From Patescibacteria group bacterium (GTDB lineage: Bacteria; Patescibacteriota; Patescibacteriia; JAGVFQ01), in contig JAGVFQ010000032.1 of assembly GCA_020057505.1 (NCBI GenBank), positions 1-57,441 of the forward strand: a DNA stretch of 57,441 nucleotides. Direction: 5' to 3'. The notes below the pieces were generated by a model, which was not told the DNA's origin, made no database searches, and worked only from the letters and a program-made list of their open reading frames with translations. Made by a program: the position numbers and the translations under genes. This document shows positions 1 to 57,441 of this stretch, piece by piece; position 1 is the first letter of the stretch; the number at the start of each line of letters is the position of its first letter.

Positions 1-609
1 GGAGGAATAGCTATTGATACTGGAACAAATACACCATCCCGTTATCGTATTGTCTCAACGGCTAGTAACCAGGAATTGCAAATTGGATATTGGACTACTA
101 ATTGGTATCCTAGCGGTACACCGGCTTTGACTATAGGATATGGTGGTAATGTCGGTATTGGGCGGTCAAATCTAGAATTAGATTATAAATTAGACGTAGC
201 CGGTAATGCTTTGATTAATGGCGCTGTCTATGGCGGAAACAATGGAACGACTAAATCTATTTGGCGGTTTGATAAAGACAATCTTGGCTATGGAATATTT
301 TATACTAACGAGGCTAATGATTATATAAGTTTTGTTCCTGGTGGTAATTGGAATACTCCTTCGCTCAGAATTTATGGTTCCGGTGATTTGTATGTAAAGG
401 GCGCTATTAGTGGCAACGGTAGCGGATTGACGAATCTTAATGCCGCAGTCAAAGTATCGGGTGTTCCTGCAAGTGGAATCACTGCCGGAAATTTTTTGGC
501 TGTAGCTCCTATAGCTTGTAGAAATTATGCCGTCGACAATTATTACGATGGTTGTTTTACCGATTATAATTACGGTAACAATATAACTAATTGTATCTGT
601 TTGAAATAA
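1..609 (+). CDS. C-terminal part of a large Gly/Asn/Tyr-rich surface or tail-fibre-like protein (5-prime end lies outside the window)
   Basis: Frame 1 is open from nt 1 to the TAA at 607-609, so the listed 76..609 ORF is only the tail of a longer gene. It has a GNGSGLTNLNA-type motif and a Cys-rich C-terminus. No confident family assignment. Confidence 0.5.
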   Translation, partial: GGIAIDTGTNTPSRYRIVSTASNQELQIGYWTTNWYPSGTPALTIGYGGNVGIGRSNLELDYKLDVAGNALINGAVYGGNNGTTKSIWRFDKDNLGYGIFYTNEANDYISFVPGGNWNTPSLRIYGSGDLYVKGAISGNGSGLTNLNAAVKVSGVPASGITAGNFLAVAPIACRNYAVDNYYDGCFTDYNYGNNITNCICLK

Positions 610-721
610 TTTTTAATATAAAAAATATTTCAAGGCTTAGTTGAATTAATATTAATTAAGCCTTTTTAGTTTGCGAAAAAACAAAAAAAAGTATAGTATT
701 AGATTGTATAAAATATTATTT

Positions 722-1033
722 ATGGAATTAGACCAAAAGACAAAAAATAGATTAGAAAAAATGATTTTAGCCATTATCGGCCGTTATCTTGATTTGGCAG
801 AATATCAAGTATTCTTTTTCGGTTCGCGCGCAATCGCGGCCAAGGGCAGCGAGCGTTCCGATATTGATATTGGCCTTGAGGGCGCGGAGGCAGTATCTTT
901 GTCGATTATGGCCAAAATAAAAGAGGATATTATAAATTTGCCCTTTCTGTACAAAATAGATCTGGTTGATTTCAAACGAGTATCAGCTGATTTTTACCAA
1001 GTAGCCAAAACTAATATTGAATTAATCAATTAA
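722..1033 (+). CDS. Minimal nucleotidyltransferase (MNT / HI0073-like, MntA-type antitoxin candidate)
   Basis: GSRA...GSERSDIDIG matches the GS-x(n)-DxD NTase signature. The ATG at 722 (MELDQK...) is preferred over the TTG at 671. The gene sits 9 nt upstream of a HEPN partner. Confidence 0.75.
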   Translation: MELDQKTKNRLEKMILAIIGRYLDLAEYQVFFFGSRAIAAKGSERSDIDIGLEGAEAVSLSIMAKIKEDIINLPFLYKIDLVDFKRVSADFYQVAKTNIELIN

Positions 1034-1042
1034 AATTTAATT

Positions 1043-1426
1043 ATGACTAAAATTGAAGCCCAAATTAAACAATATGGCGAGGCCCTGAATCGCTTGAACG
1101 AGGTTTTGGCCATGCCCAAAAACGACGTGGTCCGCGATTCGGCAATCCAGCGGTTTGAATTTTGTTTGGATTTGGCATGGAAATCAGTCAAAACTTTTTT
1201 AGAAGAAAAAAACGGTGTTATCTGCAGTTCTCCCAAAGATTGTTTCCGCGAGGCCTATAAGCAAGGGTTGATTGAGTATAATGAGGATTGGCTAAAATTA
1301 GTTGATATGAGAAATGAAACGGTGCATACTTATAATCAGGAGACAGCTGAATTAATCTATTCTCAATTAGGCGAGGCGGCGGTGAAATTCGAAATTTTGC
1401 GGAAGATATTAAATGAAAAAATTTAG
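1043..1426 (+). CDS. HEPN-domain protein, HI0074 / nucleotidyltransferase substrate-binding family (HepT-type toxin candidate)
   Basis: The N-terminal QYGEALNRLNE...RDSAIQRFEF pattern is typical of the HI0074 family. An R-x4-H HEPN motif is present in MRNETVHTY. It is paired with the upstream MNT gene. Confidence 0.75.
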   Translation: MTKIEAQIKQYGEALNRLNEVLAMPKNDVVRDSAIQRFEFCLDLAWKSVKTFLEEKNGVICSSPKDCFREAYKQGLIEYNEDWLKLVDMRNETVHTYNQETAELIYSQLGEAAVKFEILRKILNEKI

Positions 1427-1428
1427 TT

Positions 1429-2829
1429 ATGATCTGCGTATTTAATACTCTCACTCGCAAAAAGGAAGAATTTGTCCCTCTTAAGAAGGGTCGTGTTGGA
1501 ATGTATGTTTGCGGGCCTACGGTCTATGACCATGATCATATTGGCCATGCTTGGAATTATACGACTTCTGATCTCTTGCGGCGATTGTTTGAATATAATG
1601 GCTATAAAGTGAAACAAGTGATGAATATTACGGACGTCGGGCATCTCACGAGCGATGCTGATATTGGTGAGGACAAGCTCGAGAAATCAGCTCGGGAAAG
1701 AGGGGAGACTGCTTGGCAGATTGCCAAATTTTTTACAAAAATCTATCTTCTTGACCGCGACAAGCTCAACCTCGAAAAACCGCAAGTAATTTGTAAGGCA
1801 ACGGATCACATCAAGGAAATGATCCGCTTAGTCCAGATTTTAATCGATAAAGGCTATGGCTACGAAACGAATGATGGAATATATTTTGATACGGCGAAAT
1901 TCAAAGATTATGGTAAACTTTCGGGTAATACTTTGGAACGATTGAAGGAGGGCGCGCGTGTGGAAATCAATCCGGAAAAGAGAAACCCGTCCGATTTTGC
2001 GCTCTGGAAATTTTCGCCGGCGGGCAAGAAAAGAGATATGGAATGGAAGGCTTTTGGCAAAATGGGTTTTCCGGGCTGGCATATCGAATGTTCGGCCATG
2101 AGCATGAAATATTTGGGCGAAAATTTTGATCTTCATACGGGCGGGGAAGATAATATTTTTCCGCATCATGAGTGCGAGCGTGCCCAGTCCGAGGCCGCTA
2201 CGGCCAAGAAATTCGTCAATTATTGGTTCCACACGAGATTTCTTATGGTCGAAGGCGAGAAGATGTCCAAGTCTCTCAAAAATTTTTTTACGATCAAAGA
2301 TTTGGAAGACAAGGGCTATTCGGCGCTTGATTTGCGCTATCTTTTTCTCACGGCTCATTATCGGTCGCAGCTGAATTTCACTTGGCAGTCGCTCGAGGCG
2401 GCCAAGATCGCGCGAGAAAAACTGAATAATTTTATTTTGAGCGTCAAAGGCAAGGGCAAGGTTAATAAAAATTACAAAGATCAATTTTTAAGCTTTATCA
2501 ATAATGATTTGGATACGGCCCGGGGATTGGCCTTGATTTGGCAGTTGCTAAAAGACAAAGATATTTCCGACGCGGACAAGAAAGCCGCTATCCTTGATTT
2601 TGATCAATTTTTAGGTTTAAGACTCGCTAAATTAAAAAAGAAGAAAAATATTATTCCCAAAAAGATTATTCAATTAGTGAAAGAAAGGGAGAAGGCGAGA
2701 AAGGACAAGGATTGGGCGCGAAGCGATGAATTGCGGCAATTGATTGAAAAAGAGGGTTTCTCAGTCGAGGATACAAAAAACGGGCCGATTATAGCCACTT
2801 TTTTTTGCGGAAAAAAATCAACATGGTAA
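1429..2829 (+). CDS. cysS: Cysteinyl-tRNA synthetase
   Basis: Class I HIGH motif (HIGHAWNY) and KMSKS motif (KMSKSLKN). The Cys/His zinc-site context (WHIECSAM, HHECE) also fits. Confidence 0.95.
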   Translation: MICVFNTLTRKKEEFVPLKKGRVGMYVCGPTVYDHDHIGHAWNYTTSDLLRRLFEYNGYKVKQVMNITDVGHLTSDADIGEDKLEKSARERGETAWQIAKFFTKIYLLDRDKLNLEKPQVICKATDHIKEMIRLVQILIDKGYGYETNDGIYFDTAKFKDYGKLSGNTLERLKEGARVEINPEKRNPSDFALWKFSPAGKKRDMEWKAFGKMGFPGWHIECSAMSMKYLGENFDLHTGGEDNIFPHHECERAQSEAATAKKFVNYWFHTRFLMVEGEKMSKSLKNFFTIKDLEDKGYSALDLRYLFLTAHYRSQLNFTWQSLEAAKIAREKLNNFILSVKGKGKVNKNYKDQFLSFINNDLDTARGLALIWQLLKDKDISDADKKAAILDFDQFLGLRLAKLKKKKNIIPKKIIQLVKEREKARKDKDWARSDELRQLIEKEGFSVEDTKNGPIIATFFCGKKSTW

Positions 2830-3715
2830 TCGAGGTGATAAACATTATACTGATGATAATCCAAAAATCGAATTGGTTGCCTATTAGAGGAGTGTTGACG
2901 GTGTTCATGCCGAAAATGCTCGCGAAAAGAGTAAGCGGAAAAACGATAACCGAAAAAATAGTCAAAATTTTGATGATGTCGTTGGTTTTAAAACCGACAA
3001 GCGCGCTATTCGTATCTTCCATGGCATCGATAGTTTGCCTTTGGTTTTCCAAAATATCCCAAATGTTTTTGGTATGGTCAATCAGATCGCGATAATAATC
3101 TCTCAAATGTTCTTGCGGGAAATAGGGAGAATTAATTTTGATAATATGCTCAATAATATTTTTATGAGCCTGCATGGTTTTGCGGAAATTAACAATATTT
3201 CTTTTAATGATCAGTATCTCTCGGAGCATCTGCTTTTCGTAGCCGGCAAATATTTTATTTTCAATATTTTTTATGTCGATACTGATATGATCAAGCATCG
3301 GGAAGCATTCCATCTCAAGGCGATTCAAAATTTCATAAAGCAATTTGGCCGGTGATTCAGCCATGTATTTGTCTTTTTCCAGAGGATTAATTTTGCAAGT
3401 GTTAAAAAAGTTAATTAACGGCGCCAGTTCCTCATTATGTACCATTGCTAAATGCGTCGGCGTGATGAAGAAATCAATTTCCGCGGCAATGATTTCTCGC
3501 TTTTTGCGGCTATAATAGGGGAAAAGAAAGATCAAAAAAAGATAATCAGGCTGTGCGTCGATTTTGGGCCGCTGGGCATAGCTCGAGGCATAAGAATCTT
3601 TGAGGTCCAGCGGGTGAAATTTGAAATTTTTGGCCAAATAATCGATTTCTTTTTTGCCGGCATGCGTAACGTTTAGCCATGTCACTTTGTCAGTTTTGAT
3701 AGTTTCTATAGACAT
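2789..3715 (-). CDS. corA: CorA-family magnesium/cobalt transporter
   Basis: GMN signature (IFGMNTV) lies ahead of two C-terminal TM helices, and the length is typical (308 aa). Its 3-prime end overlaps the cysS 3-prime end by 41 nt (convergent genes). Confidence 0.9.
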   Translation of the reverse strand: MSIETIKTDKVTWLNVTHAGKKEIDYLAKNFKFHPLDLKDSYASSYAQRPKIDAQPDYLFLIFLFPYYSRKKREIIAAEIDFFITPTHLAMVHNEELAPLINFFNTCKINPLEKDKYMAESPAKLLYEILNRLEMECFPMLDHISIDIKNIENKIFAGYEKQMLREILIIKRNIVNFRKTMQAHKNIIEHIIKINSPYFPQEHLRDYYRDLIDHTKNIWDILENQRQTIDAMEDTNSALVGFKTNDIIKILTIFSVIVFPLTLFASIFGMNTVNTPLIGNQFDFWIIISIMFITSITMLIFFRKKKWL

Positions 3716-3841
3716 AGTAGCGGTTATTTTGAAATTAAGACATTTAAATATCTAACCATATTCTACCATATTTGGAGTTTTGTTGCCACAACAAGCGAAA
3801 GTTGGTATAATTAAATTAAGATTAATTTTATTCAAGAAAAA

Positions 3842-4366
3842 ATGGCTACCAATACCAAGGACCAGGAAAAGAAAGAAGAAGAAGCTGCTTTTCTGCGAGA
3901 ACAAACTAAAAAAGCACCCGAGCCCTTAATTCCGGAAATAAAGCCGGAAGTTTTGATTCAGATTACGGAAAAAGAAAAAGTCCCTGAAAAAGTTCTGGAA
4001 ACCGTGGAAAAAAAAGAATTAGCGGAAAAAGTGGAAGCGCCGCAGATTGCGCCTCAAGTCTCAGCGCCGTCAGCCCAAGTGAGCGCGCCCAAGAGCGAAA
4101 TTTTAGTTAATATTGAAAGAGTGCTCGAAGAAGATTTGAGTGAAATGTATACCAAGATGTCACCGCAAGAACAGCTGGCATTTCGCATGAAAGGCGAGGA
4201 AACGGCGATTAAAATCGAAAAATTATTTCATGAAGCCAGGGCGACGGTCAGGAAGATTTTGAAATTAATCCGGGAATGGCTAAAAATGATTCACGGCGCG
4301 AATAAATATTTTCTAGAACAAGCGGCGAAGATCAAGACGGACAGGCTGATGAAACTGAAGAAATAA
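3842..4366 (+). CDS. Hypothetical Glu/Lys/Pro-rich protein
   Basis: ORF with a low-complexity acidic/basic N-terminal half and a helical C-terminal half. No recognisable family. Confidence 0.45.
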   Translation: MATNTKDQEKKEEEAAFLREQTKKAPEPLIPEIKPEVLIQITEKEKVPEKVLETVEKKELAEKVEAPQIAPQVSAPSAQVSAPKSEILVNIERVLEEDLSEMYTKMSPQEQLAFRMKGEETAIKIEKLFHEARATVRKILKLIREWLKMIHGANKYFLEQAAKIKTDRLMKLKK

Positions 4367-4495
4367 ATTTTAATTTCTAATTTTTAATTTACAATTTCCA
4401 ATCAATTTCTAATGATTTAATGAATTAATTTTCAATAATTGGAAATTATAGAATTAAAACATTCATTGAAAATTGGAAATTAAAAATTGAAAATT
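4367..4495. repeat. AT-rich imperfect inverted repeat element
   Basis: The left arm aatttctaatttttaatttacaatttccaatcaatttctaatga faces the right arm tcattgaaaattggaaattaaaaattgaaaatt. Related copies are at 33527-33625, and a right arm only is at 7185-7250. Confidence 0.75.
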
Positions 4496-4501
4496 CAAAC
4501 T

Positions 4502-7051
4502 ATGTTTGAGGAATTCTTCCAATTTGTAAATACCAATATAGTACAAGGCAATGAAGCAATCATGGCCTTGGTTGGAATAATTGTTCTGTCGGCAGCAATC
4601 TTGATCTGCCCTTTTTTTATTATCCGGAAATTTTTGCACCGAATCGGCCGGATTCCCACGGCTTTTGAATTTGTCGTTTTACTCGTCACTCTGCCCAAAG
4701 AATCGCAGGATGACCGGCAAAAAGAAGCGCCGCGAAGCCAGCAGGCGCTCGCCGAAACCATCGGCATAGCGGAAACATTATTTTCTAGCATCGGCGGACT
4801 CAAGGCCCAGCGCGGACTCAAAGCCTTTCTTTTCGGCCGCACCGACCACTTATCATTTGAAATAGTGGCTCACGAAGGATTAATTTCTTTCTATGTCGCG
4901 GTGCCGCGCTACATGATTCAGTTTATCGAGCAGCAGATTCAAGCGCAGTATCACACGGCCGTGATTGAAGAAATTGACGATTATAATATTTTTACGCCCG
5001 AAGCCAAGATCGTTGGGACATATTTAACGTTCAAAGAGAAAAGCGCTTTCCCTATCAGAACCTATAAAAAGACGGAATCAGATCCTCTGAATGCCCTCAC
5101 CAATACTTTAAGTAAGCTCGGTGAAGAGGATGGAGCGGCGATACAGTTTGTCGTCCGTTCAGCCAAAAAAGAATGGCGTCGCGAGGGGATCAGAATCGCG
5201 AGAGCGATGCAGCAGGGGAAAAAATTATCCGAAGTTAAACATAGCGGATTTTTCAGCGGCTGGATTAATCTTTTCAAATCTTCAAAATTGGCATCAAAGC
5301 CGGGCGAGGCGCCGAAGGAACTATACAAATTGACTCCGCTTGAGGAAGAAATGGTGAAAAACCTGGAAGAAAAAGCCAATAAGCTCGGGCTTGATGTTAA
5401 TATCAGATTACTCTCCGTATCCAAGGACGAAACGCGCGCCAAAATGTATCTCGATAATATGGTCAGTTCCTTCAGCCAGTATAATATTCCGCAGTATGGC
5501 AATATTTTTAGAAAATTCCAGCATGGTATTTTCCGGGGCAAGGACAGAATTATCCATGATTTTATTTTTCGAAATTTTACGGACAAAGCCAAGATTGTTT
5601 TGAATACCGAGGAGATGGCGAGCGTCTATCATTTCCCGCTCGCGACGACGGAAACGCCGAATATCCGCTGGCTACTCGCAAAAAAAGCGCCAGCGCCCGT
5701 GAATGCGCCCAAGGAAGGCGTGCTTTTGGGCTACAATGACTATCGCGGTTTAAGAACGGATATTAAGATTAAAAGAGAAGATCGATTCCGCCATGTCTAT
5801 ATTATCGGTAAATCCGGCGTCGGCAAATCCGTGCTTTTGTCCAATATGATTATCCAAGACATTGTCGCGGGCGACGGTGTGGCCGTAGTGGATCCGCATG
5901 GCGATCTCGTGGAAGATGTCTTGCCTCATATCCCCAAAGACCGGATCGACGATGTTATTTATTTTTGTCCCGCGGATACTGATCGGCCAATGGGTTTGAA
6001 CATGCTTGAGTATAAAACCGATGAACAGAAGGATTTTGCCGTGCAGGAAATGATTGCCATTTTTTACAAATTATTCGGCCAGGAAATGATTGGTCCGATG
6101 TTTGAGCATTATATGAGAAATGCCATGCTTGCCTTAATGGAAGACAAGGAATCCGGCGCGACGATTATTGAAATTCCGAGAATGTTCACGGACAAGGAAT
6201 TCCGAAAAAATAAATTAACCAAAGTAAAAAATCCTGTGGTAAAAAGTTTTTGGGAGCAGGAATATGAACAATCACAGCGTGGTTCCCAGGCCGCGGATAT
6301 GCTTTCTTATGTTATTTCCAAAATCGGCAGATTCTTGACGAATGACATGATGAGAAATATTATCGGGCAGGTGAAGTCCGGCTTTGATTTCCGCGAGGTG
6401 ATGGATAACCGGAAAATTTTATTGATTAATTTGTCCAAGGGCACTACTGGCGAAGTAAATAGCAATCTGCTCGGCATGATTCTCGTGACCAAACTTCAAG
6501 TCGCGGCGATGACGAGAGCAAAACAGGAAAAGAGCGAGCGCAAAGATTTTTTCCTCTATATTGATGAGTTCCAAAATTTTATTACGGATAGTATCGCTAC
6601 GATTCTCTCCGAAGCGAGAAAATATCGTTTTGGTTTGATTATCGCGCACCAATATATCGGGCAACTGGTACAAGGTCAGGACACGAAGACAAGGGACGCG
6701 GTTTTTGGCAATGTCGGCACAATGATCTCTTTTCGTATCGGCGTGGAAGACGCGGAGACTGTGGCTAAAGAATTTGCTCCGGTGTTTAACGAATACGACG
6801 TGATCAATGTTCCAATGTACACCGCTTATTGCAAACTTTTGGTTGATAACACGGCGACCAATGCTTTTAATATGGCTACTTATCCACCGAGGAAGGGCGA
6901 CAGAAAGATGGCCGAGGCGATTAAAGAGCTTTCTCGCTTGAAATACGGGCGGAACAAAGTGATTGTGGAAGCGGAAATTATGGAGCGGAGCAATCTTGGT
7001 AATCTTTCCGGCGGCGCGGGCGGCGGCAGCCCGGATCACGGGATTCTATAA
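4502..7051 (+). CDS. Membrane-anchored FtsK/HerA-superfamily P-loop ATPase, TraD/VirD4 (type IV coupling protein)-like
   Basis: N-terminal TM helices. Walker A is GKSGVGKS and Walker B-like is FFLYIDEFQNF. The ATG at 4502 is preferred because the listed TTG at 4487 lies inside the AT-rich repeat. Confidence 0.7.
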   Translation: MFEEFFQFVNTNIVQGNEAIMALVGIIVLSAAILICPFFIIRKFLHRIGRIPTAFEFVVLLVTLPKESQDDRQKEAPRSQQALAETIGIAETLFSSIGGLKAQRGLKAFLFGRTDHLSFEIVAHEGLISFYVAVPRYMIQFIEQQIQAQYHTAVIEEIDDYNIFTPEAKIVGTYLTFKEKSAFPIRTYKKTESDPLNALTNTLSKLGEEDGAAIQFVVRSAKKEWRREGIRIARAMQQGKKLSEVKHSGFFSGWINLFKSSKLASKPGEAPKELYKLTPLEEEMVKNLEEKANKLGLDVNIRLLSVSKDETRAKMYLDNMVSSFSQYNIPQYGNIFRKFQHGIFRGKDRIIHDFIFRNFTDKAKIVLNTEEMASVYHFPLATTETPNIRWLLAKKAPAPVNAPKEGVLLGYNDYRGLRTDIKIKREDRFRHVYIIGKSGVGKSVLLSNMIIQDIVAGDGVAVVDPHGDLVEDVLPHIPKDRIDDVIYFCPADTDRPMGLNMLEYKTDEQKDFAVQEMIAIFYKLFGQEMIGPMFEHYMRNAMLALMEDKESGATIIEIPRMFTDKEFRKNKLTKVKNPVVKSFWEQEYEQSQRGSQAADMLSYVISKIGRFLTNDMMRNIIGQVKSGFDFREVMDNRKILLINLSKGTTGEVNSNLLGMILVTKLQVAAMTRAKQEKSERKDFFLYIDEFQNFITDSIATILSEARKYRFGLIIAHQYIGQLVQGQDTKTRDAVFGNVGTMISFRIGVEDAETVAKEFAPVFNEYDVINVPMYTAYCKLLVDNTATNAFNMATYPPRKGDRKMAEAIKELSRLKYGRNKVIVEAEIMERSNLGNLSGGAGGGSPDHGIL

Positions 7052-7087
7052 GATTAAAGTTGAAAGATTAAAGATTTAGAATTACAA

Positions 7088-7130
7088 CCCCCTTCCCCCC
7101 CTTTGTTAATGGGGAATTAAAAGATTAAAG
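7088..7130 (+). repeat. GC-rich hairpin repeat, family 1
   Basis: cccccttcccccctttgttaatggggaattaaaagattaaag, about 37 nt after the stop at 7051. Confidence 0.75.
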
Positions 7131-7184
7131 GTTGGCGTTCTGTCATTGCGAGGAGCGACCTAAAGGAACGACGCGGCAATCTAA

Positions 7185-7250
7185 ATTTTTTAATTTGAAA
7201 TTATAAAATTAAAGCATTCATTAAAAATTAGAAATTAGAAATTATCAACT
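7185..7250. repeat. AT-rich repeat, right-arm copy
   Basis: aattataaaattaaagcattcattaaaaattagaaattagaaatt aligns with 4444-4490. Confidence 0.65.
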
Positions 7251-7251
7251 T

Positions 7252-7788
7252 ATGTTTTATCTAAGCAGTATCTTGTTATTGCTATTCATGGGAATAGTCT
7301 TTTTTGTTTTGTTTTCTTTGGCCTACGCGGGATTGTCCGCTGCGCCATGGGTGCCTCTTTCGAATAAAGAAATCAGAAGAATGCTCAGTCTGGCCGGAGT
7401 GAAACCCGGCGAGAAAGTCTATGATCTTGGTTCGGGCGACGGGCGAATTTTGATCATCGCGGCGAGAGAATTCGGCGCCGAAACAGTCGGCTATGAAATA
7501 TCCATCTTGCCCTATATTATTTCCAAAATCAGGATTGCTTTTGCAAGATTGCAAGATAAAATAAAGATTAATTTTTCCAGTTTTTATAAAACAGATTTGA
7601 GCGAGGCTGACGTGATCACGGTTTTTTTGCTTCCGGAGGCGATGAAGAAACTAAGCCCGATTTTCAGGAAAGGCCTCAAGCCGGGCGCGAGAATTGTCTC
7701 TTACGCTTTTGCCATGAAAGATTGGGAACCGATGAAAGTTGATAAACCCGATCCGAAAACCATGGCGATTTATTTGTATCGGGCGTGA
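7252..7788 (+). CDS. Class I SAM-dependent methyltransferase with an N-terminal TM helix
   Basis: Motif I is VYDLGSGDGRILI, with a downstream acidic loop (GYEIS). The N-terminus is hydrophobic. Confidence 0.7.
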   Translation: MFYLSSILLLLFMGIVFFVLFSLAYAGLSAAPWVPLSNKEIRRMLSLAGVKPGEKVYDLGSGDGRILIIAAREFGAETVGYEISILPYIISKIRIAFARLQDKIKINFSSFYKTDLSEADVITVFLLPEAMKKLSPIFRKGLKPGARIVSYAFAMKDWEPMKVDKPDPKTMAIYLYRA

Positions 7789-7789
7789 A

Positions 7790-7829
7790 CATCCCCCCGC
7801 CCCCTTTACTAAGGGGGAATTGAGTAAAG
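7790..7829 (+). repeat. GC-rich hairpin repeat, family 1
   Basis: catccccccgCCCCCTTtactAAGGGGGaattgagtaaag, with a 7-bp stem and 4-nt loop, starting 2 nt after the stop at 7788. Confidence 0.8.
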
Positions 7830-7853
7830 AAAGTTAGGAGGATGGTTTTGGTC

Positions 7854-7886
7854 GCCCCCTTGAGAAAGAGGGTCGGGGGGATTCGT
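7854..7886 (+). repeat. GC-rich repeat, family 2
   Basis: gcccccttgagaaagagggtcggggggattcgt aligns with 10411-10444. Confidence 0.75.
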
Positions 7887-7976
7887 CCGGAAATTTGATA
7901 ATAATCCAATATAGCGATATAATGTAATTAGTTAAAATAAATAAAAAAATAAAAATCAAATAGACAAAAACAAACT

Positions 7977-8573
7977 ATGTTTGGCAAAGATAAAAACAAA
8001 AATGAAGACGAAGAAAAGACTTTTCTCACCGGCGAGAAATTAATGGCTTTGAGGCAGATGCTTTTGGGCATCAAAATTAATGTTGATAAGGCGATCGATA
8101 TGCTGAGCAAGGGCGACGATGATGAAGGTGTTGATTCCGAAGCGCTCTTGGATTCGCTCACGAGGCTGCAGTCAATGTCCGCCGAAGTGAATGAAGGCGG
8201 GAGAGTGGTAGAAGGCGTTTTCGACGGCGAGAATATGATCGGATCAGATGGCAAGCAATATGGCATACCGCCGAATTACGCGTCAAAATCAAAACTAGTG
8301 GAAGGCGATATTTTGAAATTAACAATCAACGGCAACGGTTCGTTTGTCTACAAACAGATCGGACCGGTCGAAAGAAACCGGCTTATCGGCGTTTTGGGCA
8401 AAAATGATTCCGGCGAGTTTATCGCGTATATTGATAACAAAAAATGGAAATTAATCACGGCAAGCGTTACTTATTTCAAGGGCGGAGAGGGCGATGAAAT
8501 AGTTATCTTGGTGCCAAAAGAGCGTCCGAGCAAATGGGCGGCGGTGGATAATGTTATTAAGGCGAAAGATTAA
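7977..8573 (+). CDS. Hypothetical protein
   Basis: Clean ORF followed by a GC-rich hairpin. No family recognised. Confidence 0.45.
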   Translation: MFGKDKNKNEDEEKTFLTGEKLMALRQMLLGIKINVDKAIDMLSKGDDDEGVDSEALLDSLTRLQSMSAEVNEGGRVVEGVFDGENMIGSDGKQYGIPPNYASKSKLVEGDILKLTINGNGSFVYKQIGPVERNRLIGVLGKNDSGEFIAYIDNKKWKLITASVTYFKGGEGDEIVILVPKERPSKWAAVDNVIKAKD

Positions 8574-8576
8574 AAA

Positions 8577-8621
8577 CATCCCCCTTGCCCCCCTTGTTAA
8601 GGGGGAACTAAAAGATTAAAG
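8577..8621 (+). repeat. GC-rich hairpin repeat, family 1, followed by an AAGAATA x4-5 heptamer array (8612-8646) and a terminator (8650-8676)
   Basis: catcccccttgcCCCCCTTgttAAGGGGGaactaaaagattaaag, starting 4 nt after the stop at 8573. Confidence 0.8.
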
Positions 8622-8795
8622 AATAAAGAATAAAGAATAAAGAATAAAAACGGCTCTTTCAAATGAGTCGTTTTTCATTTGCTTAAACCTCAAAAATAAG
8701 TTAAAATATTGTATACGAATTGCGCTAAGGCTTTGGCAGGCAGGCGCATATTATTTATCTCTCTCCCAATTTTCATTATTCGTATCATTTAAATT

Positions 8796-10403
8796 ATGTC
8801 CCAAACTTTATACCAAAAATATCGGCCGCAGAGCTTCAAAGATGTAGTCAGTCAAAACCACATCAAGATTACTTTGCAGAATGAGATTGAGACAGGCAAA
8901 ACCGCCCATGCTTATCTTTTTTATGGTCCGCGCGGCATTGGCAAGACAACGATGGCGCGGCTTCTCGCCAAGGCGCTTAATTGTGAAAATAGAAAAGAAA
9001 AAGAAAGCGAGCCTTGCAATAAATGTTCTTCTTGTCTCGAGATTACTGCCGGCCGATCCATTGATGTAATTGAGATGGACGCCGCGTCGCAGACCGGCGT
9101 GGACAATGTGCGGGAAAATATCATCCAAAACGCGCGTTTCAGTCCGAGCAAGAGCAAATATAAAGTTTTTATCATCGACGAAGTCCATATGCTTTCTCCC
9201 GCCGCTTTCAACGCCCTCTTGAAAATTATTGAAGAGCCGCCGAAACACGTGATTTTTATTCTCGCGACAACGGAAATCCACAAAGTGCCGGCGACGATTA
9301 TTTCCCGCTGCCAGCGTTTTGATTACAAACGAGCGGGACTTGAAGATATTGTGACGAGCCTCAGCCTGATCATGCAGCAAGAAGGCATCAAAATCGCCAA
9401 AGAAGTCTTGGAAAATATCGCCCGCCATAGCGAGGGTTCGATCCGCGACGCCCAAAGCCTATTAGGACAAGTGCTCGCGCTCGGAGAAAAAGATATTACC
9501 GCGGCTCAAGCTGAATTGATCATCCCGAAATCCAATTTTGATCTCGTGGCGGATTTTGTTGAATATTTGGTTCACAAGAATACCGAAGGCGGCATCAGCC
9601 TGATTAATAAAATGATTGAAGAGGGGGTTGACCTCAACCAATTCAGCGTTGACCTGATAGAATTTTTGCGCAAGATGCTCCTCTACAAAATCAGCGGCGG
9701 TTTGAAAGGTTTTTCTTTTGAATTGGATGAAAATATTGAAAAGAAAATTTCGCAATTGCAAAAAGAATGGGAAGTAAGAAAAATCGCGTCCGTGATCGAG
9801 ATTTTTATTTTAAAAAAGCAAGAGTTGAAATATTCTTCAATTATACAATTGCCTTTGGAATTGGCCGTGGTGGAAATCTGCGCTGATCAGACTATCAATC
9901 CGACGGGTTTCACGGCTGGAGATGAGAAAAAAACTTGGCAGGAATTGAAATCAAAAGTTCTAGGCAAAATTGCCGGCCCAGCCAAGCCAGCGTCGGAAGC
10001 TGAGAAGAAAGAAGAGAGCGTTGCCAAAGACGCGTCCGCGTCAGCCGAAGCCAGTCTGAAGCAAGTGCAGGATAATTGGCTGAAAGTGTTGGAAAAAGTT
10101 GATGAGGCTAATCATTCTTTGATTTTTATTTTGACCATGGCCAAGCCCTTGTCAGTTAACAAAAATGTGCTAGAATTGGGATTCAAGCACAAGTTTCACC
10201 AAGAAATGATTGAAATAAGGAAAAACAAATTTACTTTGGAAAACGCGCTCAAGGAAATTATTGGCATAAAGATTATTGTCGCGGCCAAAGTAGTGCCTGA
10301 TCTGGTTATTGAATCCAGCGCCAAAAAGCCAGAAGAGAGCGCGGGAGTTAATAGTTCGCTGACGGATATTTTGGATGCGTTTGGGGGAAGGGTGGTGGAA
10401 TAA
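8796..10403 (+). CDS. dnaX: DNA polymerase III subunit gamma/tau
   Basis: AAA+ Walker A GPRGIGKTT, zinc module CNKCSSC, and SRCQRF sensor region. Confidence 0.9.
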   Translation: MSQTLYQKYRPQSFKDVVSQNHIKITLQNEIETGKTAHAYLFYGPRGIGKTTMARLLAKALNCENRKEKESEPCNKCSSCLEITAGRSIDVIEMDAASQTGVDNVRENIIQNARFSPSKSKYKVFIIDEVHMLSPAAFNALLKIIEEPPKHVIFILATTEIHKVPATIISRCQRFDYKRAGLEDIVTSLSLIMQQEGIKIAKEVLENIARHSEGSIRDAQSLLGQVLALGEKDITAAQAELIIPKSNFDLVADFVEYLVHKNTEGGISLINKMIEEGVDLNQFSVDLIEFLRKMLLYKISGGLKGFSFELDENIEKKISQLQKEWEVRKIASVIEIFILKKQELKYSSIIQLPLELAVVEICADQTINPTGFTAGDEKKTWQELKSKVLGKIAGPAKPASEAEKKEESVAKDASASAEASLKQVQDNWLKVLEKVDEANHSLIFILTMAKPLSVNKNVLELGFKHKFHQEMIEIRKNKFTLENALKEIIGIKIIVAAKVVPDLVIESSAKKPEESAGVNSSLTDILDAFGGRVVE

Positions 10404-10410
10404 TTTTCGT

Positions 10411-10444
10411 GCCCCCTTGTCAAAGGGGGGTTGGGGGGATTCGT
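10411..10444 (+). repeat. GC-rich repeat, family 2 (contains hairpin CCCCCTT-GTCA-AAGGGGG)
   Basis: gcccccttgtcaaaggggggttggggggattcgt, starting 8 nt after the dnaX stop. Confidence 0.75.
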
Positions 10445-10473
10445 TTTAGTTCCTCGGGGGATGTTCAAAACAG

Positions 10474-10544
10474 TGCGGGATCGTCTAATGGTAGGACAGC
10501 AGACTCTGAATCTGCTTATCGTGGTTCGACCCCACGTCCCGCAG
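10474..10544 (+). tRNA. tRNA-Gln (anticodon CUG), no encoded CCA
   Basis: Hand-folded cloverleaf. Acceptor stem is TGCGGGA/TCCCGCA with the U1-A72 pair typical of bacterial tRNA-Gln. Anticodon stem is GCAGA/TCTGC with loop CTCTGAA. T arm is CGTGG-TTCGACC-CCACG. Variable loop is 4 nt. Confidence 0.9.
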
Positions 10545-10621
10545 TTTGTGAGAAAAAACGCTAATTTTGGGGCGTTTTTTTGTTTGACTTGGCGCGAGTT
10601 AGGGCGTAAAATTAGAGTAAA
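10536..10621 (+). repeat. Direct repeat copy 1: last 9 nt of tRNA-Gln + terminator hairpin + TTGACT-N17-TAAAAT promoter
   Basis: About 86 nt. Nearly identical to 11586..11670; by eye the two differ at 3 substitutions and one 1-nt indel. Confidence 0.85.
10584..10612 (+). promoter_or_regulatory. Sigma70-type promoter (TTGACT, 17-nt spacer, TAAAAT) upstream of the Bro-N gene
   Basis: Hexamers and spacing were counted directly. The promoter follows an AAACGC...GCGTTT hairpin with a T-run. Confidence 0.6.
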
Positions 10622-10682
10622 GTAAAATTGAAGATAAAATTATATGCAAAAAGTTTCGCCCAGTTTTAATTTATAAATACTT

Positions 10683-11537
10683 ATGAGCAAACAATCAAAA
10701 ACCAAAGCGATAGCAATTTTTGAAGGCAAGCAAATCCGCCGTCATTGGGACGAGGAGAAAGAACTGTGGTATTTTTCAGTTGTTGATGTTGTTGGGATTT
10801 TGACAGACAGCATTGATCCAAGAAAGTATTGGAATAAATTAGCTCAAAGGCTTCGTGAGGAAGGCAGTGAGGTGGTGACAAAATGTCACCAACTGAAATT
10901 TATGGCTAAGGACGGCAAATACTATGCTACCGACGCGGCTGATACTGAAACAACGTTCCGCATTATCCAATCCATCCCTTCGCCCAACGCCGAACCCTTT
11001 AAGCTCTGGTTGGCGCGCGTTGGTTATGAAAGAATTGAAGAAACTGAGGATCCGGAAAAAGCGATTCAAAGAGCGCTCACGACTTATCTCAAAAAGGGAT
11101 ATTCAAAAGAATGGGTGGATTTGCGCTTGAAAACCATTGAAATCAGAAAGGACTTAACCAACGAATGGAACGAACGGGGAGTAAAAACAAGCGATGAGTT
11201 TGCGATCCTGACTGATGATATTTCTTTTGCTTGGGCCGGTCTGAAAACCAAAGATTATAAAAAGCACAAAGATTTAAAAAAGGAAAATTTGCGCGATAAT
11301 ATGACGAATCTGGAATTGGTTTTGAATATGCTGGCCGAGACCGCGACAACTGAAATTTCAAAAAAACAAAAACCAGAGACTTTTTCGGAAAATCGGCGAG
11401 TGGCGCAAGAAGGCGGTACCATCGCCGGTAACGCCCGCAAGCAGATTGAAGCCAAGACAGGCAAAAAAGTCATTACAAGTAAAAACGCCAAAAATTTGTC
11501 CGCCGGAAAAACATATCAGGGAATTGAAAAGCGATAA
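10683..11537 (+). CDS. Bro-N domain protein (BRO / antirepressor-like)
   Basis: The N-terminus IAIFEGKQIRRHWDEEKELWYFSVVDVVGIL matches the Bro-N pattern (F..ir...d...wf...Dv..iL). Confidence 0.65.
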   Translation: MSKQSKTKAIAIFEGKQIRRHWDEEKELWYFSVVDVVGILTDSIDPRKYWNKLAQRLREEGSEVVTKCHQLKFMAKDGKYYATDAADTETTFRIIQSIPSPNAEPFKLWLARVGYERIEETEDPEKAIQRALTTYLKKGYSKEWVDLRLKTIEIRKDLTNEWNERGVKTSDEFAILTDDISFAWAGLKTKDYKKHKDLKKENLRDNMTNLELVLNMLAETATTEISKKQKPETFSENRRVAQEGGTIAGNARKQIEAKTGKKVITSKNAKNLSAGKTYQGIEKR

Positions 11538-11585
11538 GAAGAAAATATTGGAATAATCTAGGTTAGTCAGGTCATTCGTCTTGAT

Positions 11586-11670
11586 GTCCCGCAGTTTGTA
11601 AGAAAAACGCTGATTTTGAGGCGTTTTTTTGTTTGACTTGGCGCGAGTTAGGGCGTAAAATTAGAGTAAA
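11586..11670 (+). repeat. Direct repeat copy 2 (tRNA-Gln 3-prime 9 nt + terminator + promoter module)
   Basis: See copy 1. The promoter hexamers TTGACT (11633-11638) and TAAAAT (11656-11661) are retained. Confidence 0.85.
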
Positions 11671-11705
11671 TAAATAAAAAAAATTTATAGTTTTAAAGAA
11701 AAAAT

Positions 11706-11833
11706 ATGGCGCAAGAAATTGTTCCAATTTCATTTAATAAAGATTTTCTGAGCATAAAAAAATCGATGAAAATGCCGTTGAATATTGGCGGGTCCGCGAA
11801 TTAATACCTCTTTTGCAAATTGGCAAAAAGTAG
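11706..11833 (+). pseudogene. Truncated, frameshifted dinD-like fragment
   Basis: MAQEIVPISFNKDFLSIKK, then after a +1 shift inside an A7 run, IDENAVEYWRVRELIPLLQIGKK*. This aligns by eye with the N-terminus of the intact DinD-like gene at 25413 (KNFEDCSHEKNGVEFWYARELQELLGY). Confidence 0.5.
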
Positions 11834-11885
11834 CTGTTTTTTACGATTATAAACTTTAAAATGTATATTTTGAAGCATTAAATGA

Positions 11886-11935
11886 GTAGATTGTTATATT
11901 TTTGGGTAGATTTGGACGGTGCTTGTGTAGATTTG
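11886..11935 (+). promoter_or_regulatory. Three phased direct repeats GTAGATT(T)G (11886, 11906, 11927), a candidate operator array upstream of the HTH-GHKL gene
   Basis: Spacing is 20 and 21 nt, about two helical turns. The third copy overlaps a possible TTGTGT-N17-TAATAT promoter ending only about 8 nt before the ATG at 11959. Confidence 0.45.
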
Positions 11936-11958
11936 AATAGTATGATAATATATCATAT

Positions 11959-12678
11959 ATGGAAGAAAAATTACTTACAATCGGTCAAGCTGCTCTATAT
12001 CTAGGGGTTTCCTTAAATACACTTCGTCGTTGGGACGAAAGCGGTAAATTAGTCGCGATCAAAAAAGAGGGCGGAACCCATCGTTATTACCGCGAAAAGG
12101 ATTTGGAAATTTTTGCGAGCGATCTCTTGAAGTTTGCTTCGGAATGGATAGCAGATGGCGTTGAATTTCCGGGCACATTTTATTGTCCAACCAGTTCGAT
12201 TTTCAATGCTAGGCTGACAAAAATGGAATATGCGCTGATGCAAAAACCCGGGTTTGAAAAATTGTATTCTTTAATTGTTTTAGTTACTGGAGAAATCGGC
12301 GATAATTCATTTGCCCACAACTTGGGAAAGTGGCCGGATACGGCAGGTATTTTTTTTGGTTATGATCTGGAAAAACGAATCATTGTACTGGCTGATCGAG
12401 GGTTGGGAATTCTCGAAACATTACGCCGGGTTCGGCCGGAACTTCCGAACCACGTGGCGGCGGTGGAAGTTGCATTCACGGAATTTATCTCTGGCAGGGC
12501 GCCTGAGAAGCGCGGCAACGGTCTTAAACTCGTCCGTGAGGTTGTTACCGACCAGCCAATTGATTTGTTTTATACCAGCGGCGATGCGGAGGTGCGCATG
12601 AAAGGCCCTGATAAAGTATTTCGTGTTACGCGCGGCGAGCGTATCGTGCGAGGGTGTTTGGCTAAAATAGAATTCTAA
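11959..12678 (+). CDS. MerR/excisionase-type HTH fused to an RsbW/SpoIIAB-like GHKL (histidine-kinase-like) ATPase domain
   Basis: N-terminal HTH is LTIGQAALYLGVSLNTLRRWDESGKL. The C-terminal half has an N-box ExxxNxxxH (EIGDNSFAH), a G1 box DxGxG (DRGLG) and a G2 box GxGL (GNGLKLV). Confidence 0.75.
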   Translation: MEEKLLTIGQAALYLGVSLNTLRRWDESGKLVAIKKEGGTHRYYREKDLEIFASDLLKFASEWIADGVEFPGTFYCPTSSIFNARLTKMEYALMQKPGFEKLYSLIVLVTGEIGDNSFAHNLGKWPDTAGIFFGYDLEKRIIVLADRGLGILETLRRVRPELPNHVAAVEVAFTEFISGRAPEKRGNGLKLVREVVTDQPIDLFYTSGDAEVRMKGPDKVFRVTRGERIVRGCLAKIEF

Positions 12679-12701
12679 TAAATTTTAAGAAGTAAAAATA
12701 T

Positions 12702-12992
12702 ATGAAATTACAACTGGAAAAGTTTGGCAAAACATTAATATCGCGGGAATTGGGCAGTGAGGCTTTCAAGGCGTTTCAGCCGACTTTGCGCGAGTTTTCC
12801 AAAGACGAAGAGCTGGAAATAGATTTTTCCGGCGTATTAACATTATCACCGTCATGGGCTGATGAATTTTTAAGTCCTTTGCTCAATCAATTGGGCGATA
12901 AGCTGATACTCTTGCCGAGCGATAATCTTTCGGTGCAGGCGACACTTAGAATTCTAGAAGAAGCTAATAAACGGAGTTTTAAGATGAAGTAA
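12702..12992 (+). CDS. STAS-like domain protein (DUF4325 type)
   Basis: ISRELGSEAF...LEIDFSGVLTLSPSWADEFLSPLL matches the DUF4325 pattern (DF.gV...s.SfaDEf). It lies 23 nt downstream of the GHKL gene. Confidence 0.7.
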   Translation: MKLQLEKFGKTLISRELGSEAFKAFQPTLREFSKDEELEIDFSGVLTLSPSWADEFLSPLLNQLGDKLILLPSDNLSVQATLRILEEANKRSFKMK

Positions 12993-12996
12993 TTTT

Positions 12997-13098
12997 ATGG
13001 ACTATTCTCAAGAGTATCTAAATACTATTATCAAAAAATATAATACCGGCCAAGCGAAAGAACACGCGCATCGGCCGGCTTGGGAATCGTTAAAGTAA
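12997..13098 (+). CDS. 33-codon ORF between the STAS-like gene and the R-M gene (possible gene remnant or upstream ORF)
   Basis: MDYSQEYLNTIIKKYNTGQAKEHAHRPAWESLK*. It starts 5 nt after the STAS stop and ends 8 nt before the R-M ATG, in a different frame from the R-M gene. Confidence 0.25.
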   Translation: MDYSQEYLNTIIKKYNTGQAKEHAHRPAWESLK

Positions 13099-13106
13099 AT
13101 AATTTT

Positions 13107-15806
13107 ATGCAAGAAGAAGCTAAAGAAAAAATTAAAAACCTTATCGCGAAATACGAAGCGGAAAAAGCCGCGGGGAAGATTGCCAGATATAGCGAAGAAG
13201 AAACCAAAAGAGGTTTTATTGAGCCACTGTTTCAGGCGTTGGGTTGGGATTTTTCAAGTAAAAAAGAAATAACCCTAGAAGAGCAGATTTCCGGCGATCG
13301 CGTGGATTATGGTTTTTATTTGAATGGCCGGATAAAATTTTATTTGGAAGCCAAAAAAATATCAGTTGATTTGTATCGCGAAGATTATGCCAAGCAAGCC
13401 ATCCGTTATTCTTGGAACAAAGGCGTTACTTGGGCTGTGCTCTCCGACTTTGAAGGTTTGATTGTCTTCAACGCTCTATCGCCGGAAAAATCTTTGGCCG
13501 GGAAAAAGTATTTATCTTTTACTTATGAAGAATATCTAACTCGCTTTGACGAGCTGTGGCGTCTGTCGAAAGAAGCCTTTAGCGCTGATCTTTTGGATCA
13601 GGAAGCTGAAAAAGTGGGCAAGAAATTGCAAAAGGTGTCTGTCACTGAAACCTTATCAAATGATTTGAATGAATGCCGAGAAATTTTGACTAAAGCTTTT
13701 TTACAATGGAATGAAAAAGTTGATCCGCATCTTATAGACGAAGGCGTGCAAAAGCTGCTCAATCGACTGATTTTTATCCGTTGCGCCGAAGACCGGAAAA
13801 TTGAACCGCCGACGCTCCTACCCTTGATTCATGAATGGCAATCAAGCGGCAAGGCCGGATCAGTCAGTCCTTATCAGGCCATGATAAAAAAATTTAGAGA
13901 ATTAGACGCCATCTATAATTCCAACTTGTTCAGCGAACATCCGTTTGAAAAATGGGAAGAATTCAGCGGGGCGACGGAAAAGGTGATTGAGATTTTACAC
14001 GGAAAAAAGAATTATTTTGAATATGATTTTTCAGCTATACCCGCCGATGTACTCGGTAATGTCTATGAGAATTATCTTGGCCATCAATTAAAAAAATCCA
14101 AAAAGGCGGAAGATCTGTCGGGCAAGAATCTCAAAAAACGCAAAGAGCAGGGGATATACTATACGCCCAAGTTTATTGTTGATTATATCGTGCAAAATGC
14201 TCTTGGTCCGGTATTGGATAAATGTGAAAGTATAAATGATCTACAGAAAATTAAAATTCTAGATCCGGCTTGCGGCTCGGGCTCATTTTTGGTGGCGGCG
14301 ATGAATTTCTTGATAAAGAAGTATGAAGAATTCGGAGCCAAGCCCGACGGTCTCTTAAAAATTCAGATTTTGCAAAATAATATTTATGGCGTGGATTTGG
14401 ATGAGCAAGCCGTGGAGCTCGCGCGCTTGAATTTGCTTTTGAATACTTTTGACAGCCAAACCAAACTGCCTAATCTGGGCGGGAATATTAAAAATGGCAA
14501 TTCGTTAATTTCCGGCAGTGATGAAGAGCTGGAAAAATATTTTGGGAAAAATTGGCGCGAGAAAAAACCGTTTAATTGGGAAGAGGAATTTCCCGAAGTT
14601 TTCCGACAAGGTGGGTTTGATGTAGTAATCGGCAATCCGCCGTATATACAATCAAGAAATATAAATGATGAGGAAAGGCATTTTTATTGGGATAAATATC
14701 AAACTGATACTAATCATTCCGATATTTATTCTTTTTTCATTGAAAAATCAATTGATCTTTTAAAAAATCAAGGAGCTTTAAGTTTTATTACTCCAAATAC
14801 ATGGTTGCAAACTCCAAGTTTTAAGTCCACAAGAAAAAAGATTTTTGATGAAAGTAAGATACTAAAAATTTTAACTTTTGACACAAATGCAAAAATATTT
14901 GGCGACGCTCAAGTTTCGAATATCGTTTTTGTTATACAAAAAGAAACAAACAAAAAGGTTAGTATGAGTAATTCCATAGAGATAGAAAAAAGTGAAATTG
15001 ATTTTAAAATAAATGCATTAAATAAAATTGAACAAAAAGATATTGATTCAGAGAAAGGATTTAATATTTTTATCAGTCAGGAACCCAAAGATATTATAGA
15101 TAAAATTCTTTCAAATTCTATTGTTTTAGATTCTGTCGGAGAGATTATAGGCGGATTAAGAACGGGTGATGATAAAAAGTTTTTAAAAAATAAATTTGAA
15201 AATCAAAATGATAAAAAGTTGCTTAGAGGAAGAAATGTGAGTCGTTACCATCTAAAATGGAATGGAGAATATGTTTGGTATAAGCCAGAATTGATGAAAG
15301 TAAAACAAGCAGCGGCACCAAAAGAATCAAAAATTTTTGAGACTAAAGAAAAATTATTAGTAAGAATGATAACAGGGGGAGAACTTATCGCCACTTTTGA
15401 TAACGAAGGATTTTATTTCTTACAAGATAATCTTATTTTGCCAAAAGAAAAATATAGCATTAAATATTTATTGGCGATTTTAAATTCAAAATTGTCCGGG
15501 TTTGTAGTTAAAAATTCTGTATCTAATATTGCTATAACACAATCGTTATTAAAAAAATTTCCAATTTATAAAATTGATTTTTCAAAACCAAAAGAAAAAG
15601 AAAAGCATGACGATCTAGTAAAATTGGCCGATAAAATGCTTAAATTAAATAAGGAGCTTCGCAGGCTACCAGAAAATTCCGATAAGTGGAATTCAATAAA
15701 ATCAGAAATAGAAAAGACGAATAAATTGATTGATCAAAAAGTTTATGAATTGTATAATTTAAACGAAAACGAAATTAAAATAGTTGAAAGCTATGACAAA
15801 ATCTAA
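13107..15806 (+). CDS. Type IIG restriction-modification fusion enzyme (PD-(D/E)xK nuclease + gamma-class N6-adenine methyltransferase + specificity region), Eco57I-like architecture
   Basis: N-terminal HsdR_N-like nuclease motif (RVDYGFYLNGRIKFYLEAKK). SAM motif I is ILDPACGSGSFL and catalytic motif IV is GNPPYI. The long K/N/I-rich C-terminal region is a presumed TRD. The ATG at 13107 is preferred over the TTG at 13080. Confidence 0.85.
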   Translation: MQEEAKEKIKNLIAKYEAEKAAGKIARYSEEETKRGFIEPLFQALGWDFSSKKEITLEEQISGDRVDYGFYLNGRIKFYLEAKKISVDLYREDYAKQAIRYSWNKGVTWAVLSDFEGLIVFNALSPEKSLAGKKYLSFTYEEYLTRFDELWRLSKEAFSADLLDQEAEKVGKKLQKVSVTETLSNDLNECREILTKAFLQWNEKVDPHLIDEGVQKLLNRLIFIRCAEDRKIEPPTLLPLIHEWQSSGKAGSVSPYQAMIKKFRELDAIYNSNLFSEHPFEKWEEFSGATEKVIEILHGKKNYFEYDFSAIPADVLGNVYENYLGHQLKKSKKAEDLSGKNLKKRKEQGIYYTPKFIVDYIVQNALGPVLDKCESINDLQKIKILDPACGSGSFLVAAMNFLIKKYEEFGAKPDGLLKIQILQNNIYGVDLDEQAVELARLNLLLNTFDSQTKLPNLGGNIKNGNSLISGSDEELEKYFGKNWREKKPFNWEEEFPEVFRQGGFDVVIGNPPYIQSRNINDEERHFYWDKYQTDTNHSDIYSFFIEKSIDLLKNQGALSFITPNTWLQTPSFKSTRKKIFDESKILKILTFDTNAKIFGDAQVSNIVFVIQKETNKKVSMSNSIEIEKSEIDFKINALNKIEQKDIDSEKGFNIFISQEPKDIIDKILSNSIVLDSVGEIIGGLRTGDDKKFLKNKFENQNDKKLLRGRNVSRYHLKWNGEYVWYKPELMKVKQAAAPKESKIFETKEKLLVRMITGGELIATFDNEGFYFLQDNLILPKEKYSIKYLLAILNSKLSGFVVKNSVSNIAITQSLLKKFPIYKIDFSKPKEKEKHDDLVKLADKMLKLNKELRRLPENSDKWNSIKSEIEKTNKLIDQKVYELYNLNENEIKIVESYDKI

Positions 15807-16560
15807 AATTACTAAAAATATACAACTTTGCAATCAAGGGGAAGGTTTTTTCGAATCCATCTTATCTCAAAATGTAATATTACATCAGGTAAAAGGCGGA
15901 AATGATGTTGGGATTGATTATTTTTGCGAATTGATTAATGCAAAAAATGAATCCTCAAATATTTTATTTGTAATTCAATTAAAAACAACGAGGAAAGATA
16001 ATGTTGTCCTGCAAAAGGTTGAAAATAATTCTCGTCTAAATAAACTAGATCAATATGAGATAAAAAGAAAAAACAAAAAGGGAGGGGCAAGTGGAAAGTA
16101 TGACAACAAGAGCTTAATTAAAGATGAAACTTTAGAATATTGGAAGGGCTTTGAGACGCCCGTGTATTTATTTGTAGCTGTTATCGGAAACAAAAATCAA
16201 TTGTTCTATAAAAGATACACTCCAATTCTGCATAGCACACAAAAGAGAAATAATGAAAAATTTTACTTGGTTAATAATAAAAATTTATTTCTAGCATTTA
16301 TTGAAAATAATCAAGGAGGATTTTGCAGGGATTTATTTATTGATTATGTAAGGTGTAATTATAAAAAAGGATCGTTACTATATAAATCGCCGAAAGATTT
16401 TGGACTAAAACAATTTTCGGAAGACGATTTTTATAAAGATTTGTTTAGGAATAAAATATATAAAGACGCATTTATAAAAACGAGAGATAAATTGAATTAT
16501 TTTTGTAGCGGTAAAAGAAAAATGGCGGCAGATGGATTGGGGAAGGGGGAGGAGGGATAA
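15793..16560 (+). CDS. DUF4365-like (restriction-endonuclease-fold) protein
   Basis: NQGEGFFESIL...GGNDVGIDYFCEL...LFVIQLKT fits the DUF4365 pattern (G.Ge...D.GIDy..E...vQ.K). The ATG at 15793 overlaps the R-M stop codon (15804-15806) by 14 nt. Confidence 0.6.
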   Translation: MTKSKITKNIQLCNQGEGFFESILSQNVILHQVKGGNDVGIDYFCELINAKNESSNILFVIQLKTTRKDNVVLQKVENNSRLNKLDQYEIKRKNKKGGASGKYDNKSLIKDETLEYWKGFETPVYLFVAVIGNKNQLFYKRYTPILHSTQKRNNEKFYLVNNKNLFLAFIENNQGGFCRDLFIDYVRCNYKKGSLLYKSPKDFGLKQFSEDDFYKDLFRNKIYKDAFIKTRDKLNYFCSGKRKMAADGLGKGEEG

Positions 16561-16633
16561 ATATTACTTAAAACAAGTAAAATAAAAACAAAAAAGATAT
16601 GAATTATTTAGTCAATAAAAATAAATTTATACT

Positions 16634-16773
16634 GCAAACAAAAAACTCAACCTTAGTTAGATTGAGTCCTTTGTATAGAAGCAGCGTCTCATATAGCGGT
16701 TGATCTGCAGCTTAGATCCCAGATACTCTGGGGGAAAACCACAGCGCCACAAAAGCTATTATTGCATGCTTCT
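16634..16773 (-). ncRNA. Candidate small RNA A (about 140 nt), defined by promoter and terminator
   Basis: The minus-strand promoter is TTGACT (16802-16807), a 16-nt spacer, and TATACT (16780-16785). The minus-strand intrinsic terminator is ACTCAA/TTGAGT (16645-16667) followed by TTTTTTGTTTG. There is a closing stem AGAAGCA/UGCUUCU and an internal CCCAGA-GUA-UCUGGG hairpin. No ORF exceeds 11 codons. Confidence 0.4.
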
Positions 16774-16888
16774 ATTTGCAGTATACCGCAAGTATATTAA
16801 AAGTCAAGAGTTATCCACATCTGAAAAATATGCCTTGGCTAACGAAAAAAATAGGCGCTGTGCTAGCTTCGCTGGAGTAAAACATTTT

Positions 16889-17005
16889 ATGAAAAATCTC
16901 TCCCACCTAGCAATACTTCTATCTTTTATCTTACTCTTGACCGGTTGCGAAGCAGCCAATCTTCCAGTTAATAATAATTTTGATGTGTTGAAAGAGGGGA
17001 GATAA
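16889..17005 (+). pseudogene. Truncated duplicate of the thermonuclease lipoprotein 5-prime end (signal peptide only, 38 codons)
   Basis: MKNLSHLAILLSFILLLTGCEAANLPVNNN compares with MKILSRLAILLSFSLILTGCEAVNLPANNN at 17815. DNA similarity runs about 16879-16981 versus 17806-17905, plus the upstream TTATCCACA block. Confidence 0.55.
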
Positions 17006-17033
17006 AGATTATTTAAAACAAGGAAAATAAAAT

Positions 17034-17702
17034 ATGGATTTGCAAGAATTTAAAAGTTACAATATTAAACAAAAATTAGGAATTGACGATGAAAAATTCG
17101 GAAAGATTTTTGTTTTTATTGATTTTGCCAATGTGGATAAATGGTTTGCCGAAGACACTAGAGATTGGGATAATAATGTTTTAGACAATAATAATAAACT
17201 ATCCATTGATTTAGAGAGGCTGGTTAATTTTATAAAATGTTTTTCTGGTGATTTTAGATTTTATTACGGACATGATCCGCAAAATAAAAATTCATTAAAA
17301 TTTCTTGGGAAAACAAAATATGTTTTTGGCGAAAAAAATGTTTTTACCAAACCAATCCAACAAATCAGGCATTATTTAAAAGAAAGAGAAAAATTAATAA
17401 ATACAAGGTGTACACAACATGACAACGAAGGCGATTTTATTTATTTACCCAAATGTAACTTTGATGTAGAAATTTGCGTTGACGCTATCAGATTGATAAA
17501 TAAATATGATACTTTTTGTCTTTTTTCAAGTGATGCGGATTTTGTTAGTTTAATAACATTTCTAAAAAATAACCGCAAAAAAGTAATTTTGATTAAAGGA
17601 GGGCATGTGCAGTATTCTTTAAAAGCAAACAGTGATAAGGTTATAAACGCTCAGGATATAAAGGCATATATAGCCCATATAAAGCAAAAATCTAGCCCTT
17701 AA
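17034..17702 (+). CDS. NYN-domain (LabA/DUF88-like, PIN-like fold) putative ribonuclease
   Basis: FVFIDFANV...DVEICVDAIRL...FCLFSSDADFVSLITFLK matches the conserved acidic residues of NYN/LabA domains. Confidence 0.7.
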   Translation: MDLQEFKSYNIKQKLGIDDEKFGKIFVFIDFANVDKWFAEDTRDWDNNVLDNNNKLSIDLERLVNFIKCFSGDFRFYYGHDPQNKNSLKFLGKTKYVFGEKNVFTKPIQQIRHYLKEREKLINTRCTQHDNEGDFIYLPKCNFDVEICVDAIRLINKYDTFCLFSSDADFVSLITFLKNNRKKVILIKGGHVQYSLKANSDKVINAQDIKAYIAHIKQKSSP

Positions 17703-17759
17703 GGCTAGATCTTGCGGATAGTATTCCCGCATCCGCGGGCAGGGCAATCTTGCGATTAC
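17684..17759 (-). ncRNA. Candidate small RNA B (about 75 nt), convergent with and overlapping the NYN gene 3-prime end
   Basis: The minus-strand promoter is TTGACA (17789-17794), a 17-nt spacer, and TATATT (17766-17771). The terminator ATCTAGCC-TTAAG-GGCTAGAT plus TTTTTG spans the NYN stop codon (17700-17702). There is an internal CCCGC-GGAU-GCGGG hairpin, and CGCAAGAU occurs twice. Confidence 0.35.
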
Positions 17760-17814
17760 ATATTGAATATATCAAAACTTATCCACAATGTCAAATATAC
17801 AATCAAACATTCTA

Positions 17815-18689
17815 TGAAAATCCTCTCCCGCCTAGCCATACTTCTCTCTTTTAGCTTAATTTTGACTGGTTGTGAAGCAGTAAATCTTCCGGCCAATAAT
17901 AATTTAGCAGCGCCGGTGGTGGAAGAGGCGAATAATGTTAATCAAGTTGTTTTAAACCAAAACGTAAATACCAATATTGCCCAGCCGGCGGTTGTTCAGA
18001 ATACCAAACCAGTGGCTGTCCCGGCGAAAAAAATATCTCCTGAGAAAGAATATTATCTTGTCATCAAAGTCGTTGATGGCGATACTCTGGATCTAAATAT
18101 CAATGGCGCTACGGAAAGAATACGGCTCATCGGCATTGATACGCCGGAAGTGGTGGATCCGAGAAAACCGGTGCAGTGTTTTGGCCTCGAGGCCTCCAAT
18201 CAGGCCAAGGCAGTCCTCACTGGCCAGTCCGTGGCTTTGGAAAAAGATCCTTCGCAAGGGGAGCGGGACAAATACGGCCGATTGCTCGGCTATATTTTTT
18301 TGAGAGATGGTACAAATTTTAACAAGCAGATGATTCGGGAGGGCTATGCCTATGAATATACTTATAATTTGCCATACAAATATCAAACGGAATTCAAAGC
18401 GGCGGAAAATTACGCCCGAATCAATAAACTTGGCCTTTGGGCGGATGATAGTTGCATCGACGTCGCCACGCCCGTTTCGACAAATACTAATACAAATTCT
18501 AACACCAATACTGCCGCCGCGACCGGGTGTGTGATTAAGGGTAATATCACCACGGAAAAAATTTATCATCTGCCCGGATGCGGCAGTTATTATAAAACAA
18601 CTATAGATGAATCAAAAGGGGAGCGCTGGTTTTGCACTGAAACAGAAGCCGTGGCTGCCGGTTGGCGCAAAGCGAAAAATTGTCCGTAA
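17815..18689 (+). CDS. Secreted thermonuclease (SNase-fold) lipoprotein with a C-terminal Cys-containing KGNI...IYHLPG...WFC...EA.AAGWR domain
   Basis: Lipobox is LTGC. SNase motifs are VVDGDTLDL, RLIGIDTPE and YGRLLGYIF. The ATG at 17815 is preferred over the TTG at 17712. Confidence 0.85.
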
Positions 18690-18765
18690 ACAAAAAATAT
18701 TTTAAAATACATTTTAATTTGTAAGAATTTTATATAAAATATTTTAATCAAAAATTGTAATCAGA

Positions 18766-18826
18766 AAATCGCCTTTTGAGGCGTTTTTTGTTTGACTTGA
18801 TATGAACTAGGGCGTAAAATTAAAAT
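18766..18826 (+). repeat. Direct repeat copy 3 (degenerate; terminator + promoter module without the tRNA piece)
   Basis: cgccttttgaggcgttttttgtttgacttgatatgaactagggcgtaaaatta aligns with copies 1 and 2. TTGACT (18792-18797), a 17-nt spacer and TAAAAT (18815-18820) are conserved. Confidence 0.7.
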
Positions 18827-18850
18827 AGAATATATGAAAAAAATAAGAAA

Positions 18851-19531
18851 ATGGCCAAGCGGGAAACTAACACTATTATTATTTCCGATTTGCACTTGGG
18901 ATCAGCGGTGAGCGAGCCCCGGAAGGCGCTCGCCATGCTCAAGGGCTATTCTTTCCAGAAGCTCGTGCTCCTCGGGGATATTTTTGATAGCCTTGATTTC
19001 CGCCATCTCAATACCGAATGCTGGGAATTCCTGAATTATGTCGGAAAGATTGCCAAGGAAAAGAAAGTCAGATGGGTAATCGGGAATCACGACATGGGCC
19101 TGGCTGATATTTTCGGTTCGCTCGTCGGCGCCAAAGTCTACGAAACTTATATTTGGCACTATCGCCGGAAGACCTACCTCGCGATTCATGGCCACCAGTT
19201 TGATCGGTTCTTGATTAATAATGCCTTTCTCTCGTATCTCGCTACCCGCATCTACAATTTTGTCCAAAGAATAGATTTTCATGATATGAAATTCAGCCAT
19301 TACTTGAAAAGGCAGAGCAAGGGTTGGCTCCGGCTCTCGGACAAGGTGGCCCGCTCCGCGCTCCGGTACGGAGCCAAGAATGGCGCTGATTTTGTTTTTT
19401 GCGGTCACACCCACAAGGCCATGGAAAAAAGCCAAGGAAATATCCGCTATTACAATTCCGGCTGCTGGACTGATACGCCTTGCCAGTATATTACCATCGA
19501 TAAAGAAGGCATTGAGATTCATGAATTTTAA
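18851..19531 (+). CDS. Calcineurin-like metallophosphoesterase (LpxH-like family)
   Basis: Motifs are ISDLHLG, GDIFD, GNHD, and GH...GHTH. Confidence 0.8.
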   Translation: MAKRETNTIIISDLHLGSAVSEPRKALAMLKGYSFQKLVLLGDIFDSLDFRHLNTECWEFLNYVGKIAKEKKVRWVIGNHDMGLADIFGSLVGAKVYETYIWHYRRKTYLAIHGHQFDRFLINNAFLSYLATRIYNFVQRIDFHDMKFSHYLKRQSKGWLRLSDKVARSALRYGAKNGADFVFCGHTHKAMEKSQGNIRYYNSGCWTDTPCQYITIDKEGIEIHEF

Positions 19532-19554
19532 TTTATGATCGAAATTAAAATTAA

Positions 19555-19800
19555 ATGTATTATCTCTATATTGTAAAATGCGCGGATAAAACATTGTATA
19601 CGGGAATTACCGTTGATTTGCCCCGGCGGATAAAAGAACATAATTTCACCCGCCGCGGCGCCAAATATACCCGAGCTCGCCGGCCGGTGAAATTGATTTA
19701 TTCCAAAAAATTCCGCAATCGATCTCTCGCCTCCAAAGCGGAATATAAAATTAAAAAATTATCAAAACAAGAAAAAGAAAAAATTATTAAAAAATCTTGA
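19555..19800 (+). CDS. GIY-YIG nuclease family protein (UPF0213-like)
   Basis: YYLYIVKCADKTLYTGITVDLPRRIKEHN. Confidence 0.85.
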   Translation: MYYLYIVKCADKTLYTGITVDLPRRIKEHNFTRRGAKYTRARRPVKLIYSKKFRNRSLASKAEYKIKKLSKQEKEKIIKKS

Positions 19801-19825
19801 CACCTCGCGAAAAAAGACGTATAGT
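19797..19825 (+). promoter_or_regulatory. Sigma70-type promoter TTGACA-N17-TATAGT for the ABC-F gene
   Basis: Hexamers and the 17-nt spacer were counted directly. The -35 element overlaps the TGA stop of the GIY-YIG gene. Confidence 0.6.
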
Positions 19826-19887
19826 ACACCAAAGACACCTCGCATAGGGGTGTTTTAAATATTATTATATTTTTTTTATTAAATATT

Positions 19888-21345
19888 ATGGCCGATGAAG
19901 TAGTTCTCCGATTTGATGAAGTCTCATTTGAATATACCTATAATAAGCCCATCCTAGACGAGGCGAGTTTTAGTGTCCGCCGAGGATCTAAAATTACACT
20001 TATGGGCCAGAACGGCGCAGGTAAGAGTACGCTTTTCGGTTTGATTCAAGGATTGCAAAAGCCGAAAGAGGGGAAAATTTCTTTGGCCGCTGGGGCGACG
20101 ATCGGCGCCGCAAGGCAGACGATGGAGCGCGTGGATCTAATTTTATCTCTGGAAGAATATTTTGCCAAGGCTTTTTCACCTGTGCCCGCTAATCTCAAAA
20201 GTAGAGTTAGCAAGGTGATGGAGGCGGTGAATCTCAATATTCCTTTGGACCGAAAAGTCGGTGATCTCTCGGGCGGCCAGCAAGCAAGATTGCTTTTGGC
20301 TTTCGCTCTCATCCAGAATCCGGATATTCTTTTGCTCGACGAACCGACAAACAATCTTGACCAGGCAGGTATTGATCATTTAATTCAATTTCTCGTAATG
20401 TACGACAAAACAGTGCTTGTTATTTCCCATGATGCGGATTTTTTGAATTGTTTTACCGATGGCGTTATTTATCTTGATGTCTTCACGCACAAGATTGAGA
20501 CATATGTCGGTGATTATTATTCGGTGGTGGAAGAAATCGCGAAGCGCATTGAGCGGGAAGCGATGAGAAACGCTCGGGCAGAAAAGGAAATTAAAGACCG
20601 CAAGGAAAAGGTGAATTTTTTCGCGAACAAGGGCGGCAAGATGCGCAAGCTTGCGAAAAAATTGCGCGAAGAGACAGAAGAGCTGGAAGAAAATAAAGTT
20701 GAAGTGCGGAAAGAAGATAAGACGATCAAAAGCTTTAATATTCCCGACCAGAATGTGATTGGCGAAGTGGTCATAATTAATTCAGTGAAAGTTATCCATA
20801 ATCATGAGCCGGTTAAGAAAAAAGTTAATTTGGCGCTCCGAAAAAAGATGCATCTGCTCGTCTCTGGCCCGAACGGCGTGGGTAAGAGCACTTTTTTGCG
20901 TTCTCTCGTGTCGGACAAAAATGAAGGCGCTAAAATTCTCACTGGTACGAGAATTGGTTATTACAGCCAGGATTTTTCCACTCTTAATTTTGAGGAGACA
21001 GTATTTGATTCTTTAAAGAGCGCGCTCTTGGAAGATGGCGGTGTGAGTATCGAACAGATGCGAGCTATTGCGGCCGGCTTTCTCATTACGGGAGATCTGA
21101 TGGCGAATAAGGTAGGGGATCTATCTGAGGGGCAAAAGGGCCTACTTTCTTTCGCGAGGCTCGTGCTTATGCAGCCGGGGCTTTTGATTTTGGATGAGCC
21201 GACTAATCATATTAATTTTCGCCATATTCCTATTATCGCCGAGGCGATTAATAATTACGAAGGCGCAATGATTCTTGTGAGCCATATGCCTGATTTTGTA
21301 AAACAAATCCGCATCGACGAATATCTTGATTTAGGGAAGATTTAA
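19888..21345 (+). CDS. ABC-F family ATPase (two tandem ABC domains, no TM domain)
   Basis: Two Walker A sites (GQNGAGKST, GPNGVGKST), two LSGGQ-like signatures (LSGGQQ, LSEGQK), and a charged linker between the domains. Confidence 0.85.
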   Translation: MADEVVLRFDEVSFEYTYNKPILDEASFSVRRGSKITLMGQNGAGKSTLFGLIQGLQKPKEGKISLAAGATIGAARQTMERVDLILSLEEYFAKAFSPVPANLKSRVSKVMEAVNLNIPLDRKVGDLSGGQQARLLLAFALIQNPDILLLDEPTNNLDQAGIDHLIQFLVMYDKTVLVISHDADFLNCFTDGVIYLDVFTHKIETYVGDYYSVVEEIAKRIEREAMRNARAEKEIKDRKEKVNFFANKGGKMRKLAKKLREETEELEENKVEVRKEDKTIKSFNIPDQNVIGEVVIINSVKVIHNHEPVKKKVNLALRKKMHLLVSGPNGVGKSTFLRSLVSDKNEGAKILTGTRIGYYSQDFSTLNFEETVFDSLKSALLEDGGVSIEQMRAIAAGFLITGDLMANKVGDLSEGQKGLLSFARLVLMQPGLLILDEPTNHINFRHIPIIAEAINNYEGAMILVSHMPDFVKQIRIDEYLDLGKI

Positions 21346-21443
21346 ATAAATTAGAAATAAAATATGTTTTATCGCCCCGCTGTAATGCGGTTTTTTGCTG
21401 TTAATTAATGGACGCGAGAGTTTGTTTTTGCTAAACTAAAAGC

Positions 21444-22211
21444 ATGAAAATTATTTCTTGGAACGTTAATGGGCTTCGCTCGGTTCACGGTAAGGGCTTA
21501 TTAAAATGGCTCAGGCAGGCAAAGCCGGATATTTTTTGTCTCCAGGAAATCAAAGTCTCAAAAGAGAAAATTCCTGAAAAGCTTTTGAATCTCTCGGGCT
21601 ACTACGCCTATTTTTCCCATGCTCGGCGGCCGGGCTACAGCGGTACGGCGATATATACCAAGTTAAAGCCAATTAGCGCGAGATATGAAATGGGTTTCGA
21701 GCAGTTTGACCGCGAAGGTCGTTTTTTGGCGCTGGATTTTAAAAATTTTATTTTGATCAATGTTTATCTGCCACAGGGCGGGCGGATGAAAGAAAAATTG
21801 GGCTACAAATTAGTTGCTTACAAAAAATTATTCAACTATCTCCGGACAATTGGCGCGAAAAAGTCCGTGATTTTACTTGGCGATTTCAATATTGCCCATA
21901 CGGCTTTGGATTTGGCTCGGCCAAAGCCAAATGAAAATAATATTATGTTTACTCCAGCGGAGCGGAAGCAAATTGATCGGCTGGAGGCTTTGGGCTTTAT
22001 TGATACTTTTAGAGAATTCCACAAAGGCGCCGGGCATTATACTTGGTGGTCGTATCGGGCGAACGTGAGAGCGAAAAATATCGGCTGGCGGATTGATTAT
22101 GTTTTTGCGAATAAATTAATTATTAAAAAAATCAGCAAGGCTTTTATTCTGCCGGCCGTCCGAGGTTCAGATCATTGTCCGATTGGAATAAATTTTAACC
22201 CCGTTAAATAA
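21444..22211 (+). CDS. xth: Exodeoxyribonuclease III (AP endonuclease)
   Basis: MKIISWNVNGLRS, LQEIK, and a C-terminal SDHCP. Confidence 0.9.
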   Translation: MKIISWNVNGLRSVHGKGLLKWLRQAKPDIFCLQEIKVSKEKIPEKLLNLSGYYAYFSHARRPGYSGTAIYTKLKPISARYEMGFEQFDREGRFLALDFKNFILINVYLPQGGRMKEKLGYKLVAYKKLFNYLRTIGAKKSVILLGDFNIAHTALDLARPKPNENNIMFTPAERKQIDRLEALGFIDTFREFHKGAGHYTWWSYRANVRAKNIGWRIDYVFANKLIIKKISKAFILPAVRGSDHCPIGINFNPVK

Positions 22212-22215
22212 TTTT

Positions 22216-23481
22216 ATGATTTATGATATCGCGATAATTGGCGGCGGTCCGGCCGGTATGATGGCTGCGGGAAGAAGCGCAGAACTCGGCGCTAACGTAA
22301 TTTTGCTTGAGAAAAATAAGGATTTGGGGTTGAAGCTCCTCATGACGGGTAACGGTCGCTGTAATATTACAAATCTAATCGAAGATCCGCGTAAGCTCGT
22401 CCAAGCCTATGGCGCGAATGGCAAATTCCTTTTCTCGGCTCTGAGCAAATTTGGGCCAAGAGAAGTGATTGAATTTTTTAATCAGCGCGGAGTTAGGACT
22501 AAAGTGGAAGATAATAATAGGGTATTTACCGCAAGCGACAAGGCCGCAGACGTGCTTCGCGCCTTGGTAAATTATTTAAAATATACTCGCGTGCAAGTCC
22601 GCACGGGAGCAAGAGTAAAAGAGATTACCTCTCTTGACAACAAGATTGAGAAAATAATTTTGGCCAATGGTGAAGAAATTGTCGCGAATAAATTTATAAT
22701 TACCACCGGCGGCAAATCATATCCTTTAAGCGGTTCAACGGGTGACGGATACAAATGGCTGAAGGACTTTGGCCACGAAATTGTGCCGACCTTGCCGGCT
22801 TTGACATCACTTGTTTTGAAAGATAAATTTATTCCAGAGCTCGAGGGTGTAAGTTTAGCGCGAGTGCAAATCAGCCTTCTCCGAGACAAGAAAAATCTTT
22901 TTTCCGGGATTGGCGAGACGGTCTTCACGCGAGATGGTATTAGTGGTCCCTTGATTCTCAATATGAGCAATCTCATAGGCCGCGAACTCCCGGCCAAATT
23001 GAAATTGCAAATTGATTTCTATCCGGATTTGGATTTGTCCGGTTTGGATAAGAAAATCCAAAAAGATTTTCAAGTAGATAAAAACAAGTCATTTAAAAAT
23101 TTTATCGCCAAATTGCTGGCTCCCAAATTGGCGCCGATTATAATTAAACTTTCAGGAATTGATCCCGAGAAAAAAGTTAATCAAGTGAGTGGGGAAGAGA
23201 GGAGAATGCTTATTCGGTTGCTCAAGGAATTTGGTTTGGAAATTTATGGTCTCGCCGGCTATGAGAGGGCGATGCTTACTTCGGGCGGGGTGAAATTGAG
23301 CGAAGTGGACCCGAAAACCATGAAGTCAAAATTAATTGATAATCTCTATCTCGCGGGAGAAATGCTTGATTTGGCCGGACCGACTGGCGGTTTTAATCTG
23401 CAAGTGTCTTGGAGCACCGGTTATATCGCGGGCGAGAGCGCAGCTGGGCTGGATCTTGGTTTTAGCCCAGTAAAGTGGTAA
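22216..23481 (+). CDS. HI0933/YhiN-family FAD-dependent oxidoreductase
   Basis: Dinucleotide-binding motif YDIAIIGGGPAGMMAA and GNGRCNITN, which is characteristic of the HI0933-like family. Confidence 0.8.
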   Translation: MIYDIAIIGGGPAGMMAAGRSAELGANVILLEKNKDLGLKLLMTGNGRCNITNLIEDPRKLVQAYGANGKFLFSALSKFGPREVIEFFNQRGVRTKVEDNNRVFTASDKAADVLRALVNYLKYTRVQVRTGARVKEITSLDNKIEKIILANGEEIVANKFIITTGGKSYPLSGSTGDGYKWLKDFGHEIVPTLPALTSLVLKDKFIPELEGVSLARVQISLLRDKKNLFSGIGETVFTRDGISGPLILNMSNLIGRELPAKLKLQIDFYPDLDLSGLDKKIQKDFQVDKNKSFKNFIAKLLAPKLAPIIIKLSGIDPEKKVNQVSGEERRMLIRLLKEFGLEIYGLAGYERAMLTSGGVKLSEVDPKTMKSKLIDNLYLAGEMLDLAGPTGGFNLQVSWSTGYIAGESAAGLDLGFSPVKW

Positions 23482-23551
23482 AATTATTTTAAGCTATAAA
23501 AAAGTAAAAATCCCTAAAATTAAATATTTTTAAAAAAATTATTAAAAATTT

Positions 23552-24616
23552 ATGAAACAAAAAAAATTTCTAATCATTTTTGCCGTTTTCGCGGTTTTAA
23601 TTCTTGCCGGTTTTAGCTGCGGCAAGAAAGAAGCCGCGCCCGCTAATGTTTCAACGGCGAAAATAGAGGAAAAAGCCAAAGAAGAAGTTATTAATCCTCT
23701 TAAATTGGAGTACACTCTTAAAAATGCCGGTCCCGGCGGCGAGGGCGCTATCACGTATTTTTTGGAAAGCAAAAAGAAGTGTGGTGATCGCGAGGCTTAT
23801 TTAGGTCTGGCCAAGGTTGATATGCAAGGCCAATCTCAATACGCCAAGGTAACTATTTATGCTGATAACGGCGAAATGGCGACGAGCCGCTGGAACAATG
23901 AAGAAGCGATGGCTTTTGATGATTCGGTTTCTATTTCCAATGATATGAATATTCCGCTCGCGATTAATGACATTTTTAATGCCGCTGGAAAGAATTTCAA
24001 CTCGCCGGAATATTGGCAGATTAATGTGCCGACGGTTTTAAAGGATGTGGTAAGTGGCCGCTCCAAGGGCAATTATTCCGTCATACCACAGGGCGAAGAT
24101 AATACTGCCATCGTGCCCTGCACGAAGTTTAAAATAGTCGCGAAGACCACGACGATGGACGGCTATTTCAACGCTTGCGTCGCCTCAAAGATTAATAATA
24201 TTAGTTTGTCGTTTATAGTTTCTATGGCGTTCCAAAATAATCAAGGGCCGAGCTGGCAGTTAAAAAGCTTCACTAGCGAAAAATCAGGCCTTGCCTGGAT
24301 TCCTCAATGTTTGGAACCAGTGAAATGCGCTTTTATACCTCAGCCGGAACAGGCCGAAAGAAGCGCCTGCGAAGCCGGGGGCAAGGCGAGAATTGAAACC
24401 GAAACCGATGACAAAGGCTGTGTGATTAAATACAAATGCATGGCTGAACTTGATCAGGTAAAAGACGCGCTTAATCGCACTCAACGGCCGGGCTGCAGTA
24501 TTAATCAAACAGTATTGAACAAATACTTCGCTTGCCGCAAAAACAATCAGCCCAATTTTGAACCGACCAAATACGACGAAGGCGGTTGTCTTTTGGATAT
24601 TAATTGCCGGCAATAA
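23552..24616 (+). CDS. Lipoprotein of unknown function, Cys-rich C-terminus
   Basis: Signal peptide with lipobox LAGFSC. No family recognised. Confidence 0.5.
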   Translation: MKQKKFLIIFAVFAVLILAGFSCGKKEAAPANVSTAKIEEKAKEEVINPLKLEYTLKNAGPGGEGAITYFLESKKKCGDREAYLGLAKVDMQGQSQYAKVTIYADNGEMATSRWNNEEAMAFDDSVSISNDMNIPLAINDIFNAAGKNFNSPEYWQINVPTVLKDVVSGRSKGNYSVIPQGEDNTAIVPCTKFKIVAKTTTMDGYFNACVASKINNISLSFIVSMAFQNNQGPSWQLKSFTSEKSGLAWIPQCLEPVKCAFIPQPEQAERSACEAGGKARIETETDDKGCVIKYKCMAELDQVKDALNRTQRPGCSINQTVLNKYFACRKNNQPNFEPTKYDEGGCLLDINCRQ

Positions 24617-24643
24617 AATTATTTTGTTTCGCGGCAATTTTCT

Positions 24644-25435
24644 ATGAAAATTAATATCTCAAACAGGCAAAATCAAAAAATTGTTGTTGTAATCAACCAA
24701 GATCCGGATGACAAAGGTCTGGCTTTTGTCATGCACGGATTGGGCGGATTCAAAGAACAGCCGCATATCGAAATAATGGTCCAAGCCTTAAGAGAAGCGG
24801 GTTACGCGGTAGTCAGATTTGACGCGACTAATTCTTTCGGTGAAAGCGAGGGTAATTACGAAGATGCCACAGTGACTAATTATTACCATGATTTGGAAGA
24901 TGTGATCGTCTGGGCTGGTAGTCAGAGCTTTTACTGGGAACCATTTATTTTGGCCGGTCATAGCATTGGCGGCCTTTGCACGGCACTTTATGCCGAAAAG
25001 CATCCGGAAAAAGTGAAAGCGCTTGCGCCGATTTCCACTGTGGTGAGCGGCCGACTTAGTATGGAAGCGCATAAGAAGCACGATCCCGAGGGCTTTGCCA
25101 AATATCGCGAAACTGGTTGGGATATTAAGCCCTCTACTTCGAAGCCGGGTGTAATTAAAAAATTAAAATGGTCTCACGTTGAAGATCGCCTTAAATATGA
25201 TTTGTTGCCAGAAGTTAAAAAATTAACTATGCCGGTGTTGCTTATCGTTGGGGAGAAAGATTACGTCGTGCCAGTCGACAATCAGCAGATTTTGTTTCAA
25301 GCTTTGCCAGGTCCGAAAGAATTGCATATAATCAAAAGCGCGCCTCATACTTTCAAAAATTCGGAACATTTGGCAGAATTAAGGCAAATTTTCGATGATT
25401 GGCTCACGAAATATGGAAAAACAAATTATAATTAA
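24644..25435 (+). CDS. Alpha/beta hydrolase
   Basis: Nucleophile elbow GHSIGG. HGLGG oxyanion region. A C-terminal His lies in the SAPHTF context. Confidence 0.75.
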   Translation: MKINISNRQNQKIVVVINQDPDDKGLAFVMHGLGGFKEQPHIEIMVQALREAGYAVVRFDATNSFGESEGNYEDATVTNYYHDLEDVIVWAGSQSFYWEPFILAGHSIGGLCTALYAEKHPEKVKALAPISTVVSGRLSMEAHKKHDPEGFAKYRETGWDIKPSTSKPGVIKKLKWSHVEDRLKYDLLPEVKKLTMPVLLIVGEKDYVVPVDNQQILFQALPGPKELHIIKSAPHTFKNSEHLAELRQIFDDWLTKYGKTNYN

Positions 25436-26255
25436 ATTACACAAAAATTTTGAAGATTGCTCTCATGAAAAAAATGGAGTGGAATTTTGGTATGCCAGAG
25501 AATTACAAGAACTTCTCGGCTATGATCAGTGGAGAAATTTTGAGAGCGTAATAGAAAAAGCAAAAATCGCTTGTGTTAACGCAAAACAAAAGGTTTCTGA
25601 CCATTTTGCTGACATTAGCAAAATGGTTGATATAGGATCAGGAGCTCAAAAATCAATTACAGACACTATGCTTACCCGCTATGCCTGTTATCTTATTGCT
25701 CAAAATGGTGATCCGCGAAAAGATGAAATTGCCTTTGCCATGACATATTTTGCGGTCCAAACTCGTAAACAGGAAGTAGTGGAGCAACGGCTGGCAGAGT
25801 GGGATCGTCTACGCGCCAGAGAAAAACTTTCCTTCTCCGAAAAAACATTATCGGGAATTTTATTTGAACGTGGCGTCGATGGTCAAGGGTTCGCGCGCAT
25901 CAGAAGTAAGGGCGATTCGGCATTGTTTGGCGGACATACTACGCAAGAAATGAAAGACCGGCTCGGCGTGCCCGAAAATCGTCCGTTGGCGGATTTTCTG
26001 CCAGGAGTTACAATTAAAGCCAAGGATTTGGCCAATGAAATTACCAGTTTTAATGTAAAAAAAGACCAATCATTAAAAGGCGAGATGCCGATTACTTCCG
26101 AGCATGTAAAAAATAATCAAAATATGCGCGATTTGCTGGCCAAAAGCGGAATTTTTCCGGATGCCCTGCCGCCAGGAGAAGATACAAAAAAACTAAGACG
26201 GAAATTAAAATCAGAAGATAAGAAGTTACCCAAAAGTGTCAAAAAATTAAAATAA
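25413..26255 (+). CDS. dinD: DNA damage-inducible protein D-like (DinD family)
   Basis: KNGVEFWYARELQELLGYDQWRNFESVIEKAK...LTRYACYLIAQNGDPRK is the typical DinD N-terminal region. The ATG at 25413 is preferred. Confidence 0.7.
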   Translation: MEKQIIIKLHKNFEDCSHEKNGVEFWYARELQELLGYDQWRNFESVIEKAKIACVNAKQKVSDHFADISKMVDIGSGAQKSITDTMLTRYACYLIAQNGDPRKDEIAFAMTYFAVQTRKQEVVEQRLAEWDRLRAREKLSFSEKTLSGILFERGVDGQGFARIRSKGDSALFGGHTTQEMKDRLGVPENRPLADFLPGVTIKAKDLANEITSFNVKKDQSLKGEMPITSEHVKNNQNMRDLLAKSGIFPDALPPGEDTKKLRRKLKSEDKKLPKSVKKLK

Positions 26256-26307
26256 AAACCCCCATCTAAAATATTTTTTTAGTATTTAATTATTAATTAA
26301 ATAATTT

Positions 26308-27072
26308 ATGTTCTACACAATTTTAACCGTCGTTATTGTTTTAATTTTGGCCAGTTTGCGCCAGATTAATCAATACGAGAGAGGATTGAAATTTACCATG
26401 GGCCGATTCACGAGTATTATGAATCCGGGCTGGCGTTTGATTATTCCAATTTTCCAGTCTTATCGCAAAGTTGATATCCGCGTGAAAGCGGTTGACGTGC
26501 CGGATCAAAAAGCGATTACGCGAGATAATGTGTCCGTGACGGTTAACGCGGTAATTTATTATAAAGTGGCGGCGGCGGAAAAAGCGATTATTGAAGTGGA
26601 AGATTTTCGTTATGCTATTTCCCAATACGCCCAAACGACAATGAGGAATATCGTGGGCGAAGTTACTCTCGATGAATTGTTGGGTAATCGCGACAAAATT
26701 GCTGAACGCATCAGAGAGATTGTGGAAAAAGAAACTGATGCTTGGGGTTTGAAAGTGAATAATGTCGAGCTAAAAGATATTAGTTTACCCTCGGATATGG
26801 AACGCACTATCGCGAAGCAAGCTGAAGCGGAGAGAGAAAAGCGCGCGGTAATAATCAATTCCGAAGGCGAGCTCGCGGCGGCCGGCAATATGGCCAAAGC
26901 GGCGGAAATTCTGTCAGCCACACCGGGCGCTCTGCACTTACGAACTTTGCAATCAATTAATGACGTTTCATCGGATCAATCCAATACTATTGTCTTTACT
27001 ATTCCGCTTGAGGTGATGCAAGCTTATATGGGTTATAAAAACGAGAAAAAATATAATCCCGCTAGTTTATGA
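26308..27072 (+). CDS. SPFH/band 7 (stomatin-prohibitin-like) membrane protein
   Basis: N-terminal TM helix followed by the SPFH core (VDIRVKAVDVPDQKAITRDNVSVTVNAVIYYKV) and an AEAEREKRA coiled region. Confidence 0.85.
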   Translation: MFYTILTVVIVLILASLRQINQYERGLKFTMGRFTSIMNPGWRLIIPIFQSYRKVDIRVKAVDVPDQKAITRDNVSVTVNAVIYYKVAAAEKAIIEVEDFRYAISQYAQTTMRNIVGEVTLDELLGNRDKIAERIREIVEKETDAWGLKVNNVELKDISLPSDMERTIAKQAEAEREKRAVIINSEGELAAAGNMAKAAEILSATPGALHLRTLQSINDVSSDQSNTIVFTIPLEVMQAYMGYKNEKKYNPASL

Positions 27073-28016
27073 AAAAAATTGGCCTTATTATTTTAGGATT
27101 AATTATAATGGCTTTGGCCGCAGTAATTGGCGCCAGGCTTTTAACGCCTGAAGACAATTGGATTTGCGCCAATGGCGAATGGGCAAAACACGGCAACCCG
27201 ACTGCGGACAAACCGATTATTCCTTGTTCGCTCGTAGTCAATCAACAGGTTAACGAAGCAGTTAATCAAAATATTTCAACCAATCAAGCGGTGGAAAATG
27301 AAAATGCCAAAATTATTATTGATAGCCCTAAAGTTAACGATTTAATTTCTAATCCGTTAGAAATCAGCGGTCGGGCGCGCGGCACTTGGTATTTTGAAGC
27401 CAGTTTTCCAATTAAGCTTCTGGATGAAAATAAAAAAATTATTGCGACGACCACGGGCCAAGCAGAGAGCAGTTGGATGACTGAAGATTTTGTGCCGTTC
27501 AAAGCCGAGATGAGTTTTACGAGCGACAAAGATCAGAACGGCGCGCTGGCTTTTATGAATGACAATCCCTCCGGCTTGCAGGAGAATCAAGAACTTTATG
27601 AACTTCCGGTGAGAATACCAAAGACCGAGACCACAACTGTTCAAGTATTTTTTAATAATAATAAATTGGATCCGGAAGTTTCCTGTAATAAAGTTTTTCC
27701 GGTCACGCGAACAGTGCCAAAAACTGTGGCCGTGGCACGAGCGGCGATTGAGGAGTTGCTAAAAGGAGTGACAGCGGAGGATGCGAAGGCCGGTTATTTC
27801 ACTAATGTTAATTCCGGAGTGAAGATCAATAGTTTAACAATTGAAAATGGCGTGGCCAAAATTGATTTTAATGAAACTCTGCAATCGGCAGTCGGCGGTT
27901 CCTGCCGAGTGGCGGCGATTCGGGCGCAAATTATTGAAACTTTAAAGCAGTTTTCAACCATAAAAAGCGTCATTATTTCGATTAACGGCCGCACCGAGGA
28001 TATTCTGCAGCCGTAG
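27069..28016 (+). CDS. Membrane-anchored Gmad2 (Ig-like) + GerMN domain protein
   Basis: ISNPLEISGRARGTWYFEASFPIKLLD is Gmad2-like. VQVFFNN...VFPVTRTVP...ARAAIEELLKG is GerMN-like. There is a 4-nt ATGA overlap with the SPFH gene. Confidence 0.65.
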   Translation: MKKIGLIILGLIIMALAAVIGARLLTPEDNWICANGEWAKHGNPTADKPIIPCSLVVNQQVNEAVNQNISTNQAVENENAKIIIDSPKVNDLISNPLEISGRARGTWYFEASFPIKLLDENKKIIATTTGQAESSWMTEDFVPFKAEMSFTSDKDQNGALAFMNDNPSGLQENQELYELPVRIPKTETTTVQVFFNNNKLDPEVSCNKVFPVTRTVPKTVAVARAAIEELLKGVTAEDAKAGYFTNVNSGVKINSLTIENGVAKIDFNETLQSAVGGSCRVAAIRAQIIETLKQFSTIKSVIISINGRTEDILQP

Positions 28017-28132
28017 AATTTATGTAACGGATAGAGTTCTCCGCTGTATATTTATATAGAAAAATCAATCTTAATTAAGCCCTTTTAAAAGTCGAGAGCT
28101 TATAAATATACTTAATTATTAATTTAAAATTT

Positions 28133-28723
28133 ATGAAATTTCAAAAAATAGCTATCGGTTTAACGGCTGGCGCTTTACTTATGAGTATGTTGCCGGCTTT
28201 GGCGGAAGATAATAACACCAATACTGCTGTGGAACAGAAGGCGCCGGAAGTTAAAACAGCCAAGCAGTGCGTGAAGACGGCTAATGTGGCTTATTCGGGT
28301 GCTTTAAAATTGGCGTCAAAAGATTACCAAGCAGCTTATAAAAAAGCGAAAGAAGATTATCAAGCGGCGAGAAAGACGGCCGGCCAAACTTACAAAAATA
28401 CGGTTGAAAAAGCCCATGTTGATTACAAAACCGCAAGAGATGCTAATAAGGGGGATAAGGGCAAGAAGAGTGAATTATGGAAAGCCTATTCCGATATTAA
28501 AAAAGCCAACAATGATACTCGCAATGTTTCATTGAAAACCGCGAGAGATGCTTTTTTAGCAGCCCAAAAAACCGCCCGAGACGCTTATCAAGCGGCCAGA
28601 GTAAAAGCCAAAGCTGATTTTGCCGGCGCCAAGGCGGCTTGCAAGGCAGCGCAGACAACTGCAACTAACGCCAATACCAATACAGCGGTCAATACCAATG
28701 TAAATACCAATTCCGGCTATTAG
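28133..28723 (+). CDS. Secreted Lys/Ala-rich repeat protein
   Basis: Signal peptide, then repeated KxDYQAA(Y/R)K-type helical motifs. Confidence 0.5.
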   Translation: MKFQKIAIGLTAGALLMSMLPALAEDNNTNTAVEQKAPEVKTAKQCVKTANVAYSGALKLASKDYQAAYKKAKEDYQAARKTAGQTYKNTVEKAHVDYKTARDANKGDKGKKSELWKAYSDIKKANNDTRNVSLKTARDAFLAAQKTARDAYQAARVKAKADFAGAKAACKAAQTTATNANTNTAVNTNVNTNSGY

Positions 28724-28750
28724 ATTAAGATTTTGAGAGAATACAAAAAT

Positions 28751-28779
28751 AATCTCCCCACTTGAGGGAGATTATTTTG
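28751..28779 (+). terminator. Intrinsic terminator
   Basis: AATCTCCC / GGGAGATT stem followed by ATTTTG. Confidence 0.6.
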
Positions 28780-28833
28780 TTAATTTATTGATAATTTGGT
28801 ATAATTATTTAAGAAAGTATTGTATCAATAAAA

Positions 28834-29451
28834 ATGCCCAAAAAGAAAAATAAGGCGCCTTTGCGCCGCAAAAAGGCGTCAATTTTAAACGAAAAAAGGA
28901 TGATTGCTATTAGCTCGATAGTATTATTGTTCTTTGTTTTGATTTTATTTTTAATTTTAGAAATAGCAAACCTCCCGATCTCAAAAGAGAAGGTCCAAAC
29001 GCCGGTAAATGTTGCCAAGCAGATAACTTACTCGAATTTTACGCTGCCGGATGGGTTCTTGGTGGATTATCCGAGCGATTGGCAAAAAATAGATAAAGGT
29101 TTGGAAACCGGATTTTTGCTCGCGATGATTGACAATAACGGAGCGCAAGTCGGTATAATTAAAGGTAATTTTAATGAAAAAAATAATTTGAGCCAAATAC
29201 TGGAAGAAAAAGTCAATAATTATAACCAGCTCGGGCCGGTGGCTGTGCTTAAAAAAGAAATCAACAACAATGACGGGTCGATTGAATTCACTGTTGGGGT
29301 TTCCAATAGGCCTCTGCATTCTTCGGTTAAAGCTGTTTTAAATCAAGAAAGAAATGAAATTTATTTTGTGATGGTAAGCGCGCCGGTTGATCAGTATAAT
29401 GATTATAAAGAGATTATTCAACATATTATTAATTCAATAAAATTAGATTAA
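28834..29451 (+). CDS. Membrane-anchored hypothetical protein
   Basis: Basic N-terminus, one TM helix and an extracytoplasmic domain. No family recognised. Confidence 0.45.
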   Translation: MPKKKNKAPLRRKKASILNEKRMIAISSIVLLFFVLILFLILEIANLPISKEKVQTPVNVAKQITYSNFTLPDGFLVDYPSDWQKIDKGLETGFLLAMIDNNGAQVGIIKGNFNEKNNLSQILEEKVNNYNQLGPVAVLKKEINNNDGSIEFTVGVSNRPLHSSVKAVLNQERNEIYFVMVSAPVDQYNDYKEIIQHIINSIKLD

Positions 29452-29519
29452 ACAATTTTTTTGTCGCCCTTCGACTAGGCTCGGGGTGACAATTAAATTT
29501 TATTTTAAATATATAAAAT

Positions 29520-30518
29520 ATGCCAAAGATTTACGATGTAATAACTATCGGCGGAGCGACGAGAGACATCATGTTCTATACTGACGAGGCTACCGTTATG
29601 CCAAATCCCGTAGAAGACGTGACGCGGCAGAATCTGGTTTGTTTTGAATTTGGCGCGAAGATTAGCATTGAAGGAAGTTATTTTACTTTGGGCGGCGGCG
29701 GCAATAATGCCGCAGTGGCTTTTTCGCGTTTGGGTATGAAAACAGCCGCGGCCTTGGCGATAGGCGATGATGATAACGGCCGAGCGGTAATGGAAAATTT
29801 GAAAAAGAAAAAAGTGGATACCAAATTTGTTCAGAAGATTAAAAATAAAAAAACGGGTTTTTCTTTTATTCTCACTCTTGAGAAAGAAAGAGAACGGACG
29901 ATTTTTTTTTACCGCGGAGTCAATGAAGAATTACGAATTACGAATTACGAATTACGAAGTTTTAAATCAAAATGGTTTTATGTTTCTTCTTTGTCTAATA
30001 AAAATTGGCGGGATATTTTAAATAAAGTTTTAGACCGAGGTAAGCTGGCTTGGAATCCCGGAATAAACCAGATTAAGGCCGGCAAGAAAGGTTTGATTGA
30101 ATTTATGGCGCATACGGAAGTTTTGCTGATTAATAAAGACGAAGCGATAGAATTGGTTTTGTCTGACGAGAAATACAAAAATAAATCAGCTGATTTTCTG
30201 AATCAACCCCGAAATTTGCTTTTAGCCCTTTCAGAATGGGGGCCGAAGATAACGGTCGTGACTGATGGCGGAAATGGAGCTTATGTTTATGATGGAAAAA
30301 TTGTTTATTATTCGCCAGCAGCGAGCGTGGATAAGAAAATTGTTGATCGCACGGGCGTTGGCGATGCTTTTGGCGCGAGCTTCACGGCGGGGCTAGAAAT
30401 TTACAAAGGCGATATTCAAAAATCTCTGCGATTGGCTTTGGTTAATAGCGCTTCCGTGACGACCGAAATTGGCGCGCAAAACAGATTGTTAACACTTAAA
30501 GAAGCGGAAAAAAATTAG
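29520..30518 (+). CDS. PfkB-family carbohydrate kinase (ribokinase-like)
   Basis: GGGGNNAA di-Gly region near the N-terminus and C-terminal DRTGVGDAFGASF (the PfkB signature 2 region). Confidence 0.8.
   Translation: MPKIYDVITIGGATRDIMFYTDEATVMPNPVEDVTRQNLVCFEFGAKISIEGSYFTLGGGGNNAAVAFSRLGMKTAAALAIGDDDNGRAVMENLKKKKVDTKFVQKIKNKKTGFSFILTLEKERERTIFFYRGVNEELRITNYELRSFKSKWFYVSSLSNKNWRDILNKVLDRGKLAWNPGINQIKAGKKGLIEFMAHTEVLLINKDEAIELVLSDEKYKNKSADFLNQPRNLLLALSEWGPKITVVTDGGNGAYVYDGKIVYYSPAASVDKKIVDRTGVGDAFGASFTAGLEIYKGDIQKSLRLALVNSASVTTEIGAQNRLLTLKEAEKN
29928..29958 (+). repeat. Heptanucleotide tandem repeat (GAATTAC) about 4.4 copies inside the pfkB-family CDS
   Basis: gaattac gaattac gaattac gaattac gaag, translated as ELRITNYELR. 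Confidence 0.9.
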
Positions 30519-30536
30519 TAATTTACACGAAAATTT

Positions 30537-31112
30537 ATGATTAAAATTCCCATTGAAGTTTCGGCTAGGCATATTCACTTAACTCAAGCCGATTTGGAAA
30601 CGCTTTTTGGCAAGGGCTATGAATTGACCGCGGAGAAAGCCTTGTCACAGACTGGCCAATTCGCGGCGCGCGAAATATTGACTATTAAAACCGAAAAGGG
30701 GGAGTTTAATAAAGTAAGAATTGTCGGCCCGGTACGCAATTACAGCCAAGTGGAAATTTCCAAAACTGATGCTTTAAAACTCGGTTTGAACCCGCCCTTG
30801 CGAGTTTCCGGCGGCGCTGAGGGTTCACCCGGCATAACAATTATTGAACCTGAAGGACAAAAAATAGAATTAAAAGAAGGTGTGATTATCGCCCAGCGCC
30901 ATGTTCATGCCAGTCCCGAGGATGCCGCCCAATATGGATTGAAAAACGGCCAAATTTTTTCCGTGAAAATTGCGGGCGAGCGCGGCCTTACTTTTGACAA
31001 CGTAGCGGTTCGCATCGATCCGACTTATGTTTGGGCAATGCATATTGATACTGACGAAGGCAATGCGGTGGGCATCGGCCGAGAGCAGATCTTCGGCGAG
31101 GTGTTGATTTAA
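30537..31112 (+). CDS. pduL: PduL-type phosphate acyltransferase
   Basis: IPIEVSARHIHL and a second IAQRHVHASPEDA half-site; the two-repeat architecture is typical of PduL. Confidence 0.8.
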   Translation: MIKIPIEVSARHIHLTQADLETLFGKGYELTAEKALSQTGQFAAREILTIKTEKGEFNKVRIVGPVRNYSQVEISKTDALKLGLNPPLRVSGGAEGSPGITIIEPEGQKIELKEGVIIAQRHVHASPEDAAQYGLKNGQIFSVKIAGERGLTFDNVAVRIDPTYVWAMHIDTDEGNAVGIGREQIFGEVLI

Positions 31113-31151
31113 TTCGTAGGGAACAAAGATTTTTGTTCCTTACAAAATTTT

Positions 31152-32303
31152 ATGTATATTTTAGTTATCAATTCCGGCAGCGCGACGTTAAAATTTAAAA
31201 TTTTTAACACGGAAAGTTTGTGTGAAACTATTTGGGGTATTGTTGAGAGAATCAATCTTAAGGGTTCTTTTTTAGTTATAGAAAATAAAACCGGAAAATC
31301 AAAATTTAATTATTCCAAAGGTATTAAAAACCACGCTGAAGCCTTGAAGATTGTTCTTAGTAAATTGGCAGATTCTAATATTAAACTTTCCGCTATTAAA
31401 GCTATCGGCCATCGCGTGGTGCACGGCGGAGAGGAATTTACGCGGCCGACTTTAATCACTAAAAACGTTTTAAAGAAATTGGAAAAATATAATCAGCTGG
31501 CGCCTCTGCATAATCCGGTAAATATCATGGGAATTAAGGCTTGTTTGAAAGCATTGCCCGGTATCAAAAATATTGCGGTTTTTGATACGGCCTATTATCG
31601 CACTATTCCTGATTATGCTTTTATTTATCCTTTGCCTTTAAAGTTCTATACTAAGCATAAAATTCGGCGCTACGGCTTTCATGGTATTTCACATCAATAC
31701 GTTGCTGGGGAAGCGGCTAAAAAATTAAAAAGGCCTTTAAACAAATTAAAAATAATTTCATGCCACTTGGGTAGCGGCGCTTCGGTCACTGCGACAAAGT
31801 TTGGCAAAGCGATTGATACGAGTATGGGGTTTACGCCGCTTGAAGGATTAATGATGTCGACACGTACTGGCGACTTGGATCCAGCTATTCCATTATATTT
31901 GATTAAAACATTGAAATTTAATCCGGAGAAAGTTGATGAAATTTTGAATAAAAAATCAGGATTTTTAGGTTTGACGGGCACGATGGACATGCGTGAAGTA
32001 TTAGCCCTGGCAGGTTATAAAGTGGCAGGATTCAGACAAGACACAAGACACAAGAGACAAGAGACAAGAGCGCGTTTAGCCTTAAATATATTTGTTTATC
32101 GAGTGCAAAAATATATCGGCGCTTATGCCGCAGCCATGGGTGGAGTTAATGTGCTGGTTTTTACCGGCGGGATAGGGGAGCGGAGCGAGATAGTGAGAAA
32201 ATTAATCTTGAAAGATTTGAAATTTTTAGGTAAATTTAAAACCTTGGTTATTCCTGCCAATGAGGAGCTGATGATTGCTAGAGAAATTAGTCGCAAGTTG
32301 TAA
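31152..32303 (+). CDS. ackA: Acetate kinase
   Basis: ILVINSGSATLKF, HRVVHGG, CHLGSGAS, and a C-terminal PANEELMIARE. Confidence 0.9.
   Translation: MYILVINSGSATLKFKIFNTESLCETIWGIVERINLKGSFLVIENKTGKSKFNYSKGIKNHAEALKIVLSKLADSNIKLSAIKAIGHRVVHGGEEFTRPTLITKNVLKKLEKYNQLAPLHNPVNIMGIKACLKALPGIKNIAVFDTAYYRTIPDYAFIYPLPLKFYTKHKIRRYGFHGISHQYVAGEAAKKLKRPLNKLKIISCHLGSGASVTATKFGKAIDTSMGFTPLEGLMMSTRTGDLDPAIPLYLIKTLKFNPEKVDEILNKKSGFLGLTGTMDMREVLALAGYKVAGFRQDTRHKRQETRARLALNIFVYRVQKYIGAYAAAMGGVNVLVFTGGIGERSEIVRKLILKDLKFLGKFKTLVIPANEELMIAREISRKL
32033..32069 (+). repeat. Heptanucleotide tandem repeat (ASACAAG) x5 inside ackA
   Basis: agacaag acacaag acacaag agacaag agacaag ag, translated as RQDTRHKRQETR. Confidence 0.9.
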
Positions 32304-32365
32304 TAATGAGAATGCTAAATAAAAATAATTTTTGCGTTGAATTCAATTTCTAACATCTAACACCT

Positions 32366-32638
32366 ATGGACAATAAAACTTTAGCAGAAAAACAAAATTT
32401 AAAACTGGAAATTTTGGAAAAGATAGCCGATCTCGTGACCGTCGGTTTGGGATTAGTGGCGGCTTTGGCTTGGAATGACGCCATTCAAGAATTATTTAAA
32501 ACAATTTTTGGCACGCAATCGACATTATTGGCGAAATTTTTGTATGCGGCGATTATTACTGTTATAATTGTATATATCACTATTAAATTAGGAAGAGTGA
32601 TTAATAAAGTAAAAGAACAAATTGGTAGAAATAAGTAA
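32366..32638 (+). CDS. Small two-TM membrane protein (DUF5654-like)
   Basis: LVTVGLGLVAALAWNDAIQELFKTIFG pattern, recalled from memory and not verified. Confidence 0.45.
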   Translation: MDNKTLAEKQNLKLEILEKIADLVTVGLGLVAALAWNDAIQELFKTIFGTQSTLLAKFLYAAIITVIIVYITIKLGRVINKVKEQIGRNK

Positions 32639-32674
32639 ATACAGAATTAAGTAAATTAATAACAAATATAAAAT

Positions 32675-33526
32675 ATGAAAAATAAGTATAAGGCGATTGT
32701 CCTTTTTTTAATTCTAGGAATTTTTTTGTTTGGCGCGATGCAATTTGTGCTAGCCGCCGATGAGACTCCCGTGAAGTGCACTGCGGCAGGAGGCTGTACG
32801 GATCAAGGCTTGCGCCTGGCCGCTCTTCTCCAGAACCAAAAAATTTCTTTACCGCTTATCGTTGGCGCCGCGCTCATTGATAGCGTCAATCCTTGCGCTA
32901 TCGGCATGCTGATTTTACTTCTCGGTTATCTTATGGTTTTTAATAAACAGCCGGAACGGATGTTCAAAACCGGAACGGTTTATATTGCGACGATATTCGT
33001 GACTTATTTTTTAGTCGGTCTAGTTTTTTCCCATTTTGTTTATCTTCTCTTGGCTTGGAAATACTATACAATAGTAAGCCAAACAATTAAGTACGCCATT
33101 ATTATTTTGATCTGGGCGGCGGCTCTGGTTAATTTAAAAGATGTTTTTTGGTATGATAAGGGTTTTTCTCTTCACGTGCCGCATTCAAAAGTTCCTCTGC
33201 TCGTGAAATATATACAAAAAGTCAGTATCCCCGCGACTATTATTTTAGGCATTTTAGTAACTTTGTTTGAGCTACCATGCTCATTACCACTCTACGTCGG
33301 AGCGATTATGGTGATGACCAGTTCTTTTTCATATCTGGTGGTTGTTGGTTATTTGTTATTGTATAATTTGATCTTTGTTTTACCGCTTATAGTAATTTTT
33401 ACCATTCTTCTCAAAACCAAAAAAGTTTTTGAAGCCAAGGATATCCAGGAGCGGGGGAATAGGTGGATGAAATTATCCATGAGTTTGGCGCAGATCGGAA
33501 TTGGTTTGGTATTGTGGTTTTTATAA
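32675..33526 (+). CDS. Polytopic membrane protein, DsbD_2/CcdA-like (Cys in NPC and LPC motifs)
   Basis: Signal/TM N-terminus, then DSVNPCAIGML and ELPCSLPLY within TM helices. Confidence 0.45.
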   Translation: MKNKYKAIVLFLILGIFLFGAMQFVLAADETPVKCTAAGGCTDQGLRLAALLQNQKISLPLIVGAALIDSVNPCAIGMLILLLGYLMVFNKQPERMFKTGTVYIATIFVTYFLVGLVFSHFVYLLLAWKYYTIVSQTIKYAIIILIWAAALVNLKDVFWYDKGFSLHVPHSKVPLLVKYIQKVSIPATIILGILVTLFELPCSLPLYVGAIMVMTSSFSYLVVVGYLLLYNLIFVLPLIVIFTILLKTKKVFEAKDIQERGNRWMKLSMSLAQIGIGLVLWFL

Positions 33527-33625
33527 TTAATTTTCAATTTCTAATTTCCAATTTTCAATCAATTTCCAATGAATTAATTTTAAAAATTATAAAATTAAAA
33601 ATTGTAAATTATAAATTTTGTGGTT
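33527..33625. repeat. AT-rich imperfect inverted repeat element
   Basis: aattttcaatttctaatttccaattttcaatcaatttccaatgaattaatttt... is homologous to the left arm at 4370-4430. Confidence 0.75.
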
Positions 33626-33628
33626 TAA

Positions 33629-35254
33629 ATGGGCATCAAAAATATCTTAAATGGACAATCAAAGACAATCACTTCGGCGGCGGTGGTGATCGGCGCGGCC
33701 TCTCTTGCGAGCCGTTTGCTTGGCGTTTTTCGGGATCGCGTTTTGGCCGGCGAATTTGGTGCGGGCGATGTGCTTGACGCTTACTTTGCCGCCTTTAAAA
33801 TTCCCGATTTGGTTTATAATCTTTTGATTTTGGGCGCGCTCTCGGCTGGTTTTATTCCGGTTTTCGTCCGGATTTTTTATAATGACAAAAAAGAATCAGA
33901 GGCCTGGAAATTAGTGAATGATCTTTTAAATATTATGGCCGTTGGATTGGTTGTAATTTCTGCAATTTTTGTTTTAATCATGCCATATTTAATGCCATTT
34001 ATTGCCCCGGGATTTTCTGATGAAAAACTGCAAATCACGATCGGCTTATCAAGAATAATGTTTTTGAGCCCGATTTTTTTGGGGCTTAGCAATATTTTTG
34101 GCGGGATTCTCCAGTCGTTCAAAAGATTTTTTGTTTATTCCTTGGCGCCAATATTTTATAATTTTGGCATTATCGCCGGCGCGCTTTTTTTGGTTCCGCG
34201 CTTCGGCGTCTATGGCTTGGCGCTTGGTGTTGTCTTGGGCGCATTTTTGCACCTGCTAACGCAGATTCCGACCAGCCTCCATCTCGGCTATCATTATGCA
34301 TGGAGTTTTAATTTTAAAAGCTGGGGGATCAAGAGAATTTTGCGAATGATGATACCGCGCACTTTGGGTCTGGCCGTCACGCAGATTAATTTGGTTTTTA
34401 TGACGATTATTGCATCGCTCTTAGCGAGCGGCAGTCTCACGATTTTTAATCTGGCTAATAATCTTCAGAGTTTTCCCGTGGGCATTTTCGGCGTTTCTTT
34501 TGCCATCGCCGCTTTTCCGGCGCTCTCCGAATTGGCGACCAGAGAAGATAAAGGAGAATTTATAAAAAATTTTTCCAATACTACGCGGCAGATTTTGTTT
34601 TTTCTCGTTCCGCTCACGATTCTATTTATTGTTTTGCGCATTCAAATCGTCCGAGTAGTTTTGGGCAGCGGCCAATTCGATTGGGAGGATACGATTGTGA
34701 CCGCTCAAACTTTGGCCTGGTTTAGTTTTAGTTTGTTTGCCCAGGCGCTCTTGCCGCTTTTAGTTAGATCCTTTTTTGCCTTTCACGATTCCCGGACGCC
34801 ATTTTATATCGGACTAATGAGTGTGGTTTTGAACATTGCCCTTGGCTGGCCGTTGTCTTTGAAATACGGGATAGTCGGTTTGGCCCTGGCTTTTTCCATA
34901 AGCAGTATAGTAAATCTGATTTTGCTTTGGGTTTTGTTAAAAAAGAGAATACATAATCTGGACGAAAAATATATTGCCATCTCAGTACTAAAGTTTTCCA
35001 TTGCCGGATTTTTTATGGCCATATTTACCCAAGGCATGAAATATGTGGTTGAGCCGTTTTTTGGCACCGATACCTTTATTGGAATCTTCCTGCAAGGATT
35101 TATCGCTGGTTTGGTGGGTTTAGGAGTTTATTCTTTAATTTGCCTCTGGCTAAAATCTCCGGAAATGATAGTGTTTTATAACAGTTTGCGGCGAAGATTG
35201 ATCAAGCAGGCTTTGCCGGAGATTGAGAGTATCAGTGAGGGAGAAGAGATTTAG
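33629..35254 (+). CDS. murJ: Lipid II flippase MurJ (MviN family)
   Basis: SRLLGVFRDRVLAGEFGAG..LDAYFAAFKIPD N-terminal signature and about 14 TM segments. Confidence 0.85.
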   Translation: MGIKNILNGQSKTITSAAVVIGAASLASRLLGVFRDRVLAGEFGAGDVLDAYFAAFKIPDLVYNLLILGALSAGFIPVFVRIFYNDKKESEAWKLVNDLLNIMAVGLVVISAIFVLIMPYLMPFIAPGFSDEKLQITIGLSRIMFLSPIFLGLSNIFGGILQSFKRFFVYSLAPIFYNFGIIAGALFLVPRFGVYGLALGVVLGAFLHLLTQIPTSLHLGYHYAWSFNFKSWGIKRILRMMIPRTLGLAVTQINLVFMTIIASLLASGSLTIFNLANNLQSFPVGIFGVSFAIAAFPALSELATREDKGEFIKNFSNTTRQILFFLVPLTILFIVLRIQIVRVVLGSGQFDWEDTIVTAQTLAWFSFSLFAQALLPLLVRSFFAFHDSRTPFYIGLMSVVLNIALGWPLSLKYGIVGLALAFSISSIVNLILLWVLLKKRIHNLDEKYIAISVLKFSIAGFFMAIFTQGMKYVVEPFFGTDTFIGIFLQGFIAGLVGLGVYSLICLWLKSPEMIVFYNSLRRRLIKQALPEIESISEGEEI

Positions 35255-35357
35255 AATTATTAGTTTTCGGTTTCCAAACAAAGTGGTTTTTCAAATTCCC
35301 CGTTAGCAAAGGGGGAACTATAAAATATCTTCGTGGATTTTTATTGTAGTTTAATTT

Positions 35358-37160
35358 ATGGATCAATCTCTAATTCGTAATTTTTGCATTATCGCGCATA
35401 TTGATCACGGCAAGTCAACGCTCGCAGATCGTCTTTTGGAATTGACGGGAACTGTGGCCAAGCGAGACATGAAAGAACAAATTTTGGATCAAATGGACTT
35501 GGAACGGGAACGGGGGATTACGATTAAATTGGCGCCGGTTCGGATGAACTACAAAAATTATGTTTTGAATCTTATAGACACTCCCGGACACGTGGATTTT
35601 ACTTATGAAGTTTCCCGATCGCTCGCGGCCGTGGAAGGCGCGATACTTCTTGTTGACGCGACGCAAGGCATCCAAGCGCAGACGCTAGCTAATTTGTATT
35701 TGGCCTTGGAGCAAAATTTAACGATTATTCCCGTGGTAAATAAAATCGATTTGCCCAATGCGCAAATTGAAAAAACTGTTGAAGAAATTGTTAATCTGCT
35801 TGGCTGCAAAAAAGAAGAAGTGATTATGGCCTCGGCAAAGACTGGTCAGGGCGTGACAGATATTCTTGAGGCGGTGGTTAGTCGGATACCATCGCCGCGG
35901 GGAGAAACGGTGAAGCCTTTGCGCGCGTTAATTTTTGATTCCAATTACAATGAGTTTAAAGGCGTGGTTGCTTATGTTCGCGTAGTGGATGGCGAGGTAA
36001 AAGCCGGCGATAAGATTCTGATGATGGCGACCGGAGCGAGCGAAGAATGCCTGGAGGTTGGCATTTTAAATCCTAAAATGGAGTCAGTATCTAAACTCGC
36101 CGCGGGTGATATTGGCTATATCGTTACTGGCCTGAAAGAAGTGGAGAAGTGTCGCGTTGGCGATACGGTGACGAATTACGAATTGCGGATTGCGAATTAC
36201 GAATTTAATCCATTGCCGGGTTACAAAAAAGTGAAGCCGATGGTCTTTGCCGGCGTTTTTCCCAAAGAAGGAAATAATTTCAATCAGTTGCGTGAGGCGA
36301 TTTTGAAATTAAAACTGAATGACGCCGCTCTGATCTTCGAACCGGAGCATTCGGCGGTTTTGGGCTTTGGCTTTCGTTGCGGTTTTCTCGGACTTTTACA
36401 TCTTGAGATTTTTGTCGAAAGATTGAAGAGAGAATATAATTTAGATTTGATTGTTACGGTGCCGAGCGTGGCGTATAAGATTATTCTTAAAGATAAGAAT
36501 AAAAAAGAATTAATTATTAAAAGCGCCTTGGAGCTGCCCGATCCGTCGGTGATGGAAAATATTTTGGAACCGATTATGAAATTAGATATTATTACTCCGA
36601 GCGAATATCTCGGGCAGGTGATGCAGCTTGCCGCGGAGAAGCGGGGGGTTTATATCAATACGGAATATCTGAATCCCGAGCGAGCAATTTTGCATTACAA
36701 AATTCCTTTGGCATCGATTCTTGTCGATTTCTACGACAAACTCAAGAGCGCGAGTTCAGGCTATGCTTCAATGAATTATGAATTTTTAGATTACGAAAAA
36801 ACCGAAGTGATTCGGTTGAATATTTTAGTCGCGGAGGAAGCGGTTGAGGCTCTGTCCACTATTGTTTATGAAGATGAAGCGCAAAATGTCGGCCGGAAAA
36901 TCGTGGAATCTTTGAAAAACGCGATTCCCAAGCAGATGTTTGAAGTGAAAATTCAAGCCGCTATCGGCGGCAAGGTTGTCGCTTCTGAGCGTATTTCGCC
37001 TATGCGTAAGGATGTTATTGCCAAACTCTCCGGCGGCGATTATACCCGCAAACGCAAGCTTCTGGAAAAACAAAAAGAAGGTAAAAAGAAAATGAAAGAA
37101 GCGGGCCGAGGCCGAGTGGATATTCCGCCCGAAGCCTTTTTGGCGGTGCTTAAAAGATAA
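35358..37160 (+). CDS. lepA: Elongation factor 4
   Basis: IRNFCIIAHIDHGKSTLADR, DTPGHVDF, NKIDL, and the LepA-specific C-terminal domain. Confidence 0.95.
   Translation: MDQSLIRNFCIIAHIDHGKSTLADRLLELTGTVAKRDMKEQILDQMDLERERGITIKLAPVRMNYKNYVLNLIDTPGHVDFTYEVSRSLAAVEGAILLVDATQGIQAQTLANLYLALEQNLTIIPVVNKIDLPNAQIEKTVEEIVNLLGCKKEEVIMASAKTGQGVTDILEAVVSRIPSPRGETVKPLRALIFDSNYNEFKGVVAYVRVVDGEVKAGDKILMMATGASEECLEVGILNPKMESVSKLAAGDIGYIVTGLKEVEKCRVGDTVTNYELRIANYEFNPLPGYKKVKPMVFAGVFPKEGNNFNQLREAILKLKLNDAALIFEPEHSAVLGFGFRCGFLGLLHLEIFVERLKREYNLDLIVTVPSVAYKIILKDKNKKELIIKSALELPDPSVMENILEPIMKLDIITPSEYLGQVMQLAAEKRGVYINTEYLNPERAILHYKIPLASILVDFYDKLKSASSGYASMNYEFLDYEKTEVIRLNILVAEEAVEALSTIVYEDEAQNVGRKIVESLKNAIPKQMFEVKIQAAIGGKVVASERISPMRKDVIAKLSGGDYTRKRKLLEKQKEGKKKMKEAGRGRVDIPPEAFLAVLKR
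36174..36206 (+). repeat. Heptanucleotide tandem repeat (GAATTRC family) about 4.7 copies inside lepA
   Basis: gaattac gaattgc ggattgc gaattac gaattt, translated as NYELRIANYEF. Confidence 0.9.
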
Positions 37161-37167
37161 TTATATG

Positions 37168-37308
37168 GTTCTCCCCCTCGCAAAGGGGGAGTTAGAGGGG
37201 GTTCTGCGATAAGCTGCCTAATATCGCACACCACCCCTACCCCTCCTCTGAGAGGAGGGGATGAATAAAAGATGAGTAAAAAAATAAGGCGTTGAAGTTT
37301 CAACGCCT
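37168..37308. repeat. Cluster of four GC-rich perfect hairpins downstream of lepA
   Basis: CTCCCCCT/AGGGGGAG (37171-37191). TGCGATA/TATCGCA (37205-37228). CCCCTCCTC/GAGGAGGGG (37240-37260). AGGCGTTGA/TCAACGCCT (37287-37308). Confidence 0.8.
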
Positions 37309-37317
37309 GTGATTCTT

Positions 37318-37692
37318 AATTAAGGGGCTTTTTTTGCTACTATTCCTTTTAGAGGAATTTTTTCAGGCAGCCCCGGCGAGAATCTATTCGGTGATGATTA
37401 GTATTGTGCGTCCCATTCTTTTCTTTGAATCTCAACCATCACGGTTACAGATTCTAGTCTTTTAACCTGAACCAGTACCGATTTGTTTTTTGCACCTCCT
37501 TGCGTTTTTGTCGGCTTGGCTTGTCGATTTTTTGCTGGCTCTAGGCCTCCCATACGAGTGCCCGTAGCAAAGAGCTCTTAGCCAAGTAATCTCTGGCCTT
37601 GACCCCGCAAGCCTTTATTGTTGTGACATATGGCGCGCAACACGCGGGTGGGCCGGACTTGACGGTACTGGTAGAGAAAGGAACAGTTCTAA
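37318..37692 (-). ncRNA. Unassigned structured RNA candidate (about 370 nt)
   Basis: The minus-strand promoter is TTGACA (37721-37726), a 17-nt spacer, and TACAAT (37698-37703). The region has no ORF over about 13 codons and visibly higher GC than its surroundings. There is a 10-bp long-range pairing ACCAGUACCG/CGGUACUGGU and a 3-prime GGGGCU...AGCCCC hairpin. It contains AAGUCCGG, but I found no matching P4 3-prime strand. Confidence 0.45.
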
Positions 37693-37784
37693 AAAAGATT
37701 GTATAGCTGTTAATTTAAATTGTCAACTTTGGATTAAATTCTAAAATTTGATAGAATACTTATAGCTTATTAAACAACAAAAAT

Positions 37785-37886
37785 ATGATAAAACGCAGAA
37801 AGATTATAAAATTTGTCTGGATAATAATATCAGCGATGGTTGTTTTAATGATGCTTGCTTGGACCGTGGCGCCGGCGATGCAGTAA
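37785..37886 (+). CDS. Possible 33-aa single-TM peptide upstream of recJ
   Basis: MIKRRKIIKFVWIIISAMVVLMMLAWTVAPAMQ*. It is not in the ORF track because it is too short. Confidence 0.3.
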   Translation: MIKRRKIIKFVWIIISAMVVLMMLAWTVAPAMQ

Positions 37887-37901
37887 TAAACGAATAAATG
37901 T

Positions 37902-39728
37902 ATGACCAAAAAGTGGCAGGTGTTGCCAGAAATAACAAAAGAATTTCAAGATAAATTTCCGGAAATTAATCCAGTAGTTTTGCGGTTGCTTTATAATCGG
38001 GAGATTAGAACACAGAAAGCGATCGACGAATTTTTAAATCCCGATTACGGCCAGGATATCCACGATCCATTTTTACTTCGTGATATGGAAAAAGCAGTCG
38101 AGAGAATTATTAAAGCAATTAAAAAGAAAGAAAAAATCATGGTCCACGGCGATTATGACGCTGATGGCGTGACAAGCGCGGCGCTTGTTGTGACGTTGCT
38201 CGAGGCTTTGGGCGGGGATGTGGATGTTTACTTGCCGCATCGGGAAAAAGAAGGTTATGGTTTGAATCCCAAGACTGTTAAAGAGCTTAGCAAGCAGAAG
38301 ATAAAGTTAATTATTACTACAGATTGCGGCATTTCCAACAAAAATGAAATTAAATCAGCCAAGAAATTAGGCATTGATGTGATCGTGACCGACCATCATC
38401 ATCCGCCGGAAGAGCTGCCTGATTGTTTGATTATTAATCCTAAAGTTGTAGGTGAAAAATATCCTTTTACTGAGTTGGCCGGCGTGGGCGTGGCTTTCAA
38501 ATTGGCGCAGGCGCTGTTGAAGAGACTACAGACCGCGGGCTGCAGACTACGGCCTGACCAAAGTGCTATCGGCGGTAATCTGTCGTCTGTAAACATCATC
38601 GCGGGTTTTGAGAAATGGCTTTTGGATTTGGTGGCGATTGGCACGATTACTGATTGCTCGCTGCTCATTGGCGAAAATCGCACTTTGGTGAAATATGGTT
38701 TGATCGTTCTCAACAAAACGCGCCGCATCGGTTTACGAAAACTCGTGAAGGAAGCCGGTTTGGTTGATGAAGAAGCGGATCGATTATTAAAGCGCATGGA
38801 TCTTGATACTTATAATATCGGTTATCATATCGGACCGCGATTAAACGCCGCCGGCCGTATTAATCACGCCAATCAGGCCTATGACCTTTTAATGACCGGT
38901 AGCGAGGAAGAAGCGGGAAAAATGGCCACTGGCCTTGAGAAGACTAATAAGGACAGGCAAAAAATTACAGAGCAGATTGTGAAAGCCGTTGAGGAACAGA
39001 TTCAAGGGCATACCGAAGACAAGGTTTTATTCGGCGTAGGCGGTGATTGGTCTATTGGCATTGTCGGTTTGGTCGCCGGCAAAATAGTCGAACGTTATAA
39101 TCGGCCGACTTTGGTGATTACGCGTAATGAAGGCGAGCTTGCGGGATCGGGGCGCAGTATTCCGGAATTTAATATTATTGAGGCTCTGGAAAAATTAAAA
39201 AAATATTTATCTCGTTTTGGCGGCCATTCGCAGGCCTGTGGTTTTACTTTGAAAGAAGATGTTGATCTCGAGGGATTCAAAGCGGAGTTAAAGAAAATCG
39301 CGGAAAAAGAATTAAATGGTAAAGATTTAACGCCAATATTTCCTATCGACGCAGGGATTAATTTCAAGGATATTAATTGGGAGATGTTCCGAGAAATGGA
39401 AAAGTTTGAGCCGTTTGGCGAGGGCAATCCTTATCCGATATTTTTGATTGAAAAAGCCATGGTGGAGGAGATTCGTACCGTGGGCAAAGAAAATCATCAC
39501 CTGAAAATAAAATTGTCCGGTTCGGTTAACGGTTCAAAAAAGAGATTGGACGCTATCGGTTTTTGTTTCGCCAAGCCGACTAATGGCAATCCGGATTGGT
39601 GTAAAATTATAAAATCAGGCGACCTCATTGATATCGTTTGCGAAATCAATAAGAATGAATGGAACGGCTGTCAGGAATTGCAGTTGAAGATTCTGGATTT
39701 GAGAAAAACTGATTTACACAAATCTTAA
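37902..39728 (+). CDS. recJ: Single-stranded-DNA-specific exonuclease RecJ
   Basis: DHH motifs HGDYDADGV, TDCG, and VTDHH. DHHA1 region has GGHSQACG. Confidence 0.9.
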   Translation: MTKKWQVLPEITKEFQDKFPEINPVVLRLLYNREIRTQKAIDEFLNPDYGQDIHDPFLLRDMEKAVERIIKAIKKKEKIMVHGDYDADGVTSAALVVTLLEALGGDVDVYLPHREKEGYGLNPKTVKELSKQKIKLIITTDCGISNKNEIKSAKKLGIDVIVTDHHHPPEELPDCLIINPKVVGEKYPFTELAGVGVAFKLAQALLKRLQTAGCRLRPDQSAIGGNLSSVNIIAGFEKWLLDLVAIGTITDCSLLIGENRTLVKYGLIVLNKTRRIGLRKLVKEAGLVDEEADRLLKRMDLDTYNIGYHIGPRLNAAGRINHANQAYDLLMTGSEEEAGKMATGLEKTNKDRQKITEQIVKAVEEQIQGHTEDKVLFGVGGDWSIGIVGLVAGKIVERYNRPTLVITRNEGELAGSGRSIPEFNIIEALEKLKKYLSRFGGHSQACGFTLKEDVDLEGFKAELKKIAEKELNGKDLTPIFPIDAGINFKDINWEMFREMEKFEPFGEGNPYPIFLIEKAMVEEIRTVGKENHHLKIKLSGSVNGSKKRLDAIGFCFAKPTNGNPDWCKIIKSGDLIDIVCEINKNEWNGCQELQLKILDLRKTDLHKS

Positions 39729-39742
39729 CAAATTTTATCTAT

Positions 39743-40153
39743 ATGTTGCACAACAAAATCAAGCTCTACACCGATGGCGGAGCAAGAGGCAACCCCGGGC
39801 CAGCCGGAATCGGGGGAGTGATTAAAAATGAAAAGGGAGGAATAATTAAAGAATTTTCCCGTTTTTTGGGCGTTGCGACTAATAATCAAGCCGAATATCA
39901 GGCATTAATTTTGGGGTTGGAAAAAACCGCGGAGTTCTCTGCGAAGGAAATCAATTGCTATCTTGATAGCGAACTTGTGGTGAAGCAGCTTAATAGAGAA
40001 TATCGCGTTAAAGATAAGGATTTGGCGCCGCTGTTTGTAAAAGTGTGGAATTTGAGCTTAAAATTCAAAAAAATCAAGTTTCATCATATTTTTCGGGAAG
40101 ACAATAAAGAAGCCGATGGGCTTGTGAATCAAGCCATCGACCGGGGCGAATAA
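39743..40153 (+). CDS. rnhA: Ribonuclease H (type 1 family)
   Basis: LYTDGGARGNPGPAGIG, NNQAEYQALI, and a C-terminal NKEADGLVN. Confidence 0.8.
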   Translation: MLHNKIKLYTDGGARGNPGPAGIGGVIKNEKGGIIKEFSRFLGVATNNQAEYQALILGLEKTAEFSAKEINCYLDSELVVKQLNREYRVKDKDLAPLFVKVWNLSLKFKKIKFHHIFREDNKEADGLVNQAIDRGE

Positions 40154-40267
40154 TAATTTTGGTTTGTTATTTATTTTTGTGCTATAATATGGATATTCAC
40201 CCTTCGCCATCCTTCGCTAAAACTTCGGACGGCTACGGAGAATAAATAGAATTAACCAACTTTTTAT

Positions 40268-41347
40268 ATGGCTAAATCGCAAAATTTTTTGGGCGTTGAT
40301 TTGGGGATTGGCAGTATCAAATTGATTGAGCTCAAAAATGAAAATAAAAGGGCGCGGCTTGTGACTTATGGCTTTACCGAACAAGTATTTGATATCGTAA
40401 AAAGCGATTTGGATGAAAATAAAAAAGAAATAGCCAATCTGCTGAAGAAAATTTGCGAAAAGGCAAGAACTAGTACATCTGTCGCCGTTACCGCCTTGCC
40501 GGCTTCTGAGGTTTTTACTTCCATTATCGGCATTTCCAATGTTGAGAAAAAAGATTTGGCATCTCCTAAAATGTTGTTGCCGATTATAGAACGCGAGGCG
40601 GCAAAAATTTTGCCCCTGCCTATTGCTGAAATGGTTTTGGATTGGAAAGTAATTGATTCAAAAGGTACTGGCGACGCGGGCGATAAAATTTTGAAAAATG
40701 TAAAATTACTTCTCACGGCGGCGCCTAAAAGTTTAATCAAGAAATACATAGAAATTTTCAAGTTAGCCGGGCTCAATATTCTTAGTTTGGAAACCGAATC
40801 TTTCGCTTTGATTCGTTCGCTCATCGGCAATGATAAATCAACCATTACCATAGTCGACCTCGGAGCGACCAAGACTAACATCACGATCGTAAATAACGGC
40901 ATTCCGTTTTTGACACGCAGTATTAATGTCGGCGGACAGTCGATTACCAAAGCTATCAGTGAAAGTTTGAGTATTAATTCAGATCAGGCTGAGCAGCTCA
41001 AGACTGATGTGGGTTTGCCCATTATTGGCAACGAAAACGAGGATAGCGCTCCGCAAATCATTGAATCGCTTCTGGCTCCCATTGTGAGTGAAATTAAATA
41101 TTGTTTTGAATTGTACGGTTCAGAGAATAACAACGCCAAAACCAACATTGATAAAATAGTTCTTTGCGGCGGAGGAGCCCTGTTACCTAATCTTTCAGAG
41201 TATCTTTCTAACGCTTTGAATATGAGAATTTATGTCGGAGATCCCTGGGCGAGGATGCTTTGTCCGGATGAACTAAGGCCAGTGCTGGAAGAAATCGGTC
41301 CTCGATTGGCAGTTGCCATCGGTTTGGCCATGCGGGAAATTGAATAA
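40268..41347 (+). CDS. pilM: Type IV pilus assembly protein PilM (actin-like ATPase fold)
   Basis: LGVDLGIGSIKLIEL, VDLGATKTNITIV, and VLCGGGALLPNL. Confidence 0.8.
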   Translation: MAKSQNFLGVDLGIGSIKLIELKNENKRARLVTYGFTEQVFDIVKSDLDENKKEIANLLKKICEKARTSTSVAVTALPASEVFTSIIGISNVEKKDLASPKMLLPIIEREAAKILPLPIAEMVLDWKVIDSKGTGDAGDKILKNVKLLLTAAPKSLIKKYIEIFKLAGLNILSLETESFALIRSLIGNDKSTITIVDLGATKTNITIVNNGIPFLTRSINVGGQSITKAISESLSINSDQAEQLKTDVGLPIIGNENEDSAPQIIESLLAPIVSEIKYCFELYGSENNNAKTNIDKIVLCGGGALLPNLSEYLSNALNMRIYVGDPWARMLCPDELRPVLEEIGPRLAVAIGLAMREIE

Positions 41348-41423
41348 TAAAAATCGCTAATTAGTGCTAATTTTGTCGCGAATTGTCGCTAATATAAATA
41401 TTACTAATTCGTATTTAAAACAT

Positions 41424-41813
41424 ATGGTATCAAAAGAAAAAAAAATAAAAATTTTGTTAGTCGAAGATGATACATTTTTATTGGAAATGTACTCGACAAA
41501 ATTTAATTTGGAAGGATTCGATGTCGTGGCTGCCGCCGATGGAGAAGAGGGATTAAAATTGGCAAAAAAGGAGAAGCCGGATATTGTTTTGCTTGATGTT
41601 TTAATGCCGAAAATCGATGGATTCACGGTACTAAAAAAATTAAAAAAAGACTCGCAAACAAAAGCCATACCGGTAGTATTGCTCACTAATTTGGGACAAA
41701 AAAATGACATTGACAAAGGTTTGAAAGATGGGGCTGAAGGCTATCTAATCAAGGCGCATTTCATACCCTCGGAAGTAGTTTCGAAGATTAAAAAAATACT
41801 TAGCAAAAGTTAA
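41424..41813 (+). CDS. Stand-alone response-regulator receiver (CheY-like)
   Basis: KILLVEDD, phospho-acceptor context DIVLLDVLMPKIDG, and LTNLG...KA. The ATG at 41424 is preferred. Confidence 0.8.
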   Translation: MVSKEKKIKILLVEDDTFLLEMYSTKFNLEGFDVVAAADGEEGLKLAKKEKPDIVLLDVLMPKIDGFTVLKKLKKDSQTKAIPVVLLTNLGQKNDIDKGLKDGAEGYLIKAHFIPSEVVSKIKKILSKS

Positions 41814-41866
41814 TCAATATTAAACCCAAACCAATTATTTGGTTTACAAGGAAAGGGGGTGAAACA

Positions 41867-42316
41867 ATGAGAAAAAATATTAAAGGTTTTACATTAATTG
41901 AACTGTTGGTTGTTATCGCGATTATTGGCTTATTGTCGACTTTGGCTGTTGTCGCTTTGAGCAGCGCGAGAGCCAAGGCTCGCGATGCCAAAAGAGTTTC
42001 TGACATCAAACAAATCACGAGCGCTCTAGAATTGTATTTCAATGACAAGAACAGCTATCCCGTGGTTGATACGGCTATAACTTTGGGAAGCGCGAGCGAT
42101 AAGGTGCTTTGCGATACTGCTGCCGGATTTCAAGCTGACACGACCGGCTGCACTACTACTTATATGGGTCAGGTGCCCGCCAACCCGGATCCTAACGGTT
42201 CGATTTATTTATATACCGGTTCTGAGAGCGATTATTCAATCGGTTTTACTTTGGAAGGAACAACCGGCGGTTTAGCGGCAGGCGCTCATACCGCGAATCC
42301 AAATGGGATTCAGTAA
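41867..42316 (+). CDS. Type IV pilin / pseudopilin with prepilin N-terminal cleavage-methylation site
   Basis: KGFTLIELLVVIAIIGLL. Confidence 0.85.
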   Translation: MRKNIKGFTLIELLVVIAIIGLLSTLAVVALSSARAKARDAKRVSDIKQITSALELYFNDKNSYPVVDTAITLGSASDKVLCDTAAGFQADTTGCTTTYMGQVPANPDPNGSIYLYTGSESDYSIGFTLEGTTGGLAAGAHTANPNGIQ

Positions 42317-42345
42317 ATTTAGATTTTAGAAAATTTTCTAAATTT

Positions 42346-42386
42346 AAAACCACTTCGTCGGTTTAAAAGCGAAGTGGTTTTATTTT
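42346..42386 (+). terminator. Strong intrinsic terminator after the pilin gene
   Basis: 12-bp stem AAAACCACTTCG/CGAAGTGGTTTT followed by ATTTT. It is preceded by the perfect palindrome TTTAGAAAATTTTCTAAA. Confidence 0.8.
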
Positions 42387-42439
42387 ACTTTAAAATATAG
42401 TATAATTCATTTAGAATAAGAGTTTTATTTTACGCCATT

Positions 42440-43258
42440 ATGATAATTTTTATCTTTATTTTTGGCCTTGTTATCGGCAGTTTTTTGAACTCCGTAGTTT
42501 TTCGTTTGCATAAAAAACAAACCTTTCTTGTCAGACGATCTTATTGTCCGAAATGTAAGCACGAATTGGGATCGGCCGATTTAGTCCCGCTACTTAGCTT
42601 TTTAATTCAAAAAGGCCGCTGTCGTTATTGCCGGGCGAAAATTTCATGGCAATATCCGCTAGTAGAATTAGCCGCCGGCATAATTTTTGTTTTAGCTTTT
42701 TTGAAATATTTTTCTCCTATCTTACTTTTGCAGCCGCAAAATTGGGATCAGGAGATAATTTATTTTTTTAGAGATTTATTTTATATTTCAATTTTAATTA
42801 TTTTTTTTGTTTATGATTTGAAATATTATTTGATTTCCGATAAAGTCGTGGCGGTATTTTTGATTTCTTTCGTTGCTATAAATTCTGTGTTGATTGCGGC
42901 CGGCTGGCAGTCGGTCGGTTCGTTTTTAAATTTAGCTATTGCGGCTTTGGCTGGCGGATTATTTTTCTTAATTCAAATTCTGATTTCCAAGGGCAAATGG
43001 GTGGGCGGCGGCGATGTGCGATTGGGTTTGGTTATGGGGCTGATGCTCGGCTGGCCCGGACTTGCGGTGGCGTTATTTATCGCTTATACGAGCGGCGCGG
43101 TGGTCGGTATTGTGTTATTGTTTTCTAAAATAAAAAAAATGAAAAGCATGATTCCTTTCGGGCCATTTCTGGCTTTGGGAACTTTCGTTGCCTTGTTATA
43201 CGGCGAGAGAATTTTGGAGTGGTATTGGCGGGATCTGGGTTTGTTTTTGTTAAAATAA
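42440..43258 (+). CDS. pilD: Prepilin peptidase (A24 family)
   Basis: N-terminal Cys pairs are CPKC...CRYC. A polytopic membrane domain follows with GGGDVRLG, an Asp active-site context. Confidence 0.85.
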   Translation: MIIFIFIFGLVIGSFLNSVVFRLHKKQTFLVRRSYCPKCKHELGSADLVPLLSFLIQKGRCRYCRAKISWQYPLVELAAGIIFVLAFLKYFSPILLLQPQNWDQEIIYFFRDLFYISILIIFFVYDLKYYLISDKVVAVFLISFVAINSVLIAAGWQSVGSFLNLAIAALAGGLFFLIQILISKGKWVGGGDVRLGLVMGLMLGWPGLAVALFIAYTSGAVVGIVLLFSKIKKMKSMIPFGPFLALGTFVALLYGERILEWYWRDLGLFLLK

Positions 43259-43321
43259 GACGCAAAATTTTGCGTCTCTACAATGTGTTCAAATGTTTAC
43301 ATGTTTGAATGTTTAAATGAT

Positions 43322-45391
43322 ATGACCAAACAAGAGGCAAAAAATAGAATAGAAAAATTAAAAAAAGAGATAGATCATCATCGCTATCTTTATCACGTAT
43401 TGGATAAGCAAGAAATTTCCGATGCGGCTTTGGATTCCTTGAAACATGAACTTTTTAAATTAGAACAGCAATATCCGGAATTCATCACCTCGGATTCTCC
43501 GACGCAAAGAGTCGGCGGCGAACCTTTGTCGCAATTTCGCAAGATCAGTCATGAAACGCCGATGCTTTCCATTGAAGATGTTTTTTCCAAAGAAGAGCTT
43601 GAAGACTGGAGGGATAGAATCCAAAAGCTTTTACCTCATGAAAAATTTGATTATTATACTGAGGTCAAAATGGACGGGTTGGCAGTTTCTTTGATTTATA
43701 AAGACGGGAAATTTCAAATCGGTTCTACCCGCGGCGACGGCAAAATAGGGGAGGACGTAACTCAGAATTTAAGGACAATCGACGCTATACCGCTTCAACT
43801 GAGAATCCCTTCAGAAAAAGAGATTGATGAATTTTTAAAAAAATTCGGTCAGGGCATGGATACTCTTAAGTTTAAAAAAAGAATGCGCGATTTGAATGGG
43901 GTTATCGAGGTCCGGGGCGAAGCTTTTATGTCGAAGAAAGTTTTTGAAAAAATAAATATTGAGCAGATTAAAAAAGGCGAAGAGCCGTTTGCCAACCCTC
44001 GCAACGCGGCGGCTGGAAGCATCAGGCAGCTTGATCCGAAAATAACCGTTTCGCGGCGGCTTGATTTTTTTGGTTATACTTTGATTACGGAGATGGGTCA
44101 GGTAAAACATGAGCAGTCTCACGAGATTATAAAATTAATAGGTATTAAGGTTAATCCTTTAAATCGGCATTGCGATAATTTGGACCGTGTTGAAGAATTT
44201 CACGAGTATGTTATTAAAAATCGAGAAAAAATGCCATACTGGACCGATGGAGTAGTTGTGGTGGTTAATAATGATCGAGATTTTGATAAACTTGGCGTTG
44301 TTGGTAAGACGCCGCGCGGTATGGTTGCTTATAAATTTCCCGCGGAGCAGGCGACAACGGTTGTTAGAAGTGTTGAATGGCAAGTGGGCCGGACCGGCGC
44401 TCTTACGCCCGTAGCCACGCTTGATCCGGTTTCAATCGGTGGCACGACCGTCACGCACTCCACCTTGCATAATTTTGATGAGATTAGAAGATTGGGCGTA
44501 AAAATCGGCGATACGGTGATTGTGGAACGTGCCGGCGATGTGATCCCAAAAGTAATTAAAGTGTTGCCGAACCTAAGGACGGGGCACGAGAAAAAAATTA
44601 TTCCGCCGAAACAATGTCCTGTCTGCGGCGGGCCCGTGGAGCGCCAGGAAGGGGAGGTAGCTATCCATTGCATGAATCCTCATTGTTTTGCTATAGAGAA
44701 AGAAAAAATTTTGCATTTTGTTTCAAGGCGGGCATTCGATATCGAGGGTTTAGGCGATAAAATTGTCGAGCGTTTTATGACTGAAGGGCTCGTTTTCAGT
44801 CCAGCTGATATTTTTACTTTGACTAAAGGCGACATTGAGCCGCTAGAAAGATTCGCTGAAAAGTCGGCGGAAAATCTCGTCGAAGCGATCGAGAAGAGCA
44901 AGCGGATAAGCTTGGTGAGATTTATTTACGCTCTCGGAATTTTGCACGTGGGCGAGGAGACGTCCGTCGCTCTCGCGAATTATTTCGGCAGTTTGGAAAA
45001 AATAAAGAAAGCGACTCTTGATGAGTTAATTTCTATCCCTGACATAGGAGAAGTGGTCGCTAAAAGTATTTATGAATTTTTTGGAAAAGAAAAAAACAAA
45101 AAAATTGTCGATGAATTGATTAAAAATGGCGTGAAGATCGAAGAGGTAAAACGCGGCAAAAAAACATTGGTCGCGAAGACGTTTGTTTTTACCGGAGAAT
45201 TGGAAAAGATGACTCGCGATGAGGCGAAAGATAAAGTGAGATATTTAGGTGGCGATATTTCCGGCTCCGTGAGCAAAGAAACCGACTACGTGGTAGTGGG
45301 CCGAGAGCCCGGTTCAAAATATGAAAAAGCCAAAAAATTGGGAGTGAAAATTATTAACGAAAAAGAATTTCTAAAATTTTTGAATAGTTAA
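43322..45391 (+). CDS. ligA: NAD-dependent DNA ligase
   Basis: KMDG adenylation lysine, Zn finger CPVCGG...C..C, HhH repeats, and a C-terminal BRCT. The ATG at 43322 (MTKQEAKNRIEKLKKEI) is preferred. Confidence 0.95.
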   Translation: MTKQEAKNRIEKLKKEIDHHRYLYHVLDKQEISDAALDSLKHELFKLEQQYPEFITSDSPTQRVGGEPLSQFRKISHETPMLSIEDVFSKEELEDWRDRIQKLLPHEKFDYYTEVKMDGLAVSLIYKDGKFQIGSTRGDGKIGEDVTQNLRTIDAIPLQLRIPSEKEIDEFLKKFGQGMDTLKFKKRMRDLNGVIEVRGEAFMSKKVFEKINIEQIKKGEEPFANPRNAAAGSIRQLDPKITVSRRLDFFGYTLITEMGQVKHEQSHEIIKLIGIKVNPLNRHCDNLDRVEEFHEYVIKNREKMPYWTDGVVVVVNNDRDFDKLGVVGKTPRGMVAYKFPAEQATTVVRSVEWQVGRTGALTPVATLDPVSIGGTTVTHSTLHNFDEIRRLGVKIGDTVIVERAGDVIPKVIKVLPNLRTGHEKKIIPPKQCPVCGGPVERQEGEVAIHCMNPHCFAIEKEKILHFVSRRAFDIEGLGDKIVERFMTEGLVFSPADIFTLTKGDIEPLERFAEKSAENLVEAIEKSKRISLVRFIYALGILHVGEETSVALANYFGSLEKIKKATLDELISIPDIGEVVAKSIYEFFGKEKNKKIVDELIKNGVKIEEVKRGKKTLVAKTFVFTGELEKMTRDEAKDKVRYLGGDISGSVSKETDYVVVGREPGSKYEKAKKLGVKIINEKEFLKFLNS

Positions 45392-45402
45392 ATTTCCTAT
45401 AA

Positions 45403-45563
45403 ACGAAAAAAGGGCGCAAGGTGCGCCCCAAACAGTAGCGGAACTTCTTTAGGAAATATACCCCTATTGATGAGGGGTGTGAGGGCTGTTATTTGTCAAC
45501 GCTAATACTGTTTTTTCTAATCCTCTCTACGGATATTATAAAAAAGAGCAAATAAATTTTCTT
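45403..45563 (-). ncRNA. Candidate small RNA (about 160 nt) in the ligA-gatC spacer
   Basis: The minus-strand promoter is TTGACT (45593-45598), a 17-nt spacer, and TATAAT (45570-45575). The terminator is GGGGCGCA-CCT-TGCGCCC followed by TTTTTT (45405-45430). Internal helices are AACAGUA..AGCG/CGCU-ACUGUU and CCCCU-N7-AGGGG. There is no ATG-initiated ORF. Confidence 0.4.
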
Positions 45564-45602
45564 ATAAAAATTATATCGGATGTTAATTAATTAGTCAAAT
45601 AT

Positions 45603-45745
45603 AACAAAAAATGGGCGCATATAAGAAATGCGCCCCATCTTGGTGGAGGGTACCGTTGCTGGGATCGGCGGGGGATAAAGACTTTTGCCAAGATGATTGG
45701 TCGGAAAATTCCTCTTATTGATTAAATCGTAAAGAGCATTGGTTT
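45603..45745 (-). ncRNA. Second candidate small RNA in the ligA-gatC spacer (5-prime end uncertain)
   Basis: The minus-strand terminator is GGGGCGCAT-N7-ATGCGCCC followed by ATTTTTTG (45605-45632). An 8-bp helix CAUCUUGG/CCAAGAUG encloses a C-rich loop. Only a weak promoter (TTGACA...TATCTT) is visible near 45750-45781. Confidence 0.3.
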
Positions 45746-45774
45746 ATATACATAAGATAGCATGATTATGAAAT

Positions 45775-45803
45775 TTGTCAATAATAGCAAAGACTGCTAT
45801 AAT
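45775..45803 (+). promoter_or_regulatory. Promoter TTGTCA-N17-TATAAT for gatCA
   Basis: Hexamers and the 17-nt spacer were counted directly. It lies about 32 nt upstream of the gatC ATG. Confidence 0.6.
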
Positions 45804-45835
45804 AGAACAACATTTTATTAAATTGTTTACAAAAT

Positions 45836-46129
45836 ATGAAGTTAACTAAAGAAGAAGTCGAGCATATCGCCAAACTGGCTCGGCTTGGCATATCGGAAGA
45901 AGAAAAAGAAAAATTCCGCGACCAATTGTCGTCAATTTTAGAATACGTTGAACAATTGAAAGAAGTGGATACCGATGAGATTTCACCTACGGCTCAAGTG
46001 ACGGGATTAGAAAACGTCATGGCGGCGGATGTGATTAGTGATTGCGACGAGGAGACGATGAAAAAGTTGGTCGCGAGCGCGCCGATGCATGATGATAATT
46101 ATATAAAAGTTAGAGGAGTGTTTGAATAG
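45836..46129 (+). CDS. gatC: Asp/Glu-tRNA amidotransferase subunit C
   Basis: VEHIAKLARLGISEEEKEKF...ILEYVEQL...VD, about 97 aa. Confidence 0.9.
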   Translation: MKLTKEEVEHIAKLARLGISEEEKEKFRDQLSSILEYVEQLKEVDTDEISPTAQVTGLENVMAADVISDCDEETMKKLVASAPMHDDNYIKVRGVFE

Positions 46130-46130
46130 T

Positions 46131-47594
46131 ATGTCTCTTAATAATCTGACAATTAAAGAAGCGCACGATGGTTTGAAGAAAAAAGAATTTTCTTCTGTCG
46201 ATCTCGCCAAGGCTTGTTTAGAACAAATCAAAAAGACTGATGAAAAGATTAAGGCTTTTATTACCGTTACTGAGGATATTGCTTTAAAGCAAGCAGAAGC
46301 GGCTGATAAGAAAGCCGATTTTTCCAATCCTTTGGCCGGCATTCCTTTTGCCCTAAAAGATTGTTTTTGCGTGCAAGGAATCAAATCAACTGGCGGTTCA
46401 AAAATTTTAGCCAATTATATTCCTCCCTTTTCCGCGACTTCGGCAGAAAAACTGGAAAAAGAGAGCGGCGTTTTATTAGGTAAAGTTAATCTGGATGAAT
46501 TCACGATGGGCTCGTCCTGCGAAAATTCCGGTTTTTTTCCGACTAAAAATCCATGGGATCTTGAACGAGTGCCAGGCGGTTCGTCGGGCGGTTCTGCCGC
46601 CGCGGTAGCTGCTGATCAATGTTTTTATAGTTTGGGTACAGATACTGGCGGCTCTATTCGCGAACCAGCTTCTTTTTGTGGCACTGTCGGCCTGAAAGTG
46701 ACCTATGGCCGAGTGTCCCGCTATGGCGTGATGTCTTATGCTTCGTCGTTTGATACGATTGGGCCATTAACCAAAACTGTGGAAGACGCGGCTATAGTTT
46801 TAAATACCATCGCCGGCCATGATTCAAAAGATTCTACGACGCCGCCCGTGGCCGTTCCCGATTATACTTTTGATTTAAAAAAGGACATTAAAGGTTTGAA
46901 AATTGGCGTGCCGAAGGAATACTTTGTCAAAGGGATGGATCCGGCGATAGAAAAATCCGTTCAAGAAGCGATTAAAAAATTTGAAGATTTGGGCGCCAAA
47001 ATCGTTGAAGTTAGTTTGCCCTTAACGAAATACGCCATCGCCACTTATTATATTCTAGTAAAATCCGAGGCGAGCGCCAATCTGGCGCGCTATGACGGCG
47101 TTCGTTATGGTTTTTCTGCCACGGCGGATAGTTTGTCGCAAAATTATCTAGAAACTAAAGCACAAGGATTTGGTCCGGAAGTTAAGCGCAGTATTATGAT
47201 GGGCACCTACGCGCTTTCCGCCGGCTACTATGACGCGTATTATTTGAAAGCGGCGAAAGTTCGGACCTTAATTAAGCGGGAATTTGATCAAGTTTTTAAA
47301 GACATTGATTGCCTTGTGGCACCCGTGACCCCGATGTTGCCATTCAAATTAGGTGAAAAGGTTGATGATCCCTTGCAAATGTATTTAGCTGATATTTTTA
47401 CCGTGCCGATCAATACTGCCGGCGTGCCGGCGATTTCTTTGCCTTGCGGCTTTGCCAAACCGCAAAACGGCGACAAAGAATTGCCCATTGGCCTCCAAAT
47501 AATCGGCAAGCATTTTGATGAAAAAACTATTTTGCGGGCGGCTTATAATTATGAGCAGGCGACAGAGTGGCACAAGAGAAAGCCCAATTTATAA
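46131..47594 (+). CDS. gatA: Asp/Glu-tRNA amidotransferase subunit A (amidase signature family)
   Basis: Amidase signature GGSSGGSAAAVAA...GTDTGGSIREPA. The ATG at 46131 lies just after the gatC stop. Confidence 0.95.
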   Translation: MSLNNLTIKEAHDGLKKKEFSSVDLAKACLEQIKKTDEKIKAFITVTEDIALKQAEAADKKADFSNPLAGIPFALKDCFCVQGIKSTGGSKILANYIPPFSATSAEKLEKESGVLLGKVNLDEFTMGSSCENSGFFPTKNPWDLERVPGGSSGGSAAAVAADQCFYSLGTDTGGSIREPASFCGTVGLKVTYGRVSRYGVMSYASSFDTIGPLTKTVEDAAIVLNTIAGHDSKDSTTPPVAVPDYTFDLKKDIKGLKIGVPKEYFVKGMDPAIEKSVQEAIKKFEDLGAKIVEVSLPLTKYAIATYYILVKSEASANLARYDGVRYGFSATADSLSQNYLETKAQGFGPEVKRSIMMGTYALSAGYYDAYYLKAAKVRTLIKREFDQVFKDIDCLVAPVTPMLPFKLGEKVDDPLQMYLADIFTVPINTAGVPAISLPCGFAKPQNGDKELPIGLQIIGKHFDEKTILRAAYNYEQATEWHKRKPNL

Positions 47595-47617
47595 ATAATA
47601 AATAATATTTATTTGCT

Positions 47618-48646
47618 ATGGAAAAAAGAATTGTAATTTTGGGATTAGGCGGAACTATAGGTATGGTGCCCGACAAAGCCGGCGTGTTGAAGCCGGCAAA
47701 AGATATTAAAGAAATTCTTGAAATTGTTCCCACTCTAAAAGAATTCGCCAAACTTACGCTTAATCAAATTGAAAATAGAGACAGTACTAATATTAATCCC
47801 AACCATTGGTCGCGGCTTGCTTTGGAAATTAGTAAAATCCATAATGAAGTTGATGGAATAATTATAACGCACGGAACAGATACGATGGCGTATACCGCTA
47901 GCGCTATTTCTCTGGCTTTGAGCCGGGGATTAAAAATTCCTATTGTTTTTACTGGTTCCCAGCTTCCCTTAATGGCTTTTGGCACTGACGCCAGATTTAA
48001 TTTAGAGAATTCGATGAAGGTGATCGTTGAAGCTATTAAGGCCGATATTAATGAAGTGATGATAGTTTTTAGTGACAAGGTTTTTCGAGCCAATCGAGCA
48101 ATTAAAATAAGCGAATCAAGGTTTCCAGCTTATGATTCTCCCGCCATTATACCCTTGGCGGAAATTACTGCGATAGGCGTAGAATTTAGCTCTCATGTTT
48201 TAAAACGCGATAAAAATATCAGCTTTGAACTTAGGAATAATTTTAGTCGTGGGATCTTGGCGATTGACCTCGTTCCCGGGCTTAACCCCGAAATTTTAAT
48301 GGCAGTTTTGGAGTCGGGTAAATGCCATGGTTTATTATTAAAATCCTTGGGTGCCGGCAATGTTCCATTTGAAGATGAATATTCTTTAATTCCTTTGATA
48401 AAAAATGCGATTACTAAATATAAAATTCCCGTATTAGTTTCCACTAAATTTATCGGCGGTAGAACCAATTTGAATATATATGAGCCGGGCAAATTAGCTC
48501 TTGACGCTGGCGCTATTCCCACGGGGGATATGACGGACGTAATGTCACAAGTAAAATTTATGTGGGCGTTGGGACAGGGATATAATGATTTGAAAGAACT
48601 TCAAAAAGTTATCAGTACTGATTTTGTAGGCGAGATTACAGTTTAA
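47618..48646 (+). CDS. Type I L-asparaginase / glutaminase family protein (AnsA/GatD-like)
   Basis: GLGGTIGM (catalytic Thr region) and HGTDTMAYTA. Confidence 0.85.
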   Translation: MEKRIVILGLGGTIGMVPDKAGVLKPAKDIKEILEIVPTLKEFAKLTLNQIENRDSTNINPNHWSRLALEISKIHNEVDGIIITHGTDTMAYTASAISLALSRGLKIPIVFTGSQLPLMAFGTDARFNLENSMKVIVEAIKADINEVMIVFSDKVFRANRAIKISESRFPAYDSPAIIPLAEITAIGVEFSSHVLKRDKNISFELRNNFSRGILAIDLVPGLNPEILMAVLESGKCHGLLLKSLGAGNVPFEDEYSLIPLIKNAITKYKIPVLVSTKFIGGRTNLNIYEPGKLALDAGAIPTGDMTDVMSQVKFMWALGQGYNDLKELQKVISTDFVGEITV

Positions 48647-48670
48647 TTTTTTATTTTAAGGGTTATTCCG

Positions 48671-48699
48671 GCCGCTATTGCCACAATAGTGGCTTTTTG
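48671..48699 (+). terminator. Intrinsic terminator
   Basis: 10-bp stem GCCGCTATTG/CAATAGTGGC (one G-U pair), a 3-nt loop, then TTTTTG. Confidence 0.7.
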
Positions 48700-48853
48700 T
48701 TTAGCATAAATTAATCAAATTGTAGTTATATTTTATTTTTGGTATAATTTAATTAGAATTAAGAAGTAAGTAAAGTAATAATTAAGTTTAAATAGCGGTT
48801 ATTAAAAATCTTAGTTTAATTTACTTAATTCTGAATTTACTCAATTTTATTTT

Positions 48854-50011
48854 ATGAAGAAGTTATTTTTTTTCATTTTAACTCTAGTTTTATCAATTTC
48901 TTCCGGATCAGCCAACGCGGCGACTTATCAATATGATTTGGGAATTTCCACGCCGGATATATTTTTTTCCAAAGATGTCCTTGTGGCGGGGGAGCAGGTG
49001 CGGCTTTATGCGGTAATTCATAATATGGGCGACAAAGACGTGGCCGGTTATGTCACGTTTTTTCAAGGTGATAAATTAATAGGCAGCTCACAGGCAGTTT
49101 CCGTTCGGGCGCATGGATTAAATGATGAAGTCTATGTTGATTGGGTGGTGCCAATCGGGAGTTTTAATATCAGGGCGGAAATCAGGGGACAGGACCCGCA
49201 AGACGAGAATTCAGCCAATGATGTTGCAATTACCAGTCTTTATGTGCCGGTAAAAGACACAGATCGTGACGGCGTCATAGATAGTAATGATAATTGTCCT
49301 ACTATTGCGAACGCCAATCAGGTAGATTATGACAAGGATGGCTTGGGTGATGCCTGTGATCTTGACGATGACAATGACGGCGTACTGGACAGCCAGGATT
49401 CTTATCCGCTTGATTCAACACGGCCAGGACGCGGAACCTCCATTGAAAACGCCAATACTAACTCCACGCCACAGCCTTCCACAAACGGCAATATTGATTC
49501 TAATGTAAATAATGCAATTAATAATGCCGCTAATACTGGCATTGGATCTGATGCAACTTCCAAAGAATCATTGTCGGGAAATATTAACTCAATTAATGGC
49601 GACCTTTTAGTAGAAGCCGGACTAAATGAAGGAATCTATGAAGGTCCGGGTTTGGCTCAAGTTTCGATTAGTTTGACAAGGCAAGGTTGGAATACCTATT
49701 TTTTAAAGCCGGAAATCAAGGGATATGATTTGGGCAGCCTTTCGTACGCATGGGATTTTGGCGATGGCGCCAAATCGAGCCAAGAAGAAATCGTTCATAC
49801 TTATAAAAAGTTCGGAAATTATAATATCAAACTTGTCGTAAGCGAACGGGAAACCAGTAGAATAAAAGAAGGTAATGCCAAAATTGAAATCAGTTTTTTT
49901 AATTTAGGCAATTGGCAGCTGCAATTGGTTTTGGGTTTATTGATTCTGGGATTAATCTATTTGGTTTATCTTTGGGCTAAATTAAGATTAAAGCATAAAG
50001 CCAAGAAGTAG
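48854..50011 (+). CDS. Secreted, C-terminally anchored protein with CARDB-like, thrombospondin type 3 (Ca-binding) repeat and PKD domains
   Basis: Signal peptide. [15 protein letters not shown]...[22 protein letters not shown] are TSP3 repeats. YAWDFGDG...[15 protein letters not shown] is PKD-like. There is a C-terminal TM helix with a basic tail. Confidence 0.7.
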
Positions 50012-50082
50012 CGGATTTTCAGTTATGGTGTTCTGGATTATTTATGGCGGAAATAGAATTTTTCCTTTAGTTTAATAATAAA

Positions 50083-50110
50083 ATGGGCACCTGATCGTGC
50101 CCATTTTGTC
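50083..50110 (+). terminator. Intrinsic terminator
   Basis: ATGGGCAC-CTGATC-GTGCCCAT followed by TTTGTC. Confidence 0.7.
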
Positions 50111-50188
50111 GCTTGTGGCTTTTGACATTTGATGAATAGTGAAGCATAATAAATATGAAAAACCATATTTATTATTAATATTATTTAT

Positions 50189-50422
50189 ATGAATAAATCA
50201 TTATTTGATGATTTTTTGTGTTGTGGAGCCACAAAAGTCGGAGAAAGAGGACAAGTGGTTATCCCCATTGAAATCAGGAAAAAAATGAAAATTAAGCCCG
50301 GAGATAAACTATTTGTATTTTCCAAATTTAATGAAGTCGTCGGTTTGATTAAACCCGAACATTTTGATGATATTTTAACTGAATTAACCAAAACTTTGCA
50401 AAAATTAAAACATAATAATTAA
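50189..50422 (+). CDS. AbrB/MazE/SpoVT-family DNA-binding protein
   Basis: GERGQVVIPIEIRKKMKIKPGDKLFV (swapped-hairpin barrel motif). Confidence 0.7.
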   Translation: MNKSLFDDFLCCGATKVGERGQVVIPIEIRKKMKIKPGDKLFVFSKFNEVVGLIKPEHFDDILTELTKTLQKLKHNN

Positions 50423-50432
50423 TAAATATTAT

Positions 50433-52256
50433 ATGAAGAAAATTTTATCATTTTTAGAAACTATAATTCGAAAAAAATGGTTTTGGATAATTTTTATACC
50501 AATTGTTATTATTGTAATCTATTCGATTAGTAAGGCTGCTATGAATGGTAAAATACAATACGTTACGGAGCAAGCCAAGAAAAGCGATATCAGCCGAACC
50601 GTATCTGCGACCGGCACGGTCAGCACTTCGGATAAGATTGATTTGAATTTTAAGGTCACGGGCAAGCTGGCTCAAGTTTTGGTTTCTGAAGGTGATAATG
50701 TCATAACGAGCCAAGTATTGGCCAAACTTGATTCCGGAAGCGCAATCATACAAGTAAAACAATCCGCCGCGAGTTACGCCACCGCCAAAGCCAATCTCGA
50801 TAAATTATTGGCTGGCGCGAGCCGGGAGGATGTTAATATTTCCAAGGAAACCGTAGCGAATGCCAAGACCGCCTATGAAAATTCATTAAATGATTATAAT
50901 GCCACAGTAGCTAATTATGAACGCGTTGTTTCCAATGCTGAGATCGCACTTGCTGATAGTAAGAAAAATTTGGATAATGCCAAAAATTCCAACAATCAAG
51001 CCGTATTGAATTCCCAAAGCAGTGCGATGACTGCCATGGATTCGAATATTCTCGTGGGAGGTATTGTTTTGAACAATATAAATTACAATTTAACGCTCGT
51101 GAACGGCGTCACTGCCGATCAATCATCGGTTAGCAACTGCCAAAATTATCGCTTGCTCGGAGTAGGGGAAATAGACAAAGCTAAAATTGCGCTCGCAAAA
51201 GCGCAAACCACTGATGATATTAATGATAATTTCCAAGCATTGAATCAGACTATATCAGCGTTGAATAAAATTTTAATTTCATTGAATTATTTATTTGACG
51301 CTGTCGCCTCGGCTACCAGCAGTTCGACTGCGCAATTAACTCTGATTGAAAATTTAAAAACCAGTGTTAAGGCCGATCAGACGTCTATTTCAACCGCCCT
51401 AACCGCGGTGCAGAGTGCTGAGCAATCTTTGATCAATGCAGAGAATAACTATCAGACGCAAGTCGATACTTATCAAGCGGCAGTAAATACCGCGCAAAAT
51501 ACTTTAAACGCGGCGTTAACGAATAAAAATGTTCAAATTTCAGAGGCCAAATCGGCAGTGGATAGCGCCCTCGGAGCTTATAATCTGGCCAAAGCCCAAT
51601 ATGATCTGAAAGTTGCGTTACCCCGCAATGTTGATATTTCATATTATCGTTCTCAGGTGGACCAGGCCAGAGCCGCATTGGATTTGGCGCAAAATCAGCT
51701 TAATGATTACACGCTAAAAGCTCCTACGGATGGCGTGATTAGCTTCGTTAATTATGGCGCGGGCGAGCAGATTGATATGACAAAACCAGTTATATCGATG
51801 ATCGGCAAAAGTAAATTTTATATCGAGGTTGATGTCCCTGAATCCGATATTGCCAAAATACAGATTGATAATCCGACTGCCATCACTCTTGATGCCTATT
51901 CTGATGAATTGAAATTCAGCGGCAAAGTTATTTTGATTTATCCGGCGGAAACAGTTATTCAGGATGTTGTCTATTATAAAATAAAAATAGAGTTGGCTGA
52001 TTCCAATCAATACGAAATAAAAACAGGAATGACGGCTAATTGCGACATTCTTACCGCGTTCAAGAAAGATGCTTTAGTTATTCCGTTCCGCGCCGTGCAA
52101 GATAAAAACGGAATAAAATTCGTTCAGATAATGGTTGATAATAAAATTCAGGACAAGAACGTTACTCTCGGGCTTCGGGGCGATGAAGGGGAAGTGGAAA
52201 TTTTGTCCGGTTTGGTTGAAGACGATAATGTGGTAGTTTTTGAAAAAACTCAATAA
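50433..52256 (+). CDS. HlyD/MacA-family periplasmic adaptor with an unusually long coiled-coil
   Basis: N-terminal TM helix. Lipoyl-like halves (TVSTSDKIDLNFKVTGKL...; LKAPTDGVISFVN). The central helical region is about 330 aa. Confidence 0.8.
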   Translation: MKKILSFLETIIRKKWFWIIFIPIVIIVIYSISKAAMNGKIQYVTEQAKKSDISRTVSATGTVSTSDKIDLNFKVTGKLAQVLVSEGDNVITSQVLAKLDSGSAIIQVKQSAASYATAKANLDKLLAGASREDVNISKETVANAKTAYENSLNDYNATVANYERVVSNAEIALADSKKNLDNAKNSNNQAVLNSQSSAMTAMDSNILVGGIVLNNINYNLTLVNGVTADQSSVSNCQNYRLLGVGEIDKAKIALAKAQTTDDINDNFQALNQTISALNKILISLNYLFDAVASATSSSTAQLTLIENLKTSVKADQTSISTALTAVQSAEQSLINAENNYQTQVDTYQAAVNTAQNTLNAALTNKNVQISEAKSAVDSALGAYNLAKAQYDLKVALPRNVDISYYRSQVDQARAALDLAQNQLNDYTLKAPTDGVISFVNYGAGEQIDMTKPVISMIGKSKFYIEVDVPESDIAKIQIDNPTAITLDAYSDELKFSGKVILIYPAETVIQDVVYYKIKIELADSNQYEIKTGMTANCDILTAFKKDALVIPFRAVQDKNGIKFVQIMVDNKIQDKNVTLGLRGDEGEVEILSGLVEDDNVVVFEKTQ

Positions 52257-52268
52257 TAATTATAAATT

Positions 52269-53000
52269 ATGCAATACCCGCTAATTAAAATTGTCGATTT
52301 GGCAAAAAAATACGATAATGATGGCGTTATTACCAAGGTACTTTCGAATATTAATTTAGAAATAAAAAAAGGTGAATTTGTGGCGATTATGGGACCATCC
52401 GGTTCGGGCAAGTCTACTTTAATGCATATACTTGGGTTTCTCGATCGGTTGACGAGCGGCAAATATTATTTCAACGGAAAAGATAGCAGTGATCTTAACG
52501 ACGATCAATTGGCGGAGATTCGAAACGAGAAAGTTGGTTTTGTTTTTCAATCATTTAATCTATTGCCCAAAACATCGGTTTATGAAAACGTAAAACTGCC
52601 GCTCACTTATGATGAACATGAACGAATTAAAAATTATAATTATGCGGTGAAAGCGGCTATTAGAGCTGTTGGTCTTTATGAACGCATGGATAATTTGTCA
52701 AATCAGCTTTCGGGCGGCGAAAAACAAAGAGTCGCGATCGCGAGAGCTTTGGTCACTGAGCCGGAAATAATTTTTGCCGATGAGCCAACAGGCAATCTCG
52801 ATTCAAAAAGTGGCAATCAAATTATGGAAATACTCCAAGCTTTAAATGAATCAGGTAAGACTATTATATTGGTCACTCATGAAAAATATACCGCTGATCA
52901 CGCCGGCAGAATAATTAGAATATTGGATGGTACGATTGCCGGCGATTTTGTGGTCGAGCAACGTTTGTTTGCCAAAAACTCAAACGATTTAATTAAATAA
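52269..53000 (+). CDS. MacB/LolD-type ABC transporter ATP-binding protein
   Basis: [36 protein letters not shown]. Confidence 0.9.
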
Positions 53001-53002
53001 AA

Positions 53003-54244
53003 ATGGAACTGACTTCGACGATAAAAATCGCTTATCTCGGATTAAAAACAAAAAAATCCCGGACATTTTTAACAATGCTTGGGATTATTATTGGCATCGC
53101 GTCGGTGATTATTATTATTTCCGTCGGCCAAGGAGCTCAAAGCTTGATTGTAAATCAAATCAAGAGCCAAGGTTCCAATCTGATCGCTATTTTCCCCGGC
53201 GCTTCGGAATCATCCGGTCCGCCTCCATCTATCATGGGAGTGGTTAATACCAATTTAAAGAATGAAGATCTAGATATTCTTTTAAAAAATAACAATATGT
53301 CTCACGCCTTGGCTGTCACTTATTACACGAGAGGAGTCGGCACATTGCAGTGGGGAGCTAATAAATACGACGGGACTTTTGTCGGCACGACGCCCAGTTA
53401 TCTCGAAGTGCATGACGTGCAAGTGGCAAGCGGCCGATTTTTTAATTCTGACGATGAAAAAGAATTAGCCAAGGTAGTTGTGCTCGGAGCCAATGTTACA
53501 AAAGATCTTTTTGGCAATGTTAACCCTCTTAATCAAAGTATTAAAATAAAAAAAGAACAATTTCGCGTTATTGGCACTATCGGGCCCAGAGGAACGACAG
53601 CATTTGAAAATCAGGATAATTTGGTATTCATTCCAATTACAACTTGCCAGAAAATTATGCTTGGCATCAATTACGTTTCTTTAGCCAGAGTGAAGATTGA
53701 TGCCGAAGAAAATACAAATCAATCAGTCCAAGATATTACCAGAGTGTTGCGGGAAAGGCATAATTTGCGCGGCAGCGATCCTGATGACTTTAGCATCCGC
53801 GCCCAAACTCAAGCTTTGGAAATTTTCGCGGCTGTCACTAATTCTCTGACATTTTTTCTCGCAGCCATAGCCGCTGTTTCTTTGCTCGTGGGCGGTATTG
53901 GCATTATGAATATCATGCTGATCGCCGTAGTTGAGAGAACAAGAGAAGTCGGCTTGAGAAAGGCGCTGGGCGCGAAGAATAAAAATATTCTCAGCCAATT
54001 TTTGGTTGAATCAATTGTTGTGACTTTTGCCGGCGGCATAATTGGTATTTTTTTTGGGGTGCTTATTTCGTTTTTAGTGGCTTTTATCGCTCAGCAGCTG
54101 GGATACAAATGGGATTTTGCGATTTCTTCTTTCGCTATTTTCGTGTCGTGCGCTATTTCAATTCTGATCGGCTTGATTTTTGGGCTTTATCCGGCTTACA
54201 AGGCCGCGCGGCTGAATCCGATTGAGGCGCTTAGATATGAATAG
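53003..54244 (+). CDS. MacB/FtsX-family ABC permease
   Basis: MacB_PCD-like periplasmic domain between TM1 and TM2. C-terminal FtsX region (GGIGIMNIML...RTREVGLRKALGA). Confidence 0.85.
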   Translation: MELTSTIKIAYLGLKTKKSRTFLTMLGIIIGIASVIIIISVGQGAQSLIVNQIKSQGSNLIAIFPGASESSGPPPSIMGVVNTNLKNEDLDILLKNNNMSHALAVTYYTRGVGTLQWGANKYDGTFVGTTPSYLEVHDVQVASGRFFNSDDEKELAKVVVLGANVTKDLFGNVNPLNQSIKIKKEQFRVIGTIGPRGTTAFENQDNLVFIPITTCQKIMLGINYVSLARVKIDAEENTNQSVQDITRVLRERHNLRGSDPDDFSIRAQTQALEIFAAVTNSLTFFLAAIAAVSLLVGGIGIMNIMLIAVVERTREVGLRKALGAKNKNILSQFLVESIVVTFAGGIIGIFFGVLISFLVAFIAQQLGYKWDFAISSFAIFVSCAISILIGLIFGLYPAYKAARLNPIEALRYE

Positions 54245-54267
54245 GGGGGAGGTAAATTTAATTTTTT

Positions 54268-55533
54268 ATGTTACTTGATTTTATAAAATCTTATCAAATG
54301 TCGTTTGAAATCGCTCTCAAGGCTCTGCTCAGAAATAAAGTGAGGGCTATTTTGACGATTTTGGGCATTACAGTCGGTATTATGGCGGTGATTATTGTAT
54401 TATCCGCCGGCCGAGCCATACAAGATTTTATCACCAATCAAATCACGATGTTTGGCACTGATTATATCGTCGTTGAAATTAAAGTTCCTTCCACTGAACA
54501 TGTTTCCGTTGAAAACGCGTCGGCCATAAGTCAAGGGGTGACGATTACTACATTAAAAGAATCTGATGCTGATGAAATTAAAAAGCTCAGCAATATAAAA
54601 GATATTTATTCCGGCCAAATGGGCCAGGAAGTATTTTCCTATCAGGAAAAAAATAAAGTCGGGATGCTTTTTGGCGTTACAGCTTCGTTCAGTAATGTTG
54701 ATCCGGGCGAGCTTGAAGAGGGGAGATTTTTTACCGATAGCGAAGATAAAAGCCTGACTAAAATCGTGGTGCTTGGGAGCCGATTGAAAAAAAATATTTT
54801 TGGCAATGATGACGCTATAGGCAAAAGGGTAAAAATAGGCAAGCAGAATTACAAAGTTATAGGCGTTATGAAAGAACGCGGCAGTGCTGGAGTATTTTCC
54901 ATGGATGATATAGCTTTTGTGCCTTTACGAACGCTTCAGAAATTAATTCTAGGCATTAATTATGTCCAATTGATTTACGTAAAAACTACTAATAGCGCTT
55001 TGGCTGATGTTACGGCTGATGATATAATCGTATTAATAAGAAGTCTGCACAAGATTGACGATCCTAAGAATGATGATTTTTCAGTGACGACCTCATCTCA
55101 GGGGATGGCGATCCTTGGAACAGTTATCGGAGCTATAAAGCTTTTATTATTCGCCATCGCCTCAATTTCATTGGTCGTTGGGGGAATTGGTATTATGAAT
55201 GTTATGTATGTTTCCGTCGCGGAAAGGACTTTTGAAATCGGATTAAGAAAGGCTATGGGGGCAAAGCGGTCAAATATCTTAAGGCAATTTTGGGCGGAAG
55301 CGATTATGATAACCACGCTCGGAGGATTGGCCGGAATAATTTTGGGCACGGCATTTTCTTTCTTTATCAGCAGGTTGGCGAATTCCTTTGGGTTTAATTG
55401 GAAATTTTATATTTCCCTTAATTATATAGTGTTAGCGGTGGGCATCTCGGTTTTGGTCGGTTTGATCTCTGGTGTTTATCCGGCTCGCGCCGCGGCGAAA
55501 CTGGATCCTATAGTAGCTCTTAGAAAGGAGTAG
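54268..55533 (+). CDS. Second MacB/FtsX-family ABC permease
   Basis: Same architecture as the first permease (GGIGIMNVMY...RTFEIGLRKAMGA). Confidence 0.85.
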   Translation: MLLDFIKSYQMSFEIALKALLRNKVRAILTILGITVGIMAVIIVLSAGRAIQDFITNQITMFGTDYIVVEIKVPSTEHVSVENASAISQGVTITTLKESDADEIKKLSNIKDIYSGQMGQEVFSYQEKNKVGMLFGVTASFSNVDPGELEEGRFFTDSEDKSLTKIVVLGSRLKKNIFGNDDAIGKRVKIGKQNYKVIGVMKERGSAGVFSMDDIAFVPLRTLQKLILGINYVQLIYVKTTNSALADVTADDIIVLIRSLHKIDDPKNDDFSVTTSSQGMAILGTVIGAIKLLLFAIASISLVVGGIGIMNVMYVSVAERTFEIGLRKAMGAKRSNILRQFWAEAIMITTLGGLAGIILGTAFSFFISRLANSFGFNWKFYISLNYIVLAVGISVLVGLISGVYPARAAAKLDPIVALRKE

Positions 55534-55632
55534 GCGCCCCCACCCTCCTTAAAGGTGTGAAGCATTTCAGAGAAGAAATAAATTTCTTCAGAAAATTTAT
55601 AAACTTCAAAACAATAAAAACTTTGAAGGAGG

Positions 55633-55657
55633 GCGGAGTGTGGATATCTCCGCTTTT
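55633..55657 (+). terminator. Intrinsic terminator after the efflux operon
   Basis: GCGGAG-N9-CTCCGC followed by TTTT. Confidence 0.65.
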
Positions 55658-55672
55658 AATTTGTGCTATACT

Positions 55673-55698
55673 ATACCCATACCCCTAGGGTAGGGGTT
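55673..55698 (+). promoter_or_regulatory. Candidate CsoR operator (GC-rich pseudo-palindrome ACCCCTA-GGG-TAGGGGT)
   Basis: 7-nt inverted arms at 55681-55687 and 55691-55697 abut the -35 element. The site resembles the TACCC...GGGGTA type sites described for CsoR-family repressors. Confidence 0.55.
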
Positions 55699-55725
55699 GA
55701 CAAATAAAACTGGCGGCGATAGAAT
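55697..55725 (+). promoter_or_regulatory. Promoter TTGACA-N17-TAGAAT for the csoR operon
   Basis: Hexamers and spacing were counted directly. Confidence 0.6.
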
Positions 55726-55753
55726 AGGAAAGAAAGTATTTTTAATTTAAATA

Positions 55754-56038
55754 ATGAAATTTATGTACCAAAATCACAAAGAAGAATTATTAAAAAGAAT
55801 GAATTATCTGATTGGCCATTTGCAGGGAGTGAAGAAGATGATTGAAGAAAATAAATACTGCATTGATGTAATCAAACAGAATATGGCGGTTTGCGAAGCG
55901 ATCAAAAAAATCAATCAGCAGATTCTGGATCAACATTTGCAAACTTGTGTTATGTCAGCCATTAATGGCAATAAAGAAGGCGAGAGAAGAAAAAAATTAA
56001 AGGAATTATTAGAAATTTATAAAGCTTATAATAAATAA
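55754..56038 (+). CDS. csoR: CsoR/RcnR-family metal-sensing repressor (DUF156)
   Basis: LIGHLQGVKKMIEENKYCIDVIKQ...AI...DQHLQTCV carries the Cys...His...Cys ligand pattern in the typical helices. Confidence 0.85.
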   Translation: MKFMYQNHKEELLKRMNYLIGHLQGVKKMIEENKYCIDVIKQNMAVCEAIKKINQQILDQHLQTCVMSAINGNKEGERRKKLKELLEIYKAYNK

Positions 56039-56043
56039 AAACT

Positions 56044-57441
56044 ATGTTTCAAAAAACAAATATCCAAATAAACGGCATCCTTTCTTCCAATGACAAAATA
56101 ACTCTGGAAACCGAGATCGATGTTTTGCCCGGCGTAATTGAAGTTATTTTTAATGATAAAACCAACAAACTGTCAGTGGAATTTGACGATAAAGAGATTT
56201 CTGATACCCAGATTCAGCAGAAAATCAAAGAATTGAATTACCAAACGGCAACCCAAACTAATCAATCCGTGCCAGCCACGAGAGAGCATACTTATTTCAT
56301 TCAAGGCATGCATTGCGCCTCTTGTGAAATTCTAATCGAAAAGAAACTGCTTGAATTCCCGGGTATTAAAGCCGTCGAAGCGTCCACTAAAAATGGCGAA
56401 GCTTTGATCGAGTACAAAGGCGACAGGCCGCGCGTGGAAACATTGAATAAAGTTTTTAAAAAGAGCAATTATTTTTTTTCCGATCAGCCTTTAAAAGAAA
56501 AAAAATCATCCGGAAGCTCCATCGGAGGTCCTGTCTTCATCGCCTTGCTTCTAATATTGGGTTTTCTGGTTTTGAATAAATCCGGTTTGTCTGATTTGGT
56601 TAATGTCACTTCGTCGTCATCGTTGCCGCTTTTTTTCGCTTTTGGCCTTTTGGCGGGAATTTCCAGCTGCGCCGCTTTGGTCGGCGGCATTATTCTTTCG
56701 ATGTCCAAACAATGGTCGGATCTTTATTCGTCCGATGCCTCGACCTGGCAAAAAATGAAACCCCACCTCATGTTTAATTTCGGACGATTGGTTTCTTATG
56801 GTATTCTGGGCGGCATTTTGGGATTAATCGGCAGCAAACTCCAGCTCTCGCTTGAATTCAGTTCATTATTAGTCATTGCCGTTTCAGCGTTAATGATTCT
56901 TTTATCTCTGCAAATGTTGGGGGTCAAAGGTTTTAGTCGTTTTCAAATAACCGCTCCAAAATTTATTACCCGTTATCTTTCCGACGAAACCAATTTTTCC
57001 GGCCGTTATATGCCCTTTGGGATGGGAGCTGCCACTTTTTTTCTGCCTTGCGGTTTTACCATTACCGCCCAAGGATTAGCCCTGCTTTCAGGAAATTTTG
57101 TTCAGGGCGGTTTGATTATGATCAGTTTCGCTCTCGGCACTCTTTTGCCTTTATTGGCCATTGGGTTTTCAAGCGTGAAGCTTTCTCAAAATCCGCGCTG
57201 GTCGGAGAGATTCTTAAAAATCGCTGGCATAGTGGTTCTCTTTTTTGCGCTTTTCAATATCAACGCCCAGCTTAAAGTTCTGGGATTTAATTTTAGCGGA
57301 TCAGTTATTAATAGCTCGGTCGGCGCCACTAATAGCGTGAGCGAAGAAGGGTTGCCTTCTATTATTAACGGCAAACAAATATTAAAAATGGAAGCTTCAA
57401 GCCGAGGTTATGCGCCGAATAATCTGAAAGTGAGATTGGGA
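56044..57441 (+). CDS. HMA-domain + DsbD_2/TauE-like polytopic membrane protein (3-prime end outside the window; the last residues look like the start of a cupredoxin-like domain)
   Basis: This ORF is NOT in the supplied track. I translated frame 1 from the ATG at 56044 to nt 57441 and found no stop (466 codons). It has the heavy-metal-binding motif GMHCASC, then TM helices carrying GISSCAAL and FFLPCGFT. Confidence 0.75.
   Translation, partial: MFQKTNIQINGILSSNDKITLETEIDVLPGVIEVIFNDKTNKLSVEFDDKEISDTQIQQKIKELNYQTATQTNQSVPATREHTYFIQGMHCASCEILIEKKLLEFPGIKAVEASTKNGEALIEYKGDRPRVETLNKVFKKSNYFFSDQPLKEKKSSGSSIGGPVFIALLLILGFLVLNKSGLSDLVNVTSSSSLPLFFAFGLLAGISSCAALVGGIILSMSKQWSDLYSSDASTWQKMKPHLMFNFGRLVSYGILGGILGLIGSKLQLSLEFSSLLVIAVSALMILLSLQMLGVKGFSRFQITAPKFITRYLSDETNFSGRYMPFGMGAATFFLPCGFTITAQGLALLSGNFVQGGLIMISFALGTLLPLLAIGFSSVKLSQNPRWSERFLKIAGIVVLFFALFNINAQLKVLGFNFSGSVINSSVGATNSVSEEGLPSIINGKQILKMEASSRGYAPNNLKVRLG

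Follow-up and report, generated by a model that had tools for sequence, protein, structure and literature searches.

A conserved gene pair encoding an HTH-GHKL fusion protein and a STAS-like partner behind a three-repeat promoter in Patescibacteria

Organization of the cassette and its promoter

The window analysed here is a stretch of 57,441 nucleotides from a Patescibacteria group bacterium and contains a compact two-gene cassette, the features of which are summarized in Table 1. Gene A encodes a helix-turn-helix (HTH) domain fused to a GHKL kinase-like domain and gene B a small STAS-like protein; LTIGQAALYLGVSLNTLRRWDESGKL is present in ORF A and IDFSGVLTLSPSWADEF in ORF B. All sequence features listed in a preliminary description of the region were found where it had placed them. 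The 33-codon ORF that follows B is probably neither a gene nor a part of the module. Beyond it lies a type IIG restriction-modification (R-M) fusion gene, whose product matches the Pfam families Eco57I, N6_Mtase, TaqI_C and HSDR_N as well as the PADLOC profile REase_MTase_IIG (4e-123). On the other side, the cassette is predicted to be insulated from upstream transcription by a terminator-like hairpin. An RNA element upstream of the cassette was ruled out, as the sole Rfam match in the upstream region is a tRNA-Gln at 10474-10544.

Table 1. Features of the cassette and its immediate surroundings (positions in the window)
Feature	Position	Strand	Remarks
Terminator-like hairpin and T-run	11601-11630	+	3' of upstream Bro-N/PDC-S13 gene; two scans agree
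Operator box 1, GTAGATT (distal)	11886-11892	+	Position kept in nearly all 80 loci
Operator box 2, GTAGATT	11906-11912	+	20 nt after box 1
Operator box 3, GTAGATT	11927-11933	+	21 nt after box 2; overlaps 3' end of -35 and spacer
-35-like hexamer, TTGTGT	11923-11928	+	N17 to -10; (C/A)TTG(T/C)(G/A)T across loci
Extended -10, TGaTAATAT	11943-11951	+	TG 11943-11944, TAATAT 11946-11951; consensus TGnTAnnAT, conserved in loci
Gene A	11959-12678	+	239 aa; HTH and GHKL kinase-like fusion (sequence, Pfam, AlphaFold model, Foldseek)
A, HTH domain, aa 5-53	11971-12117	+	MerR/excisionase-type, BldC-like (Pfam, PDB sequence match, Foldseek)
A, N20 codon	12016-12018	+	Opens recognition helix S-L-N-T-L-R-R-W
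A, GHKL (Bergerat-fold) domain, aa ~75-239	12181-12675	+	Invariant residues, model, Foldseek, hhalign to VapK
A, N box, E112-N121	12292-12321	+	EIGDNSFAH: E112, N116, H120
A, G1 box, D146-G150	12394-12408	+	DRGLG: D146, G148, G150
A, G2 box, R185-L189 (RGNGL)	12511-12525	+	GNGLKLV: G186, G188
Gene B	12702-12992	+	96 aa, STAS-like, DUF4325; starts 23 nt past A
B, S49 codon	12846-12848	+	
B, S51 codon	12852-12854	+	Candidate phospho-acceptor
33-codon ORF	12997-13098	+	No homologue in any fetched locus
Type IIG R-M fusion gene	13107-15806	+	ORF opens at TTG 13080; likely start ATG 13107

The promoter predicted for gene A was absent from the output of a simple consensus promoter scan. Its -10 element is followed by the ATG after only 7 nt, so the mRNA of A is expected to be leaderless or nearly so; in the divergent loci L087, L088 and L090 the leader is instead longer and contains a GAGG motif. 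Within the window alone, the two exact matches to GTAGATTKG are not significant, as 19 of 100 shuffles equal that count. Among 80 related genome loci, nearly all carry the three-box array at the same distance to the ATG, and the 10-nt window of box 3 begins 33-34 nt before the ATG in 62 of 76. Box pairs at the cassette spacing occur 155 times in 1.2 Mb, every one of them at a cassette promoter, compared with 0.7 in shuffles, and no box array stands ahead of any downstream gene. In viral contigs the two-box pattern has more than 120 matches, which we take to be chance given the 14 specified bases and the very large collection.

The boxes covary with the recognition helix of A. Asparagine at residue 20 goes with G-TAG boxes in 42 of 44 loci and aspartate with CA-TAG boxes in all 31 (Fisher p 5e-19, not fully corrected for phylogeny); where loci have CATAG boxes, the -35 hexamer reads TTGCAT. 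The coupling survives at least 13 state changes on an NJ tree of the GHKL part alone, a noisy tree of very similar sequences. Array conservation and helix-to-box covariation argue that the phased repeats act as an operator over a leaderless-mRNA promoter, and they considerably strengthen this part of the preliminary description.

Domain architecture of the two proteins

Residues 5-52 of A match Pfam HTH_17 (6.9e-11), MerR_1 and MerR. The best PDB sequence matches of this HTH are the BldC chains 6ama and 6amk, and Foldseek aligns it to BldC with an rmsd of 1.5 A and 42% identity. PDB sequence searches with A or with a family profile found matches to the HTH only. Pfam HATPase_c and HATPase_c_2 have no match in A itself, and the 57 homologues searched yielded only sub-threshold matches (HATPase_c_2 in 19, HATPase_c in eight); the characterised kinases VapK and CapK are likewise sub-threshold for HATPase_c-type profiles. 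The assignment of the C-terminal region of A to the GHKL fold rests on the residues of the N, G1 and G2 boxes, of which E112, N116, D146, G148, G150, G186, G188 and L189 are invariant across 57 diverse homologues, on an AlphaFold (AF2) model and on Foldseek matches. The model was alignment-based (pLDDT 92.7) and was used in place of a single-sequence prediction that gave a pLDDT of 35. Its top Foldseek matches are all GHKL ATPases (TRAP1/Hsp90, GyrB/ParE and topoisomerase II ATPase domains), although weak (probability 0.96-0.99, TM about 0.3, best E 4e-4); the 50 hits listed include no anti-sigma kinase. The linker between the HTH and the GHKL domain is only about 20 residues long, which leaves no room for a STAS domain, and none is seen in the model. 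Sequence and model together confirm A as a predicted fusion of a MerR/excisionase-type HTH to a GHKL ATP-binding domain. Relatives without the HTH and STAS-fused relatives also exist (ten clusters); the STAS-fused ones include P0251 and P0262, the latter from candidate division WWE3.

B consists of a STAS-like domain alone. It matches Pfam DUF4325 (E 1e-5, 25.6 bits, cut-off 23) and, unlike CapS, the partner of CapK, it has no HTH_24 match. The Pfam families foreseen in the preliminary description were thus found for the HTH of A (HTH_17/MerR) and for B (DUF4325), and not for the ATPase domain (HATPase_c); its reading of the domains stands on the combined evidence. S51 of B never varies among 78 close partners and a further 64 that are more distant, while position 49 varies between S, T and A in the same sets. 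When the B family is compared with CapS by hhalign (probability 68%, E 4.8e-5), S51 aligns on CapS S54, and a search of the whole PDB with the B profile places VapS, the partner of VapK, first, though at an E of 0.15. Sequence-level kinship of B with either CapS or VapS is only marginal. Like S48-P49 of VapS, the conserved serine of B has a neighbouring proline. It lies 7 residues past the beta3 'SG', a spacing that we take to be the same as for SpoIIAA S58. By analogy, Ser51 is the predicted phospho-acceptor of B. The comparison with partner-switching modules made at the outset remains apt, in that a putative GHKL kinase adjoins a STAS-like partner with an invariant serine.

Conservation and genomic neighborhood in the CPR

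The cassette occurs in many CPR lineages with 68-92% identity. Set against other proteins common to the cassette-bearing genomes, which are 23-68% identical, A and B reach 74-92%. Divergence at four-fold sites is 0.60 in the cassette and 0.68 in other genes, with saturation at 0.74, and third-codon positions are likewise close to saturation. Recent horizontal spread is therefore rejected as the cause of the high identity, and the codon comparison shows that the cassette is under purifying selection. B directly follows A in each of the 80 genome loci with downstream sequence; of 65 metagenome loci that are more divergent, 64 show the same order. A tblastn search of phage and plasmid records found no member of the cassette family, and 2.9 million viral contigs yielded one relative only, at 50% identity, so that a phage or plasmid origin was rejected. 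The GHKL region has a single weak match in PHROG, to a family of unknown function.

No third gene is conserved: in about 75 loci, 487 flanking ORFs fall into 405 clusters. Only about 10% of these loci have R-M genes within the first three genes downstream, and the tightly downstream genes are mostly housekeeping ones (Mur ligase, MnmA, Ham1 and glycosyltransferases, among others). The first downstream gene (D1) shares the strand of the cassette in 75% of loci, and the neighbor on the upstream side does so in 74%, indicating that the cassette has no directional bias. R-M, Fic, AbiEii, GIY-YIG and Bro-N genes are frequent in the flanks, and the cassette often sits amid mobile or accessory genes. 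About 11 of 60 loci have a tRNA gene within 1 kb; since the kinds of tRNA differ between loci, a specific tRNA integration site is unlikely. Of the 25 Pfam families listed as most frequent for each flank, none is an integrase or PIN family. Sigma-factor genes show no consistent proximity across loci, and no PP2C phosphatase gene was seen in the cassette neighborhood. In one lineage the cassette is immediately downstream of dnaG-rpoD.

Characterised relatives and a proposed function

Profile comparisons identify VapK/VapS and CapK/CapS as the closest characterised relatives of the pair, if distant ones. CapK and VapK, both GHKL kinases activated by ssDNA, each have a STAS protein as their substrate, CapK acting on S54 of CapS and VapK on S48 of VapS (Chambers et al., EMBO J 2026; PMC13373217). 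In hhalign comparisons the kinase family matches VapK over the whole GHKL domain (probability 88.7%, E 2.6e-6), the best match among the characterised proteins tested, followed by CapK (61%, E 8e-5) and the SpoIIAB sequence of 1TIL (2.7%, E 0.017). Pairwise BLASTP of the pair against CapK/CapS found nothing, and the likeness in sequence to CapK/CapS is marginal. VapS matches DUF4325 with an E of 2.7e-17, and both VapS and B are above the cut-off.

VapKSC resembles the A-B cassette in that a GHKL kinase gene is directly followed by a small DUF4325 STAS-like gene, and VapK and A have the N box 'NSF-x-H' and the G2 box 'RG-x-GL' in common. This kinship suggests that the pair could be a VapKSC-type stress or phage sensor in which B inhibits a distant effector until phosphorylated, or that A and B form an addiction module. 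The frequent location of the cassette close to tRNA genes and amid mobile or accessory genes, and its two copies in L087, would suit such a role. However, VapKSC includes a VapC/PIN gene, and A-B has neither a PIN nor any other conserved effector gene nearby. VapS (116 aa) has a C-terminal helix that blocks VapC, and B ends about 20 residues sooner without it; VapK carries an N-terminal STAS domain forming a predicted ssDNA groove where A has its HTH; and the three-direct-repeat operator has no counterpart in VapKSC. Defence and toxin-antitoxin genes, moreover, seldom keep an identity of 74-92% across classes, and collections of phages, plasmids and viral contigs are practically devoid of the family. 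We regard a sensor or addiction role as improbable. Membership in a defence system, considered in the preliminary description, is disfavored by an evolutionary rate far below that usual for defence genes, and PADLOC and NCBIfam gave no system-level match for A or B. A PADLOC match to mad1 covers only the HTH of A (aa 1-57), and mad1 is an accessory generic regulator according to the MADS paper; membership in MADS was rejected, as the mandatory mad6-8 are missing and the only other mad likeness is a generic methyltransferase.

CapK-CapS shares with A-B the N-terminal HTH on the kinase, the order of kinase and STAS protein, an operator overlapping the promoter (with autoregulation predicted for A-B) and a variable downstream content. 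CapK, however, is an HTH-STAS-GHKL protein of 368 aa, and its ssDNA-groove-forming STAS domain is absent from A. CapS is a DNA-binding repressor of STAS-wHTH architecture, whereas B is devoid of any DNA-binding domain, so that kinase A must be the partner that recognizes DNA. The sites of CapS are TTAA palindromes before capS and before the cargo, as opposed to three direct repeats that lie solely ahead of the kinase gene. Deletion of the CapK HTH gives no phenotype (PMC13373217), and an HTH on such a kinase therefore need not be regulatory. With a kinase lacking STAS, a partner lacking wHTH and no VapC, the pair departs in sequence from both the CapK and the VapK architecture. To that extent it belongs to no named system, as had been supposed, although these relatives are themselves named and characterised.

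Of 443 capKS loci, 348 precede immune operons, which are diverse, and 88 adjoin R-M systems (PMC13373217). By this precedent the pair might be a dedicated controller of adjacent R-M or defence effectors, comparable to CapK/CapS or to an R-M controller (C) protein. In the window the type IIG gene starts 114 nt after B on the same strand, and the scan found no terminator-like or promoter-like site between them, which makes read-through plausible. Homologous type IIG genes lie downstream in two other loci only, L015 and L060. Even in L015 the B-to-R-M spacer is not conserved, and the cassette is 92% identical compared with 49% for the R-M gene. Frequent R-M and other accessory genes in the flanks agree with a controller, but the lack of a conserved downstream gene, of a directional bias and of box arrays before downstream genes does not, nor does R-M linkage in about 10% of loci, with housekeeping genes as the usual tightly coupled neighbors. 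C proteins, like A, have an HTH and a leaderless promoter, are autoregulated (as predicted for A) and precede an R-M gene. They are small Xre-type HTH dimers with palindromic C-boxes and consistent R-M linkage, none of which applies to A, with its MerR/excisionase-type HTH, 185 further residues, direct repeats and rare R-M linkage. A dedicated controller is accordingly unlikely, and the notion of a module wired in front of the R-M gene is not upheld by the survey. The type IIG gene is probably an incidental neighbor, maybe co-transcribed by local read-through.

The SpoIIAB-SpoIIAA and RsbW-RsbV modules likewise pair a GHKL serine kinase (putative in A) with a STAS antagonist, and SpoIIAB/RsbW and A have similar N, G1 and G2 boxes and PE-x-R-x-G-x-G ahead of G2. 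A could thus be a DNA-tethered anti-sigma switch that sequesters a sigma factor or another RNA polymerase component, with B as the anti-anti-sigma factor and the HTH only positioning the complex. A conserved cellular partner of this kind would account for the extreme constraint on the cassette, and the weak HATPase_c_2 matches of some homologues and the lineage with the cassette next to rpoD point the same way. On the other side, the profile similarity to SpoIIAB is very weak and not detectable at the family level, A has a fused DNA-binding domain, B belongs to DUF4325 rather than to the classical STAS family, and neither a sigma-factor gene (consistently) nor a PP2C phosphatase gene is found near A-B. 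We consider an anti-sigma switch about as unlikely as a dedicated controller.

BldC, a MerR-like developmental regulator of Streptomyces, is the best match of the A HTH in both sequence and structure. Reportedly, as described by Schumacher et al. in 2018, it occupies direct repeats as head-to-tail multimers. Such a mode fits the three direct repeats of A, not a palindrome, and the repeats together with the helix-to-box covariation suggest that A would bind head to tail as well. At about 68 aa, BldC is a stand-alone protein lacking any effector domain, and its repeats are about one helical turn apart rather than two. Xis-type proteins also bind direct repeats head to tail, and the HTH of A matches several PHROG excisionase families and TIGR01764 (E 1.6e-6; 28.3 bits, just below the 28.8 cut-off); even with the tRNA genes near some loci, it is very improbable that A is an excisionase-like recombination directionality factor and the repeats arm-type sites of a mobile element, given that integrases are missing from the 25 most frequent Pfam families listed for both flanks, the repeats stay in constant register with the ATG and a conserved -35/-10, the nearby tRNAs vary, and a fused conserved ATP-binding domain with an obligatory STAS partner is atypical of excisionases.

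We consider it reasonably probable that the cassette is a self-contained, autoregulated two-gene switch, kin to VapK/VapS and CapK/CapS, ancient and strongly conserved in the CPR/Patescibacteria, with the R-M gene incidental to it. The folds, the conservation of pair and operator, the helix-to-box covariation, the absence of a conserved third gene and the purifying selection are what the analysis shows. A would bind the three direct repeats, two helical turns apart, through its BldC-like HTH. The promoter-proximal repeat overlaps the -35 and spacer, so its occupancy should repress A-B and any downstream read-through, and we infer repression rather than activation. The GHKL domain of A, which keeps all ATP/Mg-binding residues, most likely acts as a serine kinase on B at Ser51. 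Binding of unphosphorylated B, followed by its release on phosphorylation, would gate the assembly of A on the operator, and transcription would as a result depend on ATP or an activating signal. The type IIG gene may receive read-through without being the conserved target of the module.

Autoregulation alone does not account for the extreme degree to which the sequence of the cassette is conserved. Tentatively, we suggest a bolder possibility, which we hold to be less likely than the switch itself: a CPR-wide module in which the GHKL serine kinase is itself the sequence-specific repressor and phosphorylation of Ser51 in a minimal STAS partner switches the promoter. The cassette might then be a portable ATP- or stress-gated promoter for any downstream gene, with a conserved cellular partner behind the constraint.

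The finding also serves as a warning for annotation, since a restriction-enzyme neighbor alone does not make a cassette a component of defence. The pair extends the kinase-STAS theme of CapK and VapK to a third architecture, in which DNA binding resides on the kinase, and indicates that kinase-STAS modules also occur outside immune loci. The coupling of residue 20 to the operator base offers a specificity-swap test, in which an N20D variant would be expected to prefer CATAGATT over GTAGATT. The CPR/Patescibacteria combine tiny genomes with a scarcity of known regulators, and experimental genetics hardly exists for them. A two-gene switch whose conservation exceeds that of most of their housekeeping proteins probably has a central place in CPR physiology.

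The paired proteins A and B

The reading frames, spacings and motifs quoted in the preliminary description are all present in the window sequence. As it expected, protein A (239 aa) matches the Pfam families HTH_17, MerR_1 and MerR at residues 5-52, and its 96-aa partner, protein B, matches DUF4325 above the cut-off (E = 1e-5). Pfam gave no match to A past the HTH region, and PADLOC and NCBIfam returned nothing for either protein beyond generic HTH matches; one of these, mad1, is just the HTH component of MADS and was set aside.

The remainder of A had been read as a GHKL domain. Searching 1.84 billion cluster representatives with its C-terminal 180 residues retrieved 295 relatives. Across 57 diverse relatives aligned, E112, N116, H120, N121, G130, D146, G148, G150, R185, G186, G188 and L189 are invariant, a set that takes in the N, G1 and G2 boxes of GHKL proteins. 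An AlphaFold model from this alignment (pLDDT 92.7) was compared with the PDB by Foldseek. The top matches were all GHKL ATPases (TRAP1/Hsp90, GyrB/ParE and topoisomerase II; probability up to 0.99, best E about 4e-4, TM about 0.3), and the remaining matches listed, BldC and a MerR-type protein, both fell on the HTH, BldC superposing with an rmsd of 1.5 Å. HATPase_c_2 gave sub-threshold matches in 19 of the 57 relatives. On these grounds we accept that A carries the GHKL fold, as a divergent member. The same core occurs among the relatives in at least four N-terminal arrangements, including fusion to a wHTH (P0121, P0139, P0153, P0157), fusion to STAS (P0251, P0262) and proteins of about 190 aa with no HTH (P0133 and similar); judging from these sequences, the part joined to it, be it a sensor or a DNA-binding module, has evidently been replaced more than once.

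CapK (HTH-STAS-GHKL), switched on when ssDNA binds between the STAS and GHKL domains, phosphorylates Ser54 of CapS (STAS-wHTH), which represses the adjacent immune operon; VapK (STAS-GHKL) phosphorylates the STAS protein VapS, releasing the toxin VapC (Chambers et al., EMBO J 2026, PMC13373217). The four sequences were taken from the source files of that paper. VapS matches DUF4325 clearly (E = 2.7e-17). Alignment of the A kinase family with VapK spanned the entire GHKL domain (probability 88.7%, E = 2.6e-6); the match to CapK was weaker (61%), and there was hardly any to SpoIIAB (2.7%). The B family matched CapS (probability 68%, E = 4.8e-5), with Ser51 of B aligned on Ser54; against the whole PDB, the B profile ranked VapS first and CapS third, neither match being significant. 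However, CapK and VapK have a STAS domain for which A has no room, CapS has a wHTH and VapS a tail that B lacks, and VapKSC includes VapC, absent here. On sequence comparison, A+B is a distant relative of CapK/CapS and VapK/VapS that lies outside their defining architectures. The preliminary description recognised no named system in the pair; these are its named relatives.

A is followed by B in every genome locus with downstream sequence and in 64 of 65 more divergent metagenome loci. In this wider set, B has S, T or A at position 49 and shows no variation at P50, S51, W52, D54, E55 and F56, an indication that Ser51 is the serine that matters for function.

Distribution and constraint

Identity was 87-93% among the best 120 of 4360 database matches to A and 88-96% among the best 120 of 1314 to B, and all source-named entries among these came from lineages of the candidate phyla radiation (CPR). 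Scanning a single genome for each species found 80 loci of the A+B cassette at 68-92% identity, in Giovannoni-, Taylor-, Nomura-, Uhr-, Azam-, Doudna-, Peregrini-, Kerfeld-, Andersen-, Berkelbacteria and others. Recent transfer as the source of this identity was rejected on the divergence of the cassette at codon position 3 (40-49%, against 3-12% at positions 1 and 2) and at four-fold sites (mean 0.60, compared with 0.68 for other genes common to the same genome pairs and 0.74 at saturation). The other proteins common to these pairs are just 23-68% identical. Together, these comparisons indicate that the cassette diverged long ago and that purifying selection on it has been very strong.

Collections of phages, plasmids and viral contigs contain almost no members of the A/B family. 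Seven contigs filed as Gammaproteobacteria, Elusimicrobiaceae, Rikenellaceae, Roseivirgaceae or Bdellovibrionales MAGs (loci L026, L045, L063, L069, L080, L084, L086) bear this otherwise CPR-only cassette and are probably mis-binned or mislabelled. Locus L087 holds two copies about 5 kb apart (5952-7090 and 10933-12088), and each copy has a separate CATAGTTT box array.

The operator of gene A

Of the sequence 5' of gene A, loci share only the ~75 nt closest to the ATG. Within this stretch nearly all of the 80 loci carry three direct repeats (boxes) 20-21 nt apart, the third overlapping a -35-like TTG(T/C)(G/A)T, followed by an extended -10 TGnTAnnAT and, about 7-9 nt further, the ATG. The boxes have two main versions, (G/T)GTAGATT and GCATAG(A/T)TT, and all three of one locus switch together. 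The version tracks A residue 20, where the recognition helix begins: N20 occurs with G-TAG in 42 of 44 loci and D20 with CA-TAG in 31 of 31 (Fisher p = 5e-19), and Q or M pairs with TA-TAG. On a tree of the GHKL part alone, these two characters switch state no fewer than 13 and 15 times, yet remain coupled in 73 of 75 taxa. Coupling kept through repeated changes is strong indirect evidence that the HTH of A reads the boxes. Box arrays in 1.2 Mb of fetched sequence were found at cassette promoters only (0.7 expected). A putative degenerate fourth box, in phase with the other three, lies ~21 nt 5' of box 1; several loci have it, among them L034, L046, L054 and L071, and so does the window.

Genomic surroundings and the proposed switch

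The preliminary description had wired the pair to restriction-modification (R-M) and defence. The 487 flanking ORFs scatter over 405 clusters, the largest covering nine loci, and no third component of the cassette is found among them. R-M parts are a handful of 150 downstream proteins (ResIII 5, N6_N4_Mtase 3, Eco57I 3, DpnI 2, EcoEI_R_C 2), beside glycosyltransferases, P-type ATPases, VTT, NUDIX and similar; the nearest downstream genes are likewise mixed (Mur ligase, MnmA, Ham1, SWIB, dCMP deaminase, HsdR, DNA methylase, others). Upstream flanks hold GIY-YIG, IS200, AbiEii, Fic, Methylase_S and Bro-N beside tRNA synthetase, RNA polymerase and EF genes. Neighbours lie on the same strand downstream in 75% of loci versus 74% upstream, and a terminator-like hairpin follows B in just 9 of 77.

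Small accessory genes recur in the flanks of L012-L091: small GIY-YIG (nine loci), Fic/DOC (about seven), a 95-aa ArsR-like wHTH (four), and LexA-like Peptidase_S24, AbiEii and IS200 (three each). In loci L002 and L003 the A proteins are identical and the downstream genes agree, but the upstream genes are unrelated: dnaG-rpoD in L003, possibly mobile genes of no known function in L002. The break lies ~270 nt 5' of gene A, adjoining a tRNA-like 3' fragment that ARAGORN did not call.

Features of the window around the cassette
Feature	Position	Strand	Remark
dnaX	8796-10403		
tRNA-Gln (ctg)	10474-10544		between dnaX and variable stretch
Bro-N / DinD-like protein gene	10683-11537		PADLOC PDC-S13 E 1.6e-130; phrog_15286 E 2.9e-119
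Putative degenerate fourth box	11863-11869		GTATATT
GTAGATT boxes	11886, 11906, 11927	+	from window sequence
TTGTGT	11923-11928	+	17 nt before TAATAT
TAATAT, preceded by TG	11946-11951	+	ends 7 nt before ATG of A
Gene A, 239 aa	11959-12678	+	from window sequence
Gene B, 96 aa	12702-12992	+	starts 23 nt past end of A
33-codon ORF	12997-13098	+	between B and R-M gene
Type IIG R-M ORF	opens TTG 13080	+	in-frame ATG 13107 likely start
DUF4365 gene	15784-16560		
NYN and lipoprotein genes	17034-18689		

The variable stretch past the tRNA-Gln gene comprises the Bro-N gene, the cassette and the type IIG R-M, DUF4365, NYN and nuclease-like lipoprotein genes, and the layout looks like an island adjoining the tRNA gene. 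PDC-S13 is a PADLOC candidate family; Bro-N/DinD-like homologues recur a few genes from the cassette in L026, L027, L050, L052 and L090. Since no terminator- or promoter-like site was found between B and the type IIG gene in the window, read-through is plausible. The 33-codon ORF has no homologue in any fetched locus and is probably not a gene; neither it nor the B-to-R-M spacer is kept even in L015, where a homologous enzyme also lies downstream. With an overlap of 23 nt between the 3' end of the type IIG gene and the DUF4365 gene, these probably form one operon; the DUF4365 gene has a weak PADLOC match to an Aga REase N-terminal region. The NYN-domain gene follows, then the lipoprotein, read as putatively thermonuclease-like.

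The earlier interpretation is thus partly supported: it stands for domains, switch and operator, whereas the wiring to restriction or defence is not borne out. The most economical model of the cassette is an autoregulated switch. A would assemble head to tail, BldC-like, on the three boxes covering its own -35 and spacer; its intact ATP site would phosphorylate B on Ser51, as CapK and VapK act on their STAS partners; and promoter occupancy would differ between B-bound and B-free A, the type IIG enzyme being presumably a local passenger. The ssDNA-sensing STAS domain of CapK and VapK is missing in A, and no phosphatase that could reset the switch was seen. Self-contained as it is, the A/B loop has diverged less than housekeeping proteins have, which suggests an unseen conserved partner or distant regulon behind the constraint. 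In its architecture, A+B adds a new form to the recently described class of kinase-STAS regulators, and it stands out for its spread among CPR bacteria and its constraint there.

Follow-up and report, generated by a model that had tools for sequence, protein, structure and literature searches.

A structured small RNA paired with a NYN-domain nuclease gene beside an orphaned DUF3800-V RNA in a patescibacterial defence island

The window, i.e., the whole 57,441-nt stretch of patescibacterial DNA that was analyzed, contains a defence island (Table 1). Its type IIG restriction-modification enzyme gene lies upstream of a NYN/LabA-like nuclease gene, with a DUF4365 gene and the RNA gene named unit A between the two. 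A second RNA gene, unit B, converges on the NYN gene, and a host gene for a secreted thermonuclease (SNase) borders the slot on the right. The two RNA units are interleaved with two pairs of direct repeats in the order X1-A-Y1-X2-B-Y2, in which Y1 lies to the left of X2. An initial annotation had described the NYN gene, two near-consensus minus-strand promoters, an intrinsic terminator of unit A, a terminator of unit B enclosing the NYN stop codon, with unit B antisense to the last NYN codons, and a diverged copy of the thermonuclease 5′ end with a 38-codon stump; all of these were borne out by the analyses presented below. Repeat pair X and the Rfam identity of unit A had been overlooked.

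Table 1. Position, strand and supporting evidence of the features at the locus.
Feature	Position	Strand	Evidence and remarks
Type IIG restriction-modification enzyme gene	13080..15806	+	Pfam Eco57I 9.7e-46, N6_Mtase, TaqI_C, MmeI_Mtase; PADLOC REase_MTase_IIG 4e-123
DUF4365 (restriction-endonuclease-like) gene	15784..16560	+	Pfam DUF4365 2.6e-8; PADLOC Argonaute-associated REase N-terminal domain 9.2e-8
Repeat X1	16549..16587		87% over 39 nt to 16994-17032, E 9e-9
Unit A intrinsic terminator	16633..16674	-	16-bp hairpin followed by U run
Unit A, DUF3800-V RNA (Rfam RF02964)	16677..16773	-	cmscan 69.6 bits, gathering score 37.4, E 1e-13, model positions 1-96 of 96
Unit A promoter	16780..16819	-	TTGACT-16-TATACT (16807..16780), 10/12; exact 9-mer 16811-16819 adjoining -35
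Repeat Y1	16880..16980		84% over 101 nt to 17805-17905, E 9e-28; diverged thermonuclease RBS, ATG and lipoprotein signal peptide
38-codon stump ORF	16889..17005	+	Chimera of Y1, 13-nt junction and first X2 codons; no Pfam match
Repeat X2	16994..17032		Partner of X1; immediately upstream of NYN start codon
NYN/LabA-like ribonuclease gene, 222 aa	17034..17702	+	Pfam NYN PF01936; predicted fold
Unit B, NYN-associated sRNA	17681..17759	-	Model R1 99.3 bits; covariation; MFE fold
Unit B terminator	17713..17687	-	NYN stop codon (17700-17702) in hairpin loop
Unit B promoter	17766..17794	-	TTGACA-17-TATATT with TG; 11/12, top of region; exact 9-mer 17779-17787 in spacer
Repeat Y2	17805..17905		Partner of Y1; heads intact thermonuclease gene
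Secreted lipoprotein thermonuclease (SNase) gene	17814..18689	+	Pfam SNase 6.4e-27; PADLOC SNc+LTD 1.3e-49

The NYN gene product matched the Pfam family PF01936 with an E-value of 7.8e-15 and 56.1 bits (curated cut-off 24.2). An AlphaFold2 model of the protein (pLDDT 92.3) showed the NYN/LabA fold, and a Foldseek search with this model retrieved 2qip at 8.8e-7 and the NYN domain of MARF1 at about 1e-4 (9e-5). Homologues were abundant (n = 604), and residues D30, D144, E146, D150, D167 and D169 were invariant among 30 sequences. Given these acidic residues and the predicted fold, which are common to the LabA/NYN family (2qip, the MARF1 NYN domain and the CRISPR-associated NYN protein of Bacteroides fragilis), the protein is expected to be an active nuclease and, like its relatives, to act on RNA. 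One bacterial NYN protein is an Mn2+-dependent ssRNA nuclease (doi 10.1101/2024.04.08.588522). The present subfamily differs from other NYN proteins in carrying extra β-hairpin inserts (222 aa vs. a core of ~150 aa) and a C-terminal KQK(S/P)(S/G) tail. The KQK is invariant in the homologue alignment because the U tail of the overlapping RNA terminator forces it. Neither Rfam 15 nor the literature searched contained a dedicated sRNA for other NYN proteins, nothing relevant was found there on NYN-linked sRNAs, and no copy of the module was found on phage contigs in IMG/VR.

Unit B covers the final 22 nt of the NYN ORF and consists, from 5′ to 3′, of hairpin P1, the motif CCUG, hairpin P2 (CCCGY-GGAU-RCGGG), a linker ending in AUCCGCAA, a terminator hairpin and a U tail. 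The MFE fold reproduced all three hairpins (z -4.09). Compensatory changes were seen at 19 of 19 base pairs, and the pair cells were paired in 95% of cases vs. 70.5% in shuffles and 17–40% in slid controls, percentages that are somewhat inflated since the alignment was fitted to the model structure. Double-change cells numbered 391, compared to 95 in shuffles. Outside the ORF overlap, the CCUG, the GGAU loop and AUCCGCAA were conserved in at least 80–95%, and these unpaired motifs suggest that the RNA may have a role beyond antisense pairing. The GGAU of the P2 loop could also pair with an AUCC in the linker, as was compatible with >90% of the sequences, with variation only from G-C to G-U; such a pseudoknot is unproven. 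Three observations ruled out that the conserved element is instead a plus-strand 3′-UTR element: a promoter is conserved on the minus strand, a U tail is present, and G-U cells predominate over A-C cells (82 vs. 20). When the window and 45 related loci were compared with Rfam 15 at gathering thresholds, unit B fell into no family, so that the Rfam comparison proposed for both units in the initial annotation gave a name to unit A only. A permissive search of positions 16400–18000 returned only rnk_pseudo (E 0.72), a match driven by the terminator. Unit B is a previously undescribed structured RNA gene on the minus strand.

The association of this RNA with the NYN gene proved to be strict. With model R1, it was found at 83 of 84 NYN loci, which span 43–83% protein identity and several phyla. 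A search of 483 kb of unrelated loci gave a single match, at locus L113, where it abuts a convergent NYN homologue and raises the count to 84/85; in ~1.1 Mb of other DNA searched there was no match away from NYN. Gene and RNA were convergent throughout, and the ORF overlapped the RNA in 81/82 loci, by a median of 22 nt. A survey of NYN homologues for a convergent promoter and terminator, which had been put forward with the initial annotation, thus gave a positive answer. The joint occurrence among unrelated neighbours supports the view that NYN and unit B form a discrete, apparently mobile two-part cassette. At other loci it extends from the start codon to the sRNA promoter, with no repeats at its edges. 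Methyltransferases of restriction-modification systems (hsdM or type IIG) made up 14 of the 43 upstream genes, often at a distance of 2–15 nt, and the cassette was frequently found within restriction-modification operons, preceded by the methyltransferase gene and followed by the genes of downstream subunits. At locus L054, a homologue of the window’s type IIG enzyme (47% identical) lies directly upstream of NYN.

Unit A was identified as a DUF3800-V RNA. Its MFE fold (16628–16773, minus strand) contains the terminator hairpin (z -4.88), and terminators likewise follow the RNA at other DUF3800-V loci. The typical layout of this family comprises a convergent DUF3800 gene (~225 aa) whose 3′ end lies inside the RNA terminator (33 of 47 non-redundant loci). 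The gene was present in 42 of the ~54 genuine DUF3800-V loci, while the copies at L107 and L113 lack the partner as unit A does. No DUF3800 homologue was detected by tblastn in the 57-kb window (E > 1), and a remnant of the gene was sought to the left of unit A and elsewhere in the window but not found. On the left side, the similarity of unit A to other DUF3800-V loci stops at about 16618–16636. We conclude that unit A is the remnant of a DUF3800/DUF3800-V module that has lost its protein gene. The two RNA units were originally taken to bracket one cassette, but unit A belongs to a separate module. At locus L049, both modules, NYN/unit B and DUF3800/DUF3800-V, occur intact and in tandem.

In a scan of positions 16300–18900 for sigma-70-like promoters, the two top scores both fell on the minus strand, at 16807..16780 (unit A) and 17794..17766 (unit B). 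In homologous loci, the unit B promoter has conserved -35 and -10 elements and matched the consensus at ≥10/12 positions in 41 of 82 cases vs. 2% of shuffles. Both promoters contain the 9-mer TTATCCACA, upstream of the -35 element in unit A and within the spacer in unit B. The two copies match the DnaA box consensus exactly and are called DnaA-box-like here. Among promoter regions of the NYN-associated RNA, the 9-mer was exact in 28/83 and present with at most one mismatch in 49/83; exact copies were seen in 11/46 DUF3800-V promoter windows, compared to 0.075 expected, and the L027 promoter has the same TGTGGATAACTCTTGAC arrangement as unit A. Only three exact copies occur in the 57-kb window, all inside 16811–17787. 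The third, at 17132 inside the NYN gene, was dismissed as a by-product of NVDKW codons; only 3/84 genes have it. The TTATCCACA block had been assigned to the thermonuclease repeat, but the boxes are separated from their ATGs by 70 nt on the left and 27 nt on the right, the intervening DNA is unalignable, and each box is part of an sRNA promoter. The same 9-mer adjoins other promoters in these genomes; instead of serving as a specific sensor input, it may belong to promoters in general.

Comparison with known systems revealed partial likeness to several of them. As in the DUF3800 RNA systems (Weinberg et al., 2017, PMC5737381; RF02964), a structured sRNA with its own promoter and terminator, supported by covariation, adjoins a gene of one ~225-aa nuclease-fold family. 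DUF3800-V in particular has the same convergent layout with the gene 3′ end in the RNA terminator, the same promoter style with the DnaA-box-like 9-mer and restriction-modification genes nearby, and it adjoins the NYN module both in L049 and in the window. Yet the partner in those systems is an RNase-H-like DUF3800 protein and here a PIN-like NYN domain, and unit B shares neither sequence nor structure with any DUF3800 motif. As its partner is NYN and not DUF3800, the unit B module is an analogue of the design and not a member of the DUF3800 set.

Toxin-antitoxin systems controlled by RNA offer a second comparison. Most type I toxins known are small membrane peptides. The RNA antitoxins known from type III systems form tandem repeats, which precede the toxin gene on its own strand and are processed by the toxin; in type III systems, shut-off of transcription frees the toxin and leads to abortive infection. 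Like the antitoxins of the type I pairs txpA/RatA and bsrG/SR4 of Bacillus subtilis, unit B is a convergent sRNA with a strong promoter that extends over the 3′ end of a putative toxin mRNA and is complementary to it over the ORF overlap, and over its full length to a read-through transcript. In contrast to type I, the putative toxin is a 222-aa soluble ribonuclease and not a small hydrophobic peptide, and the conserved unpaired motifs of unit B are superfluous for antisense action. Type III systems (ToxIN, CptIN, TenpIN) are alike only in the proposal that a structured RNA holds an endoribonuclease; unit B is single-copy, downstream and on the opposite strand, and the NYN fold is unrelated to that of ToxN. 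Its unpaired motifs would be compatible with RNA-RNase binding of a type III-like kind. The NYN module therefore fits neither the known type I nor the known type III pattern. The latent RNases PrrC (EcoprrI) and RloC are also encoded in restriction-modification loci, in their case of type I; PrrC, however, differs in fold, being an anticodon nuclease, and no RNA is dedicated to it; what keeps it silent is protein-protein contact with the restriction enzyme.

In the light of these data, the NYN/unit B pair would most likely act in defence, in the manner of a toxin-antitoxin module whose sRNA restrains the RNase, a reasonable reading in view of the overlap between the convergent RNA and the final NYN codons. 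For the locus as a whole, we favour, with a probability of roughly 0.55, an interpretation drawn from the layout, namely that two cassettes of the same design, similar to toxin-antitoxin or abortive-infection systems, stand side by side. By design, each has a nuclease gene of ~225 codons facing a structured, presumably strongly transcribed sRNA whose terminator overlaps the gene end; the right cassette (NYN and unit B) is intact, and in the left only the sRNA (DUF3800-V) has survived the loss of the DUF3800 gene. Constant synthesis of the sRNA from its near-consensus promoter would keep the putatively toxic RNase in check, by pairing with the 3′ end of a read-through NYN transcript, by binding of the protein via the unpaired motifs, or by both. 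Once the supply of sRNA is lost, through shut-off of transcription during phage attack or through changed occupancy of the DnaA-box-like promoter site, the nuclease would be released. Opposed to a toxin-antitoxin role is the consideration that inheritance alone could account for the fixed convergence in the NYN family, since gene and RNA physically overlap and cannot separate. Moreover, NYN often follows the upstream gene so closely that it may be an ordinary operon member and not a toxin.

Control of a purely cis-antisense kind, in the style of type I, is an alternative that we regard as unlikely although worth considering. Here the sRNA would pair with the 3′ end of the NYN mRNA and act through cleavage of the duplex by RNase III or by blocking 3′-end function, with no binding of protein. 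The overlap of convergent gene and RNA at nearly all loci agrees with it, as do the recurrence of this layout in the unrelated DUF3800/DUF3800-V pair and its similarity to the 3′-overlapping type I loci named above. No plus-strand terminator was found between the NYN stop codon and the sRNA promoter, so the NYN mRNA should be complementary to the whole sRNA. A cis-antisense RNA is, however, always perfectly complementary to its target and has no need of conserved unpaired motifs, whereas CCUG, GGAU and AUCCGCAA stay conserved among loci whose proteins are only 45% identical. The size and enzymatic nature of the putative toxin speak against it as well. Finally, Weinberg et al. (PMC5737381) report both orientations of DUF3800-I with respect to its gene, which argues against antisense pairing as the general mechanism of this class of RNAs.

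The strict association and the conserved structure with its unpaired motifs, suggestive of recognition by a protein, would also be expected if the sRNA were a positive partner of the nuclease, serving as its cofactor or scaffold, determining its specificity, or being processed as a substrate into a signal. DUF3800 proteins accompany RNA-guided CRISPR effectors (PMC10910872; PMC13594972), and a CRISPR-linked NYN protein trims crRNA. We nevertheless find this distinctly doubtful. The RNA has no variable, guide-like segment; hairpin P1 varies by compensatory changes only and is missing at some loci. Furthermore, RNAs lacking an intact gene were found (unit A in the window, L107, L113 and L029), whereas NYN genes carry the RNA at 84/85 loci and were not seen alone. 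Such an asymmetry, in which the RNA persists without the gene and not the reverse, is antitoxin-like and better explained by an antidote than by a cofactor.

There is a slim chance that unit B is a 3′-end device and not a partner of the protein; its convergent promoter and terminator would insulate the cassette from the downstream genes of the operon, and its structure would be kept for RNA stability only. The frequent position of the cassette before the subunit genes of restriction-modification operons fits this, and so does the terminator, which ends antisense transcription ~20 nt into the ORF. For an insulator, however, two hairpins and invariant single-stranded motifs conserved over such an evolutionary range would not be needed, nor would exclusivity to one nuclease family, and an unrelated nuclease family has a different RNA at the same place.

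To our knowledge, the DUF3800 RNA motifs have since 2017 been conserved structured RNAs tied to one protein family without a proposed function. With the NYN module, the layout of DUF3800-V is seen in a further nuclease family; neither this family nor its RNA is related to those of DUF3800. Convergent 3′ overlap, a strong promoter often with a DnaA-box-like site, nearby restriction-modification genes and RNAs that outlast their genes, with no gene seen to outlast its RNA, are common to both, which suggests that the design, and not any single RNA fold, is the functional unit. A bolder and rather improbable extension would unite NYN/unit B and DUF3800/DUF3800-V in one undescribed defence class, with unrelated nucleases held inactive by cognate sRNAs through 3′ antisense overlap and protein binding; release would be tied via the promoter box to DnaA and the state of replication, serving as a read-out of phage takeover. 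If this were true, the DUF3800 motifs would gain a function. The present data give the Patescibacteria, in which little is known of non-coding RNAs, a new and well-supported RNA family; they also provide a candidate RNA-controlled RNase effector accompanying restriction-modification systems and open the DUF3800 RNA puzzle to simple experiments.

As to the origin of the double slot, a mobile element inserted in the 5′ end of the thermonuclease gene, with the repeats as target-site duplication or attachment sites, is very hard to maintain: NYN and unit B are flanked by direct repeats and the module occurs in many genomic contexts, but there are two interleaved pairs of repeats, these are long (39 and 101 nt) and just 84–87% identical, neither X nor Y was found at other NYN loci, and the segment encodes no transposase, integrase or recombinase (ORF list, Pfam). 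The repeats do not behave as a target-site duplication. What remains of the inserted cassette first proposed is therefore the discrete NYN/RNA unit; a simple duplication of the target’s 5′ end does not hold, as both flanks are repeated. Nor do the nearest homologues of the SNase (≤64% identical), which lie in other contexts without NYN, show NYN as a stable neighbour of the thermonuclease. An empty or single-cassette DUF4365-SNase slot, sought via these same homologues, was not found. X1 consists of the last DUF4365 codons and the DNA just 3′ of them, and X and Y are sequences of the host locus, as would be expected of a duplicated slot with two different cassettes. We infer that the repeat pairs are a recombination scar, left when two versions of the slot came to lie in tandem; a candidate source is a circularised fragment of a related strain that integrated by a single crossover. 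The stump ORF is probably non-functional; compared with 120 homologues, its peptide was closest to the N-terminus of the resident SNase.

The two minus-strand small-RNA genes that the initial annotation had claimed around the NYN/LabA-like gene proved to be real, with promoters and terminators located for both. Overall, that annotation was confirmed in part, and its reading found partial support. In a promoter scan of 16300-18900 the two top sigma-70-like promoters both lie on the minus strand; one serves unit A (16677-16773), the other unit B (17681-17759), which converges on the NYN gene. Coordinates of the features are collected in the table.

Features of the window locus and of related loci (positions refer to the window unless a locus is named)
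Feature	Position	Strand	Remarks
Type IIG restriction-modification enzyme gene	13080-15806		upstream of NYN; profile matches
DUF4365 restriction-endonuclease-like gene	15784-16560		upstream of NYN; profile matches
Repeat pair X (X1, X2)	16549-16587 vs 16994-17032		87% over 39 nt; self-comparison
Unit A promoter	16807..16780	-	TTGACT-16-TATACT
Repeat pair Y (Y1, Y2)	16880-16980 vs 17805-17905		84% over 101 nt; self-comparison
NYN/LabA-like protein ORF	17034-17702	+	Pfam PF01936, E 7.8e-15
Unit B terminator	17713..17687	-	loop contains NYN stop codon (17700-17702)
Unit B promoter	17794..17766	-	TTGACA-17-TATATT, with TG
Lipoprotein thermonuclease (SNase) ORF	17814-18689	+	Pfam SNase, E 6.4e-27
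GIY-YIG protein near NYN cassette	19555-19800; L008:6467-6727; L011:2893-3165
L049 DUF3800 gene	1954-2622	+	faces DUF3800-V RNA
L049 DUF3800-V RNA	2640-2736	-
L049 NYN gene	3211-3900	+	faces NYN-associated RNA
L049 NYN-associated RNA	3865-3942	-

The NYN protein has 604 homologues, almost all of them in Patescibacteria assemblies. Despite varied gene neighbourhoods, 135 nt covering the 3′ end of the gene and the adjoining DNA show about 85% identity throughout. The locus set was widened by a scan with one genome per species, which added 80 loci, and R1, a covariance model of the unit B RNA, detects the element in 83 of 84 NYN loci, each time at the 3′ end of the gene and on its opposite strand; the single locus lacking a match is a contig ending within the NYN gene. 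As a specificity control, 483 kb of DUF3800-V loci gave one match to R1, and this abutted a convergent NYN homologue. The ORF and the RNA overlap at 81/82 loci (median 22 nt), and the complement of the RNA's minus-strand U tail corresponds to an invariant KQK close to the NYN C-terminus. The promoter is kept as well, with at least 10 of the 12 consensus positions present at 41/82 homologous loci vs. 2% of shuffles. The convergent unit of promoter and terminator, first noted at this one locus, is thus a conserved companion of NYN homologues.

The unit B RNA consists of an optional hairpin P1, an unpaired CCUG, hairpin P2 (CCCGY-GGAU-RCGGG), a linker ending in AUCCGCAA, a terminator hairpin and the U tail. 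In the alignment 95% of the pair cells are paired vs. 70.5% in shuffles, and compensatory changes occur in 19/19 pairs, both figures being somewhat inflated since the sequences had been aligned by fitting to the model; when the partners were slid by a few columns, 17-40% were paired. The strand was set by G-U vs. A-C cells (82 vs. 20), and a thermodynamic fold of the window copy gave the same three hairpins (z -4.09). None of the Rfam 15 families matched unit B, either in the window or at related loci. Comparison of the loci thus marks unit B as a new RNA family that goes with the NYN gene.

The same search assigned unit A to the Rfam family RF02964, DUF3800-V (69.6 bits vs. a gathering score of 37.4, full model). 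Its -10 hexamer lies 7 nt upstream of model position 1, and the RNA is followed by a terminator (16-bp hairpin and U run). For comparison, a pattern scan of metagenomes yielded 68 loci with about 54 genuine RNAs, 47 of them non-redundant. At 33 of these 47 a convergent gene of about 225 aa, encoding a DUF3800 protein (PF12686, E about 1e-15), has its 3′ end within the RNA terminator. No DUF3800 homologue was found throughout the 57-kb window, and resemblance of unit A to other DUF3800-V loci stops at the terminator (about 16618-16636); unit A is therefore, by sequence, a copy that lacks its partner. Further DUF3800-V RNAs stand without a partner gene too, e.g., at L107 and L113.

Several loci carry both modules or a broken gene. 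On L049, a 4.1 kb Saccharibacteria contig, both are intact and in tandem (1954-3942), a plausible picture of the window locus before loss of the DUF3800 ORF. The metagenome contig L113 has the same combination as the window: a NYN gene with its RNA (2819-3532) and, 4.4 kb off, a DUF3800-V RNA (7969-8024) that lacks a DUF3800 gene and adjoins an hsdM-like gene. On L029 (1636-6551), a Xanthobacteraceae contig and hence evidence that the NYN module also occurs outside Patescibacteria, the NYN gene is broken after residue 211, the likely cause being an inserted repeated element. The rest of the gene, its 3′ end, is found together with the sRNA some 1.5 kb downstream, at 6118-6551; at 1669-2102 this segment occurs once more, 97% identical. 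RNA copies thus outlive the gene. NYN homologues come from Xanthobacteraceae, Rhizomicrobium and Bacteroidetes contigs as well (L029, L051, L053).

The NYN nuclease, with an intact predicted active site and a NYN fold (conserved residues such as D30 and D167, structure model), is strictly linked with a structured sRNA that has a strong promoter, converges on the NYN gene and overlaps it; the unrelated DUF3800 nuclease family has the same arrangement, with another RNA. Among the loci compared, RNAs were found without genes, while genes were never observed without the RNA. We consider it somewhat better than an even chance (roughly 0.55) that the sRNA restrains the RNase in the manner of an antitoxin. 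Antisense pairing with the 3′ end of the mRNA would follow from the convergent overlapping layout. Because the unpaired motifs are conserved, we favour an additional contact of these motifs, most simply with the NYN protein. Competing with this antidote model are a purely antisense mechanism, in which the sRNA would act by such pairing alone, a positive cofactor role of the sRNA and a role as a mere insulator.

Closest in design to the NYN module are the DUF3800 gene/RNA pairs (Weinberg et al., PMC5737381), although they differ from it in protein fold as well as in RNA. The layout is like that of 3′-overlapping type I toxin-antitoxin loci, but the NYN toxin candidate is not a small peptide; the logic is like that of type III systems, but the NYN RNA is not an upstream repeat array. 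The module is best filed with those nuclease genes that have a dedicated terminator-ended sRNA, a little-understood class.

The initial annotation had reported diverged copies of the thermonuclease 5′ region on both sides of the NYN gene, and alignment of the flanks bounded these as pair Y, which spans the SNase ribosome-binding site, ATG and signal peptide. Pair X spans the final DUF4365 codons and DNA beyond. From left to right come X1, unit A, Y1, a 13-nt junction, X2, then NYN and its unit B, and finally Y2; the 38-codon stump is therefore a chimera of Y1 and X2. Both pairs were absent from all other loci compared, so they are host sequences rather than cassette ends. Rather, two versions of one slot (the DUF4365-SNase interval), each with a different cassette, may have been joined in tandem, possibly when a circularised fragment of a related strain's DNA integrated by a single crossover. 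The repeat pattern is as expected for such joining. Neither SNase homologues nor a stump donor search provided a close relative fixing the order of recombination events. At several other loci, tRNA genes precede the NYN start by 125-380 nt (L036:3554-3625, L040:3759-3831, L042:3807-3877), which fits a cassette residing in integration or recombination hot spots.

Exact copies of the 9-mer TTATCCACA, the consensus DnaA box, number only three in the window, all within 16811-17787. The copy at 17132 was rejected as an element, being a product of NVDKW codons and not conserved. The remaining two are part of the sRNA promoters: that of unit A has the box 3 nt ahead of its -35, that of unit B has it within the spacer. 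In the roughly 65 nt that precede the RNA at NYN loci, the box occurs in both orientations, exactly at 28/83 (of 48 exact copies in the whole 646 kb searched, these 28 included) and with at most one mismatch at 49/83; DUF3800-V promoter windows hold an exact box in 11/46 cases (0.075 expected from shuffles). Several further exact boxes in the same genomes also adjoin -35 elements, and this putative DnaA site may be a more general promoter-proximal site. Exact TGTGGATAA boxes were also seen beside leftward TTGACA promoters (L038:3240-3335, L047:2910-3005). The 60-90 nt or so that follow them had no Rfam match; these units may be further sRNA genes of the same promoter style. Other exact copies stand ahead of rightward mRNA promoters (L005 2339, L022 763, L063 5159, L088 6837).

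With type IIG and DUF4365 genes upstream of the NYN and SNase ORFs, the region is a defence island. From 16822 onwards, through NYN and SNase, the locus is also found in run SRR6489360. Restriction-modification methyltransferase genes make up 14/43 upstream neighbours of the NYN module, often with a gap of only 2-15 nt. The last 45-50 residues of the window type IIG enzyme are matched with 60-67% identity at the DUF3800-V loci L122:2160-2294 and L152:609-758; related type IIG genes thus also neighbour that module. The type IIG gene overlaps the DUF4365 ORF, called from its first start codon, by 23 nt (15784-15806), which suggests translational coupling or a true DUF4365 start further in. Nearly all long ORFs across 1-57441 lie on the plus strand, and the two minus-strand sRNA genes are conspicuous amid this one-sided orientation. 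The sole tRNA of the window, tRNA-Gln (CTG) at 10474-10544, is the only Rfam match besides unit A. In three differing contexts, the NYN cassette has a small stand-alone protein of the GIY-YIG type (81-90 aa) no more than 1-2 kb away.
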